NCBI GenBank assembly: GCA_034226945.1
Contig: CP120462.1
Span: 496,001-560,000, forward strand
Reading direction: 5' to 3'
From: Picochlorum sp. SENEW3
Taxonomy: Eukaryota
Length of the DNA: 64,000 nucleotides
In this document: piece after piece, positions 1 through 64,000 of the stretch
How positions within the stretch are numbered: the first letter of the stretch is position 1
Layout: each line of letters begins with the position of its first letter
Translations under genes and position numbers: made by a program
The notes under the pieces: generated by a model
The model's database searches: none
The model's input: the letters and a program-made list of their open reading frames with translations, nothing else
Told to the model about the DNA's origin: nothing

Positions 1-124
1 CAGCATTCGGTCCAGATCAGCAGCTTCGAGTCCTGTCAAACATATTAGAAGTGCATCAACATTCAGCACTCCAAGAAAAAACTAAAGATGGTGTAACACG
101 TCAAGATATAGAATATAAACAGTA

Positions 125-991
125 TCAATCATTGGCATCAAAACTCATCACATGACTGTGCTGTTCACTCTTTGCCCCATTCGTTTCTTTACAACCCTTC
201 TTCTTCGAATCCCTAGCTGGATTATACAAAGGTTTTTCTCTCATCTCATCCTTCTCAGGACAACTATCGTCATCATTATTATTCTCGTCAGTTTTTGTCA
301 CGTGACCATCCTCATCCCCCTTCCCAGTGGTCGTCGCTCTCGATGTCATATCAAACTGCTGCACACCACCTCCCACAATCACAGGCTCATCAAACTCGTA
401 CGTTGTATACCTGTCCGGATTCTTCACATAATCCGGCACCGTACTCCTCGCATCTTCAGACTCCTGAGCTCCTGCCCGCTTATGAGGGGGAACATAGGGC
501 TTCTTCGGCTCTGGAATCCCCGTAAACGACACCTTCTTCTTCCCCATCCTTGACACATCCTCTCCATAAGAATCCTTCTTCTTCAACGCAGAACGAACAG
601 GCCGCTTCTCCCCAGACGACTGGCGCCACTCCTCCTGCCCCCCCGCTCTTGGTACGACAGGCGACACCCCCTCCGCATCATCAAACTGAAGCGACTGTAC
701 ATCCATTATATCACTCTCCTCTTCTCTGTCAATTTGAGAACTAAATGCTATACTCGGACGAACCCCTAACGCTGTGTCGAATTCGTCATCCCCCAAATCC
801 ATGTGAATCCCACCCACAGACGTCCTCCGGCGCCTCTCCTCCTCTTCATCATCACTCGACACATCCCTATGACCATTTCTATATATTGGAGATGACGTAG
901 GCATCCATTGCTTCTCTGTACCTTCAGGGTCTGATCCAGTCACACCCAAGGAATCAAAAGAGGCACGAGTTCGCCTCTCAAAATCTTCCAT
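125..991 (-). CDS. TSSC4: TSSC4-like U5 snRNP-associated protein
   Basis: 288-aa acidic, low-complexity ORF containing VPDYVKNPDRYTTYEFD, which resembles the conserved TSSC4 PDYxxNPxK(W/Y)TxY motif. Confidence 0.6.
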   Translation of the reverse strand: MEDFERRTRASFDSLGVTGSDPEGTEKQWMPTSSPIYRNGHRDVSSDDEEEERRRRTSVGGIHMDLGDDEFDTALGVRPSIAFSSQIDREEESDIMDVQSLQFDDAEGVSPVVPRAGGQEEWRQSSGEKRPVRSALKKKDSYGEDVSRMGKKKVSFTGIPEPKKPYVPPHKRAGAQESEDARSTVPDYVKNPDRYTTYEFDEPVIVGGGVQQFDMTSRATTTGKGDEDGHVTKTDENNNDDDSCPEKDEMREKPLYNPARDSKKKGCKETNGAKSEQHSHVMSFDAND

Positions 992-1260
992 ATCAACTCA
1001 ATGGGTACTAGTACTGCTTATATAGCTCATTTGTATGTATTTAATGCCTCAAAAGAAAGAATACTTCAATGTATAGAGCTCTGCCGTCAAGCACGCCGTG
1101 CTCAAAACTGGACACCCAGATATTAGCAGATCTGACGAAACTCCTTATATAAAATATTAGAAAAAAGCAAGGAAGATGGAGTTGGCCATGAAAGGACATA
1201 CCCTGTGTGCATAGATTTATCCTCATAAAATATATTGAACTATAGTATATATTTAAGGGC

Positions 1261-2827
1261 ATGGAGACGTACGTGGCTTTGTTGCAATCCGTAAAGATGT
1301 GCTGTGGTATTTTTCAAAAATGTTCTGAATCAAATCCTTCAAGTTTTGACTTCTCTTGTGCCCCTCGGGTATCACAGTACACCTTGATATTTTCCAAAGA
1401 ATATAAAGTCTTGATGTGGTCGTGTTTTGCCATGCAGATCGGTCAATTTTGACGAATTCGTCAGAACTGACACGGGTGAGATTTCAAATCTTCAACTCGA
1501 TAAAGACAATGGAACAACGATACAGCGTAAAGAATCATCGTATGTGAACCACGATAGTCGATTTAAGATACAAAAGAGGGATTATGAGCGTCAGTTTGCT
1601 CAATTGTACTTTTCCAGACTGGTCAAGCTGAGGCCTCATGTTGTCAAGGCTGCCACTGCGGCTTGGCCCAATGTGCCATGTGTTCGCGTGCTGGATGTTC
1701 CAGAGGAGAAGGAAGTGTGTATCGTCGGTACCCTGTATAAAGAAATGTCTTTGAAGCCGAGTATTTTGGATGAATATACAAAGGATGTGGGTGCTCAGTT
1801 GGGTGGGAATAGGTTTACGCAGGCTGGAGATGTCTTGGTGCTGGAGGATGAAGGTGGGCGAGTGTCTCTGGTGGGGGATGCGCTTGATGTTGGTACGATG
1901 GTGACTGGAGTTATTGTAGCTGTTAAAGGGACTGTTTCTGAGGAAGGGGATTTCCGGGTGGTGGATGTGTGCTATGCGGGGCATGCCCCACAGTCACGTG
2001 CCATCTCTTCCTCTGCTGCTGATGGACAGGAGAAAAGTCCGGCGTATGTGGCTCTCATGAGCGGATTTTCGTTCGGTATGGATTCGGAAACAGATATGTT
2101 AAAGGTTGAAATGATGCTCGATTATTGCGCTGGGATATTAGGATCGGAGCCAGAGCAGAAACAGGCATCCAATATTGTCAGACTTGTGTTTGCAGGGGGC
2201 ATTCTCAAGGGCAGCTCGAGTTTGTCACAGCCAACGTCGTATGCTTCAGTGCGAGAACAAGCAACAGCGTTGGAGCCTATACAGGAAGCAGATGCTCTTC
2301 TAGCGAATCTCTGTGAAACCGTGGACGTCGATGTGATGCCAGGTGTGACAGACCCAGTGAATTACTCTCTTCCACAGCAGCCACTCCATCGGTGCCTCCT
2401 CCCGCGAGCATGTTCCGTATCATCGCTCGTACGATGCACAAATCCACACGCTTTTGAAATAGATGGCGTACAATTTCTAGGAACATCAGGGCAAAACGTT
2501 GACGATGTCATGAGGTATTCTACATATGAATCCCCCACGGATATTCTGCAAAACATGCTGTCATGGAGGCACATCATTCCTACTGCTCCGGATAGCCTCG
2601 CGACGTATCCGTATAGCGATGAGGATCCATTTATTCTCGAAGAAACGCCGCATGTGTTGTTTGCTGGAGGACAAACGGCGTATGGCACCACAAAGGTGCA
2701 AGGGCCTGACGATCAGGTAACCCGAGTTGTGAGTGTTCCAGAATTCTCTCGGCAGCCAATGATGGTGCTCGTGAACATACATACGCTCGATGTTCATCCT
2801 GTGTATTTTGATACATCATTGGAGTAA
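1261..2827 (+). CDS. POLD2: DNA polymerase delta small subunit (B subunit); model: exon 1261-1268, intron 1269-1437, exon 1438-2827
   Basis: Motifs YERQFAQLYFSRL, LVLEDEGGRV, MPGxxDP, LPQQPLH, GTSGQN and PTAPDSL are typical of POLD2. ATGGAGAC|GTACGT...CAG|ATCGGTC splices in frame (METSVNF). Confidence 0.95.
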
Positions 2828-3243
2828 CTATGTAAGCATGTAGCCAAGTTCGCGTGGCCAAATTGCCCATGCATGGGCAATCATGATGATTAATTTCTGG
2901 GTCCTGAGTCTCTTTGTCTGGCATTTGTAAACTGAGTAGGACACATGACAGTACTATGCCATATTGTAAAAGCATTATTACAGATGTATCAAAGTTAATG
3001 TCACAGGGACTAGCATGCCTGAAATGTGAAAAAATTCTGTACAAACAATGCTGTGTCTTCCTGCGTGCCATCAGATGCATAATCCCACCGAGAGAGCTGA
3101 ACAGGCCACCTTTTCTCTGCACTTGCGCCCCACAAGTAAAGATCACTCGACAGGGAGGCGAGGCAGGTTCGGCCTCTTGGGACAAAGAACGCCGATGCAA
3201 TCACATTTTCAAGGGAAGAATATCCAACAGTCAACAACCGATA

Positions 3244-3867
3244 TTACTTTGTATTCCCGTTGAAAACCACCTTATTGCGGCATTTTTGAACAGATGGTCC
3301 TCCAAACTGAAACGTCGCCTGGTGCCCATGCCTAACTCCATAGCAAAAGAACGAAATCTCCACACTCATGTTTTCGTAGGACGTCACCCTCTCTCCATCA
3401 CCAATGTTACCATTGTTGGCCTTGTATAATGTTCTGTCAACCTTGTGGGTCTTGCCTGGCTTTAGTGTGCACCACTGGAGCTGCTCAACATTATAAGAAG
3501 AAATCCCGCCACAATCTGTATACTTGAGCGCTGGTATAAATTTTTTTGTCACAACATCATTGAGCATGTTGTAAACATCAACTCCGATACTCGTAGCTTG
3601 GTCCCGAAGGACCGCAACTGATGTCACTCCCTCTGCCCCGCTCACAGACCAGTCCTCACCATACACCACACGTTTATAAAATGTTTCCGTCCATGTACTT
3701 GATGGGCAAGATCTGTTCTTGAATTGAACGATTCCCGTCGATTCCTCCTGTAGCTTGAAGGTCAACGTGTCGAATTTTGTGATCTGATTTAAGCAGTTTG
3801 GCTGTTGTGCTTTCACGACGGTGCATAAAATCAGCGAAATGCAGGCTAAAATCAATATGCCCTTCAT
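3244..3867 (-). CDS. Secreted protein of unknown function (207 aa), paralogue of 8793-9475
   Basis: Signal peptide MKGILILACISLILCTVVKA. Cys spacing and motifs are shared with the gene at 8793-9475. Confidence 0.75.
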   Translation of the reverse strand: MKGILILACISLILCTVVKAQQPNCLNQITKFDTLTFKLQEESTGIVQFKNRSCPSSTWTETFYKRVVYGEDWSVSGAEGVTSVAVLRDQATSIGVDVYNMLNDVVTKKFIPALKYTDCGGISSYNVEQLQWCTLKPGKTHKVDRTLYKANNGNIGDGERVTSYENMSVEISFFCYGVRHGHQATFQFGGPSVQKCRNKVVFNGNTK

Positions 3868-4620
3868 CGCAGTTTTTTGTGCACAGAAAGACAAGGGTTT
3901 GAAAGCTGTCTATGCCCGGCTCGACTTACTACTGCTAATGTCGGAGAGATATTGTCGATTCGATCTTCCGACACCAAATTTTCAAACTTTCTATAAATGT
4001 AGAGAAATACTGCCAAACCGAGATCAATTGATCCGTGCTTTGCGCAAATCGGGTCACGCTCTTGTCGACACGATGTGGATACGCCCCCAGGATTGATACT
4101 GTTATTTTCACGTATCCTCTAAAGTTTTCGTGAGTTCGGCATTTAAACTCACGAAGTTGATTCGAATATTATATTATTTGGCCGCGGTACAGTGTATACA
4201 TTTTATCGAAAAATGGCACGGAGGGCATCAGAGCAGAGGCTGACGGACAGGTCTGTTTTACCAGGAGGTCAGATTTGGCATGGACATATCTTGTTAATCA
4301 GCCACCAATTGTATTACGATGGATTTAAATACACTCAGGAATGAATAAAGAGCAAAATCAGGAAGAAGCGACAAGTTCGAAGAACAATCTAGACATGAAT
4401 GTACCGAAGAAGGAACGTTGACATCTACCTCGCAAAAGCAGCAACAGACCCACAAAATCCAACTGTGCCTGACATAGTACAACTGGATGAGAGCCAACGA
4501 CAGATTCCTAAAAGCAGCAAGTAATACGGTTGTTGCAAAACAAGAGATGGCTTGATAGCACAAATACATGACTGCAATATCGACACTCGCCTCAGCCATT
4601 GGCCAACATGTATCGTGACC

Positions 4621-5016
4621 TTAAACAAAGAGTGGAACATTCCTCCGACACTTGTCGTAAAATAAATAATAACCACCTCTGCATTCTGTACAGGTTAGGA
4701 ACGATTCGTGGCAAGATTTGCAGTTCTTGAGATCGCATGGCAGACATGATGTCGAATCGTATCGAACCAATCCCTCGCCAGCTTTGCACACATTGACTGG
4801 TCTACACTGCTCCTTGCTCGCAGAGAGAGCAAACCCTGGGTCGCATTCGTCACATTTGTACGTGACGATCCCAGGGAATCCATCCGGTGGTATTTCTCGA
4901 GGGCTTTTGCAGCAGGAAATCGGTGGCCCCGCGCTAGGACATATTGAATATTCTGCTGCTGCAGAAAGCTCCAACAGGGCCAGGCCGATCAGGCTGAGAA
5001 CCAGGGTGAATCGCAT
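4621..5016 (-). CDS. Small secreted Cys-rich (CxxC/furin-like repeat) protein, copy A
   Basis: ATG-initiated signal peptide MRFTLVLSLIGLALLELSAA, followed by CxxC repeats (CDECDPG, CLPC, CKSC, CTEC). The upstream GTG extension in the ORF track lies in a predicted 5'-UTR intron. Confidence 0.8.
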   Translation of the reverse strand: MRFTLVLSLIGLALLELSAAAEYSICPSAGPPISCCKSPREIPPDGFPGIVTYKCDECDPGFALSASKEQCRPVNVCKAGEGLVRYDSTSCLPCDLKNCKSCHESFLTCTECRGGYYLFYDKCRRNVPLFV

Positions 5017-5714
5017 CTCCTCTGAAACCAACAGAACGCAATCAGGAGTAAACAAGAGTAACCATATGCCGGGATGAGGCGCAACACGAAAATATGCGCA
5101 AACACGGTCCGACCACAGCGGAAGGAGGTGTGCCACCCATAAGCACGGCGCGTACCTTGAGGTTTGCTACAAAGATTGATCCTTTCTTCTCACAAGTTTT
5201 TCTTTTGGAAAATATTGAGTATTACGAGTGTAACTCATTCAATGAATGTTTCGCAATTTAAACAAGCTCGACCGGGGAGACTACCACGATCGATGGCTCA
5301 TCGCGATGCAACCCCATTGCCGGCCGGCCGCGGGAACCCATAGGCCCCACAACGGGGTTCTACTGCGGGGTACCGTGCACCGGTGCACCAGATTGGCCCA
5401 TTGGTGGACAAATATTTGCAAATGAGCCATCTCTACCACGATCGTGGTAGTCTCCCCGGTCGAGCTTGTTTAAATTGCGAAACATTCATTGAATGAGTTA
5501 CACTCGTAATACTCAATATTTTCCAAAAGAAAAACTTGTGAGAAGAAAGGATCAATCTTTGTAGCAAACCTCAAGGTACGCGCCGTGCTTATGGGTGGCA
5601 CACCTCCTTCCGCTGTGGTCGGACCGTGTTTGCGCATATTTTCGTGTTGCGCCTCATCCCGGCATATGGTTACTCTTGTTTACTCCTGATTGCGTTCTGT
5701 TGGTTTCAGAGGAG

Positions 5715-6119
5715 ATGCGATTCACCCTGGTTCTCAGCCTGATCGGCCTGGCCCTGTTGGAGCTTTCTGCAGCAGCAGAATATTCAATATGTCCTAGCGC
5801 GGGGCCACCGATTTCCTGCTGCAAAAGCCCTCGAGAAATACCACCGGATGGATTCCCTGGGATCGTCACGTACAAATGTGACGAATGCGACCCAGGGTTT
5901 GCTCTCTCTGCGAGCAAGGAGCAGTGTAGACCAGTCAATGTGTGCAAAGCTGGCGAGGGATTGGTTCGATACGATTCGACATCATGTCTGCCATGCGATG
6001 ACATTAACTGCAGATACTGCTTCGAATCGTTCATGACGTGTACAAAATGCAGGCGTCGCACAAGGTTTTACCCTGACGGCAGGTGTAGGTGGAGAGATCC
6101 ACAATGGGACGACTATTAA
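5715..6119 (+). CDS. Small secreted Cys-rich (CxxC/furin-like repeat) protein, copy B; predicted 5'-UTR intron 5576-5709
   Basis: Identical to copy A up to CLPCD, then a different final module. CAAG|GTACGC...TTTCAG|AGGAGATG marks a UTR intron. Confidence 0.8.
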   Translation: MRFTLVLSLIGLALLELSAAAEYSICPSAGPPISCCKSPREIPPDGFPGIVTYKCDECDPGFALSASKEQCRPVNVCKAGEGLVRYDSTSCLPCDDINCRYCFESFMTCTKCRRRTRFYPDGRCRWRDPQWDDY

Positions 6120-6570
6120 GTCATCTCTTGTTTTGCAACAACGGTATTACTTGCTGCTTTTAGGAATCTGTCGTTGGATCTCAGCCAGTTGTACTATGTC
6201 AGGCACAGTTATCTTTTGTGGGTCTATTGCTGCTTTTGCGAGGTAGATGTCAACGTTCCTTTGTCGGTACATTTATGTCTAGATTGTTCTTCGAACTTGT
6301 CGCTTTTTCCTGATTTTGCTCTTTATTCATTCCTGAGTGCATTTAAATCCATTTTGATACCATTCAGAAAGGCCTGATGAGCAAGTTATGTTGATGTCCG
6401 TGCCAAATCTGACCAAAACATCATCAATTTGACTTGTATGAACACACTGGGCCACCACCAGGAAGAAACATCATCAGCTACATAACCTCCAGGTACCCTG
6501 TATGCAATTGATATAGTTTCTTATCCCACTTCCTCCCCGTGAATTCTATCTTTCTAGCATTCAGAAGTAC

Positions 6571-7026
6571 GAAGATGTCCCAATCATCCTTCTCTGGGGA
6601 ATGGGTTCAACCTTCAACCAGAGGTGCAATGGTTGGCTTGCCTTTGATGACATATCATCTACCATCAAGACAAACAATATGTGGTACAACATTGATATGG
6701 GACCAGCTCATATAGTCATATTGAGCGATTATGTAATATAAAGTGACAATTCTATCGTGTACAAGTGGTTTGATGAAGACTTGTCCAATGTTGATAGAGG
6801 ACAAATGCCATGGATTATTGTTGGATTCCATGCCCCTAAGTATCACACACAGATCGACCATTACAGGGGGAATCTAAATGTACAAGAACCTTTTGAACAT
6901 CTTATGCTGAAGCACAATGTGGATGTTGTATTGAATGGCCATGTTCATGCATATGCACTCTCCATTAGTGTATGCTTTCGAACCAGATACATGTGGACTA
7001 ATTTACATGACTGTTTGGGCTTGTGA
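6571..7026 (+). pseudogene. Purple acid phosphatase-like pseudogene fragment
   Basis: NMWYNIDMGPAHIVILSDY, YKWFDEDLSNVDRGQMPWIIVGFHAPKY and VDVVLNGHVHAY. In-frame TAA at 6739-6741. Frameshift near 6955 before VYAFEPDTCGLIYMTV. Confidence 0.85.
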
Positions 7027-7395
7027 ACCCTTGAAGGACTGTACAAGCAATGTGTGGACTAGTACTAGAATATTATGGAAGTCGTCGACATGGAGACCTG
7101 CTGTTTACCAGCCAATTTACTGTGGTATTGGTGTTATCGATGAAAGGACATCATTCTGCTCTCCTCGAACCTTGATCGTCCTTGCAACAGTCACAAGATG
7201 GCCTTTGTCAATATTTTCTGCATCATCTTCATCCATAACCAGAATACATGGATCTAGATGATGAAGAAGAGCTTGTGCTCTTGTGATCTAGAGCACAAGC
7301 TTGCGGGCGAACCGGTTCGCCTTGTAGGCCAACCCCAATCCCCTATGGAATTGGTCCCCTGGGCCGCGGGAACCACATTGGCCATGGCCATGGCC

Positions 7396-7744
7396 TATTT
7401 GCAAATGAGCCATCTCTACCACGATCGTGGTAGTCTCCCCGGTCGAGCTTGTTTAAATTGCGAAACATTCATTGAATGAGTTACACTCGTAATACTCAAT
7501 ATTTTCCAAAAGAAAAACTTGTGAGAAGAAAGGATCAATCTTTGTAGCAAACCTCAAGGTACGCGCCGTGCTTATGGGTGGCACACCTCCTTCCGCTGTG
7601 GTCGGACCGTGTTTGCGCATGTTTTTGTGTTGCGCCTCATCCCGACATATGGTTACTCTTGTTTACTCCTGATTGCGTTCTGTTGGTTGCAGAGGAGATG
7701 CGATTCACCCTGGTTCTCAGCCTGATCGGCCTGGCCCTGTTGGA
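7396..7744 (+). repeat. Direct repeat of 5413-5761 (upstream region, UTR intron and signal peptide of the Cys-rich genes)
   Basis: 349-bp match at offset 1983. I count four substitutions, all inside the predicted intron. Confidence 0.95.
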
Positions 7745-8102
7745 ACTCTGTTTCTTCACAGCAACTGAAGCGCGATGCCCGAATAGCGGCAGAATCATTA
7801 GCTGCTGTGAGGCAATCGACGTCAAACTATATAAGAAAGGAACAAAAATAAATTACAATTGTGAACGTTGTGATCCAGGTTATAAAGTGAGCCCATCCAA
7901 GAACCAATGCATTCCTGATATTCCAACTGCTTGTCTGGAGGGATATGGACCTAACTTTCAAAAAAATGGCACCTGCACAAAATGCACCGATCCAAACTGC
8001 AAATCTTGCTCTTATGAATTCAACGATTGTGTGATATGCGCAAAAGGCTACCAGTACAACGTTGACAGAGGCAATTGCGATCCGATCGTTGAACAACAGT
8101 AA
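7698..8102 (+). CDS. Small secreted Cys-rich (CxxC/furin-like repeat) protein, copy C
   Basis: Same leader MRFTLVLSLIGLALLEL. The mature part is diverged but keeps the Cys scaffold (CP..ISCC, CERCDPG, SKNQC, CTKC, NCKSC, CVIC). Confidence 0.8.
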   Translation: MRFTLVLSLIGLALLELCFFTATEARCPNSGRIISCCEAIDVKLYKKGTKINYNCERCDPGYKVSPSKNQCIPDIPTACLEGYGPNFQKNGTCTKCTDPNCKSCSYEFNDCVICAKGYQYNVDRGNCDPIVEQQ

Positions 8103-8792
8103 CCATGCTCACCCCTCCTGGTTGATTACCAAACAAGTCTGCTGAACATGGGAATTCGTGTTGAATTAAACACTTCCGAGAGGGTCACAGACACACTTTA
8201 TAATTAAGCCAGCATGTGATCTGTTCACCCACAAGACTGGTCCAAATCTTCTGTTTTGTGGGAACAAGACCCATGTAGAAGAGTGGCAGCAAAATTTTTT
8301 GGTCTCTGTCAAGGTCATGCAGACGCGCAACCACAGTATAAATGTCTTTATAGCAATGTGTTTTTTTTTGTCGAATCGTTTCGATATACACTCAGAATGT
8401 CTCTCTGTAATAGCTAATCTTTGTCTATATACCCACAGGCTACTAGCAGCAGCAGTATACCAACAGACAAAGACTCCAACAACCATTTGGTTTGCTTTAA
8501 GCAAACCTATAATCTAGGGTAAACATGCCTGCGGTGTGGTGGCAGTAGTGGTATACAACTCATTTAACCCACTGAAATGTGCTTGTAGAAGAGTAACGTT
8601 ACTCTGGGTATAACCCCCTGGGCCCCCGGGGGCCCGTTCCGGAACGTGGACCGATCGGTATCCGATACCGCAATATGTATCACATGAGATGGCAAACATG
8701 AAACCCAAGGGTTTCAGTCGTGTCAAAGATAGATAAAATTTAAACCAATATTCACTGTTTCCACGTTGAAACAGACGCAAGACTGTTCAAGC

Positions 8793-9475
8793 ATGATGCA
8801 TCGACTGGTTGCACTGGTTCTGCTGGCCTCCTTGGTATCAGCACGAAGGGAGTGCGTAGACGGGGTTACCTATTTCGCGGAAGCAGGCAAAACAGATATC
8901 TATAGGTGGAGCAGCAAAGAGCCAACCACACTTAAGAAGAGAACGGTGGGTCGTCTCGATAGCGTTGTATCCAGGCAATGTTGTTTTTCTCTGTATGAGC
9001 TGTAACCCAAGAAAGGACAACCTTTGCATGACTGCAGTGCGACCCCAGCAAGTACTATGTGGAAGAGAAACGCGAACTCTCGAATCTATGGGATACGAGG
9101 CGCTATGAAGACTATCCCATTAACTCCTTTTCGGAGCGACAGCAGCTGTCCCAAGTCGTGGAAGTGGCATTTCTAAACAATGTCCTTCCCTACATCAATT
9201 CGGGAAAGAATGAGAGCATCCTCAAATGTGAAACAGGTGTTCATTCTCTTATTGTTTCTGATTATCAACTTTGCTACCTCCAACAGGGAAAAGAGGCCAA
9301 TGTGAATGGCAAAACCTACACCTCTACTATTGAAATTGATAGGGATGGGAGTGGCAAAGACAAGGTATTTGGAAAGTACAGCGTCGTGGTTTCATACTCC
9401 TGCAACGGTCAGGCTCGAGAGCGATCTGTGGGCTTTACCTTCCAAGGAAAGGCCACAATAGAATGTACTGCCTGA
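8793..9475 (+). CDS. Secreted protein of unknown function (196 aa); exons 8793-8945 and 9038-9475
   Basis: Signal peptide MMHRLVALVLLASLVSA. ACG|GTGGGT...TGCAG|TGC joins two listed ORFs in frame. Homologous to 3244-3867. Confidence 0.75.
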
Positions 9476-10272
9476 CACTGTCTAGTGTTGATGTTGGAGA
9501 TTGGGCTGCCCAACGGATTTGGAAGGTCTATCTTCCATCCGTGGGATAGTGTGATACATTCCAATACCGTGCGATTTGTGTCATATCTCAGATACCGTGG
9601 TGGCGATAATTACTGGATCAATTGTAATGCCTCTGGACACACATTGGTCCACCTTCAGACTAACTGTGAGGGCCCCAGATTTGGGTCCCAGAGCTACGTC
9701 ACATCATTCCATAGTATTTAAAAGATTATTAAAATGCATATGAAACCCACGTCTTTGGCTCCACAAGGCCAGAAGGCTCGATTTTGGCATGCATTCACGA
9801 CAGTCACCATACTGTAGTATGGCAGCGATACCAGCATACCATCTACATAGAATGTCCCCTTATATATATCAGCATCGATGCTGTCCTCTGTTGATGACAG
9901 GGTTGATTGATACAATTTTAAATGTATTTCCATTCGTGTGTGAGAATCCTTGAGCATGAACATTTCCAGATCATGGGCAGCTGCAGATCCAGTCCGGCGT
10001 GACTTTGGAGGTCGCGCTCGATTTCATGTTTTGAATTTTCAAACAATCGTCCCATACCTCTCCAGAAACAAACACAACAATTTCTGTTGCTAAAGTATCT
10101 CTTAAAAACTATAATAAAAGAGATATGACACGCTGTTGACCGTTGTTGCCTCCGTTCCTTGTGGTATTGTTGTTGACAATTTGGAACGCCCTCCAGTTGA
10201 CCTTGAGCAGGCTCTAGAGAGGGAGCATTGTTGTTGTTGAAGTTGTTGTAGCAAATACAAATCGTTGCAGAC

Positions 10273-11931
10273 ATGTTTTATAGTTCACAGTTGTTGTCCC
10301 GGAAGACTCCGCTCGGGATTTGTTGGATTGCGTCTCATAGCGAAAGTAAACGGTTAAAGCGCACGCAAGTATTTGAATTTAGTATTTCACAATCATGTGA
10401 TAGTATTATAAATCCAGAAGCGCCTCTTGCGCTTCGGTTGTCTGGGCAATTGTTGTTGGGCGTCGTGAGAATCTACCAACGCAAGTTGACCTTCTTGGAG
10501 GCTGACGCAAAGAATGCTATAGATGGGCTTCAGAGGAAGGAAGGTACTTCTCAAAATGTGGATCTCCCTGATGGTGGTACTGCGCCAGAGAATGCCATCA
10601 CGCTTCCTGGGTCTGACCCTACTGTGTTTAAAGGGACGAATGGAGACTTGTTTCCCTCATTTCATATATCGTCTACGCCGGGCCTAGGCACCGGCGGATC
10701 TGGATCTCTGGCTCGGTTGAGTGGTGGGACGGATGTAACAATGGCTGATGATATTTCGGATGTGTTTGGTAGCACAAGATGGACGGCGAGTGAAGATAGG
10801 TTTGAGTTGGATGGTTCTTTGGACAAGCAGTTTAGCACGGAATTGGAACGTCTTCGATCGGCAGTTGATGTTGACACTGCTCCTGGAGATACTGGATTGT
10901 TTTATGATGGTGGTGATGATTTTGGGCCAATGGATGATATCATGGAGGCTCCTGGAGCAGAGCTTTTTGAGGCACCTTCTGTGCTTGTTGATCCGAGCAA
11001 GACGCCAGGGTCTGTCGGACATTTCTCAGAGATGCTGAAAGCGTCTCCAAGCGGCGGTATGAGTCCAGGAATGAACGTACCGGACGATTTCGACATGGAT
11101 GATTATGGTGGTGGTGGTGGTGATGACTATTATGATGATGGTCCATTGCCTCCAAGCACCCCAGTGGCACCGAAACCTCGAAAGAAGAAGACATTCCATT
11201 TAGATCTTGATGCGGATGGAGATCCTTGTACATTTTTAGACGATAGTGAAACGAAGAAGTTGCTTCGCAACCGTGCTCCTTTGATGAAGACGAGGGGCAT
11301 TGTTGCTGATGATGCCGCCGCTGCTGAAGAATCATACACATTGGCATCCATCACGTACGTCGCTCCAGACATTGCAAAGATTATCAATCCAATCATTCAT
11401 CCGCCAAAGCCAGTGAGAGAACGGGCGGCGAAACGAGACAAGAATGAGACCGACAACGCACCTGCAGATGACACGAATCCATTTGAAATTGACCATGGAG
11501 ATGGTGGTGGAATGGATGACTACGGTGGTGACTATGGTGATGATGATTTTGGTGGTGGATACGACGATATGGATGATATGGATGTGATGCAAACTCCAGT
11601 GTCAGACGCAGACGTTGAAAAAGCCATCTTGACACATGATGGATTCACTGCTCGCACGCAGTCAGTGATGAAGCACATCCGTCACAGGTTGGAACCATCC
11701 CCCGGGGAGAAACGCCCTCATGAAGAGTCATCATCAACCAGAAAAATCTCCTTGGACTCTCTTGTCAGTGGAAAATCTCGACTTGAGGCGTGCAGATGGT
11801 TTTTTGAATCCCTGGTTCTGCGGAACAAGGGATTCTTGGACTTGGAGCAGTCCTCACCGTATGGGCCTATTCAAATCGTCCCTCTTGATAAGATGGACGC
11901 ACAGAAGCCCGAAGTAGAGCTACATGAATAG
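10273..11931 (+). CDS. RAD21: Cohesin kleisin subunit Rad21/Scc1
   Basis: N-terminal MFYSSQLLSRKTPLGICWIA and LALRLSGQLLLGVVRIY. C-terminal winged helix SRLEACRWFFESLVL...LEQSSPYGPI. Confidence 0.93.
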   Translation: MFYSSQLLSRKTPLGICWIASHSESKRLKRTQVFEFSISQSCDSIINPEAPLALRLSGQLLLGVVRIYQRKLTFLEADAKNAIDGLQRKEGTSQNVDLPDGGTAPENAITLPGSDPTVFKGTNGDLFPSFHISSTPGLGTGGSGSLARLSGGTDVTMADDISDVFGSTRWTASEDRFELDGSLDKQFSTELERLRSAVDVDTAPGDTGLFYDGGDDFGPMDDIMEAPGAELFEAPSVLVDPSKTPGSVGHFSEMLKASPSGGMSPGMNVPDDFDMDDYGGGGGDDYYDDGPLPPSTPVAPKPRKKKTFHLDLDADGDPCTFLDDSETKKLLRNRAPLMKTRGIVADDAAAAEESYTLASITYVAPDIAKIINPIIHPPKPVRERAAKRDKNETDNAPADDTNPFEIDHGDGGGMDDYGGDYGDDDFGGGYDDMDDMDVMQTPVSDADVEKAILTHDGFTARTQSVMKHIRHRLEPSPGEKRPHEESSSTRKISLDSLVSGKSRLEACRWFFESLVLRNKGFLDLEQSSPYGPIQIVPLDKMDAQKPEVELHE

Positions 11932-12197
11932 ATGCTGTCTTTTAACAAACTCGAATTGATGTAAGAAGAACGGATGATTTCTCTCATGCTCTCATGGTAC
12001 CATGACGGGCGCTCTCTGATGGGACAAGAAAACCACCCTCTCTCGTACCCCATCCAAAGCCCCGTGCGATGGGATGTGCTCTGCCGATCGCATCCAGATG
12101 GAACAGGGTCGGCGATTGGATTTGATATCATGTCAAATAGACAGCAACCCCTCATACTGCATATCACTTTACACCAGATAAAATAACATCCATCAAG

Positions 12198-13395
12198 ATG
12201 AAGGTTCAAGCTCTGTTTAAGAAGGCCGGAAGCGCCCCAGCAAAGACAGCCGGAGCAAAGAAGACCACCAAGAAGTCTCCTGCTCCAGCAAAGCCATCTT
12301 CTGGAAAGACCTCCGGAGGATGGTTGGGAAGTGCCTCTAGCAGCATTGATCTCGACAAATGGTATGTGATATGTATTGATGAGCGCACTGGAAGGGAGGG
12401 AGGGGCGATACGGGAGCTGGAATGCGGTGATTTTGATAGGATAAGGTGGAGATAGAGGCGGTTGGGTCGGCGATAATAGACCATCTGATGGGCGTGTCTT
12501 TCTTTTCTGGGAAATATTCTCTAGTGTTGATGAAATATTGGTGGATACATGCTTGATCGGGGCTTGTATCACGTCGCGCCGGACATGCCCAACCATCTGT
12601 CAGATTCCACGTTGTTCTGAAGCATGGTGGCAGGGTATGCTCTGATGGATGGCCAGATATCTCATAAATATATTTCTGTGTAGGTATGGACCAGATCGTA
12701 AGTTGTTCCTTCCATCCGGTCTCTTGGACCGCGCTGACGTCCCAGAGTACTTGAATGGAACATATGCTGGAGATTACGGATATGATCCACTCGGACTCGG
12801 AAAGGACGGTGGTGTTGAGAAGTACCGTGAGCCAGAATTGCTCCATGCTCGTTGGGCTATGTTGTTCACTGCCGGAGCCATCATCCCAGAGGGATTGGCT
12901 GCCAACGGAGCTGACATCAAGGGAGCCACCTGGTTCGAGACTGGAGCTGCTATGCTCGACGGAAACACCTTGAACTACTTTGTCGTTCCATTTGCCAACA
13001 TTCCAAACCCACTCCCACTCCCAGCAATTGTTGCCATCCAGGTTGCCCTTCTCGGAGGAGCCGAGTACTTCCGCCGTAACGGAACTGGACCAGCTGGATA
13101 CTCTCCAGGTGTTGGAAAGTTCGACGAGTCTGTCTTTGACGGAGTCGATCCACTCCACCCAGGAGGACCATTCGATCCATTGGGTCTTGCTGACGACCCA
13201 GAGGTCTTTGCTGAGCTCAAGGTGAAGGAGATCAAGAATGGACGTCTTGCCATGGTTGCTGCTCTCGGATTCTTCATCCAGGCTCTCGTCACCAAGGAGG
13301 GACCATATGCTAACTGGAGCCAGCACGTTGCTGATCCATTCGGTTACAACTTGTTGACCATCTTGGCCAGCGATGACCGTGCACCAGTCCTCTAA
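12198..13395 (+). CDS. LHCB5: Minor PSII antenna CP26; exons 12198-12361 and 12684-13395
   Basis: [48 protein letters not shown] and C-terminal DPFGYNLLT. The splice restores the TGG codon. Confidence 0.92.
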
Positions 13396-13491
13396 GCTGC
13401 CATACTGCCCATGTTGACAGCGATATAATGGGGGGATAATAGATGCATCTCGCTCATGTTATAGATTAAATGTAAAACAAATTTATACAAA

Positions 13492-15420
13492 TTATTTGAC
13501 TGTGCGATCTGTATATGACGTATGGAGCAGTGTATGCGCTGTGTGTCCACCAGGTTGTCCCAGAAATTTCTCATACAGTTTTGCAACTTCTGGGTTCTCA
13601 TGTGCTCGTCGTATCTTGGACATCTTATCAAGGGCATAGATTGATCCCATGCGTTTCAATACTGCCTGTGGGTCTTTTGATTTGGGTTGCCCACCACCTC
13701 CAATACAGCCTCCAATACAAGCCATGACTTCTATAAAATCGTACTTTCTCTGTCCCTGAGAATCATACATATCGTCTATGACGTGACGTACATTGCCTAT
13801 TCCAGACACAACAGCAACTCGAACATCTTTTCCAGGGAATAGGGGCGACTCCTCTGGGAAGTGCACAGTACTAGATTTCACACCCTGTACTCCTCGTACA
13901 TCATCCAGCTCCATCTTTGGGAACGGCTGCTTTGTTATTAATTCATACGATGTTCTCAAAGCCGACTCCATGACTCCTCCCGACGCGCCAAATAAAACAG
14001 CACCACCTGAGGACATACCAAGGGGAGAATCAAATGATGACTCTGGTAATGATGCCAATGGTATTCTTCTATGACGCAGCATCTTTCCCAATTCCCTTGT
14101 CGTGAGAACATAATCAACATCAGTTATGCCATCAACTTTATTTTCCTCACGCTCTGCCTCAAACTTCTTTGCTGTACATGGCATGATTGACACTAAACAG
14201 ATATCTTCTGCCTTGAGGTTCAGCAAGGATGCAAAGTATCGCTTTGCAATAGCTCCCAACATCTGTTGTGGGGATTTACAGGTAGATATATGTGGAATGA
14301 GCTCTGGATAGCTCTTTTCGACCAATGTGATCCACGCAGGACAGCATGATGTGAACATTGGTAAATTGGAATCTTCTTTCATCCTTTGAATGAATTCAGA
14401 ACCCTCTTCCATGATGGTCAAATCCGCAGCAAAGTTGACATCAAAAACATAGTCGAATCCCAACTTTCTCTGGGCAGCAACCATTTGGCCTTGAGTAATT
14501 GCACCTGGTCCAAACCCAACCTCCTCGCCGATTGAGACACGCACTGCCGGAGCTGTAATACACACTGTCACTTTTCTTTTCGAATCTAATACATCTAAAA
14601 CATCTCTCCACTCTGATCTTTCTATGATGGCCCCAACAGGACACACGGCAGAGCATTGACCGCATGCAATACACTGACTTGAATTCAAAGAATCCGTCAT
14701 CACTGCTGGATGTACACTGCCACCCGCTCTGCCCTCCCATCCAAGCACATTCATATGCTGAATCATATTGCATGCAGTAATACATCTACCGCATTTAATG
14801 CATTTGTCTAAATCAATCTCCAACGATGCAGAGCTCGAGTCATGCATCTCCTCATCATCCCATTCATGCCTGCGCTGCCTCCTTCGTACAAATCCATCGG
14901 ATACATTGTACCGTTTAATCAAATCCTGAAACTCGCAGTTTCCACTCACTTCACAATTCATACAGTCGTACTTGTGCGTCGATTTCAATAACCCTAGCAT
15001 ATCCCTCACTGACTTTTGGACCTGATCTGTATCAGCCACAACATCCATGTGTTCTGTCAATGGCGTCGCACAGGCTGGAACCAATCGCCCATTCACCTCC
15101 ACCAAACATAAACGACATGTTCCTGGATGCGTGGGTAAGCGAGGATCCGTACATAACGTCGGAATAAAAATCTGTTGATCTACCAAGTCTTTCCGAAAAG
15201 GAGTCAAATATTGACCCAGATTCATCGCTGCACCTAGAATTGTTGTCCCTTCTGGCACGATAATATCATGTCCATTGATACGGCATGAAATTTTCTTCAC
15301 TTTTGCTGCGTATTGTTCCGCAGCATGTGCCGTACTGGCTCGCTTCGAAAACACAACTTTGGACAAGTTGTGTTTTGCACTGTACAGACCTTCAAGACTC
15401 CGTCGCCGTAGTACATTCAT
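13492..15420 (-). CDS. HYDA: [FeFe]-hydrogenase with N-terminal F-domain (2Fe-2S, His-ligated 4Fe-4S, two 4Fe-4S)
   Basis: H-cluster motifs TSCCPAW, MPCTAKKFEA and EVMACIGGCIGGGGQP. F-cluster motifs CRLC..PAC, HKYDCMNCEVSGNC, CIKCGRCITAC and CIACGQCSAVCP. Confidence 0.95.
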   Translation of the reverse strand: MNVLRRRSLEGLYSAKHNLSKVVFSKRASTAHAAEQYAAKVKKISCRINGHDIIVPEGTTILGAAMNLGQYLTPFRKDLVDQQIFIPTLCTDPRLPTHPGTCRLCLVEVNGRLVPACATPLTEHMDVVADTDQVQKSVRDMLGLLKSTHKYDCMNCEVSGNCEFQDLIKRYNVSDGFVRRRQRRHEWDDEEMHDSSSASLEIDLDKCIKCGRCITACNMIQHMNVLGWEGRAGGSVHPAVMTDSLNSSQCIACGQCSAVCPVGAIIERSEWRDVLDVLDSKRKVTVCITAPAVRVSIGEEVGFGPGAITQGQMVAAQRKLGFDYVFDVNFAADLTIMEEGSEFIQRMKEDSNLPMFTSCCPAWITLVEKSYPELIPHISTCKSPQQMLGAIAKRYFASLLNLKAEDICLVSIMPCTAKKFEAEREENKVDGITDVDYVLTTRELGKMLRHRRIPLASLPESSFDSPLGMSSGGAVLFGASGGVMESALRTSYELITKQPFPKMELDDVRGVQGVKSSTVHFPEESPLFPGKDVRVAVVSGIGNVRHVIDDMYDSQGQRKYDFIEVMACIGGCIGGGGQPKSKDPQAVLKRMGSIYALDKMSKIRRAHENPEVAKLYEKFLGQPGGHTAHTLLHTSYTDRTVK

Positions 15421-15727
15421 ATTGTTATTTGAATAAAAAAGTTGAAAATAAATATTGGGTTCTCAACAGAATTGATACTTGTGCTTCTGAGATGGCGCTG
15501 GAACAACATTGCACTGCAATAAATAAAGTGCCACGTCATCAGATGCAAATCATGGATTGATGCTGCATTTGACCCTTCTATGACATTCCATGGCATTAAT
15601 TATGATTTATAGATATTAAATAATGCCTATATTGCAGCATCGAAGCACCGAGTACTAGGATTCATCTCCGGCAGTCGCATGTTTGGAAAACATTCTCTTT
15701 CAGAGGAGTACCTTGCTCGCGTATAGA

Positions 15728-16966
15728 ATGTGGAAATATCAAGAGCTACTGAATCAAAACTTGCAAATTCTAATAACAATAGGATTAGGTGCACTCGTCA
15801 CATGGCTTGGACCGTTTAGTGTGAAGAAGGACCTGCCAACGTTGGTAAAAATTGTATTCAACATCCTCCTGCCAAGTTCTGTCCTTCTTGCCCTAGGTGT
15901 CAATTCAGATTTACGTGATGGGGACTTGTGGAGATTTATTGGTGGTTTTCTTTTACTCCGAGCCTTTTGTTTGGTCTTAAATTTCGGATACTATGGGTAT
16001 ATTCGTAAAAGATCCATTGCGTATGTGACCATCAATTGGATGGTGACCTGTTGGGTATCAACTGTCGTACTGGGTATCCCTTTATTGATTGCAACGCTTG
16101 GTCCTCAATACGGCAGTTTAGGAGCAGTTGCAGGCATTAGCAGTTTCATCTTCCAGCTTCCTTTGATGCTCATCTTCTTTGAAGGTTCATCAGGGACCAG
16201 AGGCGTTCATGAAAGACAGCAAAAGGGGTCTGAGGAGAATGGCTCTGAGAAGAATATAGAAACAAAACAGCTGAGTGACCTACCGAGAGAACAAGACGTC
16301 GAAGGAGAGGAGAAAATAGATCAGAGCGCGGCAGACGTAGTAGCCAGAGGAGACGCTGGCGACAACAGCAACCGTTGGTATCATGTGAGGCTGACAAAAG
16401 CCCAGGCACAATATATTGCAGTCAAAATCCTTAGAAACCCAATCCTATGGGCAATCGTCATCGGTATTATCCTATCTGTATCGAGTCTTGGGCCAAAATA
16501 TTTGGCGACAGGGTCGCCAAACTCTCCCAATTGCTCCTATGCCGTGGGGGCTGGATTCATCCAGCTCACACTTTCCTACTTTGCAAGGTGCACTCAGCCC
16601 ATTGCTTTACTTGCCGTGGGTATTTTCCTCGTGGGAAAAAACCCCATCGCATGCGGCATCATCCAATCAATTGTATACATGATTATCAAATTGATCCTTG
16701 TTCCAGGCCTCATGGTTGGTTGCGCATTCGCTGTGGGGTTGCAGGGTGCTGAAGGACGAGCTGCCGTCTTGTTGGCAAGTCTCCCAGTCAGCCCAACAGC
16801 ATACACGGTGGCAGATAAATACGGCGTGGGACTTGATATCGCAGAATCCAACATCTTCTTTGGAAATTTGCTCGTGCTACCAACAACAATAGCATGGAAT
16901 GCGTTCATGGATTCCATCTCATTGTTTATGGCACCTGCCCCTCCCAGCGTGACATCTGGATGCTAA
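15728..16966 (+). CDS. Auxin efflux carrier family (PIN-like, Mem_trans) transporter
   Basis: Two hydrophobic halves separated by an acidic loop. Motifs IVFNILLPS, STVVLGIPLL, LRNPILWAI and AVLLASLP. Confidence 0.8.
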   Translation: MWKYQELLNQNLQILITIGLGALVTWLGPFSVKKDLPTLVKIVFNILLPSSVLLALGVNSDLRDGDLWRFIGGFLLLRAFCLVLNFGYYGYIRKRSIAYVTINWMVTCWVSTVVLGIPLLIATLGPQYGSLGAVAGISSFIFQLPLMLIFFEGSSGTRGVHERQQKGSEENGSEKNIETKQLSDLPREQDVEGEEKIDQSAADVVARGDAGDNSNRWYHVRLTKAQAQYIAVKILRNPILWAIVIGIILSVSSLGPKYLATGSPNSPNCSYAVGAGFIQLTLSYFARCTQPIALLAVGIFLVGKNPIACGIIQSIVYMIIKLILVPGLMVGCAFAVGLQGAEGRAAVLLASLPVSPTAYTVADKYGVGLDIAESNIFFGNLLVLPTTIAWNAFMDSISLFMAPAPPSVTSGC

Positions 16967-17199
16967 CTGTTTTGTTTTTTTTGCTCATTTGATTGTGAGG
17001 TATCAACAGATGGGTGGGATTTCCATGATTCTTAAATATATATACATGTACATGTTTTCTTTTTTCATGTAATAATGACCACAATGGTATTTGTAGAGTC
17101 TTCTCAGGAAAGAAGATGTGAAGCACGGACAAGTAGTACACCATCGCAATACGCCTAGCCTTTTAAACCCGCATCAAAACCGATACTAGCATCGACAGT

Positions 17200-18336
17200 A
17201 TGGTGTGGAAATACACCAATGTCCTAAATCAGGATATTCAAATTCTCATGGAGATTGCTGTGGGCTTATCTGCGACGCTTTTTGGTCCATTTTCTCTGAA
17301 CAAAAATCTGTTTACGCTGAAGATTCTCGTCTTTAACGTATTGCTTCCGTGCGCTGCGGTTTTGAACATTGGTTTTATTTCAAATTTACGAGATGGATCG
17401 ATTTGGAGGTTTTGTGGTGCCTTTTTTATGATGCGAGCGCTCATGTTGGTTCTCCATATTTGCTGGGGGTCTCTGCGGAAGAGAAAGTTTGAGGATATTG
17501 CGGTGAATTGGTTGGTGACGTGTTGGGTGAGTAGCTCTATTCTCGCACCTCCGTTGATGGAATCTGTTTTGGGCAAAGAGTTCCAAGTGCTGGGGCCCTG
17601 GTCCGATGTCAGTTCATTTTTGTTTCAGCTACCGTTGACTCTGTGTTTTTTTGAAATTGATTCGGTGCGACAGCAGGATACTCTCGAGGACGGAGAGGAA
17701 GACAGAAAAGATAGATCTGTGGTTCCTTTCTATAAGACGCGGTTGACTCGAGAGAATGCCCGCGATATTGGTTGGAGACTCATCAAAATGCCCCTAGTAT
17801 GGGCTATTCTGGGCTCGGTTATTCTATCAGTGACAACGCTTGGCCCTCGATATCTCTATCCTGGCACCACGTATGCGCCAAATTGTGATTATGTAGAATA
17901 TACAGGTTTCATTTACTTGTTTTTCAGTTACCTGGCGGGCTGTCTCGAGCCACTTGCATTGTTTTCTGTAGGTATTGTTCTTTCCAAGAATAATCCCTTG
18001 ACCTGTGGCATATGGAATATTGTTGGGTATACGCTGATCAAATTCATCCTTGTACCAATTTTGATGATTGGATGTAGCTTTGCGCTACATTTAGACAACG
18101 TGTATGCTCGTGGGGCTGTGTTAATTGCAACACTTCCAATCAGTCCACCAAGTTTTGCGCTTGCAGGCCATTATCAGGTGGGCCTTGCGGAAGCAGTATC
18201 GACAGTTTTGTCCGGTAAGTTGCTTGTGATACCAGCTATTCTCGCATGGCAAGGGTTTATGGATGCCGTGGGGTTGTTTCCAGTGGACACCCCACAGGTG
18301 GATGATGTCTGCCAACAGAGAGTTGCAATGTCGTAA
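17200..18336 (+). CDS. Auxin efflux carrier family (PIN-like) transporter, tandem paralogue
   Basis: Collinear similarity to the preceding gene (WKY..LNQ, NW.VTCWVS, SSF.FQLPL, PNC.Y, IK.ILVP). Confidence 0.8.
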   Translation: MVWKYTNVLNQDIQILMEIAVGLSATLFGPFSLNKNLFTLKILVFNVLLPCAAVLNIGFISNLRDGSIWRFCGAFFMMRALMLVLHICWGSLRKRKFEDIAVNWLVTCWVSSSILAPPLMESVLGKEFQVLGPWSDVSSFLFQLPLTLCFFEIDSVRQQDTLEDGEEDRKDRSVVPFYKTRLTRENARDIGWRLIKMPLVWAILGSVILSVTTLGPRYLYPGTTYAPNCDYVEYTGFIYLFFSYLAGCLEPLALFSVGIVLSKNNPLTCGIWNIVGYTLIKFILVPILMIGCSFALHLDNVYARGAVLIATLPISPPSFALAGHYQVGLAEAVSTVLSGKLLVIPAILAWQGFMDAVGLFPVDTPQVDDVCQQRVAMS

Positions 18337-18398
18337 CCCGTGTACATCTCAGCAGCAATAGTACTATTTGATTAAATTAAACGCTAGAATGAATTGAA

Positions 18399-19427
18399 TT
18401 ACATACCGTACCCAAACACCTGTTTCATTCTGCTCAACACTTGCTGTTTCCAACCAGCCTGAGTCATATTCACCACATCATGATTTCCAAACCGATCAGT
18501 ATCTGGAATACCAGTCTGCTTCAGCGTCAGCGTGACAGATCCCTTCTCCGCCTCATCTAGCGTGATTTTGACTTTGCTCAAACTGCCATCCGGCCATGAG
18601 CTAAATCGCCAGTCCATCTCCAGTTCCGAGTGAGGCCTGAGCGCCGTGAATGTTCCCTCAATAGACCCTCCAAACATGACCAGAGATCCCCCTGGTGTCG
18701 CATTGATACTCGCTGAGCTCCCAGTAAACGCCTTCACTTTATCCTCATTTGTAAAACACTCATAAATATCTTTCGCAGACGCATAATAATGCTCAACGAT
18801 CTCAACGCTCTTCTTCTCCACCCTGCTTTTACTCTTCTCCAAGGCTGCCTTTTTGGTCTTCTCCGACCAATCCTCCGAGTTCTTCTTCTCCATACCCTTG
18901 GATACATTTTCTTCGGAACCATCTCCACTCAGACCAGGTCCACCCTTTCTCAATTCGTCCACAAAATCCCTGAAAATACCATACGCAACCTTCCTCCCAT
19001 GCTGCACCACAGCACTCCTCACCTTTTCTGCCTCCGCTCCAGACTCCTTCACCCGTATCTGCACCTCTGGATCCTCATCATGATTCTCCTCTGATATATA
19101 CGGTGCTTGCAATTCTCCACTCCATGGCTCCCCATCCTCCAACGTGGTACCTTTCCAGTCCACCGTCACATCCAACTCATACGCAGGAATCACCTTGCCT
19201 TTCCTTCTATTAATAATCGCATCCCCAGTCACCTTGACCTTTCCATTCGTCACCACTCGAACCTTCCCATCATCCACTAACGTCACATCCTTGAACAACT
19301 CCTTCAACCGACTCTGACACCAAGGCAACACATTGCTCTCCTCCCAGTGCCAGCTATTTACATTCCTCCCCTGTTCACCCAGATCAGTCACCTTCCAACG
19401 CTCATCTCCTTCTCCCCACTTGGCCAT
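18399..19427 (-). CDS. AHA1: Activator of Hsp90 ATPase
   Basis: MAKWGEGDERW, NVNSWHWEE and NRRKGK in the N-domain, plus a C-terminal AHSA1 domain (WRFSSWP, LTLKQTGIP). Confidence 0.93.
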   Translation of the reverse strand: MAKWGEGDERWKVTDLGEQGRNVNSWHWEESNVLPWCQSRLKELFKDVTLVDDGKVRVVTNGKVKVTGDAIINRRKGKVIPAYELDVTVDWKGTTLEDGEPWSGELQAPYISEENHDEDPEVQIRVKESGAEAEKVRSAVVQHGRKVAYGIFRDFVDELRKGGPGLSGDGSEENVSKGMEKKNSEDWSEKTKKAALEKSKSRVEKKSVEIVEHYYASAKDIYECFTNEDKVKAFTGSSASINATPGGSLVMFGGSIEGTFTALRPHSELEMDWRFSSWPDGSLSKVKITLDEAEKGSVTLTLKQTGIPDTDRFGNHDVVNMTQAGWKQQVLSRMKQVFGYGM

Positions 19428-19802
19428 TTTGATCCAATTTTGGTCTGAATTCGTGTGTCTTCTACAACGACGCCGAATGAAAAAGAAGATGAGAAATGTC
19501 TACAAGTGAGGATACATGCAACCACGATAGCCACTCAACGGCATTAAAAATGAAATACAAGTATTAGATTTTCACTCAAAAGTAGTCTGCGAGGGGATTT
19601 GATCCCAATGCGGTTTCCACTGGTCTTCCATGGAAGGCTTCCAGAAGGTGGTGGTCCCCAGTGGCTGATGGTATCGTATGTCTCCGGTGTAATCAACCCT
19701 TTGATGGGATACGTCTTTCACCTTTGATGAGTCCCATGTACAACCTTCTTCCATCTACCACAGACACGTTGTTGTTATACCAATTTGTTGTTACTTTTGA
19801 TC

Positions 19803-20375
19803 ATGATGATGTCAATGATGCGCAGTGGACATGCATTGTCCCACACAACAGGCCAGAGATCTCTGGTAAACCACAACCTTCAGCGTGGGAGAGCCACGAG
19901 GTCTGCCAAGGTCATTGTATCGGCATCCAAGCAAGATGAAGGATCCTCGTTTGTTGAAAACATGATTAATGGGTTGACGGTGGCCATTCAGTCGTCCCCT
20001 TTGTCGGAGGGAAAGAAGCGTTTGGCAGTTCTTCAAGCTGGAGACTATGATAAAAAGGCTGTCCAGTCCATGATGGAGTCTTATATTGCTGATAATCCAG
20101 TCATGATTTTCAGCTTCAGTACATGCCCTTTCTGCAAGAATGCGAAACGGTTGTTGGATGATATGGGTGCCACATACACTGCTATTGAGTTGAATGACAT
20201 GGAGAATGGTATGGCAATTCGTGCAGAGCTTGCTGAGAAAACAGGGAGAACATCGATGCCTAATATTTGGATTGGGGGTCAAGGGATTGGTGGGTGCAAT
20301 GATGGTCCAGGGATTATGACGTTGGAGAAGGAGGGCAAGTTGAAGGAGATGTTGGCACAGGCTGGTGCATTGTAG
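19803..20375 (+). CDS. Dithiol glutaredoxin, probably plastid-targeted
   Basis: CPFC active site, TGRTSMPNIWIGG and GGCND, with an N-terminal transit-like extension. Start codon uncertain. Confidence 0.9.
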   Translation: MMMSMMRSGHALSHTTGQRSLVNHNLQRGRATRSAKVIVSASKQDEGSSFVENMINGLTVAIQSSPLSEGKKRLAVLQAGDYDKKAVQSMMESYIADNPVMIFSFSTCPFCKNAKRLLDDMGATYTAIELNDMENGMAIRAELAEKTGRTSMPNIWIGGQGIGGCNDGPGIMTLEKEGKLKEMLAQAGAL

Positions 20376-20452
20376 ATGCAATGACACCCGAGTGAATTTG
20401 ATTTGATTTGATTGCTGTTTGATTTGTTATGTAAGACGAGCATATTACATAT

Positions 20453-22474
20453 TTATGTTTGTGATGACAGTTCATCACGTATGGTCATGAGAAGCTTTCC
20501 TAGATGGTTGCTGCCGGTACCATCAATACCTCTGCCCCAGAAAAAGTCATGGGGTGACGATTCCACGAGAGCTGCATGTGGTGTTTTTAATGTTCCTAAA
20601 AGCGTGTCTCGAGGGCCTTTATGGCATGAGAATTTCCGTAGCAAGGCGGCATGCATGACAGCAAGCTTGCGTGCTTCCCAGTCTGGGTGCAGCAGTTCTG
20701 GTGTGCTGGCTTCTGCAGTTCGGCCTATTTTGGCAGCTTCATCTGGGCTTGGTGCTCTCATGATGTCTTCTATAATGTCTCTGGATGCTTTGTGATCGAC
20801 TCCGTGGAATTTCTGTGCCTGATAGTAGTGTTCAGATGATGGCCATAGTCTCCCATGAGGTATTGGTGCATCTGCGGTTGTTAATGCATGCCGTACTGCT
20901 TCCAGTGTTGGTTCATCCATTGTGACATCCGGCATATCTATTGGATGCGGACTGAAATTACTGAGACAGCCCAACTTGTCCCAGCATTTGTAAAACTCGA
21001 GTTGTTGTTGCTGCTGGACCTGTGATGGTGTTGTCTGAGGAGAGAGCCACAGTTGGTTTGTTGCACTCTTGGATGATTCAATAGGTTGATATCGCGCGGA
21101 TGATTGTGACTGAATGATTCCCAGTGAGTCTGCTAATGCTTTGGGGCCGCTTGAAATTGGTAAATAGCCGGAGATCATCACGTCGGGGCCAACTGTAGAC
21201 CATTGAGGATGCAAAATATCAATAGCCTGCGTCATCTCTACAAAGCCGAGTTCTCCCATTGGCGTTGGCGCTCCTTTACCGCCGATTATTTTAGGGGCGA
21301 TGAAGGCTATGACTTTATGAATGGTGTTGTCGGCCACTGCTGGAGCAGCCAAGACACCGCCGCATTCCCATAAACATGAAAGGAAGCCTCGCTGATAACA
21401 ATACTCTGATACAGCCTCTGGAGTCAAAAAGTCGAACTCGACAACTTCAACCCCTTTGCTCACTAACTTTCGTTGCATATCTTTTTTAGCGCCTTTTTGC
21501 GTGGCGACTATGGTGGGAGCAACCTGTGTATCCCACATGTCTGCTTCCATTGGAAGGTCCAGGCGCCTGGACATGACAATGCGGACAGGCTGATGACCAC
21601 CCTCCATTCTCGTCGTTAGCCGAGGATTATCTCTACGAACCGTCTGGCCACCAATGATGACAGCATCGCAGGATGCTCTTGTTCGAAAAACAATACCTCG
21701 AGAATCTTGACTGCTCACCCACGCACTATGTCCAGACGATGCTGCAATCTTCCCATCCAATGTCATGGCATACTTGATGATCCCCATGGGTTTTCCTAGT
21801 GCAGCTCTATGCAAAAGGGCTTCATTGCTAGAATATATGATATCAAGCCTATCAATGCTCTCCTGACTGAGACCAGACAATGACAATGTGTTTTGGAGAA
21901 TGTCTACGTGTATTCCGGCAGAGAGAAGAGCATCCACTGCTTTCCCCCTGGAATGTTCCAAGGGATGTAGCATTCCAACAACGCAACGCTTCACGCCAGA
22001 ATGAATGAGTGCTTGTATAGCAGCAGTATCACCGTGGCAGTCGCCAGTCTCCAAATTAAGGTAGGCTGTCCCACCTGCAGCAGCTCCCTGTGCCTCTTTC
22101 ACAGCAATAACTTCCGGAGCCTCTGCACCTTGGGCCCACAGAGATCCCTGCCCCACGATCGATCCTTGTGTATCTGTTAGTATACATCCAGCGTTCGGAT
22201 GGGGTTGTGTCTTGGTCACAGAGTCGAGGGACAGCTCTGCTGTTTGGACGAGAACGTCGACATCTCTCTCAGTGAGGTGAGATCTGACCATATGGGTCAT
22301 TACATCACGACATGACTGTCTCTTTTGCTGCATATAGTCAAATGATCGTTGATTATCCTACCCAGGCCTGGGCATTCATCGGAGAAAAGAACGTACCCGT
22401 CGGTTACGTGTACAAGAACGTATGGAGCAGTTCAAATGAGGCTCCACAGGTGTTTTATACGTTACAGATGCCAT
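20453..22474 (-). CDS. PYRR: Riboflavin biosynthesis protein PYRR (degenerate deaminase, reductase and NADAR domains); exons 22474-22397 and 22327-20453
   Basis: PHPNAGC, KYAMTLDGKIA, DNPRLT and WECGG, then NADAR motifs LSNFS, SEHYYQAQKF and FWGRG..GSNHLG. CGG|GTACGT...GCAG|CAA adds a transit-like exon in frame. Confidence 0.9.
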
Positions 22475-22685
22475 GCCTAAACAATGTACCAGAAAAGAAT
22501 GCTGCTATGCTGTCACGGATTCCCCATCTACTGTCAACGTGACGGCATGTCAGAAATGGCCCACAAGACGTCCGATCTGCTCCAATATTCGATTTCAGAT
22601 GAACATAACAAAGTAATTTATTATTTTAAACACGCATGGGCGCATCCGTGTGGCAATTTTTAATTAGTGTGGGTTACAGAAATGG

Positions 22686-25600
22686 TCACTCTGCTAATTT
22701 GGGAATGTAGGTTCTCTGGATGGGTGAACAGAGATGGCAAAATCCATCATATGCCTGAGGATGTGCCTGCTGAAATGACTTGATGATACCAGGGAGGTAC
22801 TCTACAACGTTCAGGGATAGAAGTGGGTCTGATGCTCTCCGTTTCAGTTCCAGTTGATCGACGTCTGCTAGGACAGTCGTATCCAGATCTTCCAGGAGCT
22901 CACCATACATTGAATACTGTCCGATGGCGCTGTCGATTCCAAAATCGTCCTCCTGCTCAATACCGTCATAGCCATCTTCATCGTCGTCGTCATCATCCTC
23001 AATCCATTCATCTTCATCGTCCACGCCTGGAGCATTTCCTTGCGTCACCGACTCGATGTATGAATCAAGGAGCACAAGGGCTATTTTAGTCCTCAGTGGA
23101 ACCATGCTCCATTCTTCCTTTCGTGTTGCTGCTCGAGACCGTGTTCTAATGGATGATGACGTATCTATTCTCTGTCCTCTGACAGATATTTGGTCCAATA
23201 TTGAGAGGTTGCTTGTCAGAATTGCTGAAAGGGCAACGATTGATAGCTTGATATCATATGGGGTGCGAATCTCAATGTGCCTTTCAATCCATTTATCCAT
23301 GACGGATTGTAGCACTGCTGGACTTCCTCCTATGCTTGAGAGAATATTGATGAGAGCGTCCGTGTCTATTCGTGATAAGGTGGCCAACACACTCACGAGT
23401 GATTGGACTGTGGAAGGATCTTCTGCTGTGTGCAGCCTTTGAGCCACCATTGACAAAATCGATGTGAGGTGCTCCTGACCCTACAAACAAATACAACATC
23501 AGTAATGCACAGAGAAATTGTAAGAAATGCAGATATCGTACAATAGTATCCAAGGACACGGCACTAAAGAGCGAGAGTATAACCCCACCAACATATCGAG
23601 CTGCTCTGTCTGGTGTTTCTGGTCTGAGTAGAAATTGAATGAGTTGAATGAACGTTCCAATGCTCTCGTCACGCGAAGAAGAAAACCATGTGAGGGCATC
23701 GGCTTGCCCAATCTGCAGGATTGTCCGGAAGAAGGCCGAGATTGAAGCCATGACATCCTCATCAGCAGTTGACTGAAGCCTCTGGAGTGCCAAAGGCATA
23801 AAGTCGATGAATATCGGCTTGGCATCCTTTGCACTTGCTGGAGACGTGATTTCTACGACAAGATCAAATGCACCACTTTCCAGCATGGGTGGCGCTGTAT
23901 TCGATTCGACCATAGCTTTGAGGGTTGGCACCGCTGTCGTTACCATGTGCTGGAATCCTCCTGGACACTGAGCCAGATTCTGCAGCAATGTGAATGCATC
24001 CTCCCCCAATAGAGGGTCATTATAATTATCAATCCAAGCCCTCATGGCCACTGGAATGATTCGATCTGCCCACGAATGCACACATGACGGATCCTTCTTC
24101 ACAACCTGCTCAATGTTTTCAAAAATCAAGTGCATTGTTTCATCCGTGGCAGAAGGAAGCATACTGCAAAGATATCCCATGAAATGATTGCTTACAGGAG
24201 CTATTTCAGCGCTCGTACTGCTCTTGACCAATGCCTCTAAAGCTTGAAAAATACCTCCATACACGGCAGGCTTGAGGCCAGGTATGGCAATGTACTGGCC
24301 TATATTCTGCAGAACTAATTCCCTCGTCTCCTTTGACAACGCCGGGGAAAATCTACTTGCATAACTCAAAATTCTAGCCAATAATAAAGCGCTCGTGGGA
24401 GAATTATACTCTGGGCTTTTCAAGAGCCATTGCAACATGTAGTTTGGATTGGTACATGAGGCTTCCTTTCTAACAACTGATGGACGTTCGAGAATCACAT
24501 CAGCCAAGTCGCTGAGCGCTATGAGAGCAGATTCTACCAATCTCCAATATATTGGATCTTGAGAGGAAGCTGCAGCCTTTCCAGCTTCAATCCTATCCTG
24601 AATTCCCTGTTCAACAGCCTCCATACCAACCCCACCATATGATTCCACAATTGAATCCAGCAAAAGTCCTCCCGAACTTCTACATCCCCAAAAATCATCC
24701 CCGCTGCTCAAATATTCGTTGCAATCCTCAACCCAGTCATCAATGTCATCGTATGCTATAGTCATGTAGTGCAGTGTGACATTGACAACATCCGGAAGAG
24801 AAGACTGGCACACCTTCTTAAGACTCTTGCTCGTCAATGTAGCAGTTAAAAATTCCAACAGCTGGGACACAACATCCACCAATGTGACGGGTTCCATCAT
24901 CGGACCCTGATCAGCCGATGATGACTCCACGATGCCATCCCCAATCACATACTGTTGGAACAGAACTCTCACCTGGCCATTGAAATTCCACACGGAGCGG
25001 ATGAGATTTAGCACACATGACTGATCAGATACTTTTGAACTGAGAGGAATGAGTCTCGTGGCACACTGCAATGCCATAAAAGCAGTCCCCAGGACATCCC
25101 CATTGTGCACATCCACTGGGCAATCAAGCACCAAGCCACACGTCTGAAACCACGACCCAATCTGATGTCGCATCAAATCTTTCGCATCAGAAGACGATCT
25201 ATACATATATTCAACTGAATCAATCGTCGTGTGAAGAATTGTCAATCCCTGCCGCTTCTCTGCTGGCAATGTTGTCTGAGATTGGCACAACTGCATGATA
25301 TTGGGCATCACCACCTTTGCCACCTCTATAACATGCCCCTGGTCTAAATCCTCAATCATCAAGCATAAAGCACGCAACGCTCCGCGAACGAATACATGGT
25401 CCTCGTTCCCCCGGATCACTGACACCAGCCCAGGCATGAGCTCTGGCCAGTCTGCAAATGACTCAGATCGAGCAATCTCAGCAATCACCAATCCAGTGGC
25501 CGTCTGTATCGGCGATGAATTCTCTTTCAATCCACTTGGAATTAAGGAGCGTATATGCGATTTTTCCTCCGCAGAGATAGTCTCTGACAACCATTGATGC

Positions 25601-25824
25601 TTGACCAACTTTTTCAAAACAACAAACGCCAGCTGTCGTTTCCCAACGTCCACCATACTATCCAGCCCAATAGCCATCAATGAGCTCCCAAATCCAGAGC
25701 AAGAAAAACATGATTCCAAGTACTCCTCTCCTTTCCGTCTACTTTCAGCATCAGGACATAAAATGAGGCCAAGGCTCGACTCAATTTGCTGCCGTTGGAG
25801 CATTGGCTGCGTATTGACAGTCAT
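22686..25824 (-). CDS. IPO9: Importin-9-like karyopherin; intron 23481-23541
   Basis: IBN_N-like start (RQLAFVVLKKLVKHQW, WPELMP), HEAT-like body, and C-terminal IRTRSRA..EEWSMVPL with an acidic loop. Confidence 0.85.
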
Positions 25825-26117
25825 CCCTGGTTCAGGACGGTATAACAGTATTTTACATAAATTAGGAGATTTCTGGAGTCTTGTTGGGCGTATACTTGGC
25901 AAGAATCTTAAAAGCAAATTTCAAATCAGGCGAAACTCCTTGATAAAAACATTATGACAGTCAACCACAACCCATCAACTGCGATTCTTGTATTGCTATC
26001 GCATCGATGGGCATTAAGTCAAAAAATATATAAATAAAATATCCATAGATGCTTAGATATTCAAACCATTCGGTGTTTTAGTGCATAGAAAGGCAACACT
26101 CGCAAACGCCAGTCAAG

Positions 26118-28055
26118 ATGGAGAGTCAGGTTCCCGTGGATGACGATGATAGAGTCTACCAAGATAGTATAGAGACTATTCATGACAATGTGGAAGATAT
26201 TGCTGAGGAACTAGGTGATCAGGACGAAAACGACGTCGTTAAAGAGATTGAGAGTGACGAGGTGGTTCTCACGGCAGCATCCGAGACACGCAGAGCATTG
26301 TCTGATACATATAGTATTCCTTTTGCTATTGGTGCGGGTGTATGTGGGGTGGCGCTTCTGGCACTGTCGCATGTATGGAGGAGGAGAAGGAGAAGGAGAA
26401 GGGGTGCCATGAGGGAGCTTGTATGTTGTCATGTGGTAGATTTGACAGAGCCTTCCGTATGTGACAGGGATCGTTCTGTTGTATCAAAGAGTAGTCCATG
26501 TAGGCATATGCTCGGGGAGGATGAGTATAACTTTGTAGTCTCAGATCGGGTGAATATTGCTGGATTTGCCACGAATCCTGGTTGCATGGATGGGAACGAT
26601 CCAGATAGTGTTGTGTGCACGGTGTCAGCTCATGCAGTTGATGTGCTTATTGAGAAAGGAGCAAAATGTGTTGGAATAGTACCGACTATGAGTGATGCAT
26701 GCCGTGTGAAAGAATATCTGGCCAAGGTGCATGAGACATTGTCTTGTGGAGTAGCAGATGTTGGTGCCCGTGTGGCCTTGAGAAAGGGTATTTGTACATT
26801 TGCGCTCTGCGTTGATGATGGTGGAAATGCCATTAGTTCGATAATTGGTGGTGGTTTGTTTGGCTACAGGCCAACGTCGGGACTGGTGAGTGTGGATGGG
26901 TGTGCTCGATGCAGCCCTACATTGAGTTCACTGTGCATTGCTACACGTGATCCAAGTGTTTTCATGAAAGTTTCTGCTGCATTGGATGTGCCAAAGACAC
27001 AATTCCAGGATGACGTGGAGCGATATCTTGTCGCAGAAGATGCGTTTTCTGTATGTTCTGCAGATGTCAAGGCAATTTTGCCATCAGTCATTCAGGGCGT
27101 TAAAAGATGGGCTGGGCCTGACCAAGCCCAGGCATTGTCTCTTTGCCAATGGATTCATCACAAAATTCCGACGATTCGTAAAATACTGCCCGAAAAGGAA
27201 AGAGAAAATCCTTCCACAAAGGCAATCTTGGATGCTCTGGCTGCTGTTGTGGATACTATTTATAGTACTGAGGTTGACATGTATGACAGTAGTGCATATG
27301 TAGATGCGATACAAATCGCGGAAGATTTGTCGATTGCATGCAGGAATGCAATGCAGGAGGGATTGGTTTTTGTTATACCTGTTTGTTCATCAAAATCACC
27401 ATGTGGTCACAGTGTACAGGCTGAGGACATGATAAACTGGGAACGTGATTGCAAGAGATTTGCCAGTATATCTGCCTTGGCAGGAATTCCAGAGGTGGTT
27501 ATTCCTATTAATCTAGACGATGGATCGTACCTGGGGATTGGCATTCTTGCAATGCAGAGGAAGGATTCGGTGTTGTTGCGAGCAGTAGGAAAGATCTCCC
27601 AATATATTCAGGAGGAAAGAAAAAAGCAAACAAAACCAGTCCAGGCAACAAAGCCAGATGCAAAGAAAAAGGTTGAGAATGAAGTAACTATGGCTGAAGA
27701 GGAGAAGAATCTTGGAAATGCATGTTTTAAAATGCAAAAGTTTGAGCAGGCCATTCAGCATTACAGTCGGGCTGTTCAGTTGGATGCAAAAAATCCAGTC
27801 TATCTCTCCAATAGGGCCATGGCATATTTGAAACTGGGTGCATACGTGGAAGCTGAAGAAGATTGCACAAAGGCATTGGAAATGGATCCTTGTTTGGTGA
27901 AAGTGTTTCTTCGCCGGGGTGCTGCGAAGGCTGCGACAGCCAGGTTTGCAGAAGCAAAGAGTGATTTTGAGAGAGTTCTGGTGCTAGAGCCACAGAATAA
28001 GCAGGCCAAAGTTGAGCTGAGCAATTTAGCATCGTTGATGAATAATTCATTATGA
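26118..28055 (+). CDS. TOC64: Toc64/OM64-like protein (TM anchor, degenerate amidase, three TPRs)
   Basis: TM segment, amidase-like GLFGYRPTSGLVS, and a C-terminal TPR clamp (KNLGNACFK, YLSNRAMAYLKL). Confidence 0.8.
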   Translation: MESQVPVDDDDRVYQDSIETIHDNVEDIAEELGDQDENDVVKEIESDEVVLTAASETRRALSDTYSIPFAIGAGVCGVALLALSHVWRRRRRRRRGAMRELVCCHVVDLTEPSVCDRDRSVVSKSSPCRHMLGEDEYNFVVSDRVNIAGFATNPGCMDGNDPDSVVCTVSAHAVDVLIEKGAKCVGIVPTMSDACRVKEYLAKVHETLSCGVADVGARVALRKGICTFALCVDDGGNAISSIIGGGLFGYRPTSGLVSVDGCARCSPTLSSLCIATRDPSVFMKVSAALDVPKTQFQDDVERYLVAEDAFSVCSADVKAILPSVIQGVKRWAGPDQAQALSLCQWIHHKIPTIRKILPEKERENPSTKAILDALAAVVDTIYSTEVDMYDSSAYVDAIQIAEDLSIACRNAMQEGLVFVIPVCSSKSPCGHSVQAEDMINWERDCKRFASISALAGIPEVVIPINLDDGSYLGIGILAMQRKDSVLLRAVGKISQYIQEERKKQTKPVQATKPDAKKKVENEVTMAEEEKNLGNACFKMQKFEQAIQHYSRAVQLDAKNPVYLSNRAMAYLKLGAYVEAEEDCTKALEMDPCLVKVFLRRGAAKAATARFAEAKSDFERVLVLEPQNKQAKVELSNLASLMNNSL

Positions 28056-28112
28056 GTATAGTTGCGAAATGTGTATATTTCTAACAGACTACGAGATGTA
28101 CTTTATGTTGCC

Positions 28113-30380
28113 TTAACGGCCACCGAGAACTGCAAATGCAGAGGAATAATGTCCCACAGCGCCTTGCCCAGACTGGAGAGCGGAACCCTTGCCCTTCTTC
28201 TTTGATATTTCAACCTTTTCCCATGAGGAGTCTTCAATATCATTGGCATGTGTTTCATCGTGCCTAGCACTATTTGGTGATGCTGTTGCCGCAGCTGCCG
28301 CTGCAGCCTTGGCCCTTGCTTTTGCCCTTGCTTTCCTGGATTTCTTACCAGTTCCAGCAGCAAGTTCCGCAAGTTTTCTTCGCAAGAACTCTGAGGAAAA
28401 CGTGGCAGCAGCTGCTGTAGCTCCTAGATATGCTGCTACGTAATCTGCAACTTCAGAGTTGGATTCTACAGTCATCAAGAATTCACACAGAGTGACATCT
28501 TCAGAGCCTGTTAATGTCTTCATCTGCTCCATGCACCACGTTCTGAATTCTCCAGTCAAAGGATGGCCATCTCCTACGGTTGGTACATCTGATAGAGATA
28601 GAGATGGTATTGCTTCTGCATCAGAGTTCTTCATGACTGTAGTTTGGCTTGTTTGATCAGCAGAAGTAGCAGGTGGAGGAGGTGGAGGTGGAGGCGGTGG
28701 GGCTCCTGATGTCACCGTTGCTCTTCGTGCAGTAACTGTTGGACTTGGCTGCACATGTGTACGATTCATCGTCCCAGAAGATAAAGCAGCGGCCCAGCCT
28801 CCTGCAGCCTTGGCAGGCATTGATACGGGAGACTTGTTGCCATGCAGCGGGCTCTTTGGCTCATCGTACTTCCAAAACGCTCCACCACTCTGCTCAGATT
28901 GCACTCTAGACTGCAGTTCCTCATTTTGTATATCAGTAAGTGATACCATTCCTGCTCCAGCTGGCTTTGCTACAGATGCCCAACCACTCTTACCAGACAT
29001 GCTCTTTGCTATCTGCTGTGCTGCTTCTTTTTCCACTTCTCTCCTTCTTGCATCTTCCTCCAACTGAATATCAAGCAGCGATATTGCTGTGGAATCAGGC
29101 TGCTGAGCAGCTACCCACGGTGCTGGCTTTGTCTCTGGTCTCACTGGAGCAATAGGAGATTTCACCGGCTCGTCCACAAACTCATCAGGCTGTACTTGCA
29201 CCGAGTGATGCTCTTCCAAAACGACGTTCACTGGATCCTGTTGTTGAGTGTCTTCGTGCGGCATAGCCAATGGGGATTGGCTGTTAACATATGCATTTGC
29301 TACAGGGGCCTCTGCTGCAGATGCCTCAACTGCACCCATGACACCAACCTGAACAGCTGGTACAGTCTGTATGGGACTTGGAGGTACAAGCGTTTGCTCT
29401 GCACTGCTCCAAATCAACAGCCAATCTCTCAGGGTACACACTTGCTGTGAACCTGATGTACATTGGATGACCAGATCAAGAGGGAAAAATCCAGCAGCAT
29501 GCCACTCCAGAATATTCGACCTATTAAATGGCCCTTGCCATTGACCTTGCGGGTCTATGTATAAATACGTGTCTTCAACCGGAACAGGTTTTGGCTCCTC
29601 CACTACTGGCATTGTGACATGAGAAACCACTGGATCAGCATCTACTGTGTCAGGCAAGAAGGTGCCAATTGAAGGTTCCTTCATCTCAGCGCCAATATCT
29701 GATTTGACAAGATTAATATAGGAATTTGCAGACCTAGGAGGACCTCCATGTAACTGCTCCACCACATCAACAAACTCACCCACACGAGTAAAGAGATCTG
29801 GATCATCCCTTGCTATGTCTTCAGGCAACCCCAAGCGACCAGTATACAGCAGTTGCCTGTAAATTTTCGCAAGTATATCTGTCGAATATCTATACCGAGC
29901 TTTCGATGGGCCAAAAGGAAGATTGCCATTTCTCCCCCCTCCTGTACCAAAGACCAATGGAGATTGCTGATGGATGGATAAATTCCTCATATCAGACTCC
30001 AACCCACCATTCTCTTCCCGATGGTGACTTCTCCAACCTCCTCGAGTATTACCAAAAGAAGTGTGCTGCTGCGGGTGAGCCCTCCAAGAAGGTTCCTCCT
30101 GCCATTTCGACTGCCCAGAAGAAGCTGGAGACCTCCATGAATCAGAGTCAGCCCCAGACCCAACCTTACTTCCCCCAGTGAAACGGCCCCTTCTATCCCC
30201 AAATCCACCACCCCATCGATCAGCACCCCCTTGCGGACGGTGTTGATACCGATGCAGATCCTCTTGACCTCCCCACCCAGTTGATACTCCCCCATGACTA
30301 GAACCCCATCCTACATCTCCCATTGCTGTCTGGTGCTGCTCACTCACCAGCATATCAGGCCCGGACCCATGAGGATCCAT
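28113..30380 (-). CDS. GYF-domain protein (GIGYF/EXA1-like); probably extends upstream via intron 30381-30444
   Basis: GYF domain YIDPQGQWQGPF..WHAAGFF, an eIF4E-binding-like RYRYS...L motif, SLLDIQLEE repeats and a C-terminal FRTWC...LCEFL helix. Confidence 0.85.
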   Translation of the reverse strand: MDPHGSGPDMLVSEQHQTAMGDVGWGSSHGGVSTGWGGQEDLHRYQHRPQGGADRWGGGFGDRRGRFTGGSKVGSGADSDSWRSPASSGQSKWQEEPSWRAHPQQHTSFGNTRGGWRSHHREENGGLESDMRNLSIHQQSPLVFGTGGGRNGNLPFGPSKARYRYSTDILAKIYRQLLYTGRLGLPEDIARDDPDLFTRVGEFVDVVEQLHGGPPRSANSYINLVKSDIGAEMKEPSIGTFLPDTVDADPVVSHVTMPVVEEPKPVPVEDTYLYIDPQGQWQGPFNRSNILEWHAAGFFPLDLVIQCTSGSQQVCTLRDWLLIWSSAEQTLVPPSPIQTVPAVQVGVMGAVEASAAEAPVANAYVNSQSPLAMPHEDTQQQDPVNVVLEEHHSVQVQPDEFVDEPVKSPIAPVRPETKPAPWVAAQQPDSTAISLLDIQLEEDARRREVEKEAAQQIAKSMSGKSGWASVAKPAGAGMVSLTDIQNEELQSRVQSEQSGGAFWKYDEPKSPLHGNKSPVSMPAKAAGGWAAALSSGTMNRTHVQPSPTVTARRATVTSGAPPPPPPPPPPATSADQTSQTTVMKNSDAEAIPSLSLSDVPTVGDGHPLTGEFRTWCMEQMKTLTGSEDVTLCEFLMTVESNSEVADYVAAYLGATAAAATFSSEFLRRKLAELAAGTGKKSRKARAKARAKAAAAAAATASPNSARHDETHANDIEDSSWEKVEISKKKGKGSALQSGQGAVGHYSSAFAVLGGR

Positions 30381-31044
30381 CTACATACATTGATACCACG
30401 TCATCATACCAAAGATGACACACCATTCTCATACCGAAACATACCACGAGGCTGGAAGAGGTCCTCAACCCTGAAAACTTCATCCATCCAAGCCCAATGC
30501 CGCCATCACCTTCTCCGTGATGCTGGTATTCTGCATGAAAGATACAAATATTAACCATTACCGCGGATCCAATGAGTAACAGTGCAACTATCGCTGCTAC
30601 AAGTCCTTCCATCGAAACACATTTGCCAAAGACATCTTGTTCAGCGATCCATTCATATCAACGTTTCAACGCATTAATATAACCATTTATATCACGTAGT
30701 TAAAATCCCATCCATCGGATCACCACGCACCTCCAACTCCACCAAGAGTTTGCCGCTGCGACGACGGTGATTCGCCCACTGAGACAAATGCTGGCGGTAC
30801 ATAGTGCTGCTGATGTTCAGACATGTTAAAAATACACTGGTTGTATCTATCTACTATCACGTATTCTGTATTTGATAAAAACGCGCATTACCGATGGCAC
30901 TGTTTTTAAAACGGACAGAGTTCGATTTCATTATATATCTAATCTAGGAATTCTTGCTTCTTGAAGAAGGTGAGCAACCCTGACGAGATGGCTCAGGTTC
31001 AAAATTTCCTCAGTATTATCAACTGATAGGAATACTATTTCATC

Positions 31045-31955
31045 ATGGATATGGATAAGAATAGTTTGGAGGCGCTTAAAGCGTATGTGACGGCCCCTGG
31101 CAGTCAACAGCAGGCAGCGTCGACTGTTCGGTTGTTGGTCACGCATAGCAACTTGAAGGCTCGGTTTATGGAGATTCGGTTGGACAAGCATGTATGTGTT
31201 ATTTATTTATAGTCATCTGGTAATGGCTGATGCGTGCGATGATGGCCATGCAGATGACTCTTGGTGCTGTAAAAACAAAGCTACAGACACACTGTGGGAC
31301 GTCTGCTGGGTCCATGGTATTAACGTTGAAGGATGCTACTGGGTCAGTCGTGTTGGCGAAGAATATGATGCCTGATGATAAAAAGCTAGGATATTATTCT
31401 CCAGAGGATGGGTGTATATTGCATGTTGAAGATACAGATCCCATGTCTCTTGCAGCCCAGGGGTGGCTTGAAGATGTGAGCAAGGTGGACAAGTATGTCA
31501 TGAGTGATGCGGATTACGATGCTCGAGAGAATACATATAGACAGTTTAAGAAGAAAAAGTTGAAAGAGGATCCTACGTGGACACTGGAGAAGGAAATTGC
31601 GAAACGGAGGGGAGTGCCGTATACTGAAAAGACTGGAGGGGAAGAGTTTGATGATGAGTACCAGGCTGAGGAGGCATCACATATTGTAGAGGGCGAGCGA
31701 TGTGAAGTGATGACGCAGGAAGGGTCGAAGCGAGGTGTTATTCGATATGTTGGGCGGTGTGATGGGTTGCCGAAAGGATATTGGGTTGGGGTAGAGTATG
31801 ATGAGCCTGTGGGGAAGAATGATGGCCAGGTCAAGGGCACCAGGTATTTTACGTGCCTGCCAAAGAGGGGTGGTTTTGTGAGACCGAGCGCCGTCTCCAT
31901 GGGGGCCTATCCTCCATTTGATGATGAATTTTTCTCGGATGAAGACGAATTATAA
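31045..31955 (+). CDS. TBCB: Tubulin folding cofactor B; exons 31045-31191 and 31254-31955
   Basis: Ubl domain (VRLLVTHSNL..EIRL) and CAP-Gly domain (WVGVEYDEPVGKNDG), ending in DEDEL. Confidence 0.93.
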
Positions 31956-31971
31956 TACATAATGAAACATG

Positions 31972-33655
31972 TCAACACGAAAGTACATCCTGAATGTCAA
32001 GGTGTGAGAGGCCGAGGTTGCAGATATTGGCAAATGCTCGGGAATGTTTCATCCCGTATTGACCCAAAGGACCGCATTTTGATTCCCACATATACATCAT
32101 GTTCCGAAGACAGTCCCAATCTGACACAAGGGCTCGTCCTTGAGGTGGTGCAATGTGATGGTTCACAACCACATCATGTTCCAAGATGCCATTGGTTGTG
32201 TTCCGGATCCGGCTCACCACTCTCCTCATCGTCTCTTCGATATTCGAATCTAGGTTCTTTCTGACATATCGTTCTCTTTCCAAGGTTTCTTGTGCCATAG
32301 ACTGCGAGGAAGGATTCTTCGTATCTCGAGCTGCCATGATCAATGGCATCAGATCTGCATCGCGCTGCTCCACAGCTCCATGCAGCATATTCTTCTCATG
32401 CAAAGCATGCGGAATCTCAGTCTCACCTTGTAACAACGCATGATTAGTATATCCCGAGTCACCCAGGTACCACGACACAGGTTCTTGGTCTATTTCCATT
32501 TCTCCAAACTCCATGACATGGCTTCCTTGAACAAATGTGTAATTATTGGATGTTCGCTTCCTCACACGCTCAAACTGTTCTTGCAGAGACTCCAGAGAGA
32601 TATCATTCGAATCCGCATCCTCCATCCAAGATACAGAATATAAATCTCCAAGACACGTCATGTATTCTGGTGGAGGAGAGGGATGCATGCCAGGGCAATA
32701 TACTCCCCAAGAGCTCTCTTGACCATTTGACGCAGTTGTTGCATACACATTGACGTTATCCTCCAACATACCCTCAAACATACTTCCGGATTCACACGCC
32801 TCAATATATAAAACCATTTCTTTGAAACCATGTGTCTCATGCCTGTGGCGAATAGCATCATGCAATTGATCGGCAAACAGAAACTCCCCTGTTGGCATGC
32901 CCAGCAGCCCAGGAGCCCCATGATCCGAATAGAACAAGAATATCCGATCATCCTTTCCAGCTTCAATCACCCGCCCCGATGCATGTGGACCTTTCTGGAC
33001 ACTCTGAGCATCTCCTTTCAGAACAGCAAGGAAATTCTTCACATTCACTTGGTCTCTGGTGTAATCTTTAGGCAGCCCAGCATACAAATCCTTCCCCTTG
33101 GGATGGTTGATGATCTTGCCTGGATGCGGATTTGCTGGATTGTGGGCGATATCATCGTACACCATAACAATGATGTGTTCATCAGGAACACCTCCATTAT
33201 GCAACACATGGTATGACTGCAGACAAGAATGGTAAAAATAGTTCAAGGCAATTCTCTTCACTTGTAGCATTCGTGGTATTCACGATAGGGTTTGCGACAA
33301 TACAACAATTCATCGTACTACGTACATGTGCGACGTCTGCCTGGTGACGATAATTACCAAAACCTGCACTGCCAGCAATCAATAACGCCCAAAGGTGTCC
33401 CTTGTTGGGTGGGTTCTTCCTGCCCTCCTCCTGACGACGCCCCTGGCCATCTATATACCCATGCACCCTAGTATATATGTCTTCAGCTATATCAAGTATG
33501 GAATTGAAACCATCCAAGAAGGTTCCCATGGATGTTTGAGATGAGGAGACGAGGTCAGTCTCGACACGTCGTAAACTTGCTCGGGACGCCTGTGCAGCTG
33601 TTGCCATTATGGCAAGCAGCAATGCGCACCACAGGTGTCTGAATTTCATTTCCAT
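31972..33655 (-). CDS. Legumain / vacuolar processing enzyme (peptidase C13); intron 33217-33325
   Basis: Signal peptide, WALLIAGS.GFGNYRHQAD, and catalytic SDHG and EACES. Confidence 0.95.
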
Positions 33656-33877
33656 GGTTACAAATATCAGAAATGCGGTATGGTTGAGGAATGTTGTGCT
33701 CTTTCTTCGAGGCATGCGTGGGGCATATGAGATTTCTGACATGTTCCGGTCACAAATGGTTGTTGACCGGTTACTATCTTTTTATTTCAGTTGGTGGATT
33801 TGAATTCCATGCACGGTTTTTGATACAGCCAGCTGGCTTTCTTTCGCCTGCAGGGGAAATTCTATTTCATATTCTGG

Positions 33878-34822
33878 ATGACACTGTGCACTATCTCTGG
33901 ACGACACAGGGCGTTACCTGTGGACCGTGGCTATGTGACGGGTGTCAACCGAGGATTCAAAAAACAACCTTCTCCTCGGGCTCGGATCATCCCGCACGGG
34001 TTTTCCTTGGAATCTATACCTATATCAAAAGATGTAATTGGATTGTGCATCTTTTCAGCCGCTCCGTTTGTCTTGGTTCAGGCATTCGCAGACTCTGAGG
34101 CTGGGAAGCAGATATTTGAACGGTTGAAGAATGAAAAGCCCATGCTGGAGAGGCAACGAGTGGACGTGGAGAAGGAGCGGGCTCGTGTGAGAATGATATT
34201 TCCTTGGTATGGTGCCGATCGTCCCTTGTGGGTCGTGGGAAACCAGACACCTCCCTGGTTGGATGGGACAACCTACCCAGGGGATTACGGATTTGATCCC
34301 CTCAAGCTGGGAGCAAATCGGGATGACTTGGAGCGATATTTTGAGTTGGAAATACTGCATGCAAGATGGGCCATGCTTGGTGCATTGGGGGCTATGGTTC
34401 CTGAATTTCTGGATCGATTCACATCAATAGATTTTCCAGAGCCTCGTTGGTGGAATGTTGGGGCATACAAGCTTCAGAGCAACGAAGATTTAAATTATTT
34501 TGGTATCGAAGGTCTCCGAATAGCTGGAAATCAGGGCGTGCTGGTTATTTTCCTGTGTCAGATTCTGCTCATGTTTGGGCCAGAGTATGCACGAAGCAGA
34601 GGCAGAGAGGCTTTGGAGCCCCTCGGCATCTTCTTACCAGGTGATAAAAACTACCCAGGTGGATGGCTTTTCGACCCATGTCAGCTGAGTAAAGATCCGC
34701 AAAGGTTTGAGATTATGAAGGTGCGGGAGATGAAGCATGGAAGGTTGGCCATGGTTGTTTGGCTTGTGTGGGGAGTGCAGGCTGCTTGCACCAAGCAGGG
34801 CATGTTTGACTGGATACAATGA
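33878..34822 (+). CDS. LHCB7: Lhcb7-type light-harvesting protein
   Basis: Extended N-terminus (PFVLVQAFADS), [10 protein letters not shown], and AGNQGV..CQILLMFGPEYAR...EALEPLGIFLPGDKNYPGG, as in plant Lhcb7. Confidence 0.88.
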   Translation: MTLCTISGRHRALPVDRGYVTGVNRGFKKQPSPRARIIPHGFSLESIPISKDVIGLCIFSAAPFVLVQAFADSEAGKQIFERLKNEKPMLERQRVDVEKERARVRMIFPWYGADRPLWVVGNQTPPWLDGTTYPGDYGFDPLKLGANRDDLERYFELEILHARWAMLGALGAMVPEFLDRFTSIDFPEPRWWNVGAYKLQSNEDLNYFGIEGLRIAGNQGVLVIFLCQILLMFGPEYARSRGREALEPLGIFLPGDKNYPGGWLFDPCQLSKDPQRFEIMKVREMKHGRLAMVVWLVWGVQAACTKQGMFDWIQ

Positions 34823-34923
34823 TGAATTGTTGTGGTATTTAATCAAATTGTGATTTACAAAATGTCTTCATAAAATATGATGAAATGAATGTTATTCTTG
34901 TTCAATAGTAGTCGGGTATAGTT

Positions 34924-36052
34924 TTACTCAAGTGGGGTGAATGTGGCAACTCCTTGTGTAACAGATCCCTCCTCTGGAACATCAGATGGAATCTCTCTGG
35001 CATCCAAGGTCTCAACAATAGCTTCAGGGGCTGGAGCATCGACAGCTGGAGCTGGAGCATCGACTGTTGGAGCTGGTGCATCCACTGCTGGAGCTGGTGC
35101 GTCAACTGTTGGTGCTGGTGCATCCACTGTTGGAGCTGGTGCATCCACTTCTGGAGCTGGGGCATCGACTGTTGGAACTGGTGCATCGACTGTTGGAGCT
35201 GGGGCATCGACTGTTGGAACTGGTGCATCGACTGTTGGAACTGGTGCATCGACTGCTGCAGCCTGTACATCAACTGCTGGGGCTGGTACATCCACCACAT
35301 CATCAGCAACAAAAACAGGCTCTGTGACAACTGGCAGCTCTGCAGCAACAGCTTGCGCCTCTGCATTCTGAACTGCTCCTGCCTTTGCAGGAGCAGTGGC
35401 TGTGAAAGCCACTGGGTCACTGCAGACCATGCTTTTTGGAAGAAGTGTTGCAATGTAGCAGCTGTAAGCTCCAGCGGCCACATCTCCAACTTCAAAGGGA
35501 ATAATCTCCTTTGCATCTGTGTACTCGCCAGTCACAATCTCAGAAGAGGGCTCCACAAAGCAAGATTTTCCATTTTCCACACAGAATGCAGCGTATTCCA
35601 GTTTTCCATTGTATGACACGGTCATTGGAGCCTCAAATGTTCCCGTCCATGTCGCGCCAGTGGCATCGGCCTCCACATTGTGTGGCACATATAGAGAGAG
35701 TCCTGCACAGTAGTACGTATCAAGAGTTAGTCACGATGATCTTTACTCGCATTGTAAACATTTTTGCTCGTTTTCATGTTTGCTTCTAGATGCCGAGTCT
35801 TTCACTGGCCGTGTGTACGGTCGTTTCGAAAGACGACCATGACTCCAGTCAAACAATCAGATAGAGTCTCAATCACACGTTTCCAGCAGAGATTCCCGCA
35901 CACTCCTCAACTCGTGTGCAACACCAAACTCCAAAAAATCAAGAAAGCATCAGAGACCTCGTCTATCCGAAGCCTGGTCACCCACCTGCAGCAGCATTCG
36001 CCGAAGCAAACATTCCAGCCCCAAGGGCTGCAACCATTCCAATCTTAATCAT
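34924..36052 (-). CDS. Secreted protein with a small Cys-containing domain and a Pro/Ala/Thr-rich repeat stalk; exons 36052-35986 and 35702-34924
   Basis: Signal-peptide exon MIKIGMVAALGAGMFASANA splices in frame (GCAG|GTGGGT...TGCAG|GA) to ORF 34924-35688. Confidence 0.7.
35024..35295 (-). repeat. Coding 21-bp tandem repeat (about 12-13 units, PAPTVDA-like)
   Basis: Units such as TGGTGCATCGACTGTTGGAAC are visible on the plus strand. Confidence 0.9.
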
Positions 36053-36319
36053 ATTAATCGTTTTGCGTCACGGTACGTCAAGGTATTGTCGATTTATAAA
36101 ATTGCAATACAATCTACCGCGTGAGCACGGTCGCTTTCTAATGATCGAGATCACAATGAGGCGCCACCCATCGTTTCGATTTCCCAATGTCAGACACTTG
36201 CATGAAGATGCATTATCCACGTGTGATCGTACCATGCATCCATGCTCATACAATTCGACATCGACACTATTAGTATACGTGTATTTTTACAAAAACGCAT
36301 TTCAATACTCGAAATAGCA

Positions 36320-37660
36320 TCATGCCACTCTCTTTGTAAATGTTACTGGTGCTCCGTGGAACACCTGACCCTCTGGATCACTCAGAGCAACCCCAATGCC
36401 ATTCCATGAGGATCCATGGGCCTTGTCACTTCCTGAATAGTACAATCTCCATCGACCTTTGGCCATGGACACAGCCCATGGCGTTCCAACAGAGCCAGAA
36501 TCCCAGCATTCATCATCCTCTGATGCCTCCAGAATTGGTGCATCGCATCTCTTCCAGGACGATATACCATCCTTGGAGACTGCCATACCTATAGATCTGC
36601 GCTTCTTTGCTCTGCAGACTCCCTCATAAAACATAAAATACTGCTTTGTATCAATGTCTCGAACAACGCATCGAGATGCTGCTCCCATGGAGTCAAAGGT
36701 ATCATCGGGCGCCCCTTCAGGAGCACCATCAAACACAGGCCCCCGCTTCTCCCACCTAAATCCATCCGGGGATGTTGCGACACCAACCACATATCGCTTC
36801 TTCTTTTCATCATAACTGTGATAATACATTCTCATATCGCGTGGACCAGCTGCCACAACTTGCGGTGCTCCAATAAATAATGCATCCCATTCACCAGGCT
36901 CTCCAACATCAAACAACGCACCAGTGTGATGATCTCCCTCAATTCTGGCAAAATTCCTACCATCCTGGGACATTGCAAGCCCTGGTCGCGTTCGAAGACC
37001 TTCCCGCTCAGTAGGACACACATCCGTCACTCGTAACCCCTCCGGCACCTGGACCTGTTCAAAGTCCCCTCCAGCATAGAAACACCAATACACCCCTCCA
37101 GGAGAATCCACAGCACTGTTTGACAAAATCTGCACATCAGACACCGACACATGGCACGTATCATGCGTCCACCAATCCTCATTCGGCTGAAGCACTTTTC
37201 CTACATCTTTGGACCGCGATTCCCCTCGAGCGCCTGAAATTGGACCATGTCCTCGCTCCCACTGCAACCCATCTGATGATACAGCAAGCCCGATAGACCC
37301 AGATGATGGAAAGATTCCATCTATATCATGGCATGCCGTACTCTTTCCTGTGTACCACATAAACCATCGCTGCTCATTATCACCAAGATAGTACCGTACG
37401 ATTGGATGGCCAACGCCAGCTTCGTCCCATGCTGCAGGCTCTCCGGTCGAAAACAGCAACCCTGGTTGTTCTGTTCCCACAACAGCACAACTTCTCGATA
37501 CACCCCTTCCGCGGCTTACTGATGCGTATTTTGAGGCATTATTCTTGTTTCTAAAGCGTCTTTGGTGACCAGCGTGCCATGTATGCAAAATCTGAGTTCT
37601 GGAATGACATGTCGCATGTGACAATCCTGACGAATTATACCCAAAACAGGATACCTCCAT
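36320..37660 (-). CDS. Five-bladed beta-propeller glycoside-hydrolase-like protein, probably plastid-targeted
   Basis: Repeated blades (WD...P.V, MxYxG, IGLAxSxDGxxW) and a transit-like N-terminus. Confidence 0.75.
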   Translation of the reverse strand: MEVSCFGYNSSGLSHATCHSRTQILHTWHAGHQRRFRNKNNASKYASVSRGRGVSRSCAVVGTEQPGLLFSTGEPAAWDEAGVGHPIVRYYLGDNEQRWFMWYTGKSTACHDIDGIFPSSGSIGLAVSSDGLQWERGHGPISGARGESRSKDVGKVLQPNEDWWTHDTCHVSVSDVQILSNSAVDSPGGVYWCFYAGGDFEQVQVPEGLRVTDVCPTEREGLRTRPGLAMSQDGRNFARIEGDHHTGALFDVGEPGEWDALFIGAPQVVAAGPRDMRMYYHSYDEKKKRYVVGVATSPDGFRWEKRGPVFDGAPEGAPDDTFDSMGAASRCVVRDIDTKQYFMFYEGVCRAKKRRSIGMAVSKDGISSWKRCDAPILEASEDDECWDSGSVGTPWAVSMAKGRWRLYYSGSDKAHGSSWNGIGVALSDPEGQVFHGAPVTFTKRVA

Positions 37661-37922
37661 CGTATATCTCTTCGACTTGACACTATACCAGTATTTCAAG
37701 CAATACTATCCACTTTACTCTGTGGAAGAGCGGGAAAAGAAGACGCATCTTCTTCCCATACATGGGAACTGGATCACTACAATCGACGTTGCAATACTAC
37801 TAATATGGTTTCAGCACAGAAATATCGATTGCAAAAGTCAGGTTCGATTGTTTGTATCAGACCCATGTGGCCATTAAATAGTATTAAAAATATCTATATA
37901 TTGAGAATATACTGCGTATAAA

Positions 37923-38504
37923 ATGCAGAGTGCGGTGGTGAGGGCTGTTTGTAGCACGAATGTCCGTGTCGAAAAATCTCAAAACCATGTTGTGACGTGT
38001 CGGACAAGGGGCGGGTTTGGTCGACAGATGGGATTAAACCCTGTGTGTGCGGCTACTAGGAACACTAATAGAGCGTTTGTTGCGCACGCGATGGAGGATG
38101 GAGGATCGACGACACCTGTCTGGTCCCATGTGATGGTAGCCTTGGTTGATGCCAATCCGTCCTTGTCGACTGCAAGTCGGACTGCGTTGCAGCAGGGAGC
38201 TCGTTTGGCAATGGGGGAAGGAAAATTGACTGTACTGATCCTCAATGATCAGGGGAAAGAGGAGGATCCGGAGCGAATGACCAAGTTGAAGAGTGAGTTG
38301 GAGGGAATTGGACTCAAAAATGTAGAGGTTGTTGAGGAGTCGATAGAGCATTCGACTGGGAAGGGGTCTGTGGCTATTGGGGATGCAGCGGATAATTTCG
38401 AAGCTGATTTGGTGGTGATGAGTACCAATGTTGTGCATGAAAAGCATGTAGATGCGAATCTGTTGGCAGAGTTTGTGCCAGCGCCTGTGCTGTTTTTGCC
38501 TTGA
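37923..38504 (+). CDS. Universal-stress-protein-like domain protein with transit-like peptide
   Basis: AIGDAADNFEADLVVMS...DANLLAEFVPAPVLFLP matches the USP C-terminal pattern. Confidence 0.7.
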   Translation: MQSAVVRAVCSTNVRVEKSQNHVVTCRTRGGFGRQMGLNPVCAATRNTNRAFVAHAMEDGGSTTPVWSHVMVALVDANPSLSTASRTALQQGARLAMGEGKLTVLILNDQGKEEDPERMTKLKSELEGIGLKNVEVVEESIEHSTGKGSVAIGDAADNFEADLVVMSTNVVHEKHVDANLLAEFVPAPVLFLP

Positions 38505-38561
38505 TAGCTTGATGATATTACATGTGTATGAAGGCAGAGATGTAACAGTTTTGTACAGTAT

Positions 38562-41500
38562 CTAAATAGTGAGGAATGATCCGCAGATGGGATCGTCTCT
38601 GTAAATTCCGAATTGCTGTAAACAGATTTCCCACATGCCACTAGGAAGCATGGCAGCTCCTGCAAGGGCTCCAGTGAAACCAGCATTGTTTTCTATTCCC
38701 ACCATGGATGCGTCATTTGTTCGTTCGTCAATATAATAATCGCTTTTGCCAGGACCATGGACCAACGCGCCAGTCAGTTGATATGTGTCTGGGTCGGGAG
38801 ATAGATAGCTTGTTACCCTGTTGCAGACACCTGGGCGCGCTGGGCACGCAGCAGCTCTGTCTTGAGTTCGTTTGGGTGGATTATGTCCTTGTCCTATCAC
38901 CATACTTCGACCTGCATCTCCCATCATGTAGCGAACTTGTGAGAGTCCCCAGCACTTGTATGCTTGTGATTTGGCAGAGTCTTTGTGCTCAATGAGGTCT
39001 GCATACATGAAAGCAGACATGGCAATGTTTGCAGTTGACCCCAAGGGTGCACTGAATGCATTATATGCTCGACCTCGTCGTGTATAGTTTGCTGCATTAT
39101 TTGCACACATCCAGTTGCGGAGGAAGTCTTCGCTGTGCTTGACAAAGGTTGAGTTGCCAGTTTCTTGAGCCATCAAGACATTCAGAGGCCAGAAGACGTT
39201 GTCCCAATCGAATGCGTACTTCCAAGAAGATGCTGATGATTCTTCTTCTAAATACGATATGTAATGAGTATACATATCGTCCAGATATCCCTGCTCTTTT
39301 GTTGCTTTGTATAGCCAGCCTGCTGCCCAGGCAAGGTCATCATACATGCTAGACGAGTTGTACAGCTCGGACAGGTTATGGTCGCCCCTATCGAATCTAA
39401 ACTTGGCACCAACCGAGTCTTCATAAACTTCTTTGGCTTTGTTGAGAAGTTTTTCTGTGTACTCGGGAGTCTCATATCCAGATTCTCTGAATAAGGTGGA
39501 GGCAGCGGCAAGTCCAGCTGACACAGATCCACCCAAGTCAGCACCATAGCCTCCAACGCTTGAGTAGAGGTCTACAGCAAACGCTTCTCTTGTTCTGGCA
39601 TCTTCTGGGCGATACCAGAGCTCTGGTTCGCGTTCTACGTCACCAACCCTTGTGACTAACAGTGATTTATCTTCCAAAGGAATTCTACGATGAACCTTCA
39701 TGAGATAATCTGCTCCAGTTTTGACAGAGTCCATCAAATAGTCTGTTTGGCCAGATATTTCGAATGCATTATGGAATCCCATGAATCCCCAAGCAAGCAC
39801 ACTAGTTGTAAAGGCAATTGGACTGGTGGCTTTGATGTTACCTCCTTTCATACCTGAGACCCAACCCCCTGAAAGGTCCCATGGTGTGGATGTTGCAAGC
39901 TTGAGTTCTATCTCAGACATTGCGAATGGATCTGATAGTCCTGCAAATGGATCAGAGGAGCCACCAAACGGATCTGAGGAGCCACCAAACGGATCTGAGG
40001 AGCCAAATGGATCAGAGGAGCCAAACGGATCAGAGGAGCCAAACGGATCTGACGAACCACCAAACGGATCTGACGAGCCAAATGGATCAGAGGAGCCAAA
40101 TGGATCTGACATGCCACCAAACGGATCAGAGGAGCCAAATGGATCTGACGAGCCACCAAATGGATCTGACGAACCACCAAATGGATCTGAGGAGTCAAAT
40201 GGATCTGACGAGCCACCAAATGGATCAGATGCTCCCAAAGGAGCAAGGTTGCTGAATGGATCAAAGGAAACTGATGAGCTAGATGAATCAGATGAACTGA
40301 ATGGATCAGCAAAAATATCCTGCTCTTGAGAAGCGGTGTCGACTGCAGAGGCAAAAGCATCAGATGCATCACCAGATTGCAACAATTTCCTTCCAAAAGG
40401 CTGACTATATCGTGAACCAAAAGGCTGTACAGCTATGTTGTCAAGGAGAAGCGTATCATTTATGTTCTCTGCCAGATAAACAGCCGATTGTGTTTCACCA
40501 GCAAATGAACCTGTAAACAAAACTGACCAGATTAAACATGCACAGATACACCATGATCTGAAACTGCATTCACGTACTTTGTCTCCAAGAGACCCTGAAG
40601 TCACCAGGCAATTGGCCAACCCGTTGTGTATCAAAAAAGTATAAGCTGTTGCTCAGAGCTTCACTGTAGTCATATGTCCTAGGATACAGGAGCCACACTA
40701 GAACAACACCAAATATGCTCAAAAATGTTGAGATGAACATCATCACACGGCACACCAAGGTGAAGAACAAAGGTGACCTGTAAATAGCGTACTGGATCAA
40801 AAGATAGAGCGGGACCAGGTTGTACGCAATGAAGATGATTGAAATTGCCAAGGGTGTGTCGGTCACCTCTCCTCTAACGTAGGTGATCAAACCAAAAATC
40901 AAAGTGACGATTGAGAAAATGAACCAAATACTTGCCATCCAGAGATCGCGTATTGGTAGATTGTTGAGCTTCTGCAGACCTTTTGCAGTCACCTTGAACA
41001 CAATAGTGCCAGCCAACCACCTTCCTACTGTTGCTCGATACATAGCTTTCAGGAATGCCCACCACAGAATGCTGTTTGCTACAGATGCAAACCACATCGA
41101 CTGCAACAAGAGGATGAATGTTTATATAGATGATTTGTGGAAGCATGAAATACATAAATCACATACCTTTAGATGTCTCAGTGATCTTGTGTAATACATC
41201 ACCATTAACGTTGCTGGGTAGTAAACAGTGACTGCTATGGCACACCATATGTTGATGACAATGGGGAAAACACCAAACCAAACGGTAACCATAGGTACCA
41301 ACATGAGCAAGGGTGTACCTATAAAGGCTGAGAAGTATGACAAGGCCACAGAGCCATAAAGCCAGCGCATGAGGAGGGATAAGCCTTGGGCGCCTTTCCC
41401 AAATGTTGGATTTCTCACCCTGTTGTAGAATAACTGAAAATGTCCCTTGGCCCATCTCGATCTCTGTTGAAAGCAATTTCTCACCTCATCAGGAGCTTCA

Positions 41501-43248
41501 CCAAGAGCCAAATACTCATCGACGTACCGGCACTGCCAATTGCGTCTCTTGAGTTCGATACCAAGGGCAAAATCCTCAGTCAAAGTCCAATCAGGAAACC
41601 ACCCTGCTTCTTGGAACGCTTTTGCTCTCAGCAAAAAATTTGTACCTGTGCACGAAATCAAACCAAGAGCATCATATCCTGGTTGAGTATAGTCCCAGAA
41701 GTGCACATTAGCATGGTTGAAAATGTCCCCATCGTGATTAAGGTTTGAAAATGCCTGTGGGGTCAAGATCATTGCAACATCTTCACCCCCATCCAAAAGT
41801 GGCACTGTTTTGCTGAAGAAATCGGCATTAGGCACCTGATCAGCATCAAAAACACACACAATTTCATTTGATGGAATGTCTAAATCTTCTCCAGGGTAGA
41901 TAAGTCTCATGGCATGATTAATATTGTTAGATTTTCCATTCATCTCTCCCTTAGCCCTCTTTCTGCCACTAATGTAGACAGCATTGTTCATATTCAACGA
42001 TCGAACAAACGACTTCTTCTCTGGATCTTTGCCATCATCGAGAAGATACACTGTCCTTTTGCAATTCACTGGCAATGCAGCAAACATGGCAGCCAGAAAA
42101 GTTTTGGTGACGACATCAAGAGGCTCTTTGTAGCATGGTATCAGAATTCGTATATGATACCGCAGATTTGTCTGCGCTGGAAGGCCATTCAAAGCAGCAG
42201 TGACAGCCTCTGGTACAGGATCTGTCACTTTGAATATCAGGCAAAGACCATATGGCAATACAGCAAAAGCTCCCAAAATCTCAGCCATGAGTACTATAAC
42301 TCCATACCACAAAGAGGAGCCCAAATCAAGAGTCTTTGCGGCACGAATCGACACATAGATGATGAATGCCATGATGTAGAAAATGTAAATGATCATCCCA
42401 GGCCAATTCACTGCAACCTGCTTCTTGTGTGACTTGGGGATTCTTCCATGACACGTCTCTGCTGTCTCCATAGTGTCGTTATCCATATAAAATGTTAGAA
42501 CCTCGTCCCCGACATATTCTGGCTGTGGTAAAAATTGAGCTTTTAAGAGCTCTGTTGTCGCGGTAATCTCAGAATCCTTGATGGAAGAAGCTCCCCCACA
42601 AGACAAGGATGCCTTCTCATCACCAGATTCACTGGCCCCTGAAAAGTCAACCGAGGTTCCCTGAAGGTGGACCTTATCCAAGCCAATAGTGTCATCATTT
42701 TTCGACATCGCGCGAAGCATATCTACGACAGTGCTTGTTAATCTGCGGACATGCTGAATCGGGACCCCTTGATGTGCTGAGAGGTCTGAGCCATTTACTG
42801 ATGGAGTCCAGCTGTCCTTTCCAGCAACAGCCTTGTCTTTTCCTGCACAGCATCATGCATCATACATTCGTCGTTCTTTATTGATGCTTCCGGTGTATTA
42901 TTAAGTGCACATACCTTTATAAGGAGATGACAAAATTTCATCAAGCGAATCCTTCACATTGCTGAGGTGTTCTATCAACTCATCAGAGTCCTCCGAGGGT
43001 GCTTGGCCCATAGATTCACCCACTGATGCATCTACAAGCTTCCTTTCAGGCGTGATAGGAGATCCACTGAGGGATGGCGGGGCCTTTGGCGTGCTGCTAG
43101 ATGGAGCATCTGGAGCTGCACTTGGTGGAGCCTCCGTTGTAGAATCATCTGTTCCTCCATTCTCCACATCAGCATCACTTTCCTCCTTGCCCTGTTTCTT
43201 GGTCCAACTAAGTCTCTTCGACACTATACTCTTCACAGTCGATTTCAT
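38562..43248 (-). CDS. GT2 processive beta-glucan synthase (BcsA/CesA-like) fused to a degenerate GH9 domain, 1493 aa; exons 43248-42915, 42842-41167, 41100-40578, 40510-38562
   Basis: Three canonical GT-AG introns join four listed ORFs in frame (4482 nt). GT2 motifs IPCYKEP, DDG, DADQ, TPQ, TED, QRSRW and FKVTAK. GH9 motifs DYSEAL..FFDTQR.G.LP..V.WR, DDLAWAAGWLYKAT, FDWDN and GALVHGP. Confidence 0.88.
39926..40308 (-). repeat. Coding tandem repeat of 18/21-bp units (SDPFG(G)S)
   Basis: GGATCTGA(C/G)GAGCC(ACC)AAA units on the plus strand; about 18-20 DPF motifs in the translation. Confidence 0.9.
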
Positions 43249-43782
43249 GAAGAGCAAAGTCTATGGCGCAAATGTCTTCTCTAGGCTTTCTTAACACTTT
43301 TGAACCTGCTGCTGCACCGATGCAAAAATTTCCCACAGATCACCCAATTGATACGCAAAATCTCGTCGTCAATAGAAGAATTGAACAACTCAAAGCCTCC
43401 AAAACATATTTCTTATCTATTCAGACCTCTCAATGACCTGGGCGGCTTCAGACGCTGACTCACACAAGTTCCAGAAGAAGCAGATCAACCACAAGGTGAA
43501 CACTATCTGATTTCTTTGCTATGCAAATATTATAATGTATTGCACCAATGTCAGAAATTTACCCGCATCCTATGGCATTCTTGCAAGCTTATAGAATCCA
43601 CATTGTTGCCAGTATCCTTGGACGTTGGAAGTCCCACATGGGTACGTGAGAACAGAGTTGGCCCATCCTAGGTGGTTCTTGTTTTCTGCCACCCCTGTCC
43701 CGAGGACAGGTGTCTTTCGATACCTGCGCCCGATCCATCATGAAAACCTTTCATAAAATTTTTAACACTCTCTTCAATGAAA

Positions 43783-45132
43783 TTAGCTACCGCGATCAAT
43801 CCCTCTTTTCGCCAGCAGCGCACTTCCAAAGCTCGCTTCACCCTGAGCAGCCACATACACTCTGGATCCGATGAATTTCTCTCTGAGCTTTGTCCATACT
43901 GGATTCTTCGCCCCACCACCACATGTATATACCTCCTTCACAGGATCAGCCCCCAGCCGCTCCAACAGTCCGTACGCCCTACCCTCAGTCTTGGCCATGG
44001 ATTCCAGAATGCCTTGCAGGAAGACGGCATCATTCTCTGGGCGCGGCTCCATGCAAGGCATAAGATTCGGATCATTCTCTGGAAATCGCTCCCCTTTAGA
44101 TGGCAACACTACATATTCTAGGCCTGTCAGAGTATCAGGATCCATTTCGCCAGTCAATCGCGCCAACTCTGTATCATCAAAGAACTGTCTCAAAACAGCA
44201 CCACCAGTATTTGAAGCTCCACCAACAAGCCACGTATTCCCCAGGCGATGCGAATACACACCATAACGTGCATCGTTGACAGGATTCCGGCTAATAAGCT
44301 TGATTGCAAGTGTACTTCCCAAGGACGTGACAGCTTGGCCAGGCTCATGCACCCCGGAAGCCAGGAAAGCTGCAATACTATCTGTTGTCCCTGCACAAAC
44401 AATGCATTCGGGAGAAATACCGAGTTCTTCTGCAGAACTCTTATCAATCACACCAACTGGGGACCCAGGTGCATGAACATGCTGGGGCAGAATCGCCATA
44501 ATGGCCTCATGATGCATGAGCCATGCAGGATATGCTTCCTCAGCAGGATCAAAGCCCACCTTCAATGCATTATTATAATCTGTGTGTCCAATCTTCCTAT
44601 GAAGCTGAAACGCTACAAAGTCAGACTGATGCATCAATGTATGACGCCTCCCTGAGTCCTCAAGTCCATCCAAAAACGCAAATGCCTTGCACAATGTACT
44701 TGTCGCTGATGTTACTGTGTGCCCTTCTTCAGTGCAGATGGATCGCACCATCTCCTGGTACCGGGCTTCCTGTGCCTCATTATACATTTTCGCTTCTGTA
44801 ATCGGCAACCCATCCTCGTCAACAATAAGAGCAGTACTAGATGTCCCATCCACAGCAATCGCCTGCAGAGGGCCCGAACGAATGCTCCTTAAGAGAGTCT
44901 TGAGAGCACTCTGCCAAGCAGAGGGAGAAGACGCTCCTCCATCATAGGAGGTCCGATATTCCTCCACAATGTCCTCATCCTCATTAATTACAGTACATCG
45001 GGCACCACTTGTGCCATAATCGATGCCTGCGTAATACGCGTGCGTTCTTGAAAAGAAACGTTTCGGGGATTGGCTTGGAGACACGCGTGGCTGACCTCCA
45101 AACCGATCAATTCTTCCCACATGAACATTCAT
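43783..45132 (-). CDS. FGGY-family carbohydrate kinase (D-ribulose kinase / XK-1-like)
   Basis: GIDYGTSGAR, AVDGTSST, GTTDSIAAF, SLGSTLA, GGASNTGG and GGGAKN. Start taken at MNVHV. Confidence 0.9.
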   Translation of the reverse strand: MNVHVGRIDRFGGQPRVSPSQSPKRFFSRTHAYYAGIDYGTSGARCTVINEDEDIVEEYRTSYDGGASSPSAWQSALKTLLRSIRSGPLQAIAVDGTSSTALIVDEDGLPITEAKMYNEAQEARYQEMVRSICTEEGHTVTSATSTLCKAFAFLDGLEDSGRRHTLMHQSDFVAFQLHRKIGHTDYNNALKVGFDPAEEAYPAWLMHHEAIMAILPQHVHAPGSPVGVIDKSSAEELGISPECIVCAGTTDSIAAFLASGVHEPGQAVTSLGSTLAIKLISRNPVNDARYGVYSHRLGNTWLVGGASNTGGAVLRQFFDDTELARLTGEMDPDTLTGLEYVVLPSKGERFPENDPNLMPCMEPRPENDAVFLQGILESMAKTEGRAYGLLERLGADPVKEVYTCGGGAKNPVWTKLREKFIGSRVYVAAQGEASFGSALLAKRGIDRGS

Positions 45133-45224
45133 ACTTGATAATAAAATGGATGTGAAACGTAATAAAAGTATTGAACGTGTACTACAACGGCAAGGTCGAT
45201 TTGAAAACCTGAAATGAAAATTCC

Positions 45225-47261
45225 TTATTTTGCAAGTGGTGGTACTCCGCAGAAGCAGGACCCCAAAAGCTTGGAGAGCCCAGAGCGAGATTCCCGTGCC
45301 TTTTTCCGCGGATGAGACGCCTTGAAGAGCACATCTGGGGATCTGCCAAACTCTTGAGCTTGCATCAAGAGCGCTCTGTGCTGTGCAGCGTCCTCTTTGG
45401 CCTTGTCCAGATGTTTTGTAGCTCTGCAATGCAGAAATGATGTGGTAAGTACCAGGTGGATCATCACGGAATAGAAATACACGTACAACTCATCATAAGT
45501 CATATAATGAAATACATTATGATGCTTAATCGCTCCCTCGCCCCGGGCATGTATTCCAAACACCAGGTCAATCCATGCGTGTATATGGCTAGAGACGTGG
45601 TCAGACTCCAATGCCAGTCTCATCTTTTCCAAAAATTCCTCGATCGATGTTGCCCATGGCGGAAGTATCACTTTTTTCAAGTGTCCAAAATCGCCACCAA
45701 GGGAAATATATTGATTATTTCGCAATATCTGCAGTCCTGCTTGGGGATCATAGAGTTGAGGAATCAGTTCTTTGACATCACTTCCAGATGCAGAGGATAC
45801 TGATGCCCATGCAGCAGGAATAGACCGAAACATTCTATTCGGATGATCAAACGATCCTCCTTGCAGCTTTAACATTAATTTTGGATTCTGTCGTACTGTG
45901 AAGAACACCACAATGCCAGGATTGGAATAATGGCTTCCAAACATCCATGGATCTTCAACATTAGATTCTTTCAGCGCTTGGTACATCTCCAAACCCTGCA
46001 TAGCTTTCTTCTCCGTAAGCGCTGCAATAGGCTTTGATAGATTTCTGTACACATTAGGACTACGCAGGTTAAGGCTATCACTTGTATAATCCGACAAGAC
46101 CCATGGAAATACTGGATACCGATGGATGTTCTTGTAAGACCTTCCAGCAAGGTCATTCAAATACATGAGATACTGGAAATTCGACACAGAATCCTCCAAC
46201 CAAAGCCTCTGAATATGCCCTACATCTTGGATCATTGTATATCGCGCGAATTCCTTGAGACGCCGAACCAGACGCGTTGCATCCTCTTCATGCTCAAACA
46301 CAAAGAAAACAGATGCACGCCTACCAAAGTATATCTCACACGCATTGCAGTCCACGATATAAGGTCTCTTTCTGACAAGTAGAATCTCTGATTTTTTGAT
46401 ACGAACCCGTCCCAGTCTATCGCTGCAGTATGGTCGAAAGACCACCGTATCAGCCCCAATCTCCAGACTGCCACGGAGACTGCAGAATGGATACACCTGA
46501 AAACACTCCATCCTCTCCTTCCCACTCTGCCCAAGGGGCATGGACGATATTCTCGAATTCCTATAAAATTCATCCACAATACTTTCAATTCCTTGCTGGA
46601 CTTGCATCGCTCGCTCTTCCTCATCCTGCTGCTCTTCCTCCATGCCATTAGGCTGATGTGAATGCATGAGTTTGGCCAACTGTTCCACCACAGCATACCA
46701 CGCATCATGCCCCTGATATCGCTTCCTCTCACTCTTTTTCACAAAAATATGAATCATTCCTGGCGATGCTACCCGTATGTTTGCAACAGACCCGGTGGGG
46801 TGGATCTTCCAATACCAATCAAACCCAAGGACCACCTCATGCAACAATATATCCGATCCCAGGCGCTTCATACGACGATGGCTACAGTCCCTATACAATA
46901 AATATCATCACTTAGGGATGCAATCATCCTCTCATGTTAGAAGAAACACAACGCACCGGACATCCCAACGAGTTACCTGCTGATATGGCACCCTATACTG
47001 TACTTTAGACTCCAGTCCAGTCACCACCCGTACGTAGATGTGCTTGGTTCCGACCAAAATCTGCCCCAGCTCTCCATCCTCTGAATCCTTTGACTTTGGT
47101 TTCGAAATTGAGCACTGGATCGCATGTAAGCATTCCTCTCCGTCGGACAATTCTAACAATCCGAGTTCGTCAACGGTCCCTTGTTCCACCTGACAGAGAA
47201 CATCCAGGACGTCAGCATACTCCGTATCGGATGGTCCATACGTCCTGGATCCTTTATCCAT
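45225..47261 (-). CDS. FAN-like PH/GRAM-BEACH protein lacking WD40; intron 46891-46956 and a probable in-frame intron near 45424-45486
   Basis: BEACH motifs SNFQYLMYLNDLAGRSY, YPVFPWVL, GSHYSNPG, DVKELIP and WIDLVFG. Confidence 0.88.
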
Positions 47262-47538
47262 TCTCGTATTTCTTTGAAGAGGCAGGATACAGCAGACAAC
47301 CAGCAAGAAATCTGGGGACTCCGATGGTTTTAATGTTCTAATTAAAGGGAGCAGGCTGGCATCATGGCCACAGTCGTATTGAGTATTGGCATTGTTCATT
47401 AAATTCTTTATATATCTTGGATGCGTTTTAATGCTTGTCTAGTCATCTCATAGCGGTTTTTGGAGAAAGCAAGGAGGCATGGAGTCATGCTGAAAGATGA
47501 GTTTTTCTGCCTAGATATTTCACAGGACGAGTGTCATT

Positions 47539-50500
47539 ATGCGTGAAGAGATTCAAATGTGTTTAGATTCTGTGGAGGAGGAGATGGGGTGGATGGAGGA
47601 GATGGTGGGTCTCAAGAGTGGATTGTCTCAACAGAGGGGGGGTGAGGAGTCTTCTTCTGCTCGTTTGGATTCTTCGATGAAGAAGAATACAGCGCTGATT
47701 CGAAAGCTTCGAACGTTGCATGATGAAAATTCGGGGATGATTATGGCTGATATACGTAAAGTGAATCAATCCAAGGTAGGTTTTTCTATTATATGACACC
47801 AGTGAGGGGAAAATGAGGGAATTTACCATCACCATGCGTGTATGTGTAGTATGTGAGCGAGGCTGTGTCTGCAATTTTAGATGCTCCATTGAAGTCAAAA
47901 GACGTCAAGGCGGCGATTCGAGTGTGTTGTATGCTTCATGGCCGGTATCCTGATTTTGGTAGTATTATGAAGGAACGGTTGTTGGATATGATTTCGTCAG
48001 ATGTGATGAGTGTGGCAAAGAGGAAGACTCGTATCAAAATATTCTTTTGTCTGTTGAGAGTGGGTGTGGTGGAGAATGTGTTTCCAGACTTGATGAATAC
48101 AGTGAGGTGTTGGACACGGATTAAGATGGATATCAGTCAGAAGGAATCACACACTGCATTGGCGATGTTGAGTACGTTTCTGAAAGCTGGTGGCGTAAGT
48201 ATTATGGAACCAATACGTGTATTTAATGGAGAGAAAGAAGTGGAAGGGGATTGTGCAGCTGGTGTGGAAGAAGCAATTGGATGTTTGAAGAAGGTTGAGG
48301 AGAGTAAGGGCTTGGCAAAGGAACTGTGGTGTTTGAAGAAGGAGCATTCGGATAAGTTAAAGGAGAGAGTATTTGGATGTTATGATGCTGCGTTGGCGGC
48401 CTTGGATGCTGCGTGGTCTTCACTGACGAGACTGCGAAAGGATAATAATTTGATTCTGAATACAAGGGGAGATTTGAGTGAGAAGAGAATGGAGGATTTT
48501 AAAGACGCATGTCAGCAATTTGAGTCTTTCAAAAAAGTTCTTGACTCGTTATCGTACACTTTGTGTCGTGAATTGCCCGAGTATGAGTTTGATGAGGATA
48601 CTGGGTATGGTGAGGAGAGTTTTCGTGTTGTTGAGCAAGGGGATGGAGAGGAGGCTGTGTACTTCGATGATCCAGATGATGTGGCATTGTATCAGACATT
48701 GCCCCCCTTATCAGAACTAGTTCCTCCAATTTTGTTGGGTCAGAAACAGCATACTGAAATGAAGGAGCCTATGGTGGAGGCTGATGGAGAGGATGGTGAT
48801 GACTCGTTGCCGTCAAGCAGTGAGGAGGACAGTGATGAGGAGATTGCCACTCCTTTGGGTAGTGATTCCACAATATCATTGTCGTCTTTGATTTTGAAAC
48901 TTCCAGAGTGTGTATCTATTGATATCTGTGATAGTTTCGTTGTGGAATTCTGCAAAGCTGGCGGGTCAAAACCAAACTCTCAGAAAGCCTTGTGCAAAGC
49001 CTTGCAGAGGCCACCATTTGGTGCAATGCAGATATTGCCGTTTTATTCTAGGATCATAGCATCTCTTTGTCCGTGGTTTCCATTGATTAAAGAGACAATG
49101 GTAAAATTTCTTCAAAGGGAATTCTATGGATTGAAGAAGAAAATTGATATAGCCACAGATACATTGGAGCCCAGACTTCGAAATGCATGTTTCATAGCAG
49201 AATTGATAAAGTTTGGGATATATCCTCCTGGAAAGGCTTTCATACAGTTGAGGTCTCTCTTTGATGACTTTTCAAGGCATAATGTGGATACTGCATGCTG
49301 CCTGGTGGAGCACTGTGGAAGATACTTGTACCAACGACCAGATACAAAGGTTCGAATGAAGAATATGATGGCGACCATGGTGAAAATAAAGAATGCGAAG
49401 AATCTAGAACAGCGACATGTTGCGCTTATCGACGCTGCTCAAGCTACTGTGTATGGTACAAGTTCTACCCAACAAAGAAAAACCCGGACGCATGAAGAGG
49501 AGTACATCAGACACTTGATTTATTCAGAATTGGCATCTGATAATGTCACTCAGGTATCAACAGCATGCAGGAAATTTGTATGGAGCAAGCAGGCTGGGTA
49601 TATTCACAAAAAGATACTGTCAGCAGTACGAAAAGGCAAGCATAGTCAAATATCCCCCTTAGCATCCTTGACAAAAGAGTTGGCGGCATATTACCCATCA
49701 TTCGCTTTTAATATTGTGGATGAGGTGCTGGAGGATATTTTATGTGGATTAGAAAATCCCGATGCGCGTACGTGGATTGCTTCAAAGCTTTCATGATTGA
49801 TTGTGCTGAAAACTGATTCTTTCTTGTTCTTTTCAGGGTACAACCAAAGGAGATTATCAATGGTAAGGTTTCTGGGAGAATTATGCAATAAACAATGTGC
49901 TGAAGCAAATTTGGTACCAGATATGATGCATATCATTCTAAATTATTCAATGGAGGGAGAGATTCCTGATCCCCACTTTAGAATCAAGCTCATTGCAACT
50001 CTGGGAGTTGCTGCGGCTTCTTCCCTACGGAGATCAGGAGGGAATAGAACGCGTTTGTTCGCCTTTCTTCCATATTTCGAGGAGTTTGTGATGTTCTTCC
50101 ATCCGTTGCCAATGGATGTTGAACTTGATGTAGACGAGATGTATAGGACATTAAATGCAAAGTATCCAAAGCATGCAACGTATAAGGATGCTCAGGATGC
50201 TCTGCTGAAATTCCACGCAAAACAAAGCAGGAAGCAATCATCTGCATCGCTGCATTCAATTCAAGAATTTGACAGTATGAATCTTGATGAGGAAGAGTTT
50301 GCTACACAAAGTGAGCTGGGGAGCCCAGCAGATGACTCATCCTTGGAGATTGATGAGGAATCTGTCCGCCGATTCACTGGGCCATCGCAAGAGGAAGAAT
50401 CATTTGAAAGAGAACTGGCACTTGCTTTGGGAACCAATCAAGACTTGACGAGCAGTAATCATACCATGACAGAGCCAAAGATCAAGTCAGCAACAGGTGA

Positions 50501-50681
50501 TGAAGGTTCTCAAAAGTTATCTTTCAAAGTCATGACAAAGAAGTCTGGAAAGAAAGAAAAGTCAAAAATGGTACAAATACCAGTGACTCGCGGTGTTGCT
50601 CAACGTTTGAAGGAAAACAAGGAAGCAGAAGCTGCCGAAAAGGCAGCCTTGAAACGAATGGTCCTAGCATCTGAATTTTAA
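47539..50681 (+). CDS. UPF2: Nonsense-mediated decay factor UPF2; introns 47776-47849 and 49768-49836
   Basis: LDSSMKKNTALIRKL, YVSEAVSAI, FIAELIKF, LVEHCGRYL and NQRRLSMVRFLGEL mark the MIF4G domains. Confidence 0.93.
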
Positions 50682-50700
50682 ACAATATTCATGTCACATA

Positions 50701-51473
50701 TTATGCAGTACCCTTCTTCAATGCATCAAGCCTCTTTTGCACTTCTGGATCGAGCTCTTCTTCCTCCTCATTTCCAACCTCTCTCTTTCTCTTGCGAGCC
50801 TCATCATGGATTCTATTGTCGGCCTCATCCTCATGGACTTGTTCTTCTCCTTCTTCTCCGTCCTGTACCCACACGGCCCGATTCTTCTCTTTCGCGTCTT
50901 TACTATCGTCATCTAATGGCGTGTTCCACCAAATGGGGCCACCAAAGCGCCCGTCTCCAGATGCACAACAAATACACCCTGTTTGAACGTCTGGTGTCAC
51001 CCTCTGCTGTGGGGCTCTATTCTTCATAGGCACACGGCAATGCGATGTCGTCCCAAAATTGTGGTTTCCCTTTTGTATAGCAAGAAGAGAACACAAAATT
51101 TCATAGCCAGGCTTCCGCCATTTTGAAATAAGAGCCCCATCAGCTATTTTCTCTCGAACCAAAAAGTCATACTGCACACATTAGACGAGTCCCGTGTCAG
51201 TACGACCAACAAGCACATTTGAGCCATTAAATAAAATCTATAACGTACCAATTGCCGAGACATGACCTTCCTCGCGTACATCAAATCGTAAATGAAACGA
51301 TTTTTCTCCCAATGCAATCGGTGAATCTTCCAAGAACTCTCATTCTTTCGTTTTCCTTCGTGGTCTTCATTCACTGCTTCTCTCATTTGCGTTTCAAAAT
51401 CATCTATGACGTCTTCTATCATCTCAAAGCCTTCCGGCACTCGTTTATTCTTCAAACGTCTTCGAAAAGACAT
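50701..51473 (-). CDS. BUD31: BUD31/G10-like splicing factor with degenerate Cys cluster; intron 51172-51248
   Basis: PEGFE.IE, HEGKRKNESSW.I, AD..LISKWRKPGYE.LC and NFGT..CRVP. Confidence 0.85.
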
Positions 51474-51538
51474 GGTAGGTTCTTAAATTGTTTCCTTATT
51501 CGTATAATAATTGCACAAAAGCCGCGAAAATAAATAAT

Positions 51539-54500
51539 TTAAATAAATGCCATCCAACCTCTCCACATTCTGCATAAATTTGCGTCGTCCGTGGCCTCTT
51601 GGAGCAGGTATTGGACCTGTCCTTCCACGCCCCGAGCTGTGGTATCACCTGCATCACGCATGGGGTCGTGATTAGCACAAGGTTGGGATATATGCAGGTC
51701 CCTCGGATCAAAAGCAACATCGTACCTCCGACAATACCTTCAAGCTTGTGCTGAATGACTAAAAGTGTCCTATTTGCGTCTACATTTCCCTCCAGGTCTG
51801 ACAACATGGTGCTGGCCAATGTTTGGTCATCATCGTCTTCCTGCTTCTTGCTGGCTCGATCATAGGTAAGTGCCCACTTATAAAGAGGATCGTGAATGAA
51901 TACTGAGAGGACGGTGAGCAGAGGGTCTTTCTGCTTTTTTAAAACTCGGAGAGTTTCTTCACAGCATCGCCTCATGACCCCTTCGACTCCTGAGGTGCCC
52001 ATGCCATCCACCATGTTCCGTGTCAGTCTGAATGGGACCTGTTCAGGAGTTGGAAGAAGCTTGCCTTGCTCAAATGCAATTCCAAGGTCAATGTGAATGA
52101 CTTCAGCTGTGCTCTTATCCAGGAGGATATTACTGGTGTGCCGATCACCCAGCCCAATGATGTGGCCGGCCATGGAATTGACTGCAACGCTTCTTGAATA
52201 AGCAAGTCTTGCGGCGTACCAGCTACCAGGGTCTGGGAATCTTCTTAAAAAGACATTTCCCATTCGAGGCTTGCCACATCTTTTAACGCACTGTTTGAAT
52301 ATGTGCAGTTTATCAGAGGTTTTCCGAAACTCCTGTGCCTTTGCAAGCATCTGCTGAATTAGCCCCAGGCCCCTTGAAAAATTGTTGTTCCCGTCAACAA
52401 CAAAGTGTAACAGTGATCGGGTATCATCGATCCACTCTAGCAACCCAGATGATGGACTAAATGGTATGGCATTGTATGTCCTGATGGAGAGATTGCGGGC
52501 AGCAGTTGATTTTGCATCTCGTAGGAAAGCATTGCAAATTCTGAAAAACTGCTGCATGACTGCATCCTGCCGGAGATCATCTTGCCCTCCTTTGACCAGC
52601 TGTTTTCTTCTATTTCCGTGACTATCAGTGATGGTAATTAGTTTTGGCTTGTTGATTCCACCAGGGAAGGACATTCTTTCCTCGATGTTCTGGACTGTTG
52701 GCAAATCCTTATACTCAGATGTCATATCCAAGGGCACGGTGATTGACAGTACTGGTATACTGACCAGATCGCGGCTGCATGAGAACACGTATACGGTAGG
52801 AAGATAAGCTCGACAGAACGAAAAAGTCATGATAAGGAACGTACCAAAATCTCCTCCGAATACCTCCAGGGAATGCCATCTCAGTTGTGTCTTTGTCAAC
52901 AGGGATCCTTGCAATATCTATGTAACCATCTGTTGCAATCTCCATCTCATTTATTATCGACTCGAAACGTTTGTTCAATGATTTAATCCGCTGAATCAGA
53001 TAACGTGCAGCCTTAATTCTGCTTTCGTTGGCTTCAAAAACCCATCCCCCTGATTGGCTCCGAGAGGTGTAGTTATCTGTTGTCCTATCACCATTCTTCA
53101 ATGCAAATAGAATGGGTAGCATGTGGAAAGGGTGATCTTTTGTCATTCTGAACAGCATAGACTGGAGGTTCCTCTGAAAATTGCTGCAGTCCGCACCGTC
53201 TATGGCTCCATCTGCAAGCCTAGATGCTAGCTGATGTGATAGTGGAATCAACTTATGAGACGGTATCCCCCCTGCTCTTTCACTAAAGCATACATTTATT
53301 TGCTTTGACCTCAGTGTTTCGGAGCAATGTGAAAGCCAGATGTCGACAAGGCGGAACATGGCAGGCAAATCGTACTGGTCTCCATACTGCAGCGCTAGAC
53401 AGTACCCTTTCATTGCCAGCCTTTCACATTGTATCTCATTCTCGTCTGCCGACGCAAAAACTTGCTGATCTTCTTGTATGGTCGTCTGTAATTTTTTTAT
53501 AGATGATTGGAGCCTCATCGTAGATGGGACATTCGACTTTCGCTGCCTTTTAGAAGGGTTATTCCTTTCTGCATGAAATTCCGCTTCGAGTTCTTGCTTC
53601 TGTTTTTCCTTTCTGTCCATGATTGACCTCGATCTTTCCCAATCAGCCGAGGCCTTCTTTGCGCATATTTCCTTGTACAAATGATCTGCATAAGATGCCA
53701 TCCGGTAGTGAACGCGACCTGCTTGTGAAGATGTTTCAGGTTGCAGTGAGGACAACTTGAGTAACTCATTTGAGTTTTGTTCCAAGGTATCGAGAATTTG
53801 AGATGAACTCTCCCTCTGAGTGACAGCCATCCATTTCGAAAGAAGTGCATTCATGTATGATACCTGGACAGAATTCGTTTCTGTGCGTTTTGCCTTCTTT
53901 GAAAGAGCATATAAAGTCCACAAAGCAGCATCAAGCTGATTCTGGGCCCAGAGAGTTTTGACCTCTTCGATTCTCCAAGCTGACTCTGCAGGGGTATATT
54001 TATTTCTCCAATTCTCTCTTGTTAGGTTTAAAAACTGCCTGAAGCGAGAGAGAGCCCCAAATGCTTGTCCATTCCGATTTGACTTTCTTGCACAGATTGC
54101 AATGTCCAACAAACACTCTGCTTGTAATTCTCCATGATTCAACAATTTGAGAATTTCGTATCGGAGATCTTTCAGAGGAATTTCAAGAGAAAATCTCCAG
54201 CCTTTCCCTGCAATATACTCTCGAGATTTCCACAGTTCATTCAGACCTTGAATTTGCTCCTCCAACCTAGCATGGGTATTGCTGAGTGCTGGATTGAGCA
54301 CATTCTCATTCCATCTCAAATCCCAAGTCTCTGCAAGTCCTTGTGCCATCTGAAGCTTAACAATCAAAGGATTCAGGTCTGCGGTTGTTTCTCTGGCAGC
54401 AGAGGCAAGGTGATGGATTGCCTCCTTCCTAACAGAGTGGATGGAATCAATAAAACCAGAGAGATTTCCACCACGCAAGCATTTCATTGCGATGCTCAGA

Positions 54501-57500
54501 TGAGTATCAGTCTTTGACGAAACAAGAGAATCATCAGAAGATTCAATCGGATACCACTCACCCATTGAGATGGCTTGCGTGCTGATTGAGTTTTTTGAGG
54601 TTCCATCCTCACTGCTTTGCCCATAGGTCTTCGATGAGATTGCTGAGATCAGGTGAGAGGCCCCTAAATTATTCAAACATCGTCTTATAGAAGCAGAAGC
54701 TTCTTGTCTTGAAATATCCATGAATGCTCCTGATACATTGTTTTCATCAAGCAGCTGCAAAGCAACATCACTGACAACAAGAGCTTTACTCCAATCGCCC
54801 TCTCTTTCAAACTTACGAAGCTGCGACAAGGCGTTATTATATCTTGATACAGCATATAGGCCATCCGGCTCGGGGAGGAGGGTGTAAATCTCGAGCAAGA
54901 GTTTTTGGCTCCGTCTGATTGCATCCTCTGAGGCATCCCTTCCATACTCTTGCTCCCATCGCTCTGCAAAGATCAAAGCGCTGTAAAGTGATCTGGCATG
55001 GATACATGCCTCACAGATATCTAAGTAATCCATTTCAATCCAGCATATCGTCTTCCATTTATAATGAATCCGTTCAGCATCTGCTGAATGAGCTTCTTGC
55101 TGATGAATGAAGATCCTAAGTGAATGAAATATGCTCAACAAAACATTCATCACACTTGGGCAGGATTTGCTAAAGGGAAACACATATTGCGAGATGCATT
55201 CACCAATCATTTTGCTCATATTCGGTGCTTTTGATTCAACGGCCTTGCTGGTGGCCAGGTCTGCAAATGCTAATGGCAAAACTATTTCACAAAATCGAGC
55301 TTGTATGCTGGCCAGTTTCTTACACGTGCGGAGCACGTGATTCTGAGACTGCAAAAGAAATTTCAAGAGATTGTTAGAGGAAGAACTTTACGTGCCCTGA
55401 ATCAAAGAAACTTACAATTGACAGAACTTTGCTCCCCACCCTTGTTACCCAATCCTCATAACCAACACCATCTAACGACCATATCTCTTTGGAATACAAG
55501 CTTTCAGGGATCATTACTTCATTTTGAGATGTTTCTGTATCAAGTTCGCATTGGAGGAAGATGCTCAAATAATCCTGAGTTAATGGATCCAGAGAGTTGA
55601 ACACAGAGTTGCCGACTTGGGTTGATAAGAGGACTTGAAGAATTCTAAATGCCTCTGAACACACAACCGAGTCTTCGTCGATAAGAAAATCACCGAGTAA
55701 AATTATTGCACGATAGTAAACCTCCTCCTCTAAAACCTCCTTGGAATATTGCCGCCTTGCCTGCTGACTAATATTTTGAAGAGAGTGATTCTGCTTGGGC
55801 TTCAACGTGACCACATGAGGCTCTAATGGTCCAAAGTAGGACACCAATTCACCAGCAAAGTCGATTAATTTCTCATCACCTTCTTCAGAGGCTGCTGCCA
55901 TGACTAATTTCCACAGAGTGGCTTCTGTAACGATTCGACCTTCCTTTTGGACACTGTATTCACCCAACAGACCTTGTAGCATCTTGATGTAAGCAGACCT
56001 GGTAGATGAGGATAAATGCTGGGAGATCTCAGCAAATGTACAAATTTGAGCATCCAGAGAACTTGTGTCCGCCCTTTTCGCGATGAAATCTTGTAATTCC
56101 TGATCTGGAATTCTTGCAAGCCGAGCATCTATGAATATAATGTGCTTTTGGAGAGAAGCTGGTGCACTGCAGGTCAGTACCTTGATTGCCTGCAACAACT
56201 TCGAATCAGTGGCGTATTTAAATTTTTCATATGCATCGCAAAGATTAGAAAGCAATGGAGCTACTCCGTGCCCTATGGTATCGATAAGTGCCGCATGGTC
56301 ACTCCCATGGCTTCCCTCCGAATCCATGGTAAGTGTGACAATATATTTCAAGAGCTCGCTTGCCTGTTCTGCGGTCGATTTAACCCTAATAAGATTCGCT
56401 ATTATAGAGAGAGTTTGTCGTAATATCCCTGGATTGTTCAAGGAATCTTTAATGCTCAGAATAGTGCACTTTGTAGCTCTCATTGCAAGTGATTTGTGCC
56501 TTGGGTGCCTGAAGGTATGCAACTTCTCTTTGATTCGGACAAGGAGGTCCATGGTATCAATTGGACGAACCTGGGTACCATAACTACTATCGTCTGAGAG
56601 GCATTTGACAACTTGCAGGATGACGCTTCGATTCTCAGTCAACCTGCTATCCTCCTCTTGAAAATCTACGCCTGCAGTTCCCATGACATGTACCAAAATA
56701 TCTGATGACGCAGCCCTCGCAATGATTTCCGTATTCATTGCTGTGAGGCCAAAGCTATTTAAAATCTTCCTCAAATTCTGTTCAATTGATTTCACCAGTG
56801 ATTCCGCATCGGCGGATTCCGAAAGGTGGTAATGGATTGCATATATATCAGCCATACTTTCTTCGATGAGAAGTTCTGGTGAAGACTCCTTCAAAACATG
56901 CAGCAGCCCCTTGATACCATTGGTTGACCTGAAGTAAACTAGTATAGCAAATATTACCAGTTTGCCCGGGATATCTTCTAACCCTAGTAAAGCGCACGCT
57001 AGGATGAATTTCTCAACATTAGGCACAAGCTTCCGAGCGCTTGAGAGCAGGTGGACAGCAATTTCACGAGACATTGCTTTGAAATAGCTTTGCCCTGAGT
57101 CATATCCTAATGATTTACCAACCCAACCCAAGGTTTTGAGAACCGTGTCATTTATAGCGACATTTTCTGTGGACAATTCTTGCAGCAAGGTTGTAACACA
57201 GACCAGTTCTAACTTGTCAACTTTCAAAGCCACCTTTCCAAGTGTTAACACGACGGTCTTAATTATTGCATCTTTATCAGATTCAACTCGGATCGCTGTT
57301 TCGCCATCTTCATTGCATTGTATTGGCACGAGTTCCAGGACAGAATGGAACAAGTTCTGCAGGCAAATTCACTTTGACTCTGAGATCCCATGTTCAACTA
57401 TTTTTTTGCTCTAAGATTGAGCCAAACCACGTACCGAAGGATCATCAAATATGTCTAAAAGGTTAGGAAAAAGGTTAGATACACATGTCCGAACGCAGAA

Positions 57501-60500
57501 TCGCGGGTCAAGGACTGAAGATGCCAACCATTCCACAATCGAATCAAACATGGACTCTGGAATAAGATTAGATTCAAGCTGGCGACTTATCTCAAACAAA
57601 TCTATGACCATGTGTGCGCAATATATCCTTTGATTGCTTGTACTGTATTCTTCTCCTGTTAGTCTAAATGCTAGGCTGACTATTGTATTAGCTAAAGACT
57701 CCATGCACACCAATGCATACTGTTTCTCACCATGGCCTAAGATGTTCTGATAAGTGCGCTGAACGAGCTCATGTGAAATATTTAAAACAGTTTGGAAAAT
57801 CTCTGGCTTCAACAAAAGACTGCTATCATCTTGATCGTATGTGTATGTGCCATTCTCCACTTGCGAAAATTGAAGCTGCAGTATGTGCTCAGCAGCATCC
57901 AATGGGCTTTGCCTCAGCAGGTGAGCAACACATTGTGCCTCTAGCGAGGCAGAATATGCTCTTACCGCTAGAGGCATATATAGATTATTCAATATAAAGT
58001 ATTCCACGAAAGTCCGCGTGTTTTGTAAACTCTCTACCGGATGCCAAGCGCAGAAATATTCACAAGCCTGCAAATACCAGTGGATCATGGGGGCAGCCTT
58101 GGTTGCCGACCCACTTTTCTTTGTCAGGATAGACCTGCAATCAATAATTATATGGCATTATCTGCATCAATCTTTTGGATCAACGTTATGGCAAATACAT
58201 ACAGGTTTGATGAGTTTCGGGCTTCAAGAACGGATGTCGTTCCACCCACAGGCTGTGAGTCAAGAGCAATGTCCTGAAACTCAGGAATTCTCATACTGCA
58301 GTTTAGTGCAGTATGTAACGAAGGAAGCACGCTCAAACAAGTTTTTATTCCTTCATGATACTCGCAGTATTTCTCGCTAGCCAATCCTGATAGCCTATCT
58401 GCAAAAGTCAGCATGTTGGTGACTTGCTCTTCCTGCAGCGAAGAATTACTACGTATCCACATATCAATAATGCCCATGCATTCAGACACGCATTTGTTCA
58501 GCAGCTCAAAATACTCTGATAAACCTTTCCAGCAAGTATAATTCCCAGCAATTTTGCCGACATGCCATAACACACGAATCCCTGTTGTTGTTGTGTTGAA
58601 AATCCTGGGAATATCTTTGGTTTCCAAGGCATCCTTGAATTTCTGTGTAAGATTTGAAGCAAGGTATATATTCAAATCAAGAATGCTCCTGATATTATAT
58701 GCTCTGTGTCTAGCGCTTTTTACGACAGGATTCGCATCACGAATGCTGAAAAGAGACCATGGTTGAACTTCAACATACAAATAAAAAATGTCAATAAAGC
58801 AGATCATAAGTACACTATACCTGTTTAAAACTCACCTGGAGGCAAAGCTTCTATTGATTTATGAATTGAGTCTTTGTTCCACCAAATGCATGTTTCCCCA
58901 TACGTGCAACCCTCGTTGCCAGCAATATTGTCCCCATCTTGGACCCCACCATACAACACGACACACAGTGAGGAGGCTATTGCAGCACTAGGCACGCACA
59001 GCATCAATGACTCACAAATCCAATCTATAAAGACCTTATTTTCAGCCAGCGAGTGAGACGAGAAACGTTTATGTCTCACGATGCAGTCAAACAAGGTCAA
59101 TGAAAGAGCAGATGGTGCCTCAGACACTAACTCCTTTTCAAACGTCTCTGGATCCAAGAACGCAATGATCTCATGGAATTTGGGTAAAGATGTAATGATT
59201 ATAATCTTAACCAGATCTTTTGTAATCGGATAGCTCGAAAGCACGTTATACTGTTGAATCATGAGTGACACCAGTGAACCAAGGGTCCTGCAGTCCATAC
59301 TCCCAATATCATCCCTCTGGACTGCAACGGCAGCCAGCGCGTACACTAATCTCATCATCCAAACCACTTCTGCACACGTACGATAATATAATGAGGACGG
59401 AAGGGTAGGCAACCAGTCAAATCGAGCGCGCCACCGTACCTGGCTTTACACTGCCCGCGACAAAAGAATGTCGTAACATTGATTCTGTCGCAATGCAAGC
59501 CTTCGAGCAAAACTCTACTAGATCTTCTTTCTCTACATACATTCCATGCCTTAAAATAAATTCACAGGCAATAGGACCTAATGTAGTCGGGTAAGCCACA
59601 GTATCAGCAATCAAAGAACCATATCGGTTGGTTCCTCGTAACCCTTGCTCACCCGACTTGACCCCATCGCCTGAGATATGCACCTTATTTCTGTACACTG
59701 CAATCTCAATCTCACTCAGCAAAGATACCAAAAGTGACTGGTAGGAATTAAACATGTATTCATTGCTCTCAGGACTCCTTTGCCACGAAGCTTCTAAATC
59801 ACAACGTTGGTACCACTCGAGCAAATCCATGATTTGGTCCTGTTCCAAAAGATCCAAACTCATTGCGGCAAAGAAATACTGCATACCAACTTCTCTACCG
59901 TCAAGATTACCTCCACGTATCAGTAACATACATGCGTGGTGAAACCTTCGACACACGTGTTGAAACTCGCTGGCATAGTCCCCACATGAATCCACCATGC
60001 AGCAGACACACAGCCCAACCACTTCATTCACAATCCTCGGTGTCCATGAATGCAGATCCACACCATCACCAAAAGCTCGAAAAATTTTGCACAGAGATTC
60101 CATCAAGACTGCATCAATATCGTATTTCATATGCTGGAGAACCGTCCGAACCATGGTCAAATCCTTTGCCACAAAGCTGCCAGCAGCATTGTCATCAAGA
60201 GCAGCTGAGGCTTTGCTCGCAATCGTTGATGCCAAAGGCAATAATGTCCTTTTAAAATCCTTGTATTCCATCATGGTCGTATATTCACCATTCTCCAGTA
60301 AAAATTTCATCGTCATAGCGTAATCATTATATACTTGACTCTTCTTACGAAATGGATGGGTCTTTTCCATTACCATGGACAGATGCTCCATGAGAATTTC
60401 GGCGCACGGCTCTAGTACATTCACATATGCTACAACTCAAACAAAAAAGTACATTAAAATCTGTCCATACATGTCAAGGGTGCCATCAATCACGCACAGG

Positions 60501-61054
60501 TCCTCCTCTTTGATGTGGCTTTGTTCACAATGTGTCTCACAACCCGAGACATTGTAGCATCTGGGACCTGTCCTTTCTTGAGGGATTTCTCCACCCCAAA
60601 CTCCACAATTTCCATGATATATGACAAAATAGACTTCCATGACGCATCTGCAACACAATGTAATGCATTAACGTGATCCCACCAGTCACTATCAATAGAA
60701 GCAGAATAGACCGTACATTCACATGCAAACGCATCCTCTTGCCTATCAGGCGCCACACCAAGGGTCAAGGCATCAATGATGATCAAGTTGGATTCGACAG
60801 CCAGGACCCTCTCCAATCGACTGACCCCATCCTGCATAGTACACAACGATGATGCAGTTGGGTTGAGTTCAAAAGGCCGTTGCGAGATATTTTTCATGTG
60901 CTTTCAAACATTAGAGGCACAAACCCAACACGGCCATTAAGATCTCCAATATATACCATACCTTCCGTATCGTTACCCTTTTATCCTGAATCAGGTCTCG
61001 AATCTGTTTTAACTCGTGAGCAAGGCTCTCAATCTTCTGCCGGGTTGCGGACAT
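51539..61054 (-). CDS. ATM: ATM/Tel1 PIKK kinase, multi-exon (internal exon boundaries only partly resolved)
   Basis: Kinase motifs GGINKPK, DDLRQDAVMQQ, GLGDRH.SNIL, HIDLGIAFEQG and VPFRLTR. Spliced FATC exon VEGQVQYLLQEATDDANLCRMWRGWMAFI*. TAN-like first exon 61054-60962. Consecutive minus-strand ORFs lie between. Confidence 0.92.
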
Positions 61055-61391
61055 GGTCGCACCGTGTCCAGCTCTCGACCGTATCTCATATACAGATCCC
61101 TATCTAAGAATTTTCAGTCTAAATTACGAGTGGATCATCGGATGAATTGGGCTCTCTCAAAACGGACATGTACAGTTCTATTCTTCTATTTACGGAATTC
61201 TTTTTGGATTTCTCTCAGTTTCACAGATACTGTTGGTTGATGGATGAACTCCTCGTGGCTAATTGCCCTTTTTTCTTAAATATACTATGGTCTATCTTGC
61301 CATTCTGTGTTCCAGGACCATGATCGTTGCGTAACATAGAGAACTGCAACGTTTGTGCACGTTTTCAACTTTGAAAGAAAAAGATCGATGG

Positions 61392-62399
61392 ATGATGATC
61401 CGCGTGGTTCAATCTCGTCTACATAGTAACACGCATTCAGTGATTAAGAAAAAGGCTGCGGTAGTACAGGCCATGTCAACGGGGGGTGACACAGGTTCTT
61501 CTTCCCTCTGGAGGGATATCTGTTCCACCTATGACCAAGCTCAAGAAAAAGGTGCTTCTAGATTTACAGAGACAAGAACAGAAATCTATCAAGATGAGTC
61601 ATTCAACTACATTTTGAAAATTGCGCGGAATTTGCGAGACAAGCCTAAAGCAAAGACGAAAGAGAAGGATTGGAAGAATCCCTTTCTTCCTCCTGATCAA
61701 GACCTGTTTGTGTGTCAGCTGTCTGACACGCACAGTCTTGTATTAAATAAATTTAATATCACTCCCCATCATGTTATTATTATCACGAATGAATTCGTAG
61801 AGCAAGAGGAGCCGTTGACGCGGGAGGATATTGCTGCAACATGGGAGGTTGTTCAGGGTATGCCTGGTCCAGGAGGGATGGCCTTTTTCAACTGTGGGAA
61901 TATTTCTGGAGCGAGTCAGCCGCACAAGCATATTCAGTGTGTACCGATGCCATTGGCATATATGGATGATTCGGTTCCGGTAGAGCCACCCTTTGAATCT
62001 GTGATTTGTCAGAGTCTTGAGAAGAGTTGTGCAACCGATGGGAGCGTGATGGAGGTGGAGAAACTGCCATTCATTCATGGAATCGTAGCCATTCATCCCC
62101 ATATGACTATAGACGATATACACAAGGCGTATGTTGATATTCTAGCAACGTTGAAAACACGGTTAGAAGGGCGTGGCTGGGATGGAGATGTAGGAGATTC
62201 ATACAATCTGATTCTCACTCAAAAATACATCATGATTGCACCACGCAGCCGGGAGTATATCGAGTCTGTAAGCTGTAATTCCATGGGATTTGCGGGTAGT
62301 TTCTTTCTGGCTCGACAAGAAGAGATTGATGAGATGAAGCGACTCGGACCGACCCATGTTCTCTCCCAGCTAGGATTTTCAAAAAAGATTCCCATCTAA
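61392..62399 (+). CDS. ATP adenylyltransferase / Ap4A phosphorylase (APA2-like, HIT superfamily)
   Basis: NPFLP, LNKFNI..HH.II.T, FFNCG..SGASQPHKHIQ and NSMGFAG. Confidence 0.9.
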   Translation: MMIRVVQSRLHSNTHSVIKKKAAVVQAMSTGGDTGSSSLWRDICSTYDQAQEKGASRFTETRTEIYQDESFNYILKIARNLRDKPKAKTKEKDWKNPFLPPDQDLFVCQLSDTHSLVLNKFNITPHHVIIITNEFVEQEEPLTREDIAATWEVVQGMPGPGGMAFFNCGNISGASQPHKHIQCVPMPLAYMDDSVPVEPPFESVICQSLEKSCATDGSVMEVEKLPFIHGIVAIHPHMTIDDIHKAYVDILATLKTRLEGRGWDGDVGDSYNLILTQKYIMIAPRSREYIESVSCNSMGFAGSFFLARQEEIDEMKRLGPTHVLSQLGFSKKIPI

Positions 62400-62560
62400 G
62401 GGGAAAGAAGACAGTCTTGCCTATTGATTGATTGATGGGCGCAATTGCTGGATCGCTTATTTATATCTGCGTACTCATATAAAATATATTGAATTGAATC
62501 ACCGATCAATTTATCGAAAAATCTGCCACAAAAGACTCCATCTTTGCCTGGGATCGTATC

Positions 62561-63412
62561 ATGTTGGTCCAGAACATTATGTGTGGCGCGGCCCTTATTA
62601 TGCTTTGTTTTTTCAGGGTTTCTTCCGCGAGAGATCTTCTCCACAACTCAGAAGGAAGGTACCCAAAAATTATACCGTACGATGACAAGAACAGTAAGCG
62701 GTTCTGCACCTTTGGGTGCTCCCGTGAGTATCATGTGGAAGGTGGATCAGGGTATTCCTACTGGGGCAGAATCGACAAGTTGTATCCAGTCATCACAGAT
62801 TTGAGTCGGCAAGCAGCGAAAGAGTTCTTGAAAGGAAAGAAAGGGGACATGGAGAAGCCCATGGACTCGAATGATCCAGTAATCAAAGCTTGCAACCCAA
62901 AGACTCAGGATGTATTGAACAGTATTGTTGTGAGAAATGCATGTGGAAGCATTGGTGGGGAAGGAAATGACGATGATTTCATCGACCAGATTTTGATTCA
63001 ATTCACCATCGATGTCCCCTGCAGTAAAAAAACAATGGCAAAACTGGAGAAGCAAGGGATCACATATCCTGAAACTGCAGATGGCTTTTTGGTTCCTTTG
63101 AAAGCATTCACATCACAACTCGAGCCAAGAGGCAAGAGTAAGACAAATCTTTCCTTTGTACGAGTCAACCCAGACTTTTCACCAGGAGAAGTGGTTGGCC
63201 TTCCAGATACCAAGGATGGATTCCCAGATCTGAAGGGTAAAGAAGAAGACTTGGGCTGGTTCTGCAAATGTCCATATGGCAAAAGTGGCAAAACTACACG
63301 ATCATGCACCTTTATCAAATCCCTTGAAGGGTACAAGTGCGGCGACAAATCAACTCCAGACAGTCAATTGGCGTACAAAAATAATGAAATTCTTGGAAAA
63401 TGCGGTGACTAA
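62561..63412 (+). CDS. Secreted Cys-containing protein of unknown function
   Basis: 283-aa ORF with signal peptide (..AALIMLCFFRVSSA|RDLL) and about 10 Cys in the mature region. Family not recognised. Confidence 0.7.
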   Translation: MLVQNIMCGAALIMLCFFRVSSARDLLHNSEGRYPKIIPYDDKNSKRFCTFGCSREYHVEGGSGYSYWGRIDKLYPVITDLSRQAAKEFLKGKKGDMEKPMDSNDPVIKACNPKTQDVLNSIVVRNACGSIGGEGNDDDFIDQILIQFTIDVPCSKKTMAKLEKQGITYPETADGFLVPLKAFTSQLEPRGKSKTNLSFVRVNPDFSPGEVVGLPDTKDGFPDLKGKEEDLGWFCKCPYGKSGKTTRSCTFIKSLEGYKCGDKSTPDSQLAYKNNEILGKCGD

Positions 63413-63642
63413 ACATCCCTCGAGTGACTTCAGTGGACATGACAAGAAGAATTATTGCATGTTTTCAGAGTAGAACTCTGTAACACAGTCTTTTGACATA
63501 CAATATGCGTGGACATTGCAGAATTCCATATCACTTCATTTCTTCTCACTCAATAAAAGAAGAATTTTCTTTCCAGATGGTTTTTCGAAATAAAAACTTT
63601 ACAGACAAATAACACAGCATACTCCAAGATATATATGTACAT

Positions 63643-64000
63643 TTATACAAAACCACCCGCTTTTCTCCCAAATGCCTTCTTCTTGCACTGATTACAGGAC
63701 TTGGGGCATGCTGACCTCATAAATTCTGGGTTCTTGTCACACTCGCCAATAGTAGCCCATTCTTCACAATTATCATCAGTATCAACACAATCCATCTTTG
63801 AAGACACCTTCACCCCACCACCTACATGAAACGGACCCACATGTATCCACTTTGTAGCACTGTACTTCTCTCCCTTCAACGTAGGACAGCTTCCATGCGT
63901 ACTGCGCACATCCCCCTTCCCGTCAGGCTTGAGAGAGTAAAAGAAGAGCGCATTGCCCCTCTTCGCCTTGACAGCCAACCCCTTCTTGGCACATTCAGAC
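63643..64000 (-). CDS. Prolyl 4-hydroxylase with C-terminal ShKT domain (3' part; truncated by window end)
   Basis: G.ALFFYSL.PDG..D..S.HGSCP..GEKYSATKWIH, then CVD.DDNCEEWA..GEC.KNP.FM...C.KSC..C. Confidence 0.93.
   Translation of the reverse strand, partial: SECAKKGLAVKAKRGNALFFYSLKPDGKGDVRSTHGSCPTLKGEKYSATKWIHVGPFHVGGGVKVSSKMDCVDTDDNCEEWATIGECDKNPEFMRSACPKSCNQCKKKAFGRKAGGFV

Follow-up and report, generated by a model that had tools for sequence, protein, structure and literature searches.

Chains of short perfect palindromes upstream of secreted-protein genes in Picochlorum sp. SENEW3 are probably excision footprints left one upon another by a CACTA (EnSpm) DNA transposon, and short palindromes before genes would mostly be a record of its past jumps. 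The window analyzed comprises 64,000 nt (CP120462.1, positions 496,001-560,000), in which the island under study occupies positions 2851-8720 (Table 1). The chemistry is known, the scars are unusually long and stacked, and the data do not support a new diversification system. Pfam and Atlas searches assigned no family to the secreted proteins of the island.

Table 1 Features of the island and its boundary genes (positions within the window).
Feature	Position	Strand	Remarks
POLD2 (DNA polymerase delta small subunit), left boundary gene	1745..2827	+	360-aa open frame; Pfam PF04042 E 1.8e-42, PF18018 E 9.2e-18
Scar: 20-bp palindrome and 13-bp one-base-loop palindrome	2862..2891	.	3-base duplication (ATG) plus one additional right-hand base; departs from the clean design and is therefore a weaker case
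207-aa ORF, hydrophobic N terminus	3244..3867	-	No Pfam match; best Atlas lead 0.83; probable signal peptide, judged by eye
Palindrome pair (12 and 10 bp)	4022..4048	.	155 bp upstream of ORF 3244..3867; needs a one-base offset to fit a 3-base duplication
62-bp terminal fragment of a dispersed ~1.85-kb element	4195..4256	+	Element's ORF without Pfam match, presumably tyrosine-recombinase-like by its catalytic motif
Cassette copy A	4260..5296	-	Upstream region and Cys-rich secreted ORF 4621-5016 (131 aa; weak furin-like/VSP Pfam matches, below cut-off); left arm of inverted duplication with copy B
Palindrome chain between divergent copies A and B	5297..5432	.	Two clean 3-base-duplication scars, 5319-5333 and 5369-5388
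Cassette copy B	5413..6414	+	ORF 5715-6119 (134 aa); contains 18-bp palindrome 5433-5450; 97.7% alike with copy A across 618 bp
Decayed metallophosphoesterase fragments	6485..7246	+	Probably purple-acid-phosphatase-like; 83-88% like a gene at G000:C2 1042-1047 kb; PF00149 E 6.7e-4, below cut-off
Palindrome chain upstream of copy C	7270..7395	.	Clean 3-base-duplication scar 7379-7395; differs in run X8
Cassette copy C	7396..8446	+	ORF 7698-8102 (134 aa); 97.9% to the copy at G000:C11:565389-566432
Chain comprising 5-6 hairpins, upstream of ORF 8793..9005	8590..8718	.	No clean two-sided scar decodable
70-aa ORF, hydrophobic N terminus	8793..9005	+	No Pfam match; probably exon 1 of a gene for a secreted protein
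RAD21/Rec8 kleisin, right boundary gene	10273..11931	+	Pfam PF04825 E 1.1e-31, PF04824 E 1.5e-11

Palindrome density and placement

All eight palindromes on which the original prediction was built are present in the sequence at the positions given, and its claim of many perfect palindromes of at least 16 bp holds: seven were counted in 2851-8720, six of them distinct, with the 18-mers at 5433 and 7416 representing one palindrome within a duplicated cassette (a near-identical version occurs in two further cassette copies). By comparison, such palindromes averaged 0.1 across 300 order-2 Markov simulations and never exceeded one, and the rest of the window (55 kb) carries a single perfect palindrome of at least 16 bp. 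At a stem of at least 8 and a loop of at most 1, the island holds 8 palindromes (1363 per Mb) vs. 38 in a 340-kb systematic sample of the genome (112 per Mb). The island thus exceeds background ~12-fold, but the excess is not confined to it. Loop-less palindromes of at least 16 bp (stem at least 8) in the systematic sample number 22 vs. 5.7 expected, those with a one-base loop 16 vs. 8.5, and those with a loop of 6 bases 7 vs. 4.5, i.e., the excess is concentrated at loop 0. Since this sample itself carries an excess, we reject an island-specific phenomenon, and the palindromes are no peculiarity of the locus.

With the exception of that at 2862, each listed palindrome is found 120-420 bp ahead of a start codon. 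Their supposed position at junctions between segments applies only in part, as the cassette itself contains the 18-mer at 5433/7416 and several true homology boundaries (6414, 6052/6113, and 5761/7744) carry none. The label ‘accessory’ was not borne out either: in each of the four runs used, those with small word shares being left out, 27-30 of the 30 bins of 5770-11200 are covered, although paralogues elsewhere may supply part of this coverage. The POLD2 locus of a relative (L061) stops 57 bp past the stop codon and is uninformative on an empty site.

Chance or an assembly or library artefact in the form of fold-back chimeras is hardly conceivable as the source of these sequences. A large inverted duplication is present, but its arms are 97.7% alike and their coding ends differ, and the null simulations miss the observed counts by wide margins. 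The palindromes are not an assembly artefact because a contig of run X1 spans 8317-8726 with 0 differences; run X5 covers 8362-8612 with one change and one gap.

A shared scar design with a 3-base duplication

Adjacent palindromes share a fixed design in which a 3-base sequence is duplicated and each flank is repeated, inverted and without a loop, between both copies. This is the pattern of a flank-hairpin footprint, which keeps the target duplication and has the inverted flank copies centred at the old element boundary. Among adjacent palindrome pairs, 47 of 245 distinct pairs (19%) show this exact design compared with 1.2% in the null. In 688 kb, 31 pairs have an exact 3-base duplication where 0.5 would be expected; the 340-kb systematic sample by itself yields 13 vs. 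2.0, an excess of ~11 clean scars per 340 kb that extrapolates to a few hundred genome-wide vs. seven full-length elements. Only three clean scars were decoded in the island. Arms measure 4-13 bases (median 6), the inverted copies often overlap by 1-4 bases, and the duplicated words are unbiased, with 29 kinds among 46 scars. For 11 of these 46 scars, none of them in the island, we found an unscarred (collapsed) allele, in one case only within the scar's own periodic locus, whereas such alleles were found for 4 of 101 pairs without duplication and for 0 of 20 with a 2-base duplication. Compared with paralogues or a pre-insertion allele, the scars thus represent inserted sequence.

Inverted flank copies at the junction, microhomology joining, and repeated rounds are also described for polymerase-theta snap-back, or SD-MMEJ (PMC2943611, PMC9303309, PMC11292364), in which 3' ends at ordinary double-strand breaks fold back and copy themselves, sometimes in several rounds, before microhomology joining; adjacent-nucleotide priming is likewise described (PMC2943611). 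In hand-picked chains, 45% of the bases can be parsed as copies made by fold-back, compared with 16% under the null, and snap-back could account for undecoded, one-sided parts of the chains. The genome encodes a helicase-polymerase-A protein, which by its architecture is probably of the polymerase-theta type, and a search for family-X polymerases gave no match. However, snap-back gives no reason for the fixed 3-base duplication, and its optimum loop is ~6 nt (PMC9303309, PMC11292364), with no fixed duplication length, whereas here loop 6 is near expectation and loop 0 dominates. Iterative snap-back, which the original prediction had named as a source, is disfavoured by the fixed duplication; it fits worse than transposon excision, and we regard it as unlikely.

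Pairs without duplication (48 vs. 14) and with a 2-base duplication (20 vs. 7.7) also occur in excess, which together with the one-base loops indicates that other processes contribute. Peeling scars off chains gave, as raw counts, 16 steps over 14 chains, only one of which lost all hairpins; nothing was removed from 8575-8730, 2840-2910, or 4010-4060, and the 8590-8670 chain does not decode cleanly as stacked scars. Most paralogue indels are not of the scar type, because only 3 of 38 extra segments have an adjacent stem of at least 5 (null 6.7%), all three being of the 3-base design. An automatic test for an association of hairpins with BLAST alignment ends gave a weak signal (19 of 162 vs. 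7.6%), most of these ends being internal divergence breaks. The idea that scars keep the terminal C or G of the element was rejected, as the off-by-one classes (4-5% vs. 1-2%) show no base bias.

A CACTA family with a RAG1-like transposase

The earlier observation that no transposase is visible in the window is correct; the candidate enzyme lies outside, in a multi-copy CACTA-type transposon, and no CACTA element end or fragment was found in the window or in locus L025. Elements of the CACTA/EnSpm group, including En/Spm and Tam1, have short terminal inverted repeats beginning with CACT(A/G), a 3-bp target-site duplication, and a Tnp2-related transposase, and the group is further characterized by subterminal repeats and a second gene for a TnpA-like DNA-binding protein. 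The seven full-length elements of the genome, 6.07 kb each, all end in 18-bp terminal repeats beginning with CACTT, agreeing in CACT and departing from typical CACTA elements in the fifth base. A 3-bp duplication flanks six of the seven copies (one has none), and these target duplications are as unbiased in sequence as the duplicated words of the scars. Eight loci match the transposase at 97-100% and three in this identity band retain intact frames of 949-953 aa; near-identical copies and intact frames suggest recent activity of the family. One element copy (on C9) sits within a palindrome chain, and element flanks contain 10 hairpins in 1400 bp vs. 3.4 expected, 7 of the 10 at one site. We found no site that was both occupied by an element and scarred.

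Unlike typical CACTA transposases, the protein itself had no match in a Pfam search. Its assignment to the Tnp2-family DDE transposases is indirect, via homologues, of which 8 of 37 match PF02992 Tnp2 (2 above cut-off), and via a predicted fold (pLDDT 87.5). Among the structure matches listed, all with E<0.001 are RAG1 or ProtoRAG, followed by Transib at E 0.01, and TM-scores to RAG1 range from 0.35 to 0.47; the predicted fold of this CACTA-related transposase thus best matches RAG1.

We consider it quite improbable that the same hairpin chemistry came from a different element (PIF/Harbinger, hAT, or an unseen family) or from a nuclease, in either case with a 3-base stagger. The window contains no CACTA end, the genome has two copies of a hAT transposase, and one-base-loop palindromes are mildly in excess. 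However, PIF/Harbinger elements target TAA/TTA, and these words are not favoured among the 46 scars (TAA 1, TTA 0); the hAT design, an 8-base duplication centred on a complemented base, is not enriched, with one case in 657 kb, and was rejected; and the CACTA elements form a young family whose duplication length matches that of the scars exactly. hAT element ends were sought as well, and no clear terminal repeats were resolved. A hAT-type excision footprint, another source that had been suggested, therefore fits worse. A link to the tyrosine-recombinase-like element was also rejected, the island holding just a 62-bp fragment of it and its right ends being without palindromes.

Proposed mechanism and comparison with known systems

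For the CACTA reading, we propose that an element inserts upstream of a gene and duplicates 3 bases, that its transposase would then cut exactly at the element ends and, in the manner of RAG1 and Transib, close both flanks into hairpins, and that a host nuclease would open these at a distance of several bases from the tip. The resulting two palindromic tails would be joined, often via short microhomology, and the elements or unseen non-autonomous partners may revisit the same upstream regions, such that scars land on scars and hypervariable chains of 100-170 bp result. Later deletions and one-sided events would leave single palindromes, and these breaks may have been the starting points of the cassette duplications, both inverted and direct, of the secreted genes. 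Flank-hairpin chemistry would extend to CACTA transposons, and hairpins of RAG, Transib, and V(D)J recombination have a loop-less geometry. Duplications are 5 bp long for RAG1, ProtoRAG, and Transib compared with 3 bp here, and P additions in V(D)J joining are usually shorter than the arms observed (median 6). Hairpins of flanking DNA opened by host enzymes are attributed to RAG1, ProtoRAG, and Transib (PMC5499845), the systems named there being hAT, Transib, RAG, and Mutator.

Ac/Ds (hAT) footprints in plants and yeasts are similar in form: P insertions from flank hairpins at the empty donor site are joined by microhomology, and their arms reach 20 nt in budding yeast (PMC5873905). They differ in a one-base loop (the complement of the base beside the element) and an 8-bp duplication, as opposed to loop zero and 3 bp, and here both flanks usually keep long arms and the scars are stacked. 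In the open-licence literature we found no description of long, two-sided, stacked CACTA footprints, and PMC12301381, PMC12636532, PMC3878927, and PMC11092101 yielded nothing relevant; plant CACTA footprints are short. EnSpm-3_cRei is active in Chlamydomonas lines, and the main text of that report contains no ‘footprint’, ‘hairpin’, or ‘palindrom’ (bioRxiv 10.1101/2022.05.23.493040). The scar design provides genomic evidence that would place a CACTA transposase beside its structural relative RAG1 in hairpinning flanking DNA at the element boundary. The scars constitute a countable record, in an alga, of past jumps, target preference, and the distance from the tip at which hairpins open, and in an industrial genus they flag a mutator that rewrites upstream regions.

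Variation between strains and paralogues

That hairpin opening repeatedly breaks and rejoins these spots, as first proposed, is supported by the 3-base scar design, the collapsed alleles, and strain differences. A dedicated V(D)J-like system for diversifying secreted Cys-rich genes, e.g., a domesticated RAG1-like enzyme targeting these loci, is by contrast very unlikely indeed. The density of the island, palindrome chains upstream of multi-copy genes in two families (that of the island and a second one), and the RAG1-like transposase fold would suit it, but scars occur genome-wide and inside transposon copies, the enzyme resides in mobile elements with intact ends, and aligned upstream regions yielded no signal sequence common to the chains. 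Scars lie upstream of genes instead of forming P nucleotides at joined coding segments, and at the coding switch points (5761/7744, 6052/6113) of the secreted paralogues we found no palindromes.

It is conceivable, if rather unlikely, that the CACTA transposase returns repeatedly to upstream regions of multi-copy secreted-protein genes, where scars would make sites better targets or more fragile. Such sites would act as self-renewing hypermutable switches and origins of cassette inversions and duplications, enabling regulatory and copy-number diversification of cell-surface genes under selection by viruses or grazers.

The predicted differences between strains are seen in contigs of independent runs: run X8 skips 7346-7415, in the chain upstream of copy C, and has 97 other letters in place of 8608-8644. 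Between copies B and C, 64 of 117 columns are alike upstream compared with 336 of 340 in the cassette. A step series was observed at a single site, where seven loci are unscarred, one (L103) carries one scar, and another (L037) carries further additions.

Palindromes of the island and their genomic context

As claimed in the original prediction, the island (2851-8720) is rich in perfect palindromes. All eight named palindromes were found in their places, and the counts of 11 of at least 12 bp, 8 of at least 14 bp and 7 of at least 16 bp (simulated means 1.6, 0.4 and 0.1; the count of 7 includes one 18-mer of the duplicated cassette twice) were reached in none of 300 simulations. Four of the 20 listed sequencing runs were compared with positions 5770-11200. 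Run X1, which comes from another study than the best-matching one, has a contig that spans 8317-8726 without differences; a second X1 contig spans 6765-7425 with one change and six gap letters. Since these contigs reproduce the sequence of the chains (runs of hairpins), the chains are real DNA.

The genome (13.85 Mb, 14 contigs, 46% G+C) is compact, and the window corresponds to positions 496001-560000 of contig C11. The island is bordered by POLD2 on one side and RAD21 on the other; cassette copies A and B are the two arms of an inverted duplication, and two further copies (D and E) lie at C11:565-568 kb, again with palindrome chains. All listed palindromes but that at 2862 are found 120-420 bp in front of start codons. 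A programmed diversification system for the secreted-protein genes, as originally suggested, is not supported: it would be one without signals and without coding joints, and no palindromes were found at the coding-sequence switch points between paralogues.

Features of the island, the window and other loci of the assembly (G000, contigs C2 to C11; bare coordinates are window positions; L-numbers are fetched loci)
Feature	Location	Description
Orphan ORF	between POLD2 and RAD21	207 aa
Cassette, three copies	between POLD2 and RAD21	~1 kb; upstream region and Cys-rich ORF (131-134 aa, hydrophobic N terminus)
Decayed phosphoesterase fragments	between POLD2 and RAD21	similar to a gene on C2
End of dispersed element	between POLD2 and RAD21	62 bp
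Clean scars	5319-5333, 5369-5388, 7379-7395	0.04 expected at the systematic-sample null rate
Near-scars	2862-2891, 4022-4048	design fits given one extra base
Segment missing from runs X6 and X8	9552-9860	309 bp; two letters instead
Insertion in run X8	10040, upstream of RAD21	15 bases, largely a duplicate of neighbouring bases
Palindrome of at least 16 bp	21557-21572	the only one of the window outside the island
Two tandem repeat arrays	35022-35295, 39925-40262	periods ~21 and 18-19 bases
Second island (L025)	C11:565389-568478	5 kb past window end; two inverted cassette copies; four hairpin chains, one with 10 hairpins
Relative's contig (POLD2 91% identical)	L061:485-645	16-bp palindrome and three-hairpin cluster within only 3.6 kb
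Dispersed element	L033-L040 (e.g., L033:1640-3490)	~1.85 kb; ORF without Pfam match
Frames adjoining one copy of the dispersed element (L035)	C2:1157501-1167500	primase-polymerase/helicase-like; presumably of Polinton-like-virus type
Transposon-like frames (L038)	C6:608001-618000	presumably similar to KDZ/Zisupton transposase and a Helitron-like protein
Two 5.3-kb segments (L081/L082)	C4	99% identical; hAT transposase and LINE-like reverse transcriptase frame

The chains are hypervariable. Upstream of cassette copies B and C, 100 bp are alike in 64 of 117 columns (13 gaps), followed by 336 matches in the next 340 bp; copies D and E are alike in 56 of 122 columns and then in 338 of 341. The strain comparison proposed with the original prediction likewise brought out variation, in that run X8 has 97 other letters in place of 8608-8644 and skips 7346-7415. 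Other palindromic chains precede the cassette in loose ends of runs X1, X5 and X6. In a second multi-copy gene family (L068-L073 and L083-L085, on C9, C2 and C8), paralogues differ in the chain at the same upstream position.

Palindrome density in the island is about 12 times background. The phenomenon is not bound to the island; an excess was seen across the sampled genome. The systematic sample comprised 34 evenly spaced 10-kb nuclear stretches, a stretch from the 37-kb contig C13 being excluded as probably organellar. Palindromes with stems of at least 8 bases numbered 22 without a loop (5.7 expected) and 16 with a one-base loop (8.5 expected), and those with loops of 2-8 bases numbered 5-10 (4.5-7.1 expected). 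Chains of at least four hairpins, some of them simple repeats, occurred 12 times vs. 0.85 expected, and pure chains of 7-10 hairpins each were found on C6, C8, C2 and C11. In the first 19 stretches, long open frames had a density of 73 per Mb, compared with 301 per Mb in the DNA outside them.

A common scar design

Among 38 well-flanked extra segments between paralogues, only three had an adjacent stem of at least 5 bases, and all three share one form: a 3-base word, an inverted copy of the left flank, an inverted copy of the right flank and the same word again, the flank copies being loop-less and overlapping by two bases. A scan independent of paralogues found adjacent palindrome pairs with an exact 3-base duplication 31 times (0.5 expected), with a 2-base duplication 8 times (1.8) and without duplication 48 times (14.2). 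In all fetched DNA, the 3-base class made up 47 of 245 distinct pairs (19.2%) vs. 1.2% of 247 null pairs, and one-base offsets 4-5% vs. 1-2%; the systematic sample alone yielded 13 of this class (2.0 expected) with loose thresholds and 6 (0.3 expected) with strict ones. A search of fetched DNA recovered a collapsed allele for 11 of 46 scars (one only within its own periodic locus) vs. 4 of 101 duplication-free pairs. The arms of the scars measure 4-13 bases, with a median of 6 and a lower limit imposed by the filter, and the inserts range from 11 to 21 bases; 29 different words are duplicated.

One repeated site is without a scar in seven loci, whereas L103 carries one there and L037 carries additions on top of an L103-type scar; this series shows accretion through successive events. 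The sequences at 7306 and 5433 and the chain at 8590-8670 yielded no decoding into the scar design, and belong to the scar class only by inference. Such undecoded parts may instead stem from polymerase-theta snap-back, which, according to PMC2943611, can generate inverted copies in several rounds, even between adjacent bases. However, this repair is described as preferring a 6-nt loop (PMC9303309 and PMC11292364), and it does not predict a fixed duplication length. The hAT footprint fits less well, its design (PMC5873905) being present once in 657 kb.

A CACTA element as the likely source

The original prediction saw no transposase in the window, and the window indeed holds no element end, but a CACTA-type enzyme is encoded elsewhere in the genome. 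A 953-aa ORF family occupies eight loci (97-100% identity); seven full-length elements of 6072-6091 bp have 18-bp terminal repeats starting CACTT, with a 3-bp target duplication at six. The protein has no Pfam match, while eight of the 37 homologues tested (of 150 listed) match the CACTA Tnp2 family PF02992, two above the cut-off. One homologue, 96% identical, is labelled 'Picre1', presumably a Picochlorum label. The predicted model of residues 101-656 is confident (pLDDT 87.5, pTM 0.89), and its best structural matches are ProtoRAG and RAG1 (E 4e-6 to 1e-3, TM 0.35-0.47), then Transib. The C9 copy sits amid a palindrome chain. Around the seven copies, 10 hairpins were counted in the flanks vs. 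3.4 expected, seven of the 10 at the C9 site alone, and scars were also found within element copies. The majority of CACTA ends are concentrated at C4 0.95-1.11 Mb and C6 0.59-0.76 Mb, as is a repeated element that carries an 18-bp palindrome, a pattern suggestive of local hopping and nesting.

Hairpin footprints are textbook matter, and we read the chains as stacked excision footprints of this element. Insertion creates the 3-base duplication. On excision, each flank would be sealed as a hairpin precisely at the element boundary, which we infer because loop and offset are zero and the fold is RAG1-like. The hairpins would then be opened about 4-13 bases away from the tip, and the ends joined through an overlap of 1-4 bases, as observed at the joint in 23 of 46 scars. 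Repeated return to the same upstream regions would stack the scars; accretion was seen at one site, and targeting is presumed. The cassette duplications may have begun at such breaks. The host encodes two Ku, two SNM1/Artemis-domain and one polymerase-theta-type protein; family-X polymerase PF14792 gave no match in the whole assembly, which does not prove true absence. RAG, Transib, hAT and Mutator transposases make flanking DNA into hairpins that host enzymes open (PMC5499845). In listings and abstract openings from the open-licence literature, neither stacked two-sided CACTA footprints nor such palindromes in Picochlorum were described. Excerpts from a Chlamydomonas structural-mutation study (bioRxiv 10.1101/2022.05.23.493040) report active EnSpm elements and lack the terms footprint, hairpin and palindrome; those from a Picochlorum genome paper, PMC11092101, lack CACTA, EnSpm and palindrome.

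The ORF of the ~1.85-kb dispersed element is, by its motif, what we take to be tyrosine-recombinase-like. The left end of this element carries variable AT-rich palindromic extensions, which lie outside the 3-base design.

Follow-up and report, generated by a model that had tools for sequence, protein, structure and literature searches.

Three genes (A, B and C) of Picochlorum sp. SENEW3, lying in a window of 64,000 nucleotides (the whole stretch of DNA analysed; contig CP120462.1, positions 496,001 to 560,000), belong to two types of secreted Cys-rich proteins with a common leader. Homogenisation of this leader within each gene cluster extends even to pairs of an AB-type and a C-type gene, the bodies of which are synonymously saturated; copying of the C-type body with its 3' flank from cluster to cluster is more recent than that of the leaders. 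A, B and C are genuine genes, members of a secreted Cys-rich family of a Picochlorum-type green alga. As a whole, the data are quite likely explained by a constitutively expressed family of secreted, disulfide-rich binding proteins that evolves by ectopic gene conversion.

Members and architecture of the family

The ORFs of A (4621-5016, minus strand; 131 amino acids, a signal peptide, 14 Cys and one coding exon), B (5715-6119, plus strand; 134 amino acids) and C (7698-8102, plus strand; 134 amino acids) share the protein start MRFTLVLSLIGLALLEL; behind this signal-peptide start, C continues with a body from an old lineage of its own. The genome contains five leader-linked copies, more than the three from which the earlier note had started. 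The additional copies, D (C-type; G000:C11:565685-566089, outside the window) and E (A-type), are located 61 kb downstream of A/B/C. Genome searches, whose counts of loci and donors are lower bounds, yielded a family of nine members, secreted Cys-rich proteins of about 130 amino acids composed of EGF-like and furin-like modules, with 14 Cys (22 in the two-module paralog) and four CxxC motifs per mature protein. The five leader-sharing copies all have intact reading frames with 14 Cys each. A single N-terminal hydrophobic stretch, and none later, was present in 9/9 paralogs. Based on a hydropathy scan, A-E have no membrane anchor and no C-terminal hydrophobic motif: the highest later 19-residue value was 0.22-0.37, compared to about 2.1 in the signal peptide.

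In metagenome contigs, the exact 27-nt leader pattern had no match, and none of 157 pattern matches to protein B was confirmed; neither was any of 12 pattern matches in viral contigs, and a viral fold library gave no match at E<=0.001. Longer or fused forms of A were not found among 307 candidates, which is weak evidence. Long repeat proteins retrieved by a profile search were rejected as family members, having only a generic CxxC repeat in common (of six scanned, three matched VSP, in one case above the cut-off, one matched TRP and two gave no match). Among titles and abstract openings, with subscription journals and bioRxiv supplements mostly outside the search, there was no paper on this Picochlorum family.

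The shared leader and its 5'-UTR intron

The leaders of B (5413-5764, plus strand) and C (7396-7747, plus strand) are 98.6% identical over 352 nt and consist of an upstream/5'-UTR exon, an intron and signal-peptide codons 1-17. A enters the leader homology only from 5292 and is without 8 nt present in B and C; with this restriction, the module that the earlier note had described as common to A, B and C was confirmed. The predicted 5'-UTR intron (134 nt, GT..AG; 5576-5709 on the plus strand in B, 7559-7692 in C and, identical to that of B, 5022-5155 on the minus strand in A) was found spliced in an X17 RNA contig, the leader of which does not distinguish its copy of origin. In 4/4 older paralogs, a GGTACG donor is located 159-186 nt 5' of the ATG. 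The abrupt divergence of C near the end of the signal peptide is real, with the boundary slightly displaced from the proposed 7744: the first difference between B and C is at 7745 and synonymous, and dense divergence begins at 7748.

Conversion of the leader and of the C-type body

Over 325 nt of leader, A and B showed no difference, A/B and C differed at 5 sites and D and E at 3, whereas copies of different clusters differed at 9-13. Rooting with the older paralog F showed derived letters common to D and E at two sites of the leader (polarised by eye). Beneath the shared leader, the bodies of the AB-type and the C-type are only 41% identical, and pS between the body of C and those of A, B and E is 0.83-0.85. 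In a four-taxon comparison of B, C, D and E, 7 sites, between -258 and +10 relative to the ATG, grouped the copies by locus and 157 sites, from +56 on, by protein type, with no conflicting site; with A replacing B, the numbers were 7, 163 and 0. Because the two classes of sites split cleanly, with none crossing, we consider the leader to have been homogenised by ectopic gene conversion. This is the pattern of concerted evolution: in part of the gene, neighbours are more alike than same-type copies, and the incongruent sites are clustered.

The body and 3' flank of C (7748-8446, plus strand) are 99% identical to copy D. Between C and D, there are 6 differences in 700 nt of this segment versus 13 in 325 nt of leader (Fisher p 0.0017). 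One arm of A (4732-5292, minus strand) is identical to 5439-5999 of B, including leader, intron and codons 1-95. As the earlier note had reported, this identity ends at CLPCD; none of 20,000 column shuffles produced a run as long as its 561 nt (maximum 190).

In the mature-domain tree, A, B and E grouped with F (100/99) and C with P0046 (88/91). P0182, a relative of C, carries a similar signal peptide. The AU test rejected a clade of A, B, E and C without F (p-AU 0.0014) but not one in which C joined A, B, E and F (p 0.07), which makes a transfer of the leader in either direction conceivable. These results support the conclusion that bodies of different ancestry owe their common expression/secretion leader to conversion, which has either placed it there or maintained it. 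A full read-through was possible for one genome; other strains contributed protein models and collapsed contigs, among which P0016 of P. renovo, with an A/B-type TSCLP ahead of an E-type last module, suggests a tract end that may move between species.

Identical arms and grouping by locus could also be produced in assembly or polishing, by collapsed or mixed haplotypes. For one Picochlorum strain, PMC11092101 describes a genome that is at least diploid, polishing can equalise inverted repeats, and none of the contigs compared spans the whole stretch. An artefact is nevertheless very improbable. X1 contigs showed no difference from the unique parts 3000-4295, 6310-6787, 6765-7425 and 8375-9800; the X1 contig of the C body had a depth of 111.5 relative to 57 for unique sequence, about twofold; and the letters specific to the D/E leader occur in an X1 contig. 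Depths in X9 (60, 104 and 134 for C body, AB body and leader versus 31-35, i.e. about 2x, 3x and 4x) give a hint in the same direction, and P. renovo contains a pair of AB-type models separated by 34 gene numbers.

The last CxxC module

A and B part only in the last CxxC module, at 4621-4731 (minus strand) in A and 6000-6119 (plus strand) in B. In codons 18-95, pS among A, B and E is 0-0.02, whereas in the last module pS is 0.31-0.47 and pN 0.19-0.33 (A versus E, 0.31 and 0.19; A versus B, 0.47 and 0.33). The flanks beyond are homologous again: that of A (4267-4558, minus strand) matches those of B (6113-6414, plus strand) and E, with 7% difference over the first 250 nt; between A and E, the first 65 nt from the stop are identical and the 7% difference lies further on. 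The divergence thus forms a local peak, including synonymous sites, between homogenised flanks. The module of A is identical in an X14 contig (4529-4761), and that of E is identical in BPE23 and nearly identical in P. renovo. In A, B and E, the last module represents an island of old divergence that is stable across strains; the variable modules of the earlier note are thus old and not switching, and targeted hypermutation was rejected on the grounds of this stability. Positive selection was considered, but dN/dS in the module is 0.47-0.60, below 1, and therefore does not show it.

A 15-nt block shared by A and C (NCKSC) had been taken as a mosaic breakpoint of A. The block exists; however, E has a 15-nt run in common with C at the same place, so the match is not specific to A. 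NCKSC is also read in P0016 of P. renovo, and in the last module A stands no nearer to C than B or E do (pN to C is 0.47 for A, 0.45 for B and 0.49 for E). The change took place in B, the module of which is Arg/Trp-rich and has no second copy in the genome as far as found. Since identical amino acids alone would lead one to expect a shorter A/E/C block (P 0.008), some short conversion between the types may have happened long ago.

Surroundings of the locus

The leaders of A and B, which are arranged head to head, are separated by a GC-rich spacer of 146 nt (5293-5438, unstranded) with dense short palindromes, probably a shared promoter zone; it contains 10 GC-rich palindromic hexamers, relative to a background of 0.6 per 100 nt, and indels were found there in strain X14. 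Upstream of the C leader, there is another palindrome-rich stretch (7296-7395, unstranded; 6 such hexamers in 7296-7420), and X14 carries other sequence from 7348. The corresponding stretch of E has only 1 hexamer, and hairpin stability of the upstream stretches was mixed (z -0.76, -0.43, -3.29, -1.89 and -2.19), so the idea of a recombination hot spot stays a lead. One could imagine that such palindrome-dense, strain-variable stretches are break-prone and start polar (5' to 3') conversion, amounting to an unprogrammed shuffling device which would keep one expression/secretion module on unrelated bodies and recombine a constant N-terminal part with alternative C-terminal binding modules, in a so far undescribed family of defence or recognition ligands. 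We offer this as a speculation that is improbable.

The end of a 62-bp repeat adjoins the A unit; three ORFs neighbouring the repeat had no Pfam match, and its identity as a transposon was not confirmed. Between B and C, a patchwork (6485-7246, plus strand) is made up of three fragments (6485-6607, 6635-7160 and 7155-7246; 83-88% identity), each copied from a different place in contig C2. Stop codons interrupt the middle fragment, which derives from a purple acid phosphatase gene.

These captured pieces suit an account in which break repair at a rearrangement-prone spot joined the leader to any body in one-off chimeric duplications, with neither recurring conversion nor selection; the last modules would then be nothing but neutral remnants left by older paralogs. 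A few such duplications could give the same site pattern; the repeat end beside A, the lack of 8613-9357 in strain X9 and the last-module dN/dS below 1 agree with the account as well. It would need at least three separate recent events with individual boundaries (the A=B arms, the D=E leader and the C=D body), and it leaves the five intact frames of 14 Cys next to a decayed phosphatase fragment, as well as the persistence of the E-type module in BPE23 and P. renovo, without a reason. We regard it as unlikely.

Ectopic conversion, the preferred explanation, would work as follows. Conversion tracts would stop in the signal peptide when the partner is a C-type gene, because its body would be too divergent for them to enter; between AB-type genes, they would run on to about codon 90-95. 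The last module would resist tracts through selection for differences among A, B and E, which makes it reasonably likely that this module is the specificity determinant. Even in the absence of selection, however, conversion may fail in a segment that has drifted beyond about 20% difference. The common leader would give all variants equal expression and secretion.

Expression of several types in the same cultures

In the supplement of PMC12198440, we found gene models with the sequences of B, C, E and F at 42-159 TPM in 9/9 libraries. Reads are not cleanly assignable between near-identical copies, and the model of B, which agrees with the protein at 124 of 134 residues, wrongly incorporates an exon from further downstream. 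X17 RNA contigs lie over the spliced leader, the A-type end (4417-4662 and 4656-4806, overlapping the 3' part of A) and the C-type body (7768-8340, over the coding sequence of C); none of them reaches the last module specific to B. Several types are therefore transcribed in the same cultures, as seen in bulk RNA with the four models in each library.

Cassette-based antigenic variation employs an expression site and silent donors. A programmed exchange of this kind, with silent donors supplying variable domains behind one expression module, would fit the four different mature sequences behind a constant leader and the weak VSP/furin likeness of the CxxC modules (Pfam E 0.014-0.035, below cut-off). 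It is already largely refuted and hardly credible for this family: no leaderless or partial donor was found among the nine loci, nor any donor elsewhere in the genome when the last modules of A and B were searched as DNA (both counts being lower bounds); a leader of its own precedes each copy, and a signal peptide is present at all nine loci; across strains, the modules are stable; every library contains transcripts of the B-, C-, E- and F-type models; and there is no membrane anchor. Of the cassette-like exchange or gene conversion proposed earlier, the conversion was borne out by the four-taxon sites and the AU test, whereas the cassette system and the resemblance to variant surface proteins were not supported.

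Structure and comparison with known systems

The structural model is all beta (pLDDT 75.7). The best 10 Foldseek matches were R-spondin Fu1-Fu2 entries (best E 0.025, probability 0.94), and R-spondin entries (PDB 4c9u and 8xum) were the best neighbours in a second structural comparison too (Z 3.7, rmsd 3.5, 56 aligned residues); both sets of matches are weak. Atlas matches of 0.86-0.89 were VSP/furin clusters. On A, PF15913 scored 16 bits (cut-off 28) and PF03302 13.4 bits (gathering score 31.4); B and C were absent from the PF03302 list. Like the furin-like Fu1-Fu2 modules of R-spondin (PF15913), the proteins are small, secreted, all-beta disulfide ladders of two modules; unlike R-spondin, their first module aligns to EGF-like domains, and there is no sign of the animal partners. 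The likeness is probably one of repeat type, not orthology. The function of the family is probably extracellular binding. Tentatively, the proteins may be two-module extracellular ligands or decoys (EGF-like plus furin-like, as in the R-spondin fold) that serve in recognition of another organism or of the cell surface.

Multiple CxxC motifs, an N-terminal signal and a multigene family are features in common with Giardia VSPs (PF03302; PMC3656445), which, according to that paper, have a C-terminal hydrophobic membrane motif. The present family, in contrast, is anchorless, 130 amino acids long and found at nine loci, with Pfam scores below cut-off and several types per culture. Its closest parallel in evolution is to red/green opsins (PMC3924837) and Tigriopus GOT1 (PMC3728101), which likewise have parts converted by locus and parts protected by type, with a short island of high divergence between homogenised flanks; the 'peak of divergence' signature described in PMC3924837 matches the A/B/E profile. 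Unlike in opsins and GOT1, the homogenised unit here is a 5' leader plus signal peptide, common even to a synonymously saturated body, and the island is the C-terminal CxxC module of a secreted protein with no known function.

Conotoxin-type precursors have a constant signal, a fixed Cys scaffold and variable loops in the mature part. Our proteins resemble them in these respects and differ in that constancy spans UTR and intron by conversion, in having one coding exon and no pro-region, and in a dN/dS below 1.

Since the conversion process is already known, the value of the finding is modest. It offers a very clear-cut and compact example, from a streamlined genome in which duplicates are few. 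The 350-nt leader, with its 5'-UTR intron and signal peptide in front of unrelated bodies, is a natural candidate secretion cassette for Picochlorum, and the last 30-40 residues are the part to test in this uncharacterised secreted family found in relatives of the alga. If its members are recognition or defence ligands, they would provide a handle on the biotic interactions of an industrially used alga.

A family of small secreted cysteine-rich proteins with nine loci

Searching the 13.85-Mb eukaryotic genome of Picochlorum sp. SENEW3 (14 contigs) with the leader, a unit of about 350 nt comprising a 5'-UTR exon, a 134-nt intron and most of the signal peptide, gave five matches: genes A (4621-5016, minus strand), B (5715-6119, plus) and C (7698-8102, plus) of the window, and copies D and E. 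D (C11:565685-566089, plus) matches C at 97.8% across 1046 nt, and E (C11:567787-568182, minus) matches A at 93.7% across 1035 nt; they face each other 61 kb downstream of the A/B/C cluster. Protein searches added four older paralogs, F (C1:542105), G (C1:1497145), H (C4:892277) and I (C9:888150), for a total of nine loci. The three open reading frames and common signal peptide described in the earlier note were borne out; all nine paralogs have a signal peptide and none has a later hydrophobic stretch. Eight contain 14 Cys. Paralog I (L018:1480-2019; 179 aa, 22 Cys) carries the CxxC module twice, a form also seen in the database proteins P0001, P0005 and P0006.

All relatives bearing a name are Picochlorum hypothetical proteins. 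A profile search retrieved 224 proteins at E<=0.001, and the 150 matches listed were mostly long CxxC-repeat proteins. Among 18 short or single-stretch proteins chosen by eye from the matches listed, none bore a functional name and many shared an N-terminal C-x-I-x-CC pattern. A short P-x-hydrophobic C-terminal tail (PLLL, PKLF, PLFV, PSFA) is common among family members and absent from B and F (alignment A2). Between D and E lies a 121-aa secreted-looking ORF (L007:4719-5084, minus), whose weak PAN-domain match (E 0.0016) is below cut-off. Other ORFs of the window presumably encode light-harvesting proteins and an FeFe hydrogenase, as would suit a small green alga.

X1 contigs matched four unique parts with 0 differences. 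Per-contig depths in X1 and in X9, a strain diverged by about 3%, fit two C bodies and three A/B bodies, which is a hint only; none of the contigs compared spans the whole stretch. A passage of PMC11092101 reports one Picochlorum strain to be at least diploid and low in heterozygosity.

Separate histories of leader and body

A and B are arranged head to head on either side of a 146-nt spacer, and their identity up to CLPCD extends over 561 nt (0/20,000 shuffles). The upstream and leader DNA of B and C, noted before as near-identical, matches at 98.6% over 352 nt. The abrupt divergence of C near the end of the signal peptide is real, with the departure at 7745-7748 rather than at 7744. RNA run X17 includes a contig from which the predicted 5'-UTR intron (5576-5709) has been spliced out. 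A GGTACG splice donor lies 159-186 nt 5' of ATG in all four older paralogs (background, 50/1320 windows), so this intron probably belongs to the ancestral gene structure and is no special module.

Over 325 aligned letters, the leaders of A and B are identical, those of A/B and C differ at 5 sites, those of D and E at 3, and those of different clusters at 9-13. Among informative sites in B, E, C and D, 7 pair B+C against E+D, all at -258 to +10 from ATG, 157 unite B with E and C with D, all at +56 or beyond, and none pairs B+D; with A substituted for B, the counts were 7, 163 and 0. C and D differ at 13/325 leader sites versus 6/700 in the body and 3' flank (Fisher p 0.0017). Synonymous sites of the C body have reached saturation relative to those of A/B/E and of F (pS 0.83-0.85); F is closer to A/B/E (pS 0.46-0.47). 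A tree built on the mature domains of 20 proteins placed A/B/E with F (100/99) and C with P0046, an unnamed protein (88/91). Constraining the leader-sharing proteins to one clade without F was rejected (p-AU 0.0014); a clade of C with A/B/E/F was not (p 0.07), so that the leader may first have passed in either direction.

Sequence has thus moved between paralogs on several occasions: from arm to arm in A and B, from one type to the other inside a cluster in the case of the leader, and from cluster to cluster in the case of the C-type body.

The last CxxC module is an island of divergence

Among A, B and E, divergence is 0-2% across codons 18-95, and the next 28 codons show pS of 0.31-0.47, pN of 0.19-0.33 and dN/dS of 0.47-0.60. 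Starting at the stop codon, A and E are identical for 65 nt; beyond this the 3' flank is 7% different in each of the three pairs. Synonymous sites have diverged as much as replacement sites, which makes the last module an old island spared by conversion and not a recent burst. The module is stable between strains. That of E recurs unchanged in BPE23 (P0004) and with one residue altered in P. renovo (P0016); that of A is identical in a contig of strain X14 and also present in an X17 contig, there with 9 differing letters and 3 gaps. In P0016, an A/B-type TSCLP precedes the E-type module, as would be expected if tract ends move. A passage of PMC3924837 takes such divergence peaks as the mark that selection leaves where conversion operates, and an excerpt of PMC3728101 presents a comparable case. 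Divergence by itself could block conversion; we infer that selection spared the last module.

The 15-nt block shared by A and C exists but is not the A-specific breakpoint it had been taken for, since E too has a 15-nt run with C there (B, only 7). A is no nearer to C in the last module than B or E. A, E, C and D share this state, and B has moved away from it. Because runs >=15 are rare when synonymous codons are resampled (0.8% of trials), an old micro-conversion between types may lie behind it.

Surroundings of the cluster

The A/B/C cluster looks break-prone. Between B and C, 6485-7246 consists of three fragments of contig C2 (83-88% identity), from places about 2-3 kb apart and in their original order; the middle one derives from a purple acid phosphatase gene and is broken. 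The database model P0015 joins B to an exon within this stretch. Adjoining the A unit, 4195-4256 is the 62-bp end of a dispersed repeat, possibly a mobile-element end, with at least 8 other genome copies, elsewhere of about 300 nt and preceded by an AT-rich run; three neighbouring ORFs had no Pfam match. Strain X9 lacks 8613-9357, a deletion beginning at 8612 inside a GC-rich palindrome cluster (8590-8715) resembling those that precede the leaders. The A/B spacer contains 10 GC-rich palindromic hexamers, and the stretches ahead of C, D and E contain 6, 5 and 1; in 200 kb of background the density was 0.61 per 100 nt, and 8 windows there reached 5-6. The stretches next to the leaders differ among copies and in strain X14, and their folding scores were mixed; that they start conversion tracts is hypothetical.

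Outward-pointing secreted-looking genes flank the cluster at 3244-3867 (minus) and 8793-9471 (plus) and are distant relatives of each other (27% over 77 aa, pairwise E 2e-6). The former has two more partial relatives, on C4 and C6; the latter runs over two reading frames, through an intron or a frameshift, and is lost in X9. Two other genes of the window contain coding tandem repeats, at 34980-35336 (21-nt units, VDAPAPT-type) and 39923-40254 (18/21-nt units, NGSEEPP-type).

Expression, fold and possible role

The earlier interpretation was half right: gene conversion is supported, cassette exchange is not. At the DNA level, a lower bound, the last module of B matched only itself and that of A only A, E and B, and no cassette system was found. 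In an excerpt of PMC12198440, bulk RNA gave TPM of 42-57 (C), 46-75 (E), 78-159 (F) and 83-118 (B) in 9/9 libraries, with gene models matching C, E and F in full and B for 124/134 residues, A and D having no identified model, read assignment among near-identical copies not clean, and bulk RNA compatible with one type per cell. The suggested likeness to variant surface proteins (VSPs) is limited: VSPs require a hydrophobic motif at the C terminus, and only one of them is expressed at any time (a passage of PMC3656445); the proteins of A-I lack such a motif.

No Pfam family was matched at cut-off. A model of mature B (28 sequences) was all beta (pLDDT 75.7, pTM 0.47). R-spondin Fu1-Fu2 entries took the top Foldseek ranks (best E 0.025, none at E<=0.001). 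A wide structure search paired residues 54-112 with R-spondin 2 (Z 3.7, rmsd 3.5 over 56 residues) and residues 9-54 with EGF-like domains (Z 2.0-2.9); Atlas neighbours were VSP/furin-like clusters (0.86-0.89). These matches are all weak but agree with an EGF-like plus furin-like disulfide ladder. Because such modules usually bind other proteins, we read the predicted proteins as putative secreted binders whose last hairpins would form the variable face. Among possible uses, biotic interaction has the best odds, somewhat less than even, and is preferred to a role in the cell wall or in metal binding.

Titles and abstract openings on Picochlorum gene conversion, secreted Cys-rich proteins, the secretome, algal furin-like proteins and signal-peptide conversion yielded none on the family. 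Excerpts of PMC6141220 report tandem expansions in the genus and contain neither 'cysteine' nor 'gene conversion'. Conversion is a known process; the family is undescribed. Its small secreted Cys-rich algal proteins evolve in concert through ectopic gene conversion, and their last module is a probable specificity island.

What the first reader, a model, noticed from the sequence alone, without database searches (positions are those of the whole stretch)
38562..43248. Single-chain glucan synthase fused to a GH9 domain (synthase plus KORRIGAN/BcsZ-like module in one protein)
Seen: four ORFs splice in frame into 1493 aa. The GT2 part keeps the full D,DxD,TED,QxxRW set and the FxVTxK gating loop, and is compact like bacterial BcsA. 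Three hydrophobic segments follow the cytosolic gating loop, so the GH9 domain should lie on the polymer exit side. Established: cellulose synthesis uses a separate endoglucanase (plant KORRIGAN GH9, bacterial BcsZ GH8). Inference: a fused wall-glucan (cellulose or mixed-linkage) synthesis machine in a chlorophyte. Similar architectures may already be annotated in other green algae, but I know of no characterisation.
Basis: partly seen in the sequence, partly recalled or inferred. Interest (0 to 1): 0.8.

Follow-up and report, generated by a model that had tools for sequence, protein, structure and literature searches.

The report
Glucan synthase fused to dead cellulase
This green-alga gene really does encode one long membrane protein joining a cellulose-synthase-like enzyme to a cellulase-like outer domain, but that outer domain has lost the residues needed to cut cellulose, and the fusion itself was already reported in related algae in 2012.

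Summary
A minus-strand gene of four exons (43248-38562) gives a 1493-aa protein. It has a GT2 synthase with DDG, DAD, TED, QRSRW and FKVTAK, then three hydrophobic helices, then a GH9 domain. Contigs of three public runs lack exactly the three predicted introns, and one contig joins exons 2, 3 and 4, so this is one transcript.

1. The GT2+GH9 fusion was described for Coccomyxa and Chlorella in 2012 (PMC3446292). It is common in Trebouxiophyceae: 46 of the 49 best long homologues carry both domains.

2. The GH9 module is not KORRIGAN/BcsZ-like in chemistry. Both catalytic Asp residues, the catalytic Glu and the HH of the HHR motif are replaced (S, G, M, QD). Of 48 fused relatives examined, 30 keep none of the three carboxylates.

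3. The GH9 fold is split. Helix 1 follows TM7 directly, then comes a roughly 160-210-aa insert rich in D, F, G and S, with 18 DPF motifs, predicted disordered. The rest of the barrel follows.

Most likely this is a bacterial/tunicate-type beta-glucan synthase whose exit-side GH9 fold has a non-hydrolytic role. The tunicate CesA, with its inactive GH6 domain, is a parallel. It is a new member of a known but uncharacterised family.

The parts
42915..43248 (-). Exon 1 (start codon 43248-43246). It is the first part of a roughly 250-aa N-terminal extension, presumed cytosolic, that matches no Pfam family.
   Evidence: Homologue P0001 starts with a similar MKS... N-terminus. The exon 1-exon 2 junction is seen in contigs of X2, X7 and X8.
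42843..42914 (-). Intron 1 (72 nt, GT..AG)
   Evidence: for the sequence. table 5: skipped in contigs of X2, X7 and X8.
41167..42842 (-). Exon 2. It holds the rest of the N-terminal extension, TM1-TM2 (aa 254-318, 42417-42223), the GT2 catalytic domain (aa 335-577, 42174-41446) with DDG, DAD, TED and QRSRW, and TM3-TM4 (aa 609-661, 41352-41194).
   Evidence: PF13632 at E 3.9e-21. BcsA structures 5ej1/4hg6 at E about 1e-28 over query residues 228-550. for motifs and coordinates.
41101..41166 (-). Intron 2 (66 nt, GT..AG)
   Evidence: table 5 (X2, X7, X8).
40578..41100 (-). Exon 3. It holds the amphipathic helix and the FKVTAK gating loop (40998-40981), TM5-TM7 (aa 720-811, 40953-40678), and GH9 helix 1, which begins at aa 813.
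   Evidence: GH9 profile positions 1-31 match at residues 152-182 of this ORF; in the model of the 79%-identical proxy P0143, helices 52-78, 84-108 and 112-140 are followed by the GH9 helix 147-160.
40511..40577 (-). Intron 3 (67 nt, GT..AG).
   Evidence: table 5: skipped in contigs of X2, X7 and X8. The X5 contig (record 8, 40203-40878) keeps it.
39942..40424 (-). Insert inside the GH9 domain (about aa 874-1034), rich in S, G, D, F and P, with 18 DPF motifs, predicted disordered. The short ordered stretch that follows GH9 helix 1 (aa 845-873, 40425-40510, in exon 4) lies upstream of this part and is not included in it.
   Evidence: 18 DPF at aa 913-1038; 212 aa lie between the WR of helix 1 and the DLSGGW motif; the equivalent stretch in proxy P0143 (residues 206-396) has pLDDT below 50.
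39925..40226 (-). Tandem repeat core of the insert (periods 18, 21 and 39 nt, about 14 copies) encoding (S)SDPFG(G) units. Its length differs between strains in multiples of 3.
   Evidence: tables 4, 5 and 5c: indels of 3, 3, 18 and 3 nt, and a net 63-nt skip.
38634..39941 (-). Main part of the GH9 (alpha/alpha)6 barrel (aa 1035-1470). The catalytic positions are replaced: GGWVSGMKGGN at 39869-39837 in place of GGWYDAGDH, TQDR at 38867-38856 in place of PHHR, and SMVGIE at 38708-38691 in place of NEV....
   Evidence: PF00759 at E 5.5e-71; alignment to 8ihw/3wc3..
38562..38633 (-). C-terminal tail (aa 1471-1493) with two conserved Cys residues, plus the stop codon 38564-38562.
   Evidence: (Cys 1474 and 1487 conserved in 14 of 14 homologues).

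Best explanation
SHOWN. The gene is expressed as one spliced mRNA for a 1493-aa protein with about 7 TM helices. Its N-terminal two thirds are a processive family-2 glycosyltransferase of the bacterial BcsA type, with no PilZ domain and no plant CesA-specific regions. Its C-terminal third is a complete GH9 fold. All three catalytic carboxylates of that fold, and several other near-invariant active-site residues, are replaced. The fold is interrupted after its first helix by a long low-complexity loop rich in DPF motifs. The domain is under purifying selection, and its replacement residues are themselves conserved.

INFERRED. The GT2 domain and the FKVTAK loop face the cytosol, and the polymer leaves through the TM channel. 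It is most likely a beta-1,4-glucan, because the closest solved relatives are cellulose synthases. Three helices follow the gating loop and GH9 helix 1 starts about 3-6 residues after TM7, so the GH9 barrel sits on the outer face next to the channel exit. It can no longer hydrolyse by the GH9 mechanism. It probably acts non-hydrolytically, by receiving, guiding or holding the nascent chain, or by organising neighbouring synthases or wall contacts. The disordered acidic, aromatic loop reaches into the wall space. Tunicate CesA shows the same design with an inactive GH6 domain.
For: One transcript. Three GT..AG introns are absent from contigs of X2, X7 and X8, and X2 record 3 bridges exons 2-4.

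Synthase identity: PF13632 at 3.9e-21; BcsA 5ej1/4hg6 at E about 1e-28; plant CesA only 1.8e-06; all motifs present.

GH9 fold: 5.5e-71; GH9 structures at E 1.7e-57. The model of proxy P0143, 79% identical to the window over the GH9 query, aligns to termite endoglucanase 1ks8 with Z 52.8, rmsd 1.7 A and 431 of 433 residues, over model range 143-827. So helix 1 plus the post-insert part make a whole barrel.

Loss of the catalytic centre:
- the alignment gives D->S, D->G, E->M and HH->QD.
- 79 columns are at least 85% conserved in 101 canonical GH9 domains. The window keeps 54 and changes 25, including the 100%-conserved D, D, H and E. Most replacements (G, R, E, S, G, D, D, E) are fixed in 13-14 of 14 clade members, whereas the positions of the first Asp (T/S/A) and the Glu (M/W/R) vary.
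- of 48 fused relatives, 30 keep none of the three carboxylates, 5 keep one, 8 were incomplete and 5 are canonical.

Selection. Of the 40 listed differences to strain contigs, 28 are synonymous, 9 non-synonymous and 3 non-coding; in the GH9 barrel the split is 15 to 5. All 5 repeat indels or skips are multiples of 3.

Outside location: three hydrophobic segments follow the gating loop. Sequons are conserved in the GH9 part (NSS at 1229 in 13 of 14, NLS at 1223 in 9 of 14, NYT at 1319 in 8 of 14), and there are none in the GT2 core. Six Cys residues are conserved in 13-14 of 14.

Tunicate parallel: PMC7464555, passages read.
Against: No activity, binding, localisation or polymer data exist for any member that I could find.

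The changed columns include residues that I recall as sugar-contacting in GH9 (W->S, R->G, Y->N, H->P/M/S). Glucan binding by the remodelled cleft is therefore not assured.

New conserved acidic residues appear (D of QDR, an N->D change, E of IENNAG). They could in principle form a different active site.

The topology rests on hydropathy, the homology argument and sequons. No topology predictor or experiment was available.

The structure model is of homologue P0143, not of the window protein. No coordinates were available, so the position of the barrel over the channel is inferred from the short TM7-helix 1 linker only.

No single listed contig spans the repeat core 39953-40110, although depth there is not zero in X2.
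Confidence: 0.62

Rival explanations
1. One reading: the GH9 module is an active endo-beta-1,4-glucanase that trims or releases the chain made by the fused synthase, a built-in KORRIGAN or BcsZ.
For: The GH9 fold is complete and well conserved. A minority of fused relatives keep the canonical DAGD, HHR and NEV motifs (P0015, P0158, P0165 and P0248; P0322). So an active fused form probably exists or existed.
Against: In this protein and its whole clade both Asp residues and the Glu are replaced by residues that cannot act as base or acid (S/T/A, G, M/W/R), and a 2-residue insertion sits in the DAGD loop.
Confidence: 0.07
2. Neo-functionalised catalyst: the remodelled cleft uses a new set of conserved acidic residues for a different reaction, such as transglycosylation or cross-linking of the nascent glucan, or action on another wall polymer.
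For: Replacements at formerly invariant positions are themselves fixed in the clade and several are acidic: H->D in QDR (13 of 14), N->D (14 of 14), D->E in IENNAG (14 of 14) and D->E before the lost His (14 of 14), all. Purifying selection is seen.
Against: There is no precedent that I know of in GH9 (recalled). The positions of the old acid and of the first Asp vary within the clade (M/W/R and T/S/A), as expected for loss rather than re-use. The geometry could not be checked because no coordinates were available.
Confidence: 0.12
3. Scaffold only: the GH9 fold and its DPF-rich loop do not touch the nascent chain. They serve to assemble synthases into arrays (terminal complexes) or to tether the enzyme to the wall.
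For: Many putative sugar-contacting residues are changed. A long disordered loop rich in F, D and G, whose length varies between species (120-293 aa), is typical of interaction or tether regions (inference).
Against: The loop is missing in many relatives that still have the dead GH9: P0168 has 18 aa between the WR of helix 1 and the DLxGG motif, and Coccomyxa- and Trebouxia-type proteins have only about 160-176 aa between the gating loop and the first catalytic Asp position. The conserved part is therefore the barrel. Its placement a few residues after TM7 puts it at the channel mouth.
Confidence: 0.18
4. Gene-model artefact: the synthase and the GH9 are two neighbouring genes, or the repeat region is an intron.
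For: ORFs through tandem repeats are often open in several frames, as here. An alternative acceptor at 39941/39940 would also be in frame (sequence).
Against:: the junction 40510|40578 is used in three runs and the X2 contig continues to 40176 inside the insert. No joint removing the repeat was listed. The 93 non-repeat codons 40510-40230 are open, which my arithmetic puts at about 1% by chance. Of 106 long homologues, 47 have both domains, and the close ones have an insert at the same place.
Confidence: 0.03

Closest known systems
Algal GT2-GH9 fused 'cellulose synthase-like' proteins of Trebouxiophyceae (Coccomyxa C-169, Chlorella variabilis; Blanc et al. 2012, PMC3446292)
   Same: The domain order is the same: a GT2 synthase followed by a C-terminal GH9. 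Named homologues at 49-58% identity in the GT2 part come from Chlorella sorokiniana, C. ohadii, Micractinium, Auxenochlorella, Coccomyxa, Trebouxia, Myrmecia, Symbiochloris, Apatococcus, Elliptochloris and Botryococcus. The upstream FGGY-kinase neighbour is the same as in Chlorella, where it is merged into gene models P0010 and P0011.
   Different: The paper predicts cellulase domains. Here the GH9 part lacks the catalytic residues. The DPF-rich insert is confined to the window's clade and the Chlorella/Micractinium group. None of these proteins has been characterised, as far as my searches show.
Tunicate cellulose synthase CesA (GT2 + C-terminal GH6-like domain)
   Same: It is a single-chain eukaryotic synthase of bacterial type with a cellulase fold at the C-terminus whose catalytic Asp is not conserved (PMC7464555, passages read). 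Blanc et al. call the algal GT2 domain highly similar to the tunicate one.
   Different: The hydrolase fold is different (GH6, not GH9), so the fusion is an independent one. No tunicate protein appeared in my searches, so I did not measure the similarity.
Bacterial BcsA with the separate endoglucanase BcsZ (GH8)
   Same: The GT2 core, TED, QxxRW and FxVTxK gating loop are shared. BcsA is the best solved match (E about 1e-28).
   Different: There is no PilZ domain. Three rather than two helices follow the gating loop. The glucanase-fold partner is fused, is GH9 rather than GH8, and is inactive by sequence. That BcsZ is an active periplasmic enzyme is recalled, not tested here.
Plant CesA complex with KORRIGAN (membrane-anchored GH9)
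   Same: A GH9 fold is held at the outer membrane face beside a cellulose synthase. In KORRIGAN, too, the GH9 domain follows a TM helix (recalled).
   Different: The GT2 part is far from plant CesA (E 1.8e-06; PF03552 scores 20.1 bits, below its cut-off of 24.7). KORRIGAN keeps its catalytic residues (recalled). Here they are lost and the two proteins are one chain.
Actinobacterial GT2-GH8 single-chain proteins (about 890 aa; P0092, P0101, P0107, P0109, P0116, P0138)
   Same: They are a BcsA-like GT2 fused to a cellulase-family domain, and they are among the nearest bacterial relatives of the window's GT2 part.
   Different: The fold is GH8, not GH9. They are prokaryotic. Their catalytic residues were not examined.

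Membership tests
Processive GT2 beta-glucan (cellulose) synthase, BcsA/CesA superfamily | GT2 (GT-A) catalytic domain | tested here: met
   PF13632 at 76.2 bits (cut-off 27) and PF13641 at 60.9 bits.
Processive GT2 beta-glucan (cellulose) synthase, BcsA/CesA superfamily | D, DxD, TED and QxxRW motifs | tested here: met
   DDG at 380, DAD at 444, TED at 533, QRSRW at 571-575.
Processive GT2 beta-glucan (cellulose) synthase, BcsA/CesA superfamily | FxVTxK gating loop after an amphipathic helix, followed by TM helices | tested here: met
   FKVTAK at 705-710; in the proxy model, helix 2-32, then a loop, then three long helices.
Processive GT2 beta-glucan (cellulose) synthase, BcsA/CesA superfamily | Product is beta-1,4-glucan made from UDP-glucose | not testable with these tools
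   Only similarity is available: BcsA at E about 1e-28.
Bacterial BcsA proper | C-terminal PilZ domain (c-di-GMP control) | tested here: not met
   no PF07238 match in any exon. The C-terminus is GH9.
Plant CesA/Csl (PF03552) | Match to the plant cellulose synthase profile above its cut-off | tested here: not met
   PF03552 scores 20.1 bits against a cut-off of 24.7; poplar CesA 6wlb reaches only E 1.8e-06, over 130 residues.
GH9 glycoside hydrolases (endoglucanases, including KORRIGAN) | (alpha/alpha)6 GH9 fold | tested here: met
   PF00759 at 240.6 bits. E 1.7e-57 to 8ihw; proxy model against 1ks8 gives Z 52.8 with 431 of 433 residues aligned.
GH9 glycoside hydrolases (endoglucanases, including KORRIGAN) | Catalytic Asp-x-x-Asp (DAGD) base pair | tested here: not met
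   D->S and D->G, with a 2-residue insertion. Both columns are 100% D in 101 canonical domains.
GH9 glycoside hydrolases (endoglucanases, including KORRIGAN) | Catalytic Glu (proton donor, NEV motif) and the HHR motif | tested here: not met
   E->M (the column is 100% E in canonical domains) and HH->QD.
BcsZ-type endoglucanase (GH8) | GH8 fold (PF01270) | tested here: not met
   only PF00759 (GH9) matches.
Trebouxiophyte GT2-GH9 fused synthase family (Blanc et al. 2012) | GT2 synthase and GH9 domain in one polypeptide, with GT2 N-terminal | tested here: met
   (a contig bridges the exons); 16 of 22 hits carry both Pfam domains; 47 of 106 do.
Trebouxiophyte GT2-GH9 fused synthase family (Blanc et al. 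2012) | Groups with the fused algal proteins in a tree or by best hits | tested here: met
   in the GH9 tree the window lies in a 16-tip clade with the Chlorella and Micractinium proteins (support 1.0), within a 23-tip clade in which every tip lacks at least one of the three catalytic carboxylates or could not be scored at all three positions (support 0.93; states). The root is a midpoint root only.

The most novel reading that the evidence does not exclude
Two eukaryotic lineages, tunicates with GH6 and green algae with GH9, independently fused a cellulase fold to the exit side of a bacterial-type cellulose synthase and then disabled its hydrolytic centre while keeping the fold under selection. 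This would mean the cellulase fold has a general, non-hydrolytic job in cellulose synthesis: receiving, aligning or releasing the nascent chain. That would bear on the long-open question of why cellulose synthesis needs a 'cellulase' at all. In this clade the added DPF-rich disordered loop would be a further wall-side or partner-binding device.
Probability: 0.3. Interest if true: 0.7.

Novelty: new member of a known kind. Interest (0 to 1): 0.45.

Why it matters
Why cellulose synthases need an accompanying endoglucanase (BcsZ, KORRIGAN) is still debated. This natural single-chain version is expressed, keeps the cellulase fold under selection and has lost every catalytic carboxylate. It argues that at least part of that requirement can be met without hydrolysis.

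The family also contains canonical-looking fused members, so active and inactive forms can be compared directly. For annotation, dozens of these proteins are named 'cellulase' or 'six-hairpin glycosidase' in public records, which is probably wrong for most of them. The fusion itself is not new.

Tried and rejected
RNA evidence. One search listed no holder on record as RNA; the runs used are 'RNA?' by guess. Their contigs lack the introns, which is what I rely on. No single listed contig spans the repeat core 39953-40110. X7 has no cover in the bins from 39866 to 40213, and X8 none in the bin 40040-40213.

Own genome. None is held, so I could not ask whether the alga also has a separate, intact GH9 or further copies of this gene.

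Earlier scan notes. Nothing was found.

AP-2/Eps15 reading of the DPF repeats. The repeat hit a sea-urchin Eps15-like protein (P0021), and DPF motifs bind the AP-2 appendage in endocytic proteins (recalled). I rejected this because the insert lies inside a domain that three helices, conserved sequons and conserved Cys residues place outside the cytosol. I take the hit as low-complexity resemblance.

Alternative long intron 40577-39941. It is in frame, but it is contradicted by the junction seen.

Literature. Searches found no paper in the held library that notes the loss of catalytic residues in algal GT2-fused GH9 domains or that characterises such a protein. I read passages of PMC3797821, PMC4981690, PMC5977491 and PMC10762512; none mentions the fusion. 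I did not open the supplements of PMC3446292 (Figure S6, Table S6), and they may list the proteins.

Tunicate CesA. It did not appear, so I did not test Blanc et al.'s statement of high similarity.

Jobs not run. I did not run complex prediction or a second structure job. Without coordinates they would not show where the barrel sits relative to the channel.


Full report
**Observation**

The region holds one minus-strand gene. Stop-to-stop ORFs and the sequence give four exons: 43248-42915, 42842-41167, 41100-40578 and 40510-38565, with the stop at 38564-38562. They are separated by GT..AG introns of 72, 66 and 67 nt. Joined in a script, they give a 4482-nt CDS and a 1493-aa protein with a single terminal stop.

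Pfam finds a GT2 domain in exon 2 (PF13632, E 3.9e-21). It finds GH9 (PF00759) in two pieces: profile positions 1-31 at the very end of exon 3, and positions 42-444 in exon 4 (E 5.5e-71). There are seven hydrophobic segments, three of them after the gating loop.

**Is it one transcript?**

One search for public runs listed 18 holders, none on record as RNA. I laid four runs from four studies.

- Contigs of X2, X7 and X8 skip exactly 40511-40577, 41101-41166 and 42843-42914. The ends read CT..AC on the plus strand, which is GT..AG on the gene's strand.
- X5 behaves as DNA: its contigs run through introns 2 and 3 and into intron 1.
- X2 record 3 (2378 nt) covers 40176-40508, 40576-41100 and 41167-42588. 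It therefore joins the synthase exon, the TM exon and the start of the GH9 exon.

These runs differ from the window by 1-2%, so they are related strains.

One caveat remains. No single listed contig crosses the repeat core 39953-40110, although X2 has depth there.

**The insert in the GH9 domain**

Between GH9 helix 1 (which starts at aa 813, a few residues after TM7) and the DLSGGW motif (aa 1056) lie 212 residues. Their composition is S 24%, G 12%, D 12%, F 11% and P 10%, with 18 DPF motifs. The core is a tandem repeat at 39925-40226 with periods of 18, 21 and 39 nt.

Several things show that the insert is coding.

- The splice junction at 40510|40578 is the one used, and the X2 contig continues into the insert.
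- The 93 non-repetitive codons 40510-40230 are open, which my arithmetic puts at about 1% by chance.
- All five length differences between strains are multiples of three: 3, 3, 18 and 3 nt, and a net 63.
- Of the 20 relatives examined, 11 give inserts of 120-293 aa at the same place, with 5-14 DPF motifs. P0168 has only 18 aa there. For 8 the pattern I used found no match.

An AlphaFold model of P0143 was made with a 78-row alignment. P0143 is a homologue, 79% identical to the window over the GH9 query, and it begins at the exon-3 equivalent. The model has mean pLDDT 79.4. It shows three long helices, then a confident GH9 helix and about 45 ordered residues, then pLDDT below 50 for residues 206-231 and 237-396, then a barrel at pLDDT above 90.

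That model aligns to the termite endoglucanase 1ks8 with Z 52.8, rmsd 1.7 A and 431 of 433 residues, over model range 143-827. The fold is therefore complete, and the insert is a disordered excursion from it. This is a model of a proxy, not of the window protein.

**The GH9 module has lost its catalytic centre**

Aligned by HMMER to solved GH9 enzymes (8ihw and 3wc3, E about 2e-57), the window reads GGWVSGMKGGNIK where the enzymes read GGWYD--AGDHVK. It reads TQDR for PHHR, and ASMVGIE for RNEVAND. Both Asp residues of the DAGD motif and the Glu of NEV are gone. Their roles as catalytic base pair and proton donor are recalled from the GH9 literature, not taken from a call.

In a MAFFT alignment of 141 near-full-length domains, 101 have D, D and E. 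In those 101, 79 columns are at least 85% conserved. The window keeps 54 of them and changes 25. The changed ones include the four 100%-conserved polar columns (D, D, a His and E), both His of HHR, a Trp, an Arg and a Tyr.

Most replacements are fixed in the 14 members of the window's group. The positions of the first Asp (T/S/A) and of the Glu (M/W/R) vary. This looks like loss of the old chemistry with retention, and some re-shaping, of the domain.

The domain is not decaying. Of the 40 best-supported differences to strain contigs listed (93 more were not shown), 3 are non-coding, 28 synonymous and 9 non-synonymous. In the barrel the split is 15 to 5.

**How general is this?**

- The GH9-exon search for longer proteins gave 22 hits, and 16 carry both GT2 and GH9 Pfam domains.
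- The GT2-exon search for longer proteins gave 106 hits, and 47 carry both, including 46 of the best 49. Named ones come from Chlorella, Micractinium, Auxenochlorella, Coccomyxa, Trebouxia, Myrmecia, Symbiochloris, Apatococcus, Elliptochloris and Botryococcus.
- I examined 48 proteins in hand that have GT2 motifs upstream of a GH9 match, chosen by regular expression and pairwise alignment. Thirty keep none of the three carboxylates. Five keep one, and some of those may be alignment shifts. Eight were incomplete at a position. Five are canonical, of which P0219 (601 aa) is probably a false positive of the expression.
- P0322 is also canonical, but it failed the GT2 expression.
- A FastTree of the GH9 domains, midpoint-rooted, puts the window in a 16-tip clade with the Chlorella and Micractinium proteins (support 1.0). 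That clade lies inside a 23-tip clade in which every tip lacks at least one of the three carboxylates or could not be scored at all three positions (support 0.93; states). The canonical fused trio P0015, P0158 and P0248 is its sister with only 0.57 support.

An active fused ancestor followed by loss is therefore plausible but not shown.

**The synthase part**

The best solved relatives are bacterial BcsA (5ej1 and 4hg6, E about 1e-28 over residues 228-550 of exon 2). Plant CesA and CslF6 reach only about 1e-06. There is no PilZ domain, and the plant profile stays below its cut-off. The nearest bacterial sequences are roughly 510-aa actinobacterial GT2 proteins, some of them fused to GH8. I cannot determine the polymer. 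Cellulose is the default by similarity.

**Topology**

The GT2 domain and the FKVTAK loop must be cytosolic. This follows from established knowledge of BcsA and CesA. Three helices follow the loop, which puts the GH9 domain outside.

Supporting points:
- The flanking charges fit the positive-inside rule (read from the sequence).
- The GH9 part carries conserved N-x-S/T sequons: 1229 in 13 of 14 homologues, 1223 in 9 of 14 and 1319 in 8 of 14. The GT2 core has none.
- Six Cys residues are conserved in 13-14 of 14.

No topology program or experiment was available.

**What is known**

Blanc et al. [quoted passage not shown] The architecture is therefore in print.

For tunicates, PMC7464555 (passages) reports that the catalytic Asp of GH6 is not conserved in the CesA-fused GH6 domain, which may have a new function.

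Six searches found no paper in the held library that notes the same loss in the algal GH9 fusions or that characterises one.

**Mechanism**

My best reading (confidence about 0.6) is as follows. This is a plasma-membrane, bacterial/tunicate-type beta-glucan synthase. Its product leaves the channel next to a GH9 barrel that is anchored by its own first helix to TM7. The barrel no longer cuts. It acts as a chain-receiving, chain-guiding or complex-organising module, and in this clade a disordered acidic, aromatic loop extends outward from beside the former active-site loop.

The rivals are an active KORRIGAN-like glucanase (0.07), a re-built active site with new chemistry (0.12), a pure scaffold or tether (0.18) and a gene-model artefact (0.03).

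**Verdict**

The fusion is a new member of a known but uncharacterised family. What I could not find in print is that its 'cellulase' is a pseudo-enzyme split by a disordered repeat, and that this is the rule among its relatives.

Noticed in passing
window 43783-45489 (-): The gene directly upstream on the same strand is an FGGY-family sugar kinase (PF02782 at E 2.4e-11). Public gene models of Chlorella sorokiniana and C. ohadii (P0010, P0011) merge such a kinase domain with the GT2-GH9 protein. This suggests a conserved neighbourhood and over-merged models there.
   Followed up: partly
proteins P0092, P0101, P0107, P0109, P0116, P0138: These actinobacterial proteins of about 890 aa combine a BcsA-like GT2 with a GH8 domain (PF01270). 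They are a single-chain BcsA-BcsZ-like fusion in bacteria, among the nearest prokaryotic relatives of the window's GT2 part.
   Followed up: no
protein P0327: A 1968-aa chytrid protein (Chytridiales sp. JEL 0842) carries GH9, GT2/cellulose-synthase, chitin-synthase (PF03142, PF01644) and polysaccharide-deacetylase (PF01522) domains. Its GH9 reads D, S .. E at the catalytic positions.
   Followed up: no
window 39925-40226 versus runs X2 and X5: The SDPFG repeat differs in copy number between closely related strains: a net loss of 63 nt in X2 and a gain of 18 nt in X5. Every difference is in frame.
   Followed up: partly
window 36320-37705 (-): This 461-aa open frame just downstream has repeated '...DG..W.....' blocks that look like a beta-propeller glycosidase-like protein. 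It has no Pfam match at E <= 1e-4.
   Followed up: no
proteins P0358, P0362: Nannochloris sp. 'desiccata' has GT2 cellulose-synthase-like proteins fused to ankyrin repeats instead of GH9. This is a different accessory domain on a related synthase.
   Followed up: no
window aa 1-253 of the protein (43248-42418): The long N-terminal extension has no Pfam family. It contains blocks that recur in the printed N-terminal sequences of homologues P0001-P0003, P0005 and P0009, seen by eye (for example around HVRRLT..VVDML and LLKAQF.PQPEY). It may be regulatory.
   Followed up: no
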